A DNA stretch of 386 nt from NCBI RefSeq assembly GCF_003334355.1, contig NZ_QOWP01000110.1; one strand, given 5' to 3'. The notes under the pieces are model-generated. The model was not told the origin of the DNA and searched no databases. It was given only the letters and a program-made list of their open reading frames with translations. Made by a program: the position numbers and the translations under genes. Of the stretch, positions 1 to 386 are shown piece by piece. This stretch comes from Escherichia coli. Its GTDB lineage: Bacteria; Pseudomonadota; Gammaproteobacteria; Enterobacterales; Enterobacteriaceae. Each line of letters opens with the position of its first letter. Positions within the stretch are counted from its first letter, which is position 1.

Positions 1-35
1 ATGCTTCCATCGGAAACGATGATCTGGCAGCCTGA
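1..35 (+). CDS. 3' end (last 10 codons plus stop) of an IS3-family orfB transposase, IS629-like; partial, 5' end outside the window
   Basis: Frame with codons starting at position 3 reads A-S-I-G-N-D-D-L-A-A-stop (TGA 33-35); positions 1-2 complete a codon begun outside the window. The stop lies about 40 bp inside the element terminus, as expected for orfB of IS3-family elements. Only 10 codons are visible, so the call depends on the adjacent inverted repeat and on recollection of the IS629 transposase C-terminus. Confidence 0.45.
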   Translation, partial: ASIGNDDLAA

Positions 36-52
36 GTTCACAGATAAAACAC

Positions 53-77
53 TCTCCAGGAAACCCGGGGCGGTTCA
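53..77 (+). repeat. Terminal inverted repeat (right end) of the IS629-like element, about 25 bp; inner boundary approximate
   Basis: + strand 53-77 is tctccaggaaacccggggcggttca; its complement TGAACCGCCCCGGGTTTCCTGGAGA starts with the IS3-family TG dinucleotide and contains the CCCGGG palindrome at 64-69. The 25-bp length is from memory of IS629-type repeats; the other end is not in the window for comparison. Confidence 0.45.
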
Positions 78-216
78 CTTTTCGCCAGTCCTGTAATTCC
101 ATACTTAGATGTCCGTCTATATCAGATGGGCGTCTAAGTTACCAATTCTCGTCTGATGGCTACATACGGCGGTCAGTTTACGCTTACGTGTCAAGAGGGA
201 TTTCTCAGCCCCTCAC
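78..216. other. 139-bp spacer between the two IS ends; no recognisable gene or RNA; probably a remnant of the original insertion target
   Basis: Bounded by the IS629-like terminus (…GGTTCA, 77) and the IS2-like terminus (TGGATTT…, 217). No ORF with a credible start and ribosome-binding site lies wholly inside it. It contains the near-repeat AGATGTCCGTCTA / AGATGGGCGTCTA and a small hairpin at 195-214. Confidence 0.5.
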
Positions 217-257
217 TGGATTTCCCCCTATATTTCCAGACACCTGTTATCACTTAA
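217..257 (-). repeat. IS2-like right inverted repeat (IRR), 41 bp; the outer terminus is at position 217
   Basis: Terminal TGG at 217-219 gives …CCA-3' on the transposase-sense strand, the IS3-family CA-3' end. The repeat contains the orfB stop codon at 228-230. Two positions, 224 and 243, differ from the canonical IRR as recalled. Confidence 0.7.
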
Positions 258-386
258 CCCATTACTGGCCCGCTGCCGTAGATATTCCCGTGGCGAGCGA
301 TAACCCAGTGCACTATGCGGATGCCATTCGTTATAATGCTCGAACGCCTCTGCAAGGTTCTTTGCTGCCGTTAACCCGTCTGGTTT
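228..386 (-). CDS. insD: C-terminal 52 codons plus stop of the IS2 orfB transposase (DDE/integrase-core protein); partial, N-terminus outside the window
   Basis: - strand translation from 386 down to 228: [52 protein letters not shown], with stop TAG (+ strand cta at 228-230). The …[18 protein letters not shown]… segment is the conserved C-terminal motif of IS3-family integrase-core transposases and matches the IS2 InsD C-terminus as I recall it, except Ser for Cys at the codon on + 264-266. Confidence 0.8.

Follow-up and report, generated by a model that had tools for sequence, protein, structure and literature searches.

The window analyzed here, a 386-nucleotide stretch of Escherichia coli DNA, is built from the ends of three insertion sequences (IS) and a short piece of non-IS DNA (Table 1). 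This anatomy is demonstrated by the data, and we have little doubt that the ends of three known IS have accumulated here in a CP4-type genomic island that has degraded. The initial annotation had recognized two of the ends, an IS629-like right end with its transposase on the plus strand and an IS2-like right end with its transposase on the minus strand, facing each other across 139 bp. Both ends, and the distance between them (78-216, 139 bp), are upheld by the alignments described below, but the picture of only two elements and a spacer is not, since 110 of the 139 bp (78-187) are the end of a third IS.

Table 1. Features of the window, with their coordinates, strands and the evidence that identifies them
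Feature	Positions	Strand	Evidence
IS629/IS1203 right end (IS3 family)	1-77	+	100% identity to annotated IS1203-family copies
IS66-family (ISEc23-like) left end	78-187	-	100% over 110 bp to tcmA_3 element
IS66-family tnpA codons 1-8 plus one base	78-102	-	translation MELQDWRK
Non-IS island DNA, 29 bp	188-216	no strand	exact copies in E. coli genomes
IS2-variant right end (IS3 family, IS2 group)	217-386	-	= IS2 positions 1331-1162
Private G->C, IS2-type IRR position 8	224	-	all other copies read TGGATTTG

Local alignment to loci of other genomes resolved the window into four segments. The loci used for comparison include those of E. coli PSS-12 (L001), E. coli strain tcmA_3 (L002), IncHI2 mcr plasmids from E. 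coli and Salmonella hosts (L003 and L004) and E. coli 1223 (L007), and the elements were named from RefSeq/PGAP and K-12 annotations. A megablast search with the whole window found pieces of it in 5049 of 5426 complete E. coli genomes at a median of 8 places per genome, which is the signature of repeated mobile DNA. Neither this search nor one of PLSDB plasmids revealed a collinear match to the whole window.

Positions 1-77 match, at 100% identity, the right end of a PSS-12 element 1310 bp long (L001 6001-6077). Its plus-strand coding sequence bears the annotation 'IS3-like element IS1203 family transposase' and finishes at locus position 6035, corresponding to window position 35. A second IS629-type copy, the “95.8%-diverged” one of tcmA_3, is also 100% identical across 1-77 and then continues into a different flank. 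Because the flanks of the PSS-12 and tcmA_3 copies differ, similarity stops at the element terminus, at 77 in PSS-12 and at 78 in tcmA_3, where one further base matches by chance. Within the window, the C-terminus of the orfB transposase (...ASIGNDDLAA) is encoded in frame 3, reading towards the element end at 77 and stopping at a TGA at 33-35. The terminus ...GGGGCGGTTCA finishes at 77 with the last bases ...GGTTCA, in keeping with the terminal 5'-TG...CA-3' of such elements, and identity to the annotated IS1203-family copies is 100% up to the terminal base, above the 95% required for assignment to a named element. IS629/IS1203, an IS3-family element of 1310 bp, occurs in Shigella sonnei and in E. 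coli O157 and O111, and a target duplication of 3-4 bp is expected at both of its ends. A literature search found no paper containing the IS629 inverted repeat (IR) string, and the naming thus follows the RefSeq annotation.

The adjoining 110 bp match tcmA_3 (L002 5001-5110) at 100% identity. In that strain they form the left end of an IS66-family element that is complete, with its tnpA, tnpB and tnpC genes on the minus strand. The terminal inverted repeat of this element starts with GTAAGCG, the tip typical of the IS66 family, which in the window is the reverse complement of 181-187; the complete tcmA_3 copy carries GTAAGCGT at the start of both ends. An untranslated leader (103-180) separates this tip from tnpA, whose ATG is the reverse complement of 100-102 and coincides with the annotated tcmA_3 start (L002 5025, window 102). 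The reverse complement of 78-102 reads ATG GAA TTA CAG GAC TGG CGA AAA G, giving MELQDWRK, and codons 1-8 are all that the window holds of a gene that in tcmA_3 belongs to the tnpA-tnpB-tnpC set following the identical left end. The tcmA_3 tnpA product passes NCBIfam NF047595 (81.4 bits versus a cut-off of 74), and relatives 98% identical over the whole element, which measures ~2.51 kb in its ISEc23-like form, bear the PGAP name 'IS66-like element ISEc23 family transposase'. Directly upstream of the tnpA start lies an imperfect 16-nt palindrome (103-118 / 124-139, 81% complementary, 5-nt gap), which may serve the IS as an operator or form a hairpin in its leader. The predicted fold of the leader (MFE -22.9 kcal/mol, z = -0.97) is not distinguishable from those of shuffled sequences.

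The IS629 end cuts tnpA 25 nt in, at codon 9, and breaks the reading frame at 77/78. From this truncation it follows directly that the IS66-family element was in place before IS629, and the insertion order, which had been called undecidable from the window, can therefore be read in part. The window includes the outer end of none of the three elements and accordingly shows none of their target duplications. We propose that an IS66-family element would first have entered the non-coding region of the island, its left terminus abutting GTGTCAAG (188-195), which would be the 8-bp duplication expected for an IS66-family insertion. IS629 would then have inserted into, or recombined against, this element within tnpA, inactivating the gene, and the remainder of the IS66-family element would later have been lost. 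The IS1203 copy of PSS-12 is flanked by …TGGC on one side versus CTT… on the other, with no target duplication, and it abuts a truncated IS2. Instead of a simple insertion into tnpA, recombination or an adjacent deletion could therefore have produced the 77/78 junction. No complete E. coli genome contains the complementary junction between the IS66-family element and an IS629 left end, constructed on the assumption of a 3-bp duplication. On its left, the PSS-12 copy adjoins position 340 of the truncated IS2, which is of the K-12 type, and the left tip of the copy (L001 4760-4775) reads CGAACC, not TGAACC, which means that the copy is rearranged or one base short.

The only DNA of the window that belongs to no IS is the non-coding stretch of 29 bp between the IS66-family terminus and the IS2-like tip. 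In a search with a query restricted to this junction (window 180-242), 188-217 (30 bp) was found exactly in 2803 of the 5426 complete E. coli genomes, nearly always on the chromosome. The remnant derives from a non-coding stretch, ~1.1 kb long, of CP4-type genomic islands. This stretch is bordered on one side by an 'inovirus Gp2 family' gene and on the other by an AlpA-like HTH gene, and YfjI is encoded nearby. Uninterrupted island copies (L005 and L006) read ...AGAGCT/GTGTCAAGAGGGATTTCTCAGCCCCTCAC/TCACCGGCTCAG..., with TCACCGG after the second slash, and so bracket both IS junctions, 187/188 and 216/217. These copies bear directly on the simplest alternative, in which two IS3-family elements would lie tail-to-tail in ordinary target DNA and the 139 bp between them would be intact host sequence. 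That model has both IS ends and their distance right, but 110 of its 139 bp are a perfect (100%) IS66-family left end, complete with terminus and tnpA start codon, and the island copies cover just 188-216; we give it virtually no chance, and 78-216 as an intact host spacer was rejected on these grounds. Whether the spacer is intact target DNA, previously called undecidable, can thus be answered in part: 79% of it is the third IS and 29 bp are non-IS DNA.

The closest relative of the window is PSS-12, which is identical (100%) to positions 1-217 and is the sole carrier of the 77/78 and 187/188 junctions among the 5426 complete E. coli genomes. One of its flanks aligns to cobS-cobU-yoeA of K-12 and the opposite flank to yoeD-yoeF-tmaR-yeeA-sbmC-dacD, and the K-12 site matching these flanks is annotated 'cryptic prophage CP4-44'. 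Judging from this single relative, through which the CP4-44 assignment is made, the window most likely lies at the CP4-44 site between cobU and tmaR/yeeX on an E. coli or Shigella chromosome. The earlier suggestion of an IS-rich accessory region is supported by PSS-12, where this DNA lies within a degraded island, rich in IS, at the CP4-44 locus. The 77/78 junction is absent from GTDB representative genomes, the pattern of the IS66-family end joined to the 29-bp remnant is absent from IMG/VR, and no record was found of the products of the two junction-spanning open reading frames. A different arrangement recurs in E. coli 1223 (L007 5001-5440) and many other E. coli chromosomes: 160 bp separate the left end of an IS66-family element from the right end of an IS2-like one, next to genes for a cytosine methyltransferase and a restriction endonuclease of the NotI family.

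The remainder of the window, 217-386, corresponds to the curated K-12 'insertion sequence:IS2A', positions 1331-1162, in a gapless alignment (96.5% identity, 170/170 positions aligned) and is 98.2-99.4% identical to a 1331-bp IS2 variant present in PSS-12, tcmA_3 and IncHI2 plasmids. Over its full length, this variant is 95.7-96.2% identical to K-12 IS2A. In each of five independent copies, no two of which share a flank, the element starts TGGATTT at the position of window 217, fixing the terminus where the initial annotation had placed it. On the minus strand, the frame from 386 to 231 is open for 52 codons and closes with a TAG at 228-230, 11 nt from the tip. The 52-aa translation aligns to positions 250-301 of the 301 of NCBIfam NF006918 'IS2 transposase TnpB' (E 7.8e-32), and the segment encodes the C-terminus of InsD/OrfB, ending inside the right inverted repeat (IRR). 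The IRR of IS2 is 41 bp long (PMC3299598), and its counterpart here occupies 217-257, with the tip TGGATTTCCCCC; the collinear identity to IS2 includes the IRR, which in IS2 begins TGGATTTGCCCC, with a single tip substitution, G8C. In IncHI2 plasmids, apparent IS2 similarity reaching 198 or 205 was discounted as gapped chance extension into unrelated flanks, and the terminus stays at 217. Conjugative IncHI2 mcr plasmids from both E. coli and Salmonella carry intact copies of the same variant (~96% to K-12 IS2), annotated only as 'IS3 family transposase'; these plasmids are a plausible vehicle for its spread.

The alignments of the IS629 and IS2 ends have E-values of 1e-36 and 1e-80 or better, which excludes chance as the source of the matches. 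The two segments, 1-77 and 217-386, are, as the initial annotation had it, different elements; they are unrelated and form neither a single element nor a composite transposon: the flanking ISs differ, their right ends point inward, and between them lie a dead IS fragment and 29 bp.

The G8C substitution is private to the window, whose IRR tip reads TGGATTTC where the other copies read TGGATTTG. An exact match to the 46-mer 217-262 is absent among 7748 places in the 5426 E. coli genomes, the best full-length match being 97.9%. The IRR is the donor end of IS2 and contains an 11-bp cleavage domain, random mutation of the A element of which abolishes circle formation (PMC3299598). The G->C change at window 224, IRR position 8, falls within the cleavage domain as defined in that study and may therefore impair the donor-end function of this copy.

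In PSS-12, island DNA runs 350 bp past window position 216 before an IS2-like copy is reached, and the 216/217 junction is thus lineage-specific. An exact copy of this junction is found neither in GTDB representatives nor in complete E. coli genomes or PLSDB plasmids, and the junction is absent from JGI metagenomes when either G or C is allowed at 224. The PSS-12 copy inserted simply, with duplication of 5 bp of the target, the length expected for IS2, and has the same orientation as that of the window. We infer that, as the third step of the proposed sequence, the IS2-like element of the window would have reached 216/217 either by an insertion duplicating 5 bp (expected CTCAC) or through loss of the 350 bp. 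A simple insertion predicts that CTCACTCACCGGCTCAG... follows the IS2-like left end, that is, the 5-bp duplication with island DNA continuing beyond it.

The second route, in which the IS2-like IRR of a PSS-12-like ancestor would have attacked nearby DNA in the same molecule and deleted the 350 bp, is conceivable, and we regard it with some doubt. The complete identity of 1-217 to PSS-12, the presence there of an equally oriented IS2-like copy at a distance of exactly 350 bp along the island DNA and the role of the IRR as the donor end of IS2 (PMC3299598) are all consistent with it. However, 3 of 171 positions distinguish the IS2-like end of the window from the PSS-12 copy, beside 217 adjoining bp that are identical, and at 2 of these 3 positions the window agrees with the plasmid-type variant. 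Such a distribution of differences fits a different copy better and favors independent insertion by another copy over deletion. A more elaborate version, in which the IRR deleted the 350 bp, G8C then crippled this end and froze the arrangement and the heptamer GGATTTC in the island DNA (198-204) guided targeting through its likeness to an IS end, we consider improbable. This heptamer is repeated 20 bp away in the IS2-like tip (218-224). In plasmid pMCR_170_D1, 21 bp separate a similar sequence, GGATTTACCC (L003 ~4001-4010), from the same IS end. Sequence resembling an IS end was found beside the IS2-variant end at 2 of 5 inspected sites, and the variant may insert beside such sequences.

The initial annotation had further suggested that both facing ends could direct weak transcription into the spacer, and a wider form of this idea would have the ends or the IS66-family leader drive transcription across it, for example antisense into the IS629 transposase or the tnpA stub. 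IS3-family right ends do carry the -35 element of a junction promoter, as described for IS2 (PMC3299598), and the leader (103-187, minus strand) must hold the IS66-family promoter, directed into the IS629 end. Against this, a sigma-70 consensus scan of the window found no promoter-like site on either strand (0 found, 0.4 expected), which gives the earlier suggestion no support. The junction promoter of IS2 has an obligatory 17-bp spacer and is made at the minicircle junction (PMC3299598); when its -35 element is placed, from the sequence, as TGGAAA (reverse complement of 233-238), the -10 position 17 bp away falls on TGAGGG, which matches 1 of the 6 bases of TATAAT. The leader, as noted, folds no better than shuffled sequence, no Rfam family reaches its threshold in the window, and conservation is not seen, a single other genome sharing part of the arrangement. 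We therefore judge a functional arrangement very improbable. One terminator-like site lies on the minus strand inside the IS629 IR, about as many as expected by chance, and a match to the AfaR sRNA (Rfam) at 141-194, over the IS66-family terminus, was dismissed as chance (19.1 bits versus a gathering score of 100, E 0.39). As judged from its sequence, the window is non-functional debris, and nothing in it requires a function beyond those of the parent elements.

The window illustrates that a short “spacer” between recognizable IS ends can be a truncated third IS. Recognition of the third end alters the inferred history, with the IS66-family element first and IS629 second, and removes the case for functional target DNA or outward promoters within the window. 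The window is mainly of use for marking a lineage, because only 1 of 5426 complete genomes shares its 77/78 and 187/188 junctions. Such IS debris also provides homology for further IS-mediated deletion or rearrangement and is a possible substrate of it.

Both E. coli and Shigella commonly carry such nested IS debris in their CP4-type islands, and the arrangement described here is known in kind. The window shares with IS629/IS1203 the right end, the orfB stop and the ...GGTTCA terminus, but holds the last 77 bp of the element alone. With complete ISEc23-like elements it has in common the left terminus, the leader, the tnpA start and the GTAAGCG tip, whereas only 110 bp are kept, and tnpB and tnpC are absent from both the window and the PSS-12 locus. 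Its IS2-type end has the same length class, IRR architecture and InsD C-terminus as K-12 IS2A, but belongs to a variant ~4% diverged from it and carries the private G->C at IRR position 8. The backbone of CP4-type islands is the source of the 29-bp remnant. CP4-44 of K-12 occupies the same cobU/yoeA - yoeD/yoeF/tmaR site as the PSS-12 arrangement, yet lacks the ~1.1-kb non-coding stretch that carries the remnant, and the island of PSS-12 has been almost entirely reduced to IS debris.

Follow-up and report, generated by a model that had tools for sequence, protein, structure and literature searches.

Disruption of an IS gene by another IS is an already known kind of event. The described systems closest to the locus considered here are the IS66-family accessory gene tnpA, the IS629/IS1203 element of the IS3 family, and the fusion frames that arise where an IS lies inside a gene. 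IS629/IS1203 is 1310 bp long, and its IRL and IRR match over the 13 terminal bases and then at 9 of the next 12. The terminal repeats of the IS66 family begin with GTAAGCG. In strain MDR_56 (locus L001), the annotated IS66-family tnpA encodes the 139-aa "IS66-like element accessory protein TnpA" (WP_000422706.1); behind it come tnpB and a partial IS66 family transposase gene (a pseudogene whose C-terminus is missing). This tnpA reads MELQDWRKEPRKKYS... (MELQDWRKEPRKKYSNEFKL...), and its intact product scores 80.5 bits against the NCBIfam profile NF047595.1 (cutoff 74), with the profile alignment beginning about 10 residues downstream of the tnpA ATG.

The window, i.e., the whole 386-nucleotide stretch of Escherichia coli DNA that was analysed (GCF_003334355.1, contig NZ_QOWP01000110.1), carries on its minus strand an open frame that starts at an ATG at 102-100 and runs into the right end of an IS629/IS1203 copy. 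This hybrid frame is a truncated real gene of 8 codons fused to IS629 antisense sequence, and there is very little doubt that it is a by-product of one IS landing in another, left over from nested IS insertion, rather than a gene. The features of the window, in window coordinates, are the following:

1..77, plus strand: IS629/IS1203 (IS3 family) right end, with the 3' end of orfB (stop TGA at 33-35) and an imperfect inverted repeat at the terminus
1..102, minus strand: hybrid open frame, 34 codons without a stop, translation MELQDWRKVNRPGFPGECFICELRLPDHRFRWKH
78..102, minus strand: 5' remnant of the IS66-family tnpA, running from the ATG at 102-100 through codon 8 (MELQDWRK) to the first base of codon 9
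78..187, minus strand: IS66-family left end, with the GTAAGCG terminus (181-187 on the plus strand), an 85-base leader and the tnpA start
188..216, no strand: 29-bp flank separating the left terminus of the IS66-family element from the IS2-like one, equal to L002 3188-3216 (L002 being the corresponding locus of E. coli PSS-12)
217..386, minus strand: right end of an IS2-like element of the IS3 family, with the terminus TGGATTTCCCCC at 217 and the orfB 3' end at 386-228 (TAG at 230-228), outside the hybrid frame

All of the components (the IS629/IS1203 right end, the IS66-family left end and the IS2-like right end) are known, and only the particular arrangement is rare; the whole window as one contiguous arrangement was found in none of the 5426 complete E. 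coli genomes and in none of the PLSDB plasmids.

The start of the hybrid frame

The frame opened by the minus-strand ATG (cat at 100-102 on the plus strand) takes in the first eight codons of tnpA and one further base (102-78), continues through antisense IS629/IS1203 sequence (77-1), and is still open at position 1. Translation of window 1-102 reproduced exactly the residues given for it in an earlier sequence-only reading, which had also described the frame as crossing the terminal repeat of an IS629-like right end and running antisense to the orfB 3' end. Both descriptions were borne out: window 1-77 is the right end of IS629/IS1203 in plus orientation, its repeat ends ...CGGTTCA at position 77 (TGAACCG as the reverse complement), and the orfB stop at 33-35 corresponds to L002 3033-3035, the end of the gene annotated as "IS3-like element IS1203 family transposase". 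The same 77 bases are 100% identical to the IS629/IS1203 copies at L002 and at two further loci, L009 and L010. On the plus strand of this region, a 31-codon frame (MLPSETMIWQPEF...; window 1-96) begins within the 3' end of orfB, out of register with it, and leads outward over the IS629 terminus into the tnpA stump.

The location of the ATG turned out differently from what had been claimed. It had been placed in a spacer, but an IS66-family element, lying on the minus strand, has its left end at window 78-187. What looks like a spacer between the ends of two IS3-family elements is thus a third insertion sequence, a decapitated one, and the frame is the stump of its first gene. This 110-bp segment was found in 2959 of the 5426 complete E. 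coli genomes, with the matches lying over annotated tnpA, and the matches to the left end stop at query positions 110-112, i.e., at window 187-189 (4106 records), which fixes the boundary of the element. In locus L001, the annotated tnpA starts at the base homologous to window 102. In an alignment of 61 bases (window 110-50 against L001 3033-2973, minus strand), the part upstream of the junction (33 bases) matches with one synonymous exception in codon 3, and MELQDWRK opens the product both in the window remnant (minus strand, 102-78) and in the L001 gene; the 8-residue remnant itself is too short to be scored against the profile. By homology, then, the window ATG at 102-100 is the annotated start codon of the IS66-family accessory gene tnpA, and as the start of a known gene it cannot be regarded as a chance start. 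An in-frame TAA lies at 141-139 on the minus strand, 13 codons upstream, with no start-type codon in between, and therefore the ATG is the first start of its frame. The earlier view of a frame most likely due to chance, with a fusion through an insertion as another possibility, stands for the fusion and for the chance nature of the IS part, and has to be given up for the start.

The statement that no clear ribosome-binding site is present was correct as well: nothing resembling AGGAGG stands at the usual spacing in the 18 bases before the ATG (GACGGACATCTAAGT), and intact tnpA copies have the same weak leader ahead of their annotated start. A simple sigma-70 promoter scan of the window returned no site. 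An Rfam search at a permissive threshold gave only the AfaR sRNA at 141-194 on the plus strand (19.1 bits, where the gathering score is 100; E = 0.39), which was set aside as almost certainly a chance match.

The side-by-side comparison of the minus strands places the junction precisely. With a slash marking the breakpoint, the intact copy reads ...CGAAAAG/AACCTCG, and the window reads ...CGAAAAG/TGAACCGCCCCGGG, the latter part being the IS629/IS1203 terminus; in a longer view, the two are ...TGGCGAAAAG/AACCTCGTAAAAAG... and ...TGGCGAAAAG/TGAACCGCCCCGGGTTTCC..., respectively. Hence, IS629/IS1203 abuts tnpA between the first and second bases of codon 9. The junction codon is GTG, which comes after eight authentic TnpA residues, and antisense IS629 sequence follows from there on. 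Downstream of the tnpA stump, tnpB and the transposase gene are absent both in the window and at L002 of PSS-12, and IS629 intervenes. Just inside the right terminal repeat of IS629, the minus strand carries a weak, inward-facing terminator-like hairpin at 56-68 (CCGGGTTTCCTGG and then AGAGTGTTTT); a single site of this kind was found, with 0.3 expected in shuffled sequences.

Extent of the frame and its variation among IS629/IS1203 copies

The sequence beyond window position 1 was taken from PSS-12 and from other IS629/IS1203 copies, not from the window's own source. Window 1-206 is identical, in one piece, to L002 3001-3206, and PSS-12 is the only one of the 5426 complete E. coli genomes that shares the junction. 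There, the hybrid frame comprises 86 codons (L002 2842..3102, minus strand), 52 of them past window position 1; in the coordinates of the PSS-12 record, NZ_AP027697.1, it occupies the complement of 107,684-107,944. In the allele of L009 and L010, a TGA occurs 25 codons earlier, which leaves 27 codons past position 1. Since both alleles, the long-frame and the short-frame one, have exactly the sequence of window 1-77, the hybrid frame in the window's source would have 86 or 61 codons. An early stop just beyond position 1 had been considered in the sequence-only reading, together with the conservation of the frame among IS629 copies; upstream extension through PSS-12 and the other copies gave no such stop and 52 or 27 more codons. 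Conservation, by comparison with the PSS-12 copy, was as follows:

L002, L011 and L012 (IS1203-type): 97.8-100% identity, 77 open IS codons
L009 and L010 (IS629 class): about 98.5% identity (98.2-98.6%) over the last 278 nt, 52 open IS codons
L006, L007 and L008 (variants): 91-97% identity, 52 open IS codons and then TGA
Edwardsiella tarda plasmid: 80% identity, 9 open IS codons
Sodalis: 74% identity, 8 open IS codons
Stutzerimonas: 74% identity, several stops in the frame

So, the antisense frame is not kept across IS629 copies and their relatives, being stopped after 52, 9 or 8 IS codons. In L009 and L010, which were sampled from the 98.6-98.9% IS629 class, the stop arises from a CTA to CTC change that is synonymous (Leu) in orfB, and the L006-L008 variants carry the same CTC in the alignment, with the codon-level check covering L009 and L010. 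An overlapping gene under selection would not tolerate such a stop-making synonymous change. This polymorphic stop is a stronger test than codon usage, which has little power for 86 codons that overlap a real gene on the opposite strand.

To judge the length of the stop-free run, the last 400 bases of IS629/IS1203 were shuffled 5000 times with dinucleotides preserved. The 25 IS codons inside the window stayed open with P = 0.38, and the full run of 77 IS codons had P = 0.043 in that particular frame and P = 0.12 if a run in any one of the three was counted. Other stop-free runs on the antisense strand of this 1310-bp IS measure 159, 89, 70 and 64 codons. The stop-free extension into IS629 is within chance; being somewhat long for one frame, it is best called unremarkable rather than typical. 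Of the three frames in which the right end of IS629 can be entered, one stops at once at the terminal TGA, another stops after 12 codons, and the present one stops after 77 or 52 codons. The IS part contains no ATG, and the only start-type codons of the hybrid frame are the tnpA ATG, the GTG made by the junction and a GTG at codon 63.

As for the 86-aa product, it has an odd composition, rich in Pro (12 residues), Cys (4), His (4) and Trp (3), the NCBIfam scan matched it to no protein family, and an exact-sequence look-up did not find it in an index of 153 billion genes. The PGAP annotation of PSS-12 has no CDS at the hybrid frame.

Origin of the junction and alternative readings

The following course of events would account for the locus. 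An IS66-family element whose left end lies at window 187, and whose first gene (tnpA) starts at the minus-strand ATG at 102-100, would have received IS629/IS1203 inside codon 9 of tnpA, either by insertion or by placement in a later rearrangement, with the right end of IS629/IS1203 facing the tnpA start. Reading from the tnpA ATG would then give MELQDWRK, the junction GTG and antisense IS629 codons that happen to be free of stops by accident, 77 of them in the IS1203-type allele and 52 in the other common allele.

The PSS-12 copy of IS1203 (L002 1768-3077) points to an additional step. Its flanks are TGG and CTT, whereas other copies are flanked by CCT/CCT, GTG/GTG and CCA/CCA; it starts with CGAACC and not with TGAACC; and its left flank is a fragment of IS2 orfA instead of the remaining part of tnpA. 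The lack of a 3-bp target duplication and the presence of IS2 orfA at the other flank indicate that a later rearrangement removed the body of the IS66-family element in PSS-12. This rearrangement may have been recombination between IS copies or a deletion adjacent to IS629; such deletions, leaving the IS intact, have been described in connection with the IS excision enhancer (PMC9330008). With its tnpA destroyed, this IS66-family copy is presumably dead.

Note that the window and PSS-12 differ on the outer side. The matches to the IS2-like end of the window lie over genes annotated as "IS3 family transposase" and "IS3-like element IS2 family transposase". Only 29 bp separate this end from the terminus of the IS66-family element in the window; in PSS-12, an IS2-like end of the same orientation is found 354 bp further out (L002 3571; region L002 3188-3740), which suggests an adjacent deletion or an independent insertion. 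Additionally, in many O26, O145 and O103 EHEC chromosomes (e.g., NC_013361.1 1371361-1371732), an IS629 fragment annotated as "integrase core domain-containing protein" adjoins an IS66-like tnpA. The matches there fall in two pieces spanning 372 bp, and this junction therefore differs from that of the window.

Three other readings of the frame were weighed against nested insertion. The frame could belong to a real protein-coding gene borne by IS629 on the strand opposite to the 3' end of orfB, and the 77 stop-free codons of the IS1203-type copies, uncommon for one given frame (P = 0.043), speak in its favour. At the same time, such a gene would have no ATG within the IS, and the sole internal start-type codon, the GTG at codon 63, would leave only 24 residues; the frame is cut by the orfB-synonymous change in copies that are about 98.5% identical and is cut early in relatives of 74-80% identity; and the product has no NCBIfam match, no PGAP CDS and no exact counterpart on record. 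Within the library searched, no paper connected IS629 to an antisense gene, and searches combining IS66 terms returned no matches. A genuine overlapping gene thus fails every test that was applied (own start, conservation, family match and annotation), and we regard it as extremely improbable. Hardly better placed, and very improbable in its turn, is the leading view of the sequence-only reading, according to which the whole frame, ATG included, is a chance feature of a non-coding spacer. It agrees with the want of a Shine-Dalgarno-like motif ahead of the ATG and of a promoter-like site in the window, but is opposed by the fact that the ATG, like the 85 bases ahead of it, belongs to a conserved IS66-family left end in which it is the annotated tnpA start, by the position of the ATG as the first start after an in-frame stop, and by the NCBIfam profile alignment that begins some 10 residues downstream.

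The remaining reading treats the frame as incidental and the transcript as the product of interest: a surviving tnpA promoter would send antisense RNA into the IS629 right end and lower the expression of orfB from that copy. The geometry permits this, as the intact tnpA leader (103-187) points into the IS. However, the window scan identified no promoter, that very strand carries the terminator-like hairpin just within the end of the IS (although one such site is near chance expectation), and the exact junction occurs in 1 of the 5426 complete E. coli genomes, a rarity that gives no sign of selection for it. This reading has, in our estimate, only a slim chance of being right. The same slim chance is given to the more novel proposal that the tnpA leader has stayed active and drives transcription into IS629, and maybe also translation of a 61-86-residue hybrid, with the antisense RNA damping the transposase of that copy. 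A copy-specific antisense transcript from the tnpA leader, if real, would be of minor interest. Under nested insertion, which we prefer, the hybrid frame most likely has no function, and residual activity of the tnpA promoter would yield, at most, a short junk peptide along with RNA antisense to the 3' end of orfB.

Comparison with known systems

For annotation, the locus is to be treated as a remnant of a tnpA pseudogene, with no new CDS. It is an example of nested IS insertions in Escherichia genomes that raises no new question and matters little otherwise.

In comparison with annotated IS629/IS1203 copies, the right end, the only part of the element that the window contains, shows no difference, the orfB stop and the terminal inverted repeat included. 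With the IS66-family tnpA (NF047595.1 / NF038385.1; e.g., WP_000422706.1), the window shares the start codon, the first eight residues, the leader and the terminal repeat. Unlike an intact tnpA, it keeps only 25 of the 420 coding bases, the remainder being swapped for IS629 sequence, and neither tnpB nor the transposase gene follows. As in the fusion frames made elsewhere by insertion of an IS into a gene, an authentic start and N-terminus are read into the IS up to the first in-frame stop. In contrast to the usual case, however, the interrupted gene is itself an IS gene, of which 8 residues are left, so that no functional domain is carried into the fusion.

Follow-up and report, generated by a model that had tools for sequence, protein, structure and literature searches.

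The termini of two insertion sequences, an IS629-group element and IS2, lie close together in a 386-nt stretch of E. coli DNA (hereafter the window), and this arrangement raises the question of whether each element arrived by simple insertion or whether the locus has been rearranged. The original prediction proposed to read the answer from the target duplications: if the bases abutting a terminus, CTT(T) for IS629 and CTCAC for IS2, recur at the far end of the same element, the insertion is simple, and mismatched flanks indicate rearrangement. We find that the logic of this proposal is sound but that it needs to be reframed, since the target of IS629 is itself an insertion sequence and three elements rather than two are present. 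The window is the scar of nested insertion sequences within a genomic island.

Element boundaries in the window

The boundaries of the elements were set by homology breakpoints across independent contexts rather than by chance motif matches (Table 1). Window positions 1-77 match, base for base, the final 77 bp of the 1310-bp IS1203/IS629 copies in E. coli PSS-12 (locus L001, 3768-5077) and E. coli O157:H7 strain 1130 (locus L008, 2423-3732), and the DNA beyond the IS1203 end is unrelated between these two genomes. The terminal inverted repeat ends ...GGGGCGGTTCA (final ...CA) at position 77, in agreement with the reference copies, and is followed by CTTT, so that this predicted boundary holds in two genomes with different downstream DNA. 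Within the element, translation places the 3' end of orfB (...ASIGNDDLAA) with its stop codon at 33-35; the PSS-12 copy is annotated by PGAP as 'IS3-like element IS1203 family transposase'.

Table 1. Features of the 386-nt window; positions are counted from its first base.
Feature	Position	Strand	Basis
IS629/IS1203 right end (IS3 family)	1-77	+	Identity with 1310-bp IS1203 copies
Bases adjoining the IS629 terminus, CTT or CTTT	78-81		Predicted 3-4 bp target duplication, within ISEc23 tnpA codon 9
ISEc23-family (IS66-family) terminal 110 bp	78-187	-	100% identity with intact copies
GTGTCAAG, predicted ISEc23 8-bp target duplication	188-195		8-bp duplications of intact copies
CP4-type genomic-island intergenic DNA, 29 bp	188-216		Contiguous with the same DNA in PSS-12
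CTCAC, predicted 5-bp IS2 target duplication	212-216		Adjoins the IS2 right inverted repeat
IS2 sub-variant right (IRR) end	217-386	-	Homology; orfB 3' end

On the other side of the spacer, the sequence TGGATTT... from position 217 is the right inverted repeat of IS2, TGGATTTGCCCC..., on the minus strand, and the IS2 orfB on that strand stops inside the repeat, at 228-230; a right inverted repeat (IRR) with an orfB that ends inside it identifies the element as IS2. The same IS2 end adjoins three unrelated contexts (L001 2776, L001 5568 and L007 1801), which confirms the boundary that had been predicted at 217 with CTCAC before it.

The O157:H7 copy of IS1203 had been chosen as a positive control for the target duplication; its flanks differ (AAG vs ATC), and it served for the terminus only. 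In the same genome (L008, 2330-3740), an ISEc23-type terminus adjoins a fragment resembling an IS629-type orfB, followed by the full IS1203, whose flanks (..TAAG / ATCC..) mismatch, so that this is another nested and rearranged IS629/IS66 arrangement. Across 1310 bp, the sole difference between the PSS-12 and O157:H7 copies is the first base of the left end, C for T in PSS-12 (CGAACCG... vs TGAACCG...; L001 3768, 1310 bp upstream of window position 77). This change in the terminal dinucleotide could mean that the end is disabled; alternatively, the event that formed the junction may have left it as a footprint.

The spacer contains the end of an ISEc23 element

The interval between the IS629 and IS2 termini had been taken as simple target DNA. 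Its 139 bp turn out to be composite, 110 bp of ISEc23 followed by 29 bp of island DNA, and the target of IS629 is the tnpA gene of this third element; the match of 78-187 to the ISEc23 terminus rules out a spacer of plain host DNA. In E. coli, thousands of records match the spacer in the region 5' of an IS66-family tnpA gene. Positions 78-187 are 100% identical to intact copies in lambda-like phages, and the match stops exactly at 187. In an alignment, the intact ISEc23 copies of phage 4A7, O145:H28 strain RM12761 and CFSAN061770 (PGAP name, 'IS66-like element ISEc23 family transposase') are identical to the window over 78-187 and all diverge at 188. The terminus at 187, which reads GTAAGCG... 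on the minus strand, is thus marked by three independent contexts. GTAAGCG is the usual terminus of the IS66 family.

BLAST matches run past 187, and an ISEc23 end farther out was considered; it was rejected because the contexts diverge at 188 in the alignment. Past the terminus, patchy similarity between unrelated flanks (window 188-212 vs L004 3611-3640) prolongs the BLAST matches. By manual count, about half of 29 positions in the CFSAN061770 flank match the window, including TTTC.CAGCC. The patchy similarity may be due to chance or to a target preference of ISEc23.

The ATG of tnpA lies at position 102, and eight codons (MELQDWRK) are left before the IS629 insertion. Intact ISEc23 is continuous across this point, reading ...ACGAGGTT/CTTTTCGCC... 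(the slash marks the insertion point); with tnpA cut after eight codons, it follows that IS629 inserted into ISEc23 tnpA. Intact relatives carry tnpA, tnpB and the transposase gene. This gene set is missing from the window, and the ISEc23 stump therefore cannot move by itself. Duplications of 8 bp flank two intact ISEc23 copies (CCATTATA in phage 4A7, GTTTCAGG in the O145 genome), and on this basis GTGTCAAG is the predicted ISEc23 duplication in the window.

On the minus strand, positions 103-139 form an imperfect 16-nt inverted repeat just upstream of, and overlapping, the ISEc23 tnpA start codon. The hairpin folds with a predicted energy of -12.2 kcal/mol (z = -2.07 vs shuffles), a weak signal; it could serve ISEc23 in translation or in transposase binding. 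An Rfam scan of the window returned nothing above threshold; the AfaR score of 19 bits, set against a gathering score of 100, is chance.

The island target and its only complete-genome relative

Positions 188-216 run on in PSS-12 for 351 more bp of the same intergenic CP4-type island DNA, and this island region is found in about 2,500 complete E. coli genomes. An unoccupied site reads ...ggttagagctGTGTCAAGagggatttctcagcccCTCACtcaccggctc... (L005, 4001-4030, of which 4001-4009 are tGTGTCAAG), and the empty site at the position of the window IS2 reads cccCTCACtcaccgg. This island DNA is the original target of both ISEc23 and the window IS2. Fourteen E. coli genomes have an ISEc23 end no more than a few hundred bp from this island site, although none has it at the identical base, and in 31 E. 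coli genomes the left end of IS629 lies within a few hundred bp of the 5' region of ISEc23 tnpA. Both the island site and the tnpA 5' region may be recurrent targets.

We searched the whole window and the spacer by megablast against complete E. coli genomes, plasmids and phages, and the left 216 bp were found only in E. coli PSS-12. This strain is 100% identical to the window over 1-216, and among 5,426 complete genomes it alone has the IS629-ISEc23-island junctions. An exact-pattern search for the IS629-ISEc23 junction found no match in species-representative genomes or metagenome contigs.

PSS-12 thereby serves as the proxy for the far ends of the elements. The left flank of its IS1203 (...GCAGGCGCTGG / ...GCCGAGCAGGCGCTGG, ending ...GCTGG) lies inside an IS2 copy rather than in ISEc23, and that IS2 copy is truncated at a point about 990 bp from its IRR. 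On the right, IS1203 is followed by CTTTTCGCC, which belongs to ISEc23. The two flanks belong to different elements and mismatch, with neither CTT nor CTTT on the left, and the PSS-12 locus lacks the remainder of ISEc23. The left junction, between the IS2 interior and IS1203, is unique to PSS-12. As judged from sequence, this IS1203 locus indicates a deletion rather than a simple insertion, which by proxy agrees with the alternative of rearrangement in the original prediction.

The neighborhood of this locus in PSS-12 (L001, 1900-7300, between cobU and tmaR/yeeA) is an island almost wholly reduced to IS material. The IS-rich span is bounded by a truncated TonB-dependent receptor gene and an EutP/PduV-like gene, and its order is an IS3-family fragment, truncated IS2, IS1203, the ISEc23 stump, 380 bp of island DNA and a full IS2.

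The full IS2 of PSS-12 (1331 bp) lies 351 bp further right than the window IS2 and has TCTCC on both sides; its empty site reads gcttcTCTCCctgtcc, which shows the 5-bp duplication directly. The duplication sizes on which the original prediction was built are therefore correct for IS2 as well as for IS629, which duplicates 3-4 bp (PMC3271280).

A probable deletion to the left of IS629

If ISEc23 and IS629 had kept their left sides, two reciprocal junctions would be predicted. We queried both as chimeric sequences, and the returns were two-piece joins or partial matches only: neither ISEc23 ...GAGGTTCTTT (CTTT) joined to the IS629 IRL, nor island ...GTGTCAAG joined to the far end of ISEc23, had a contiguous match in the 5,426 complete E. 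coli genomes, PSS-12 included. Their absence from every complete genome argues that in PSS-12 the other 2.4 kb or so of ISEc23 and the island DNA on its left were deleted, not inverted elsewhere.

Taken as a whole, the sequence comparisons make it probable that the window is a nested scar with a later deletion to the left of IS629 and a separate IS2 event. The sequence shows that ISEc23 inserted into the intergenic DNA of the island, with its terminus at 187, that IS629/IS1203 then entered tnpA at codon 9, with 110 bp of ISEc23 left on its right, and that an IS2 copy adjoins the island DNA 29 bp past the ISEc23 end. To judge from PSS-12, the DNA to the left of IS629 was probably deleted later, namely the other 2.4 kb or so of ISEc23 together with its left flank and a large part of the island, and such a deletion accounts for hybrid flanks with no target duplication. 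The deletion could have been an IS629-mediated adjacent deletion, possibly one associated with the IS-excision enhancer (IEE), or the product of recombination between two IS629 copies. Where PMC9943667 cites Kusumoto et al. 2011, IS629-adjacent deletions ranging from a few nucleotides to >40 kb are tied to IEE. The window IS2 probably represents an insertion event separate from that of the PSS-12 IS2, given its different allele and a position 351 bp from that of the PSS-12 copy.

The far ends are read here from one relative, and the PSS-12 deletion could postdate the split from the window lineage. In that event the window IS629 might lie in an ISEc23 that is still complete, flanked by duplicated CTT(T). 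This leads to the alternative that both elements are simple insertions, with IS629 in an otherwise complete ISEc23 and CTT(T) duplicated, CTCAC duplicated around IS2, and PSS-12 a later deletion derivative. The left flank of IS629 would then read ...ACGAGGTTCTT(T), with the rest of ISEc23 tnpA-tnpB-transposase to its left, and the far flank of IS2 would be CTCAC followed by TCACCGGCTCAG / TCACCGGCTCAGTCTCAGG. The right flank of IS629 does run unbroken into ISEc23 up to its true terminus, and the PSS-12 IS2 is a clean insertion in the same 380-bp stretch. Matching 3-4 bp duplications are also common enough for IS629, being present at 21 of 47 sites in four O157:H7 genomes (about 45%) and absent from the other 26 (PMC3271280). 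We nevertheless regard simple insertion of both elements as unlikely, as neither predicted reciprocal junction occurs in the 5,426 complete E. coli genomes and the sole genome with an identical right junction has a mismatched left flank. The corresponding junction of the IS2 left end with CTCACTCACCGG (CTCAC, TCACCGG...) is likewise absent from complete E. coli genomes; this absence is uninformative, the near junction being absent too.

Origin of the IS2 junction

The IS2 junction itself was found neither by megablast of the whole window and the spacer in complete E. coli genomes, plasmids and phages nor by exact-pattern search in species-representative genomes, viral contigs and metagenome contigs, and a 33-aa open reading frame across it had no exact-protein record. 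The IS2 end is more familiar. It is identical at 169 of 170 positions (99.4%) to a common sub-variant that 514 records carry at 99% identity or more, the one mismatch falling at IS2 position 8. Three of the 170 positions (8, 55 and 63) differ from the full IS2 of PSS-12, and six from its truncated canonical IS2. At positions 55 and 63 the window has the state of the commonest sub-variant, and only the change at position 8 is private. This G-to-C change at window position 224 (TGGATTTG to TGGATTTC) lengthens a C run from GCCCC to CCCCC. It occurs in none of the 5,426 complete E. coli genomes, whose best matches differ from the window there only, and could reflect either a genuine private mutation or an error of sequencing within the C run. 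The contrast between 3 differences in 170 positions of the IS2 end and none in 216 positions of the adjoining flank favors an IS2 copy of separate origin, which either inserted on its own or was brought in by recombination.

The junction could alternatively derive from a PSS-12-like ancestor by loss of 351 bp at the right end of its IS2, through adjacent deletion or IS2-IS2 recombination. In that case the far flank of IS2 would be TCTCCCTGTCC... (TCTCCCTGTCCTCACG), with no CTCAC duplication. Locus and IS2 orientation are indeed the same in PSS-12, and the window differs by the loss of exactly 351 bp up to the IS2 terminus; the breakpoint is ambiguous by 2 nt (C/T), which fits microhomology joining, although homology of this length at a junction easily arises by chance, and IEE-type deletions beside IS3-family elements are documented (PMC9943667). 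Against this stand the differences at IS2 positions 8, 55 and 63 next to 216 identical bp, and the commonest sub-variant state of positions 55 and 63, which suggests a different copy. We therefore doubt a 351-bp loss. The more specific form of this history, an adjacent deletion anchored at the IS2 end or an IS2-IS2 recombination in a PSS-12-like lineage that left a G8C-mutated IS2 repeat beside an IS1203 whose left terminal base is mutated too in PSS-12, appears more doubtful still. If it were true, IS-excision-type repair would have turned the locus into a small graveyard of immobilised elements.

An assembly artefact, that is, a repeat-induced misjoin in the draft combined with a sequencing error at 224, is very improbable: the junction and the 224 change do occur in no other sequence of the collections searched and the change extends a C run, but the IS2 inverted repeat begins precisely at the join, as in a real insertion, the window elsewhere matches a complete genome at every base, and misjoins normally lie inside repeats, not at exact termini. 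We thus retain a separate IS2 event as the probable origin of the junction.

Relation to known elements and implications

IS629/IS1203, ISEc23 and IS2 are all well-known insertion sequences of E. coli, and the locus shows no new kind of event: IS-dense islands regularly contain nested insertions, truncations and IS-associated deletions. The IS629 end resembles that of the O157:H7 IS629/IS1203 copies in its identical terminus, in the 1310-bp length of the relative's element and in its position inside another mobile element, and the mismatched flanks in PSS-12 recall the 26 of 47 O157:H7 sites that lack duplications. Unlike those cases, the junction lies in codon 9 of ISEc23 tnpA and occurs in only one of 5,426 complete genomes. 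The ISEc23 segment shares with intact members of this IS66-family element (tnpA-tnpB-transposase, 8-bp duplications) the 100% identical terminal 110 bp, the GTAAGCG end and the tnpA start, but only the 110-bp stump is kept. The IS2 end includes the C-terminus of orfB, which stops within the right inverted repeat, as expected of this IS3-family element (1331 bp, 5-bp duplications), and as a sub-variant it departs from canonical IS2 at 6 of 170 positions, including the private G8C in the inverted repeat.

For the reading of such loci, the main consequence is that a spacer between IS ends may itself be an IS remnant, so that duplication tests need the true pre-insertion sequence. The three nested elements yield exact, checkable predictions of their duplications, with little import beyond annotation. 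Its occurrence in one of 5,426 complete genomes makes the IS629-ISEc23-island junction a rare marker of lineage, which may be of use in strain typing or in tracing the decay of CP4-type islands.

Follow-up and report, generated by a model that had tools for sequence, protein, structure and literature searches.

A fragment of the ISEc23 left end in Escherichia coli contains a conserved inverted repeat that may form an mRNA stem-loop over the tnpA ribosome-binding site

What are the two closely similar 13-mers that lie in an apparent spacer of the window (the whole stretch of 386 nt of Escherichia coli DNA that was analysed), and do they have a function? The 13-mers are AGATGTCCGTCTA at positions 107–119 and AGATGGGCGTCTA at 124–136, with a start-to-start distance of 17 nt. 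The original prediction described them as an imperfect tandem repeat with a third partial copy at 150–159, and offered a protein-binding site array, a decayed terminal repeat of another mobile element, or chance as possible origins. Both 13-mers are located where they had been placed and at the spacing given, and they are identical at 11 of 13 positions rather than the 10 that were claimed. The pentamer CGTCT, listed at 114, 131 and 150, is indeed present at all three positions; the list was incomplete, as the window contains another CGTCT at 377.

As a chance test, we used 1000 dinucleotide-preserving shuffles of the window. A direct-repeat pair with at least 10 of 13 matching positions within 30 nt is found in 32.5% of the shuffles, so the direct repeat is no rarer than chance. 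The same bases also give a 16-nt inverted repeat (103–118 and 124–139, 13 of 16 positions complementary, spacer of 5 nt), and just 0.6% of the shuffles contain one of this quality (13/16 over 16 nt). Since the inverted repeat is rare in shuffles and the direct repeat is common, the inverted symmetry is the signal: the ISEc23 left end has a 16-bp inverted repeat, and each 13-mer forms the core of one of its arms. The tandem repeat was rejected as the primary description: besides being common by chance, it has two units only, and these have centres that complement each other instead of being identical. The original prediction was correct in calling each unit roughly palindromic, which is true across the family.

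The apparent spacer turned out to be part of a pile-up of insertion sequences, whose members are listed below by window coordinates.

1–77, plus strand: right end of IS1203 (IS3 family); in L001 the CDS of the IS1203-family transposase ends at locus position 6035, which is window 35.
78–187, minus strand: left-end fragment of ISEc23 (IS66 family), element nt 1–110, with 100% identity to intact left ends.
188–200: short junction.
201–386, minus strand: terminal stretch of an IS2-like (IS3 family) element, including the 3' portion of the transposase gene, according to annotations.

The original prediction had proposed aligning the spacer with known sequences, and this alignment identified positions 78–187 as a known IS fragment, namely the ISEc23 left end: the identity is 100% over 110–112 nt to the left ends of intact elements, which are annotated by PGAP as 'IS66-like element ISEc23 family transposase' and carry tnpA, tnpB and tnpC directly downstream of the left end. 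In L002 the element is intact: it begins with GTAAGCGTAAACTGACC..., ends with ...GTTGACGCTTAC, and has the 8-bp duplication CTAAAAAC on either side. The window holds a fragment of ISEc23 and not a whole element, with only 8 tnpA codons, without the complete tnpA-tnpB-tnpC set, and with the right end missing. Window positions 76–77 read CA, which we take to be the usual IS3-family terminus, and the ISEc23 homology begins exactly at 78; the IS1203 insertion truncated the ISEc23 tnpA and sets the boundary of the fragment. The 'spacer' at 78–187 is thus a 110-bp IS fossil, one of the three insertion sequences piled up here. Strain PSS-12 alone, out of 5,426 complete E. coli genomes, matched the full window, and this match is collinear with the window only up to position 217; the window is identical to L001 6001–6217. 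Positions ~201–386 are contiguous in about 4300 E. coli genomes, in which they are annotated as 'IS3 family' or 'IS2 family transposase'. The suggestion of a decayed terminal repeat of a mobile element was therefore right as to a fragment of another mobile element (ISEc23, IS66 family); the fragment is undecayed, being 100% identical to intact copies, and the motif is subterminal and no terminal repeat.

Within the fragment, an element position equals 188 minus the window position (minus strand), and the following features can be placed.

158–187, minus strand: left terminal inverted repeat (IRL) GTAAGCGTAAACTGACCGCCGTATGTAGCC, matching the right end GTAAGCGTCAACGGAGCACCGTAT... of the intact copy.
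150–159, no strand: third partial copy CGTCTGATGG, apparently a chance resemblance just inside the IRL.
136–141, minus strand: conserved TAACTT after TGG, located where the stem begins on its 5' side; may be an extended -10 element.
124–139, minus strand: 5' arm of the dyad, ACTTAGACGCCCATCT, element nt 49–64 (columns 15–30 of alignment A3, see below), including the 13-mer AGATGGGCGTCTA (unit 1, centre CC).
119–123, minus strand: loop or spacer GATAT, element nt 65–69, differing in length and sequence by lineage.
103–118, minus strand: 3' arm of the dyad, AGACGGACATCTAAGT, element nt 70–85, including the 13-mer AGATGTCCGTCTA (unit 2, centre GA) and the GG equivalent to the Shine-Dalgarno sequence (SD).
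78–102, minus strand: tnpA ATG (102–100, element nt 86) and first 8 codons; the annotated starts are L002 4025 and L003 4025.

The noted region 107–159 corresponds to element nt 29–81, i.e. the leader that separates the terminal repeat from the start codon. On the coding strand the order is ...TTGGTA ACTTAGACGCCCATCT GATAT AGACGGACATCTAAGT ATG, such that the last base of the dyad (window 103) is position -1 of the tnpA ATG; the translation from window 102 begins MELQDWRK. The GTAAGCG terminus (window 187–181, minus strand) is invariant in 16 left ends, among which GTAAGCGT and CCGTMTG are the best-conserved blocks. The GG at window 113–114 (element nt 74–75) is invariant in alignment A5, and we assigned it to the Shine-Dalgarno position because relatives have AAGGAG (lineage D) and AGTGGA or GGTGGA (lineages B, E and F) in the same columns. 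In the TAACTT element the T is invariant in A3, the A and the final T are at least 90% conserved, and the A is invariant in A5.

To see whether the inverted repeat is kept in relatives, left ends were gathered from plasmids and from one-genome-per-species contigs using a TnpA alignment, covering TnpA identities from 100% to about 30%; wider sampling of viral contigs returned mostly near-identical copies, and a protein search returned only homologues with at least 78% identity. There are 63 loci with a recognisable GTAAG... terminus located 60–100 nt (mostly 81–89 nt) upstream of the ATG, representing 50 distinct leaders. In most of these 50 folded leaders the stem-loop ends a few nt from the start codon, and five (L040, L039, L066, L076 and L084) have little or no stem over the ribosome-binding site (RBS). 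For the covariation analysis we used alignment A3, a plain sequence-only MAFFT alignment of 34 distinct leaders that fall into 12 lineages at 85% clustering. Both arms occupy the same A3 columns across the 12 lineages (TnpA down to about 40% identity), and 74.7% of the cells pair in register as compared to 26–39% when the partner is slid by 1–3 columns. Changes are seen on both sides in 11 out of 16 pairs, and the covariation score is 0.239 versus 0.157 in shuffles, with none of 500 shuffles reaching the observed score. Examples of the two arms are AGACGCCCATCT/AGACGGACATCT in ISEc23, AGGTGCCCAC/GTGGACACCT in lineage B, AGAGCTCC/GGAGCTCT in lineage D and AGGTGTCCACTT/AGGTGGACACCT in lineage E (L064); the 5' arm is the C-rich complement of the SD-bearing 3' arm. 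The loop measures 5–10 nt by lineage majority and 4 nt in a few copies. We had tested for an inverted repeat that reaches the start codon with the SD in its 3' arm, and for pairing kept by compensatory change among relatives, and found both.

The conservation also bears on chance, which the original prediction had allowed for. A functionless chance similarity would agree with the frequency of the direct repeat in shuffles (32.5% of them) and with the motif count in 8–13 kb of surrounding DNA, where the proposed search for motif enrichment gave 2 occurrences against 0.5–0.85 expected, not significantly above chance. For the two main units we consider it hardly credible, given that the inverted repeat is so rare in shuffles and that 12 lineages, with compensatory changes, have it at one and the same position with respect to the ATG. 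For the third half-copy, chance is the best reading. The copy at 150–159 is absent from relatives, which have CCATTAGACAAG or CCATTAAGCCAG there on the minus strand; it is gone at 93–95% identity (L004–L006; CCATTAGACAAG) and missing from all other lineages too, so we rejected it as a member of the motif. An array of three or more copies, or of copies at both ends, was likewise rejected, with two units only and the third half-copy not conserved.

The explanation that we favor, and to which we would give an even chance of being right, is that the dyad is an mRNA stem-loop occluding the tnpA ribosome-binding site. In tnpA transcripts having both arms, the arms would pair and bury the RBS up to the base before the ATG, so that tnpA translation would be kept low; tnpB translation would probably be lowered as well via translational coupling. 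What the sequences show is the identity of the fragment, the placement of the dyad with respect to the SD and ATG, and a conservation that includes compensatory change; that this RNA folds in this manner in vivo and that folding represses translation is what we infer. The model assumes an mRNA that carries both arms. Since promoter scans gave no consensus site within the left end, transcripts with both arms may for the most part enter from neighbouring DNA or start at a weak promoter that departs from the consensus. The scans covered consensus sigma-70 promoters on either strand of the left end in ISEc23 and four other lineages, and weak or alternative-sigma promoters would escape them; nor did they detect the TAACTT element. 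Should TGG-TAACTT act as a -10 element, the start of resident transcripts would fall within the 5' arm, so that they avoid most of the stem and leave the full stem to read-through transcripts. Such an arrangement is known from IS10 and IS50, in which resident transcripts escape the stem and left-end inverted repeats that include the transposase RBS stop the translation of read-through transcripts. No intrinsic terminator was found on either strand of the left end, the dyad included, in ISEc23 or the four other lineages, and a search by eye for a junction promoter formed by abutted ends and for an IHF site showed nothing convincing. In the window itself the dyad has nothing left to regulate, as the element is a dead remnant with 8 tnpA codons. 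The variation of the spacer between the arms (5–10 nt) fits a loop better than it fits the fixed spacing of a protein dimer. Several observations count against an mRNA stem: the sense helix of ISEc23 itself is weak (values below), and a tenth of the folded leaders, five out of 50, have little or no stem; the SD of ISEc23 (GACGGAC) is poor, and there is possibly little to sequester; each 12-nt unit shows conserved palindromy that a simple hairpin does not need; unit 1 is apparently flipped in lineage F and in L090; and a palindromic operator that co-evolves with its protein could also give covariation between the arms.

A hairpin related to this dyad, read on the opposite strand, is seen in the small RNA AfaR. 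The only Rfam signal in the window is a weak AfaR (RF02515) match at 141–194 on the plus strand (19.1 bits, E = 0.39, model positions 60–113), which is below the gathering threshold of 100 bits; the true afaR locus (L091 1142–1375) scores 299.7 bits. When reverse-complemented, the afaR locus can be aligned to IS66 left ends over the terminal repeat, the dyad and onwards as far as TTATGGAAC (alignment A2, 77% mean column identity). In intact left ends the AfaR model finds matches on the antisense strand that begin at the hairpin base, model position 26 (46.9 bits and E = 6e-6 in L021; 30.8 bits in L023). Judging by these alignments, AfaR nt ~12–106 is an exapted IS66-family left end read antisense, and its first stem-loop (nt 26–47) is the antisense version of the ISEc23-type dyad; the order in AfaR is the antisense one, with the tnpA start, the dyad, and then the IRL. 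Pichon et al. (2013, PMC3664800) mapped the start site and a sigma-E promoter of AfaR and named IS2 homology alone, at the 3' end, with IS66 unmentioned. The IS66-family left end and the dyad are shared by AfaR and the window, and the window is without the AfaR promoter, 3' half and terminator; AfaR goes back to an ISEc8-like (lineage B) remnant within the afa-8 cluster, and its action on afaD is in trans. The antisense hairpin thus belongs to an Hfq-dependent sRNA that has been validated, and the 5' half of this virulence sRNA is a clear case of an sRNA built from transposon debris, correcting the published IS2-only origin. The AfaR promoter region does not align to tnpA. With its promoter outside the IS66-derived DNA, AfaR is therefore no proof that intact elements make such an RNA.

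An alternative to the mRNA stem-loop is that the antisense strand is the functional RNA: a short outward IS66 transcript with the dyad as a stable 5' hairpin, like IS10 RNA-OUT or IS200 art200, would block translation by pairing with the leader, SD and start codon of tnpA, instead of or beside the mRNA hairpin. We consider this unlikely, although the predicted folds speak for it in ISEc23. On the sense strand the ISEc23 hairpin has three C.A mismatches and about -11.5 to -12.2 kcal/mol (hairpin segment); its fold z-score is -2.1, with values down to -5.9 among lineages, and the whole 98-nt sense leader is no better than shuffles (z = -0.08). On the antisense strand (plus strand of the window) all three mismatches become G.U and the helix is unbroken over 16 bp; the predicted energy is -34.2 kcal/mol over the 98-nt segment and about -23 kcal/mol over the hairpin segment, and the z-scores are -4.6 and -7.3, all in silico. 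In the ISEc23 clade the antisense hairpins have -16 to -26 kcal/mol and the sense hairpins -9 to -19 kcal/mol. In several lineages (L043, L064, L073, L077 and L087) the sense helix is the stronger one. Among the non-Watson-Crick (non-WC) cells in the 12 core pairs, 88 are antisense-G.U, 17 are sense-G.U and 15 are other (25:9:6 with one vote per lineage), which seems to favor the antisense strand. However, a null that shuffles within arms already predicts an antisense share, a/(a+s), of 0.67, owing to a C-rich 5' arm and a purine-rich 3' arm, against the observed 0.84 by cell and 0.74 by lineage, and the distinct pair states in the core are 9:9:9; the 88:17 count was thus rejected as a verdict on the strand, as it is largely gone once composition and distinct states are considered. 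The outer four pairs, next to the ATG, have 27 sense-G.U cells and 1 antisense-G.U cell. The derived pair states within the clade (seven from WC to sense-G.U, three from WC to C.A, and seven with C.A repaired to WC, using unbiased fuzzy matching) lean to keeping the sense helix and more often break the antisense one. Consensus sigma-70 scans of five lineages found no outward promoter within the initial ~150 nt of tnpA; the sole candidate -10, TGTAAT at window 92–97, is not conserved in the A2 relatives, and no U-tract follows the hairpin on the antisense strand. The literature searched contains no report of an antisense transcript from intact IS66 elements, with only the exapted remnant AfaR documented (PMC3664800), and the sigma-E promoter of that remnant, as noted above, lies in DNA that does not align to tnpA. 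An antisense signal at IS66 OrfC in a P. aeruginosa sRNA paper was set aside as irrelevant, being at the transposase 3' end. Taken together, the sequence evidence favors neither the sense nor the antisense strand clearly.

A protein could also be what recognizes the dyad. The original prediction's array fails, with only two units in inverted orientation; its protein-binding role could still hold, as each unit is a conserved palindrome. The two units would then be DNA sites for a dimeric protein, the likeliest being TnpA itself (a helix-turn-helix (HTH) protein acting as an autorepressor or as a left-end transposition cofactor), else a host factor; one dimer would sit on each 12-bp palindrome AGryG-NN-CryCT, and the potential to form a hairpin would simply follow from having two palindromes side by side. 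This reading, which we rate as rather unlikely, is in line with the palindromy of both units in almost all of the 12 lineages (WC pairing at 72% and 78% of the five internal pairs, with about 25% expected) and with the conservation of the direct-repeat register (61% identity versus 12–37% when slid). Positions 3 and 10 co-change in both units: lineages A, C and D have A..T there, and lineages B and E have G..C. A flipped centre of unit 1, giving GTGGAC twice in direct orientation, is seen in lineage F and in L090 (an Erysipelothrix element), as if the unit is kept whatever its orientation, and L084 has one hybrid unit, as a deletion between direct repeats would give. TnpA carries the HTH domains PF13384 and PF01527, and the InsA proteins of IS1 and IS2 are HTH autorepressors that bind the left end. 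Against an operator stand the centre dinucleotides, the sole positions that separate direct from inverted symmetry: they are complementary between the units (C25-G46 in 33 out of 34 leaders) and identical in just 1/12 and 0/12 lineages, and the units are therefore inverted copies. The spacer varies between lineages by an amount that does not keep helical phasing; the inverted symmetry of ISEc23 runs 4 bp past the units (ACTT/AAGT), and in lineage F there is symmetry in the flanks outside the units; and no lineage has the 3' unit shifted relative to the SD and ATG. The flipped GA/GA centre of lineage F would form a tandem G.A internal loop, a stable RNA motif, and is compatible with an RNA stem. 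Subterminal transposase sites at both ends were rejected as a variant, the unit being found nowhere else in the intact element, including its right end. Another possibility, which we hold to be quite unlikely, is a dual-purpose dyad: read antisense it would be the 5' hairpin of an undescribed IS66 regulator similar to RNA-OUT and art200, AfaR would be a domesticated copy with an acquired sigma-E promoter, and the palindromic units would be TnpA operators too. If so, one 37-nt segment would combine DNA-level and RNA-level control in a family whose elements are spread widely among bacteria, E. coli, Shigella and Klebsiella included.

The mRNA stem-loop, if correct, matters beyond this dead fragment. 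On plasmids and pathogenicity islands of E. coli, Shigella and Klebsiella, few insertion sequences are commoner than those of the IS66 family (ISEc23, ISEc8, IS679 and relatives), and the control of their three-gene operon is essentially unstudied; the literature that we searched has no description of leader control in this family. The conserved stem-loop over the tnpA RBS would be a concrete candidate control point resembling those of IS10, IS50, IS200 and ISPpu9; control elements of this kind are ordinary in transposons, and this one is apparently new for the IS66 family.

Among these systems, IS10 and IS50 have left-end inverted repeats that include the transposase RBS, as the ISEc23 dyad does; unlike ISEc23, they have a resident promoter mapped between the repeats, belong to the IS4 family and carry a single transposase gene. 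The RNA-OUT of IS10 is a stable outward stem-loop RNA that covers the RBS. IS10 RNA-OUT is cited in PMC3349714 and PMC5006887. In ISPpu9, which has the sRNAs Asr9 and Ssr9, the structure of the tnp 5'UTR includes the RBS, as here, and weakening this structure raises translation (PMC8450116); the IS family and the host are different. The closest documented analogue is IS200, in which a left-end inverted repeat in the tnpA 5'UTR sequesters the SD and blocks 30S binding (Ellis, Trussler and Haniford 2015, PMC4513863). Like ISEc23, IS200 is an enterobacterial insertion sequence with an inverted repeat between the terminus and tnpA and with the SD in the 3' arm. It differs in being an HUH/Y1 single-strand transposon with one gene and unrelated sequence; its stem-loop is longer (nt 69–138), its SD is near-consensus, and it has a separate terminator hairpin (nt 12–34) that ISEc23 is without. 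Beside the tnpA 5'UTR stem-loop, IS200 also makes the antisense sRNA art200.

Each 12-nt arm core of the dyad that covers the tnpA ribosome-binding site forms a palindrome in its own right, AGryG-NN-CryCT, which is kept in nearly all of the 12 lineages in our alignment of IS66-family leaders (A3). The features referred to are as follows:

A3 columns 19-30 (window 124-135) and 41-52 (window 107-118): the 12-nt arm cores
Window 188-200: short stretch GTGTCAAGAGGGA that separates the ISEc23 terminus from the IS2-like element and was assigned to neither
L002 about 1581-1608, minus strand: right terminal repeat of the intact ISEc23 reference copy

The centre of unit 1 (the 5' arm core) is flipped in lineage F (L069, L071-L075, L081) and in L090, turning GTGGAC into a true direct repeat. 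Palindromic arm cores and a flipped unit 1 are not explained by a plain RNA hairpin. In Budvicia aquatica, a lineage-F relative (L084, about 335-380), one hybrid unit, ATAGTGGACGCTATCC, stands where others have two, as expected for the product of a deletion between both direct repeats; this locus is a natural mutant without the dyad hairpin.

In the intact ISEc23, the right terminal repeat carries a different palindrome (GCGTCAA-N12-TTGACGC), directly 3' of the tnpC stop codon, and includes an outward-facing -35-like hexamer, TTGACG, 5 nt from the tip. This copy is itself inserted in an IS2-like element, within the latter's left end (L002 4111-4150 and 1573-1580), with CTAAAAAC as the target duplication, another nested IS arrangement like that of the window.

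A terminator-like hairpin is on the antisense strand of tnpA codons 7-12 in an ISEc8-like element (L021 419-436, minus strand) and is followed by a T-run; outward transcription would end there, just before the dyad. A terminator-like stem detected by a scan within the IS1203 right end (window 56-68, minus strand) has the sequence CCGGGTTTCCTGG and a T-rich tail.

PSS-12 is the only genome "containing" the whole window, and it has ~351 bp more between window positions 217 and 218 (a junction corresponding to 6217-6569 of the PSS-12 locus, L001). Window ~201-386 is unbroken in ~4,300 other genomes. Because GGATTTC flanks the junction on both sides (window 198-204 and 218-224), a deletion between short repeats is possible; a different source strain is also possible.

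Elements of ISEc23 or ISEc8 type (TnpA identity 79-100%) were also found on contigs labeled Clostridia, Rikenellaceae, Macrococcus, Segatella, Bacillota, Collinsella, Actinomycetes and Chryseobacterium (L015, L016, L017, L021, L022, L050, L052 and L068). These labels look more like contamination by Enterobacteriaceae DNA (binning or assembly) than true host range.

Window 141-194 (plus strand) carries a faint echo of AfaR (RF02515), a validated Hfq-dependent sRNA (PMC3664800) whose locus lies in the afa-8 cluster (NZ_CP013025.1; L091 1142-1375). The 5' end of AfaR (nt ~12-106) is an IS66-family left end read antisense, with the tnpA start, the dyad hairpin and the terminal repeat following in that order along the sRNA. 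The original AfaR paper describes homology to IS2 alone, at the 3' end, and IS66 is absent from its text (PMC3664800).

Follow-up and report, generated by a model that had tools for sequence, protein, structure and literature searches.

Background

Insertion-sequence (IS) remnants that are nested or abut one another are commonplace in the genomic islands of Escherichia coli and Shigella, and chimeric open reading frames (ORFs) at IS ends are known to cause trouble in annotation. The three elements that are relevant here, IS2, IS1203/IS629 and an IS66-family element, are all well-known insertion sequences. By the ISfinder convention, a copy with more than 90% nucleotide identity to a reference is an isoform of that IS.

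The right inverted repeat (IRR) of IS2 is defined as a 41-bp sequence, 5′TGGATT...TTAA3′ (PMC3299598). The IRR contains an outward-facing -35 element that is able to build hybrid promoters with neighboring DNA (PMC9330008; PMC3299598). Position 8 of the IRR lies within the 11-bp cleavage domain of the donor end, and A-element mutations there abolished minicircle formation (PMC3299598).

A chimeric ORF at an IS2 IRR is already annotated in E. coli PSS-12. This ORF, WP_119122697.1 (a 69-aa PGAP “hypothetical protein”), reads outward from the IRR, consists mostly of the C-terminal part of a host hypothetical gene that was truncated by IS2, and is long enough to be annotated. Here we describe a 33-aa ORF that is likewise chimeric at an IS2 IRR, but reads inward and contains no host coding sequence.

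The stretch of E. coli DNA that we analyzed, hereafter the window, is 386 bases long and has five ORFs of at least 20 aa. The 33-aa ORF is one of these. It occurs on the + strand, where it begins with an ATG at position 156 and ends with a TAA at 255–257, exactly as the original prediction had placed it. We found that three insertion sequences are stacked in the window, which belongs to a decayed genomic island of E. coli, and that the ORF arises incidentally where their ends are joined. It is almost certainly a chance open frame that arose from stacked mobile elements, and not a gene.

Insertion-sequence ends in the window

Positions 1–77 (+ strand) are the right end of an IS1203/IS629-type element of the IS3 family, based on BLAST comparisons with annotated loci. 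The C-terminus of the IS1203 transposase (orfB) ends at a TGA at 33–35, and the 25-bp right inverted repeat occupies 53–77, with its GGTTCA tip at 77. Window positions 1–217 are 100% identical to positions 4001–4217 of the PSS-12 locus (L001), where the PGAP feature “IS3-like element IS1203 family transposase” ends at 4035, corresponding to window position 35. The IS1203 copy in PSS-12 is 1310 bp long and has matching 25-bp terminal repeats (TGAACCGCCCCGG...). In another locus, L003, the match to the window stops at base 77. The element length, the 25-bp repeats and the transposase C-terminus are thus those of IS1203/IS629.

The next segment (78–187, − strand) is the truncated left end of an IS66-family element resembling ISEc23 and ISEc47, which was cut by the IS1203 insertion. 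The first eight codons of tnpA remain (MELQDWRK, with its ATG on the reverse complement of 100–102), together with the tnpA leader. The left inverted repeat covers about 24 bp at 164–187 (GTAAGCGTAAACTGACCGCCGTAT), and its tip, GTAAGCG, is the reverse complement of 181–187. A repeat that starts with GTAAGCG and a tnpA gene directly inside the left end place the element in the IS66 family. The segment is 100% identical to positions 3501–3610 of three loci (L008–L010), where it lies directly upstream of, and extends into the first codons of, annotated tnpA-tnpB-tnpC genes. The tnpC genes of these intact relatives are annotated as ISEc47 or ISEc23 family.

All three intact copies are 2532 bp long, end exactly at the base that matches window position 187, and are flanked by perfect 8-bp target duplications (CGATGTTT, GAACAGGC and ACTGATAT). 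The same left end also occurs, with 100% identity, at thousands of places with unrelated flanks, and complete E. coli genomes have it at about 8000 places. The present copy keeps only 110 bp of the element, which are 100% identical to the left end of the intact copies. The rest was removed or separated by the insertion of IS1203 into tnpA codon 9. The right end of the present copy is absent, such that only the left target copy, GTGTCAAG, is visible, in contrast to the 8-bp duplications at the three intact copies.

The last segment (217–386, − strand) is the right end of an IS2 isoform, as determined by comparison with K-12 IS2A and by an alignment of six copies. Over these 170 bp the window is 96.5% identical to K-12 IS2A (positions 1331 to 1162, reversed). 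Full-length relatives are 1331 bp long and are 95.7–96.2% identical to IS2A without indels. The present IS2 is thus an isoform that is roughly 4% diverged from the K-12 element. The 41-bp IRR is found at 217–257 (TGGATTTCCCC...CACTTAA) and agrees with that of IS2A at 39 of 41 positions. The C-terminal 52 codons of OrfB (InsD) run from 386 down to a TAG that is the reverse complement of 228–230 and so lies inside the IRR, as expected for IS2; 51 of these 52 residues are identical to InsD1.

The alignment of the six IS2 copies, which have unrelated flanks, starts exactly at TGGATTT, i.e., at window position 217. We considered whether the element could begin further left, given two plasmid matches that start at 198 or 205. 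The multi-copy alignment showed that the additional bases in these matches are coincidental. Duplications of 5 bp flank three of the four related full-length copies that we checked (TCTCC, CTCTG and CATAT) as well as K-12 IS2A (ATTAC), while the fourth related copy (L002) shows none.

The present copy has a C at window position 224, which corresponds to IRR position 8 (TGGATTTcCCCC); K-12 IS2A and each of the five further copies in the comparison have a G there. Given the role of this position in the cleavage domain, this change might impair transposition of the present copy.

Island DNA between the IS66-family and IS2 ends

Between these two ends are 29 bp (188–216) that carry no annotation and come from an integrative island of the CP4 type. 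They are identical to positions 3001–3029 of an allele with neither the IS66-family nor the IS2 insertion (L004). The first eight bases, 188–195, are the target-site copy GTGTCAAG adjoining the left inverted repeat of the IS66-family element, and the last five (212–216, CTCAC) abut the IS2 IRR. A 379-bp stretch around the remnant occurs in 2510 of 5426 complete E. coli genomes, and none of the best 25 of the 2510 matching records has an annotated feature over this stretch. In this island, the remnant has a small hypothetical gene on one side and an AlpA-like HTH gene on the other.

In annotated, diverged alleles, the remnant is located between a gene of the Hha/YmoA family and a hypothetical gene, both on the minus strand. 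We also considered whether the remnant could be part of the Hha/YmoA-family gene. It is not: it lies about 95–120 bp upstream of that minus-strand gene and downstream of the hypothetical one, and is non-coding.

Annotation of this island DNA is inconsistent between strains. In ATCC 11775-type alleles, the stretch of about 1.1 kb has a 107-aa ORF starting with GTG (L004 2917–3240, + strand). In alleles that are 4–6% diverged, the annotated genes are on the opposite strand, namely a 58-aa gene of the Hha/YmoA family (L013 1382–1558, − strand) and an 88-aa hypothetical gene.

The 107-aa ORF raises the question of whether the remnant is a piece of a disrupted coding gene that is read in a different frame, since this ORF does run across the site in the uninterrupted allele. 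However, its site carries no PGAP annotation among the best 25 of the 2510 records, it has no NCBIfam match and its PHROG match is non-significant (E = 0.09). Moreover, the genes that flank its site in annotated alleles are on the opposite strand, and its frame differs from that of the 33-aa ORF. We therefore regard a disrupted 107-aa gene as very unlikely.

Composition of the 33-aa ORF

The 33-aa ORF (156–257, + strand) is a chimera of three unrelated pieces. The first (156–187; 32 nt or 10.7 codons, MATYGGQFTLT) lies in the IS66-family end, antisense to the tnpA leader, and its ATG is situated 30–32 nt from the tip of that element. The second (188–216; 9.7 codons) is the non-coding 29-bp remnant. 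The third (217–257; 13 codons) is the IS2 IRR, where the ORF is antisense to the last 10 codons of OrfB. The codon at 216–218 spans the junction of the remnant with IS2 and is followed by 12 more codons, which confirms the earlier count of 13 terminal codons within the IRR. The stop codon, TAA, consists of the last three nucleotides of the 41-bp IRR, at its inner edge.

The ORF had been described as starting in a spacer. This description needs correction: most of the supposed spacer is the left end of the IS66-family element, with 156–187 forming its terminal part, and only 188–216 is not IS sequence. Therefore, ORFs that start in this region should not be annotated as host genes or pseudogenes.

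The same ATG is present in other copies of this IS66-family end, and the frame that follows it can be compared between insertion contexts. In the intact copies, it encodes 27 aa (L008), 17 aa (L009) and 21 aa (L010). In PSS-12 (L001) it encodes 30 aa and in the present window 33 aa. The five frames have only MATYGGQFTLT in common. Since the length changes with every insertion context (17, 21, 27, 30 and 33 aa), the tail of the ORF is set only by the flanking DNA.

The length of the ORF is within chance expectation. Among 5000 dinucleotide-preserving shuffles of the window, 79.8% have an ATG-initiated ORF of at least 33 aa (mean 1.4 per shuffle), and the proportion rises to 96.9% if any start codon is accepted. 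By simple arithmetic, a frame in random sequence stays open for the 22 codons beyond the IS66-family tip with a probability of about (61/64)^22 = 0.35.

Expression signals and conservation

There is no Shine-Dalgarno sequence upstream of the ATG. The best duplex with the anti-Shine-Dalgarno sequence in the region from -20 to -3 has an energy of -0.1 kcal/mol, which is weaker than at 79% of all window positions. A promoter scan of the window detected no sigma-70-like promoter on either strand. Both results agree with the original prediction, which had noted the lack of a recognizable Shine-Dalgarno sequence and of a convincing promoter. The missing Shine-Dalgarno sequence does not strictly exclude translation.

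The IS2 IRR is a potential source of a promoter, given its outward -35 element. A hybrid promoter built in this way would face along the minus strand, away from the 33-aa ORF.

A perfect TTGACA occurs within the 29-bp remnant on the minus strand (194 to 189), and is directed at the IS66-family end. In uninterrupted alleles, it is directed at the Hha/YmoA-family gene. No acceptable -10 element is found 16–18 nt after this TTGACA in the window or in L004, and the promoter scan is also silent there.

The sole terminator-like hit in the window is on the minus strand (68 to 56), with a 5-bp stem and a T-rich tail. It lies inside the right inverted repeat of IS1203 (CCGGG/CCTGG), and most likely arises from the repeat sequence itself.

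No match to the 33-aa peptide was found in NCBIfam or PHROG, and the exact product is absent from the 153 billion called genes of a large assembly collection. Neither the window nor the uninterrupted allele had a relevant match in an Rfam scan. The full window including the IS2 junction is absent from the 5426 complete E. coli genomes and from PLSDB plasmids. The exact IS2 junction is likewise absent from GTDB species representatives and, even with G or C allowed at position 224, from JGI metagenomes. The junction of the IS66-family end with the remnant is shared with only one genome, that of PSS-12.

The arrangement is thus unique and unconserved, and therefore cannot have been shaped by selection for the peptide. 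With a tail that depends on the flank, and with no match to a family or a product, the ORF does not exhibit the conservation expected of a small-protein gene.

One could nonetheless imagine that the collision of three insertion sequences gave rise to a genuine de novo micropeptide, confined to this strain and made in small amounts from transcripts that read through from the IS1203 transposase gene. A scan of the + strand from the transposase stop at 35 to the ATG at 156 revealed no terminator-like site, and weak read-through is conceivable as the most that would supply sense RNA over the ORF. In addition, because of an in-frame TAA at 135–137 the frame has no earlier start, and the ATG at 156 is the first start codon after that stop. 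On the other hand, any such read-through would supply no ribosome-binding site, and the ORF has neither a Shine-Dalgarno sequence nor a promoter of its own. The lack of conservation, with a junction that is missing from every collection searched, also argues against a micropeptide, as do the facts that no gene caller called the product and that its length is what chance predicts. Overall, a micropeptide is extremely unlikely, and we infer that no protein is made from the 33-aa ORF. If expressed, the peptide would be a minor case of an ORF born de novo where insertion sequences are joined.

Uninterrupted alleles and a proposed history of the locus

The PSS-12 genome shows what the locus looks like without IS2 at this site. 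It is identical to the window over positions 1–217, continues with 349 more bases of island DNA, and then has an IS2 isoform with the TCTCC duplication. The frame from the ATG reads MATYGGQFTLTCQEGFLSPSLTGSVSGQKH in PSS-12, and its stop codon comes 31 nt past the position of the IS2 junction in the window. In L004, there is no ORF of at least 20 aa in that frame, and the region is unannotated.

According to the original prediction, the ORF could be the 5′ stub of a gene that was disrupted by IS2. In this case, 156–216 would be the true N-terminus of a host gene and the IRR an accidental tail. The frame indeed crosses the IS2 junction, and its tail is unlike that of the allele without IS2 at the site. 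However, the ATG and the first 10.7 codons belong to the IS66-family element, and the target duplications of three intact copies fix the tip of this element at 187. The PSS-12 frame ends after 30 aa, and without both insertions there is no ORF of at least 20 aa in this frame; none of the uninterrupted alleles that we examined has an annotation there. These results leave the idea with a negligible probability. The stub is refuted because 156–216 does not continue into a longer gene in the related alleles where we looked for it, PSS-12 and L004; the uninterrupted alleles contain no homologous uninterrupted gene. A different part of the same prediction held up: the insertion of IS2 either created or truncated the ORF, and expression is unlikely. 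This view is supported by the chance length, the PSS-12 frame, the lack of signals, and the lack of a family or gene match.

The reading that we prefer, a chance frame across stacked mobile elements, suggests the following order of events. The IS66-family element would have inserted first, at GTGTCAAG in non-coding DNA of the CP4-type island. IS1203/IS629 would then have cut this copy in tnpA codon 9, and the remainder of the IS66-family element was presumably lost or moved; on the other side of IS1203, PSS-12 has a fragment of IS2 rather than IS66 sequence. The IS2 isoform now abuts island DNA 29 bp from the IS66-family tip. In the resulting arrangement, a frame runs from an antisense ATG in the IS66-family end through its terminal repeat and the 29-bp remnant into the IS2 IRR, where it meets the TAA.

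IS2 could have arrived by an independent insertion at CTCAC, or the present junction could stem from a 349-bp adjacent deletion in a PSS-12-like ancestor. Between the IS2 end in the window and the PSS-12 copy there are 3 differences over 171 positions, while the adjacent 217 bases are identical. Judged from these sequences, the differences lean slightly toward an independent copy or gene conversion.

PSS-12 is the only complete E. coli genome that has window positions 1–217. Its locus (L001 900–6300) is a CP4-44-type island beside yoeF-tmaR-yeeA-sbmC that has been reduced to a chain of IS remnants. This chain consists of a TonB-receptor fragment, an IS3 fragment, a truncated IS2, IS1203, the IS66 stub, the IS2 isoform and a transposase fragment.

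Other open frames at the junctions

A GTG within the IS2 IRR starts an outward ORF on the minus strand (253 to 191), which has 20 aa in the window. In PSS-12, the same GTG starts the 69-aa WP_119122697.1 (L001 4395–4604), in which the IRR is joined to the truncated host gene.

Frame 2 of the + strand is free of stop codons for 121 codons (23–386), extends through all four segments and runs off the window. At its 3′ end, it is antisense to IS2 InsD. The counterpart of this frame in L002 (ORF 4158..4448) closes about 178 nt into IS2. The openness of frame 2 is probably due to chance, together with the scarcity of stop codons that is usual in a frame antisense to coding DNA.

Follow-up and report, generated by a model that had tools for sequence, protein, structure and literature searches.

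The transposition of IS2 has been described as a two-step process, in which a figure-of-eight is made first and then a double-stranded minicircle whose abutted ends attack the target (Lewis et al. 2012, PMC3299598). In that description the target is "non-specifically bound" at the catalytic centres of the second synaptic complex, the only possible influence on the choice of target that is proposed is intrinsic curvature, and hairpins are never mentioned (PMC3299598). The same work gives the length of the IS2 right inverted repeat (IRR), 41 bp, and its footprint-defined cleavage domain of 11 bp (PMC3299598).

Other elements are tied to palindromes: the REP/BIME-targeting IS1397 and ISKpn1, both of the IS3 family, and the hairpin-dependent IS200/IS605 and IS110/IS1111 elements (REP or attC), have a fixed insertion point within palindromes that are long, stable and highly repeated. 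The 386-nt stretch of E. coli DNA analysed here, referred to as the window, has only a superficial likeness to such targets, namely an IS end beside a small palindrome. The palindrome of the window is single-copy, with a 5-bp stem, a 10-nt loop and a stability at the level of chance, and IS2 junctions show no preference for palindromes. Its G+C-rich 5-bp stem recalls a Rho-independent terminator, from which it differs by its 10-nt loop, the lack of a U-run on either strand and a stability no different from that of shuffled sequence. The likeness is closer to the junction left by a simple IS2 insertion, with which the window shares the 41-bp IRR with its TGGATTT tip, the OrfB/InsD C terminus, 96.5% identity to K-12 IS2 and an unrelated flank, as at 109 surveyed junctions, although the window copy carries a rare change at IRR position 8 (window position 224) and another at position 27 (position 243). 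It also resembles the nested clusters of decayed CP4-44/SpLE1-type islands, in which IS1203-type, ISEc23-type and IS2 elements lie in one another and in island intergenic DNA. The window is an unremarkable case of an IS2 junction within a nested IS cluster, and not a terminator, an Rfam RNA or a REP-type transposition target.

Composition of the window

The window is a mosaic of four pieces, in which parts of an IS1203-type element, an ISEc23-type element, a scrap of genomic island and an IS2 variant follow one another. The first 77 bp (1–77, + strand) are the right end of an IS1203/IS629-type element of the IS3 family, identical to the end of an annotated IS1203-family element in E. coli PSS-12 and to a partial IS1203 copy in the SpLE1 island of O157 Sakai. 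In translation, its transposase ends in ...ASIGNDDLAA with the stop codon at 33–35, and the element itself ends in ...GGGGCGGTTCA at 67–77. A terminator-like site, CCGGGTTTCCTGG followed by AGAGTGTTTT, lies on the − strand at 56–68, inside the terminal inverted repeat of this element and reading inward; a single site of this kind is within chance expectation (0.3 ± 0.4 in shuffled sequences).

Positions 78–187 (− strand) are the terminal 110 bp, the left end, of an ISEc23-type element of the IS66 family, as identified by database matches and annotation. The element begins with the IS66-family terminus GTAAGCG at 187–181 on the − strand, and BLAST matches in thousands of genomes, annotated as ISEc23 or as IS66-like TnpA, end at 187/188. 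The tnpA start codon (ATG) is at 102–100 on the − strand, and after eight tnpA codons the copy is truncated at 77/78 by the IS1203-type element. Just upstream of the tnpA start, and separate from the stem-loop discussed below, an imperfect inverted repeat with 16-nt arms occupies 103–139 (arms ACTTAGATGTCCGTCT and AGATGGGCGTCTAAGT, 5-nt spacer). Its predicted DNA fold on the + strand (−9.8 kcal/mol, z = −4.4) was equalled by none of 200 shuffles and is much stronger than that of the stem-loop; this repeat may serve IS66-family elements as an operator, as a site for transposase binding or as a structure in the 5' leader.

The right-hand 170 bp of the window (217–386, − strand) align without gaps to nt 1331–1162 of K-12 IS2A at 164 of 170 positions (96.5% identity). 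The sequence ends in ...AAATCCA-3', or TGGATTT when read on the opposite strand, and the 41-bp IRR, placed by the same alignment, covers 217–257 (− strand) with its tip at 217. The C-terminal 52 codons of OrfB/InsD are found at 386–231 on the − strand, followed by a TAG stop at 228–230, and the translation ends in ...SDNRCLEI; coding thus stops 11 nt inside the terminus, in the position that insD1 occupies in IS2A. Two bases of the IRR are changed with respect to K-12 IS2. At position 8 from the tip (224), which falls in the 11-bp cleavage domain, G is replaced by C, and at position 27 (243) T is replaced by C. The position-8 variant was seen in one of the 109 distinct junctions surveyed.

The island segment between the two insertion sequences

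Between the ISEc23-type terminus at 187 and the IS2 tip at 217 there remain 29 bp (188–216), a non-coding scrap of a CP4-44-type island that corresponds to positions 3001–3029 of L005, a copy of the island in its uninterrupted form. The earlier reading of this DNA did not include the IS66-family terminus, which lies 8 bp to the left of the stem-loop; with it in place, what IS2 has here for a "target" is a scrap of 29 bp enclosed by two insertion sequences. The 8 bp adjoining the ISEc23 terminus, GTGTCAAG (188–195), are presumed to be one copy of an IS66-family target duplication. Next to the ISEc23/ISCro1-type end, 52 distinct IS66-type junctions show a weak bias over 8 bp, in which G is favoured at position 1, A at position 5 (31 of 52), A or T at positions 6–7 and G or C at position 8. 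GTGTCAAG fits this bias in part, having G at positions 1 and 8 and A at 6–7, but C rather than A at position 5. These junctions comprise 52 different flanks, all following the same 25-nt ISEc23/ISCro1-type end. At the other side of the scrap, the 5 bp adjoining the IS2 tip, CTCAC (212–216), are the predicted IS2 target-site duplication and overlap the 3' arm of the stem; read outward as GTGAG, they fit the weak IS2 target bias at positions 1 and 5.

About 2,800 of the 5,426 complete E. coli genomes carry, at 95–100% identity and with no interruption on either side, the 380-bp island stretch that holds the scrap. It sits in a 1.1-kb non-coding region of the CP4-44-type island, whose neighbouring genes include one of the inovirus-Gp2 family, zinc-ribbon genes, an hha/ymoA-like gene and an alpA-like regulator; in PSS-12 the region adjoins yoeF-like, tmaR, yeeA and sbmC genes. 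Strain E-1246 has an intact gene of the Hha/YmoA family on the − strand, whose start lies about 100 bp from the hairpin. On that strand the inverted repeat is therefore located upstream of the hha-like start codon, by about 100 bp. The other side holds the end of a hypothetical gene, at a distance of about 180 bp. In the window both neighbouring genes are gone. The 29 bp are identical in all six island copies sampled, and the stem-loop, being present unchanged in uninterrupted copies, is pre-existing target DNA.

Positions 3039–3061 of the AR_0085 locus (L002), in a fragment of an ISKpn37 transposase that follows an ISCro1 end, match window 188–210 at 15 of 23 positions, a likeness that gave rise to BLAST extensions past the IS66 terminus. 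A relation of the scrap to the ISKpn37 transposase was considered and rejected, as no similarity was present at the protein level; the likeness is likely the product of the weak IS66 target bias and chance. The intact island also holds an unannotated, arginine- and serine-rich ORF of 107 aa with a GTG start that runs across the hairpin site (L005 2917–3240, + strand). Its plausibility is low, and the scrap was rejected as a coding remnant, this ORF matching no PHROG or NCBIfam family.

Sequence and folding of the stem-loop

An earlier note on this DNA, made from the sequence alone, had described a 5-bp GAGGG/CCCTC stem with a 10-nt loop that ends 2 bp from the IS2 tip and is not a typical intrinsic terminator, and all three points hold. 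The arms lie at 195–199 and 210–214 and enclose the loop ATTTCTCAGC (200–209), and the predicted fold of 185–225 is exactly this stem. As window 217–386 aligns to nt 1331–1162 of IS2A, the tip falls on base 217, at a distance of 2 bp from the end of the stem. An intrinsic terminator is ruled out, since the loop of 10 nt exceeds the 3–8 nt of the terminator definition used, neither strand has a T-run and the terminator scan was blank at 195–214; the 3' flanks of the stem read ACTGGATTTCC on the + strand and TTGACACGTAAG on the − strand, with no U-run in either.

The stem-loop is present in the sequence, yet it does not exceed chance. Predicted RNA folding of 185–225 gives −7.6 kcal/mol for the + strand and −9.7 kcal/mol for the − strand, which gains one G-U pair, and DNA folding gives −3.5 kcal/mol for both strands; the corresponding z-scores are +0.27, −0.22, −0.18 and −0.03 (RNA and DNA, both strands). 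Between 76 and 118 of 200 dinucleotide shuffles folded as well as or better than the native segment, so that its stability is the same as that of shuffled sequence. The bare 20-mer (195–214) gives z = −0.8 to −1.7 (RNA and DNA, both strands), and in neither the 20-mer nor 185–225 is the palindrome markedly more stable than its composition predicts. When hairpins were counted as perfect stems of at least 5 bp with loops of 3–12 nt and compared with 500 dinucleotide shuffles, the whole window held two, fewer than the shuffles (3.4 ± 2.3), and 19.5% of the shuffled versions of the 29-nt segment (188–216) held an equal stem. A stem at chance level, inside a 29-base island leftover between two insertion sequences, is ordinary.

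No Rfam family matched the window or 6.4 kb of uninterrupted island at E ≤ 1. Scans of the window and of the 1.1-kb intergenic region of the intact island found no promoter-like sites. A TTGACA directly past the stem (194–189, − strand) was considered as a promoter element and rejected, as no acceptable −10 sequence lies at a distance of 16–18 nt in either the window or the intact island. The 7-mer GGATTTC occurs twice, inside the hairpin at 198–204 and again at 218–224, where it forms positions 2–8 of the tip of this IS2 variant.

Hairpins at IS2 and IS66-type junctions

Right-end IS2 junctions were collected from IMG/VR contigs (prophage and viral), that is, from genomes other than that of the window, and yielded 109 distinct flanks. 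In 11% of these, the 30 nt next to the tip contained a stem of at least 5 bp, compared to 15% of 641 control windows taken 100–350 nt further out, and the DNA fold energies of junctions and controls did not differ (Mann-Whitney p = 0.46). Perfect 5-bp duplications, diverse in sequence, flank 45 of 55 complete IS2 copies. Among 45 sites reconstructed in their empty state, 31% had a hairpin in the central 45 nt, compared to 25% of controls (Fisher p = 0.36; MFE p = 0.44). The only target signal seen for IS2 was a weak bias in the 5-bp duplication, with T rare (9/109) next to the IRR and A rare (9/109) at the fifth base. Targeting near sequence resembling the inverted repeat, in the manner of IS911, was also considered and rejected: flanks sharing a 6-mer with the IRR tip made up 6.4% of near and 9.0% of far sequences, with no enrichment. 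At the 52 distinct ISEc23/ISCro1-type junctions, hairpins were present in 13% compared to 12% of controls.

Hairpins are not enriched at the 109 IS2 junctions, the 45 empty sites or the 52 IS66-type junctions, and the IS2 insertion sites of other genomes show no excess of structure comparable to that of the window. By chance alone, about one flank in seven should have a small palindrome next to the IS end, and neither IS2 nor ISEc23-type elements show a preference for such structures in more than 150 independent junctions.

Interpretation of the stem-loop

The hairpin is not a real functional feature. With little doubt, it is a chance 5-bp inverted repeat in ordinary duplex target DNA, with no role in transposition or transcription, and the window around it is a nested IS junction in a decayed island of the CP4-44 type. 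The earlier note had allowed for the hairpin being either incidental or a feature of the target site; folding at the level of shuffled sequence and the lack of enrichment at junctions speak for the former, and the stem does lie in target DNA that was there beforehand. In the proposed course of events, an ISEc23-type element would have entered the island intergenic region, leaving the terminus that is now at 187, and an IS1203-type element would then have cut this copy at 77/78. The IS2 variant would have entered the duplex DNA of the island to the right of the older ISEc23 end, at a distance of 29 bp, its tip coming to lie at 217. It would presumably have done so by the copy-out/paste-in route, by way of a figure-of-eight and a double-stranded minicircle to a staggered attack on the duplex target and a 5-bp duplication, predicted to be CTCAC. 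The 20-nt inverted repeat would have been a bystander in the 29 bp left between the IS ends. The order of these insertions, the two target duplications and the arrival of this IS2 copy by simple insertion, as opposed to an adjacent deletion, are inferred.

Two observations can be set against a chance origin, namely the invariance of the 29 bp, which would be expected of a functional element as well, and the outer helix found around the stem when the uninterrupted island is folded. Both would suit a functional cis element of the island that was severed by the two insertions, such as part of the upstream region or 5' leader of the hha/ymoA-like gene, or an RNA-stabilising hairpin ending the preceding − strand gene, and the positions of the two flanking genes in E-1246 would accommodate either role. 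In the predicted fold of the uninterrupted island, the stem is nested in a further helix of 6–8 bp, which the window has lost, but the z-scores of folding in this intact context (−1.0, +0.64, −0.09 and −0.55) are unexceptional. The invariance of the 29 bp says nothing about function because the whole surrounding region is 95–100% identical across E. coli, and for the same reason there is no covariation in the stem to assess. As the stem also lacks a terminator pattern or T-run, the region a promoter-like site and the island an Rfam match, an element of this kind is very unlikely.

Still less credible is that IS2 or the IS66-family element was steered to this place by structured or palindromic DNA, as IS1397 and ISKpn1 are to REP palindromes. 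The ends of two different insertion sequences do lie close to this one small inverted repeat, no more than 8 bp and 2 bp away, and the DNA fold energy of the window flank (−3.5 kcal/mol) stands in the upper 6–12% of surveyed flanks, at the 6th percentile of near IS2 flanks and the 12th of controls. Against this stand the lack of enrichment in all three sets of junctions and empty sites, the diversity of the IS2 target duplications, the IS2 copy that PSS-12 carries in the same region 351 bp away at a site without this hairpin, and the published mechanism, in which the duplex target is bound non-specifically (PMC3299598). IS-dense, decaying islands gather insertions because these are tolerated there. 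We give next to no credence to the view that the stem-loop, with the outer helix seen only in uninterrupted islands, is a conserved RNA or DNA element with a cis-regulatory role that lies upstream of the hha/ymoA-like gene, or that it marks a locally distorted duplex to which both IS66-family elements and IS2 are drawn.

The reading of the stem-loop as a chance repeat removes a false lead and otherwise matters little. A nested mosaic of IS1203, ISEc23, island scrap and IS2 is the most fitting annotation of the window, and its sole use would be to serve as a strain-specific marker of rearrangement in a CP4-44-type island.

Origin of the IS2 junction and related arrangements

Window positions 1–216 are matched exactly by positions 4001–4216 of the PSS-12 locus (NZ_AP027697.1, L001), and this arrangement occurs in only that one of the 5,426 complete E. 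coli genomes. PSS-12 differs from the window in lacking the 216/217 junction of scrap and IS2. Its sequence continues for 351 further bp of island DNA and then reaches an IS2 copy in the same orientation, with its IRR facing the ISEc23 end and with a 5-bp duplication of its own. No match to the 216/217 junction itself was present among the 5,426 complete E. coli genomes, nor in plasmids, GTDB species representatives or JGI metagenome contigs.

The presence in PSS-12 of an IS2 in the same orientation, 351 bp beyond an identical 1–216, makes it conceivable that the junction of the window was made not by a fresh insertion but by an IS2-adjacent deletion of these 351 bp in a PSS-12-like ancestor, a question that is independent of the meaning of the hairpin. 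Between the IS2 of the window and the PSS-12 copy, 3 of 170 nt are different (224, 271 and 279). The window bases at 271 and 279 are common to IS2 copies at unrelated sites, two of which (L006 and L018) each show a single difference from the window. These comparisons suggest another IS2 subtype and hence an independent insertion, and CTCAC fits the usual IS2 target base bias. From these sequence comparisons an independent insertion seems the probable origin, and adjacent deletion a less likely one that still deserves some weight. The two histories predict different sequences beyond the left end of IS2: after a simple insertion, CTCAC and then TCACCGGCTCAG would be found there, and after the 351-bp deletion, island DNA from L005 3381 onward, flanked by CTCTC.

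Abutting ISEc23 and IS1203 fragments, as in the window, are also present in the SpLE1 island of O157 Sakai (L003 2528–3368). There an ISEc23 end abuts an internal IS1203 fragment, indicating that ISEc23 inserted in IS1203, the converse of the window, where IS1203 lies in ISEc23. IS1203 and ISEc23 elements repeatedly strike each other in these islands.

Follow-up and report, generated by a model that had tools for sequence, protein, structure and literature searches.

The right-hand part of this 386-nucleotide stretch of Escherichia coli DNA (the window) resembles the end of the insertion sequence IS2 but departs from the IS2 of K-12 at several bases, two of them in the terminal inverted repeat on which transposition depends. 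The question that it raises is therefore whether the copy is a functional isoform or a decaying element, both of which had been put forward in the original prediction, and whether its altered right inverted repeat (IRR) is likely to affect the activity of the element.

To establish the identity of the element, positions 217–386 were compared by megablast with 5,426 complete E. coli genomes. This returned 18,830 places, spread over 4,358 genomes and annotated as IS3-family or IS2 transposase, so that this part of the window can be read with confidence from its sequence as the right end of an IS2 copy on the minus strand, made up of the 41-bp IRR and the last 52 codons of orfB. The IRR (217–257) has the length, the IS2 sequence and the 5'-TG/CA-3' terminus by which an IS2 end is recognised; its length and domain structure were assigned following published work (PMC3299598). 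The IS2 of K-12 (IS3 family, IS2 group; InsC/InsD, OrfAB) shares with the window both this TG...CA terminus and an orfB that ends inside the IRR (here with a stop codon at 228–230 in plus-strand coordinates), and the two are 96.5% identical over 170 bp. Those 170 bp are all that is visible of the element. The orfB frame is still open where the window ends at 386, and the left inverted repeat (IRL; 42 bp in IS2), the target duplication, orfA, the frameshift site and most of orfB lie beyond it, which leaves room for a truncation or an inactivating change deeper in this copy. The features of the window are collected in Table 1.

Table 1. Features of the 386-nucleotide window, in plus-strand coordinates.
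Feature	Position	Strand	Remarks
IS1203/IS629-type IS3-family element, right end	1–77	+	Assigned by identity to the annotated PSS-12 locus
IS66-family element, left end	78–187	−	110 bp remaining; assigned by identity to L006 and L005
Chromosomal DNA of a genomic island, separating the IS66-family and IS2 ends	188–216		29 bp; identical to PSS-12 L001:4188-4216
IS2 right inverted repeat (IRR)	217–257	−	41 bp; 39/41 bases as in the K-12 IS2 IRR
IRR outer terminus	217–219		TGG, the CA-3' of the minus strand; the plus strand reads TGGATTT...
224 G>C	224		IRR position 8, first base of the G/C tract (8–12), in the 11-bp cleavage domain
IS2 orfB (InsD/OrfAB C-terminus)	228–386	−	Last 52 codons and stop; 51/52 residues as in K-12
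243 T>C	243		IRR position 27, protein-binding domain; common lineage marker
Ser codon AGT (K-12: Cys, TGT)	264–266	−	C-terminal tail, 12 residues from the end

We then aligned window positions 200–386 with the IS2 copy of E. coli K-12 MG1655 (L003:1984-2170) using MAFFT. This revealed exactly six differences within 217–386: 224 G>C, 243 T>C, 266 A>T, 267 A>G, 279 C>T and 309 C>T. In the original prediction the listed changes were C for G and C for T in the repeat (224 and 243), Ser for Cys at the codon on plus-strand 264–266 and at least two silent changes; the alignment and the translations of both sequences bear out each of these, and the IS2 reference assumed there proved right in every detail. 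When the minus strand is translated, the Cys>Ser exchange is the sole amino-acid change in the 52 visible codons. It falls at residue 296 of a 307-residue translated stretch (the 301-aa OrfB plus 6 upstream codons), outside both the rve (130–233) and the rve_3 (222–287) domains. Reading the codons directly, the changes at 267 (GCT>GCC, Ala), 279 (CTG>CTA, Leu) and 309 (GCG>GCA, Ala) are silent, as is that at 243 (AGA>AGG, Arg), giving four synonymous changes and one non-synonymous change in the visible orfB, the tail of which is intact. The remaining substitution, 224 G>C, is located between the orfB stop and the tip of the element.

Five of these six substitutions proved to be markers of a sister lineage of IS2, and only the one at IRR position 8 is rare. 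Thus, the copy in ECCNB12-2 carries the window states at 243, 266, 267, 279 and 309, and both it and the tcmA_3 copy match the window at 169 of 170 bases, having 243C, Ser and the silent-site haplotype in common with it. The non-K-12 copies (ECCNB12-2, PSS-12, SC516, tcmA_3 and many IncF-type plasmids), which PGAP annotates as 'IS3 family transposase', differ from the window in having G, rather than C, at IRR position 8. The serine is found in all four non-K-12 copies examined, and 243C together with the Ser/Ala codon pair (266/267) in every full-length one.

To estimate how common these states are, we made use of the fact that a megablast seed is an exact word of 28 bases. With a 46-bp query (217–262) any such word spans position 243, so all of the 7,748 places found, in 2,768 of the 5,426 complete genomes (with as many as 39 in a single genome), carry 243C. 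Set against 10,779 places with a K-12-type right end in 3,134 complete genomes, this means that, in complete E. coli genomes, roughly 40% of IS2 right ends have the base of the window type at 243. A 45-bp query (246–290), for which any 28-base word spans 266/267, sets a lower bound for the Ser haplotype of 1,094 places and 705 genomes, with a maximum of 21 places per genome. Over the whole 170 bp, 514 E. coli records and 274 plasmid records are at least 99% identical to the window, the plasmids coming mainly from Escherichia, Klebsiella, Salmonella and Shigella.

Full-length members of the lineage share 94.7–96.1% identity with K-12 IS2 and have at most one indel (PSS-12, 95.7%; SY033, 95.6%; UPEC26-1, 94.7%; ECCNB12-2, which has an internal deletion, about 96%). 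By an ISfinder-style criterion, elements above about 95% nucleotide identity to a reference are regarded as isoforms of it, a threshold at which the lineage is a borderline case. The reading frames of orfA (136 aa) and orfB are intact in the full-length members; orfA differs from that of K-12 by 17 synonymous and 0 non-synonymous changes, and the dN/dS of orfB against K-12 is 0.13–0.16, with lineage-wide values well below 1, as under purifying selection. The overlap of orfA and orfB with its programmed −1 frameshift (A6G) is present and annotated, PGAP records an intact programmed-frameshift transposase, and the PSS-12 OrfB, in which rve and rve_3 domains are found, scores 704 bits against NF006918 'IS2 transposase TnpB' (NCBIfam; cutoff 597). 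In addition, 5-bp target duplications flank the PSS-12 (TCTCC) and UPEC26-1 (CAACA) copies, as 5-bp duplications do the K-12 copy and a copy on a viral contig that is described below (L013). Full-length members of the lineage evidently look functional and mobile, and the window copy is best placed as a member of this widespread, apparently functional non-K-12 sister lineage or isoform. Of the two possibilities originally envisaged, then, the isoform is favoured by the abundance of the lineage, its intact reading frames and its target duplications. The decaying copy is not: the visible end of the reading frame is intact, its changes are four synonymous to one non-synonymous, and dN/dS in the lineage is well below 1. 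It had also been foreseen that the differences might turn out to be those of a common IS2 isoform, which is what we find for five of the six changes, 224 being the exception. A literature search for named 'iso-IS2' variants gave only unrelated Bacillus papers.

As a side observation, the ECCNB12-2 copy (L002:2501-3589), the closest to the window's 170 bp, is itself decayed. It has lost about 229 bp internally (K-12 IS2 coordinates about 901–1130 counted from the IRR tip), and a matching right end is thus no guarantee of an intact element.

The polarity of the changes can be read from more distant relatives. C at the position equivalent to 243 and the Ser codon are both present in ISEc36, in a Klebsiella element of 88% identity and in an E. 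fergusonii element of 86% identity. Since these outgroups share C243 and Ser, it is the K-12 reference that is derived at 243 and 266/267, and the states in the window are ancestral. This reverses the earlier description of the window copy as 'divergent'. ISEc36 (IS3 family, IS2 group) also resembles the window in the architecture of its end (TGGATTGGCCCCTATATTTCC...), but it is a distinct named element with only 88.8% identity over the 170 bp. There is thus a reference bias, as the 'canonical' IS2 of K-12 carries derived states at two sites, IRR position 27 and the Cys/Ser codon; and because some 40% of right ends are of the other type, divergence from the reference is no sign of decay here. 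In these respects the window holds an already known insertion sequence of a common lineage and is biologically ordinary.

The substitution at 224 is different, being the only rare change of the six. No exact match to a window-type IRR with C at position 8 (8C) was found among the 7,748 places with 243C in complete E. coli genomes, nor to a K-12-type IRR with 8C among the 10,779 others, and 8C is therefore absent from about 18,500 IS2 right ends when the two are combined. There was likewise no exact match to an 8C IRR in the plasmids of PLSDB, and the 26-bp tip of the IRR with 8C had 0 matches in 100,044 species-representative genomes or in JGI metagenomes. G at this position is kept in ISEc36, in two Klebsiella relatives (88% and 75%) and in most relatives.

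The same 26-mer did have one match among viral contigs (IMG/VR), in an IS2 copy (L013:11173-12503; IMGVR_UViG_2534681701_000013) that is 99.7% identical to the K-12 element. This copy has only four differences from K-12, which include G>C at position 8 of both the IRL and the IRR, together with A32G in the IRL; its reading frames are intact and it is flanked by a 5-bp duplication, ATTCT. While it shares G>C at IRR position 8 with the window, it is otherwise K-12-type (T at 27, Cys), has the additional IRL changes and occupies a different insertion site, within a prophage-like contig. A second assembly has the IRL with 8C and 32G at the same site (L014:14654), a third has it at a different insertion site (L015:10535), and an IRL with 8C is also seen in truncated IS2 relics on complete plasmids. 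The position-8 G>C variant type is thus real, and its occurrence at two insertion sites suggests that at least the IRL form has moved. The symmetry of 8C at the two L013 ends could be explained by a hotspot of mutation or by selection that favours matching ends. Some of the IRL-8C relics lie, truncated, inside another IS2 fragment in a head-to-body nested arrangement (L016:2409-3092 in p124_C and L017:2409-3350 in ET846 unnamed2, both E. coli plasmids), and this arrangement is kept across several plasmids of 28–108 kb.

What might C at position 8 do to the end? The cleavage domain of the IRR comprises its outer 11 bp, which OrfAB protects strongly and in a sequence-specific manner (Lewis et al. 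2012, PMC3299598); within the repeat, positions 8–12 make up a G/C tract, the inner part, position 27 included, is the protein-binding domain, and the promoter at the minicircle junction needs a 17-bp spacer, which is provided via a 1-bp junction spacer (PMC3299598). On the scheme that emerges from published IS2 work, the OrfAB transposase would bind the inner protein-binding domain of the IRR, the 3'-OH would be joined beside the IRL to give a figure-of-eight and then a minicircle, and the abutted ends of the minicircle would form the promoter Pjunc that drives the integration step.

When we modelled this junction, the best sigma-70 match consisted of TGGAAA (IRR 22–17) and TAGACT (IRL 1–6) separated by 17 bp. 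We infer these two hexamers to be those of Pjunc, an assignment of our own that is constrained by the published statement on the 17-bp promoter spacer and the 1-bp junction spacer (PMC3299598). In the model, hexamers and spacing are the same in the window variant, with position 8 falling in the spacer and position 27 upstream of the −35. The suggestion that changes in the repeat could alter the circle-junction promoter consequently finds no support as far as hexamers and spacing are concerned, and was rejected for these on the basis of the modelled junction. The 224 G>C change also leaves the IRR at 41 bp and its G/C content the same. Since the length of the repeat and the modelled Pjunc hexamers and spacing are kept, 224 G>C most likely leaves donor-end cleavage unaffected or impairs it mildly, and the effect of this rare terminal-repeat polymorphism is probably small. 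No single-base mutant of IRR position 8 was found in the literature. From the absence of 8C among some 18,500 right ends it could also be that copies with 8C fail to propagate, in which case the change may not be neutral. Should it change donor-end activity, it would offer a naturally occurring allele with which to dissect how IS2 ends are recognised.

As to its origin, 224 G>C may have arisen by slippage-type (dislocation) misincorporation at the edge of a homopolymer. Dislocation mutagenesis is an established mechanism, and it would account for a G>C change beside a run of C that is seen at both ends of IS2 and in two lineages, and for a further variant of that same run. In the latter, represented by UPEC 26-1 (L004:2001-2047), an element of the window's lineage carries an extra C in the G/C tract of the IRR (TGGATTTGCCCCCTA), making a repeat of 42 bp. 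The exact 47-mer occurs in 14 complete records, all but two of which hold just one place of the 243C type. Lengthening the IRR by 1 bp is reported to produce an end that acts only as recipient (PMC3299598), the modelled Pjunc spacer would become 18 bp, and such copies may be naturally immobilised. The UPEC26-1 copy is the one flanked by the CAACA duplication.

Overall, then, the sequence is very probably that of a common-lineage IS2 right end with five normal markers and one rare point variant, a reading that has to be weighed against several others. The C at 224 might simply be a sequencing or assembly error in a plain 243C/Ser member of the lineage. With G restored here, the 170 bp would match the ECCNB12-2 copy in full, and probably most of the 514 records as well; numerous records from E. 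coli and from plasmids are a single mismatch away (99.4%), the base adjoins a homopolymer (GCCCC > CCCCC), and an exact match occurs in none of the large collections searched. Against this, the change is a substitution, whereas homopolymer errors are typically indels, the same G>C is present at position 8 of both L013 ends, and 8C in the IRL recurs in independent assemblies that include complete plasmids, which indicates that the variant type exists in nature. Taking these points together, we consider an error unlikely. The base could alternatively be genuine and damaging, 8C disrupting sequence-specific contacts with the catalytic centre such that the IRR fails as a donor end and the copy is immobilised or decaying. 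Mutations in the protected cleavage domain of the IRR do abolish minicircle formation (PMC3299598), ISEc36 and the Klebsiella relatives keep G8, the 8C IRR is absent from the right ends counted above and was not seen in more than one place, and the window element lies among broken IS copies. The published lethal mutations, however, are multi-base changes in the IRR A element (1–7) or in IRL 8–12, and none of them is a single G>C that keeps both G/C content and length. Moreover, L013 combines 8C at both ends with an intact set of ORFs and a 5-bp duplication, the IRL with 8C and 32G is found at two sites, which makes at least the IRL change compatible with movement, and the visible orfB tail of the window copy is intact. 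An immobilised copy therefore seems improbable.

Two further readings take the L013 type of end as their starting point. In one, 8C would be a recurrent, transposition-compatible allele of IS2 ends that tends to occupy both ends and marks a rare mobile sub-variant in which changed contacts of the cleavage domain would alter activity or donor/recipient behaviour. We regard this as distinctly unlikely; if true, the window copy would be a second, independent example of 8C, in the other IS2 lineage. In the other, the IRR tip (217 to about 242) would have been gained by gene conversion from an IS2 copy with an 8C end, for example of the L013 type, and would not be a fresh mutation. 8C does sit in a K-12-type element there, whereas the other markers of the window come from the other lineage, and the two lineages commonly occur together in one E. 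coli genome (in PSS-12, within 3 kb of each other). Such a tract would, however, be defined by the single marker at 224, which recurrent mutation explains equally well, and gene conversion appears very unlikely.

Turning to the surroundings of this variant IS2 end, three IS elements, an IS1203-type, an IS66-family and the IS2 element, abut one another inside 386 bp. The orfB of the IS1203/IS629-type element stops at 33–35 and its terminus, ...GGTTCA, finishes at 77; in PSS-12, the CDS annotated as 'IS3-like element IS1203 family transposase' ends at the corresponding locus (L001:4035). The terminus of the IS66-family element, GTAAGCG..., reads down from 187, with the tnpA start codon at 102–100, and what remains of it is 100% identical to L006:3001-3110 and 94.6% identical to L005:3001-3111, which has an IS66-like tnpA annotation. 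The IS1203-type copy interrupts this tnpA after 8 codons. A 379-bp stretch around the short segment of island DNA between the IS66-family and IS2 ends is present in 2,970 of the 5,426 complete E. coli genomes, and in CFT073 it sits among IS elements and inovirus-Gp2/Hha-like island genes. A promoter formed by an outward −35 of IS2 and the flank was considered and rejected: the flank hexamer at 17-bp spacing is TGAGGG, and the IS66 tnpA downstream is, moreover, the gene cut by the IS1203-type copy.

The insertion site itself can be placed by comparison with PSS-12. Window positions 1–217 are 100% identical to L001:4001-4217 of that strain, which from L001:4217 onward reads TCACCGGCTCAG and has its own IS2 copy 350 bp further on. 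The 216/217 junction is absent from complete E. coli genomes, and a 25-mer across flank and IS2 had 0 matches in metagenome contigs, species-representative genomes or viral contigs. The junction in the window arose in one of two ways, through an IS2 insertion specific to the strain or through a deletion of about 350 bp next to IS2, and the 5-bp duplicate expected at the other end of the window copy would be CTCAC.
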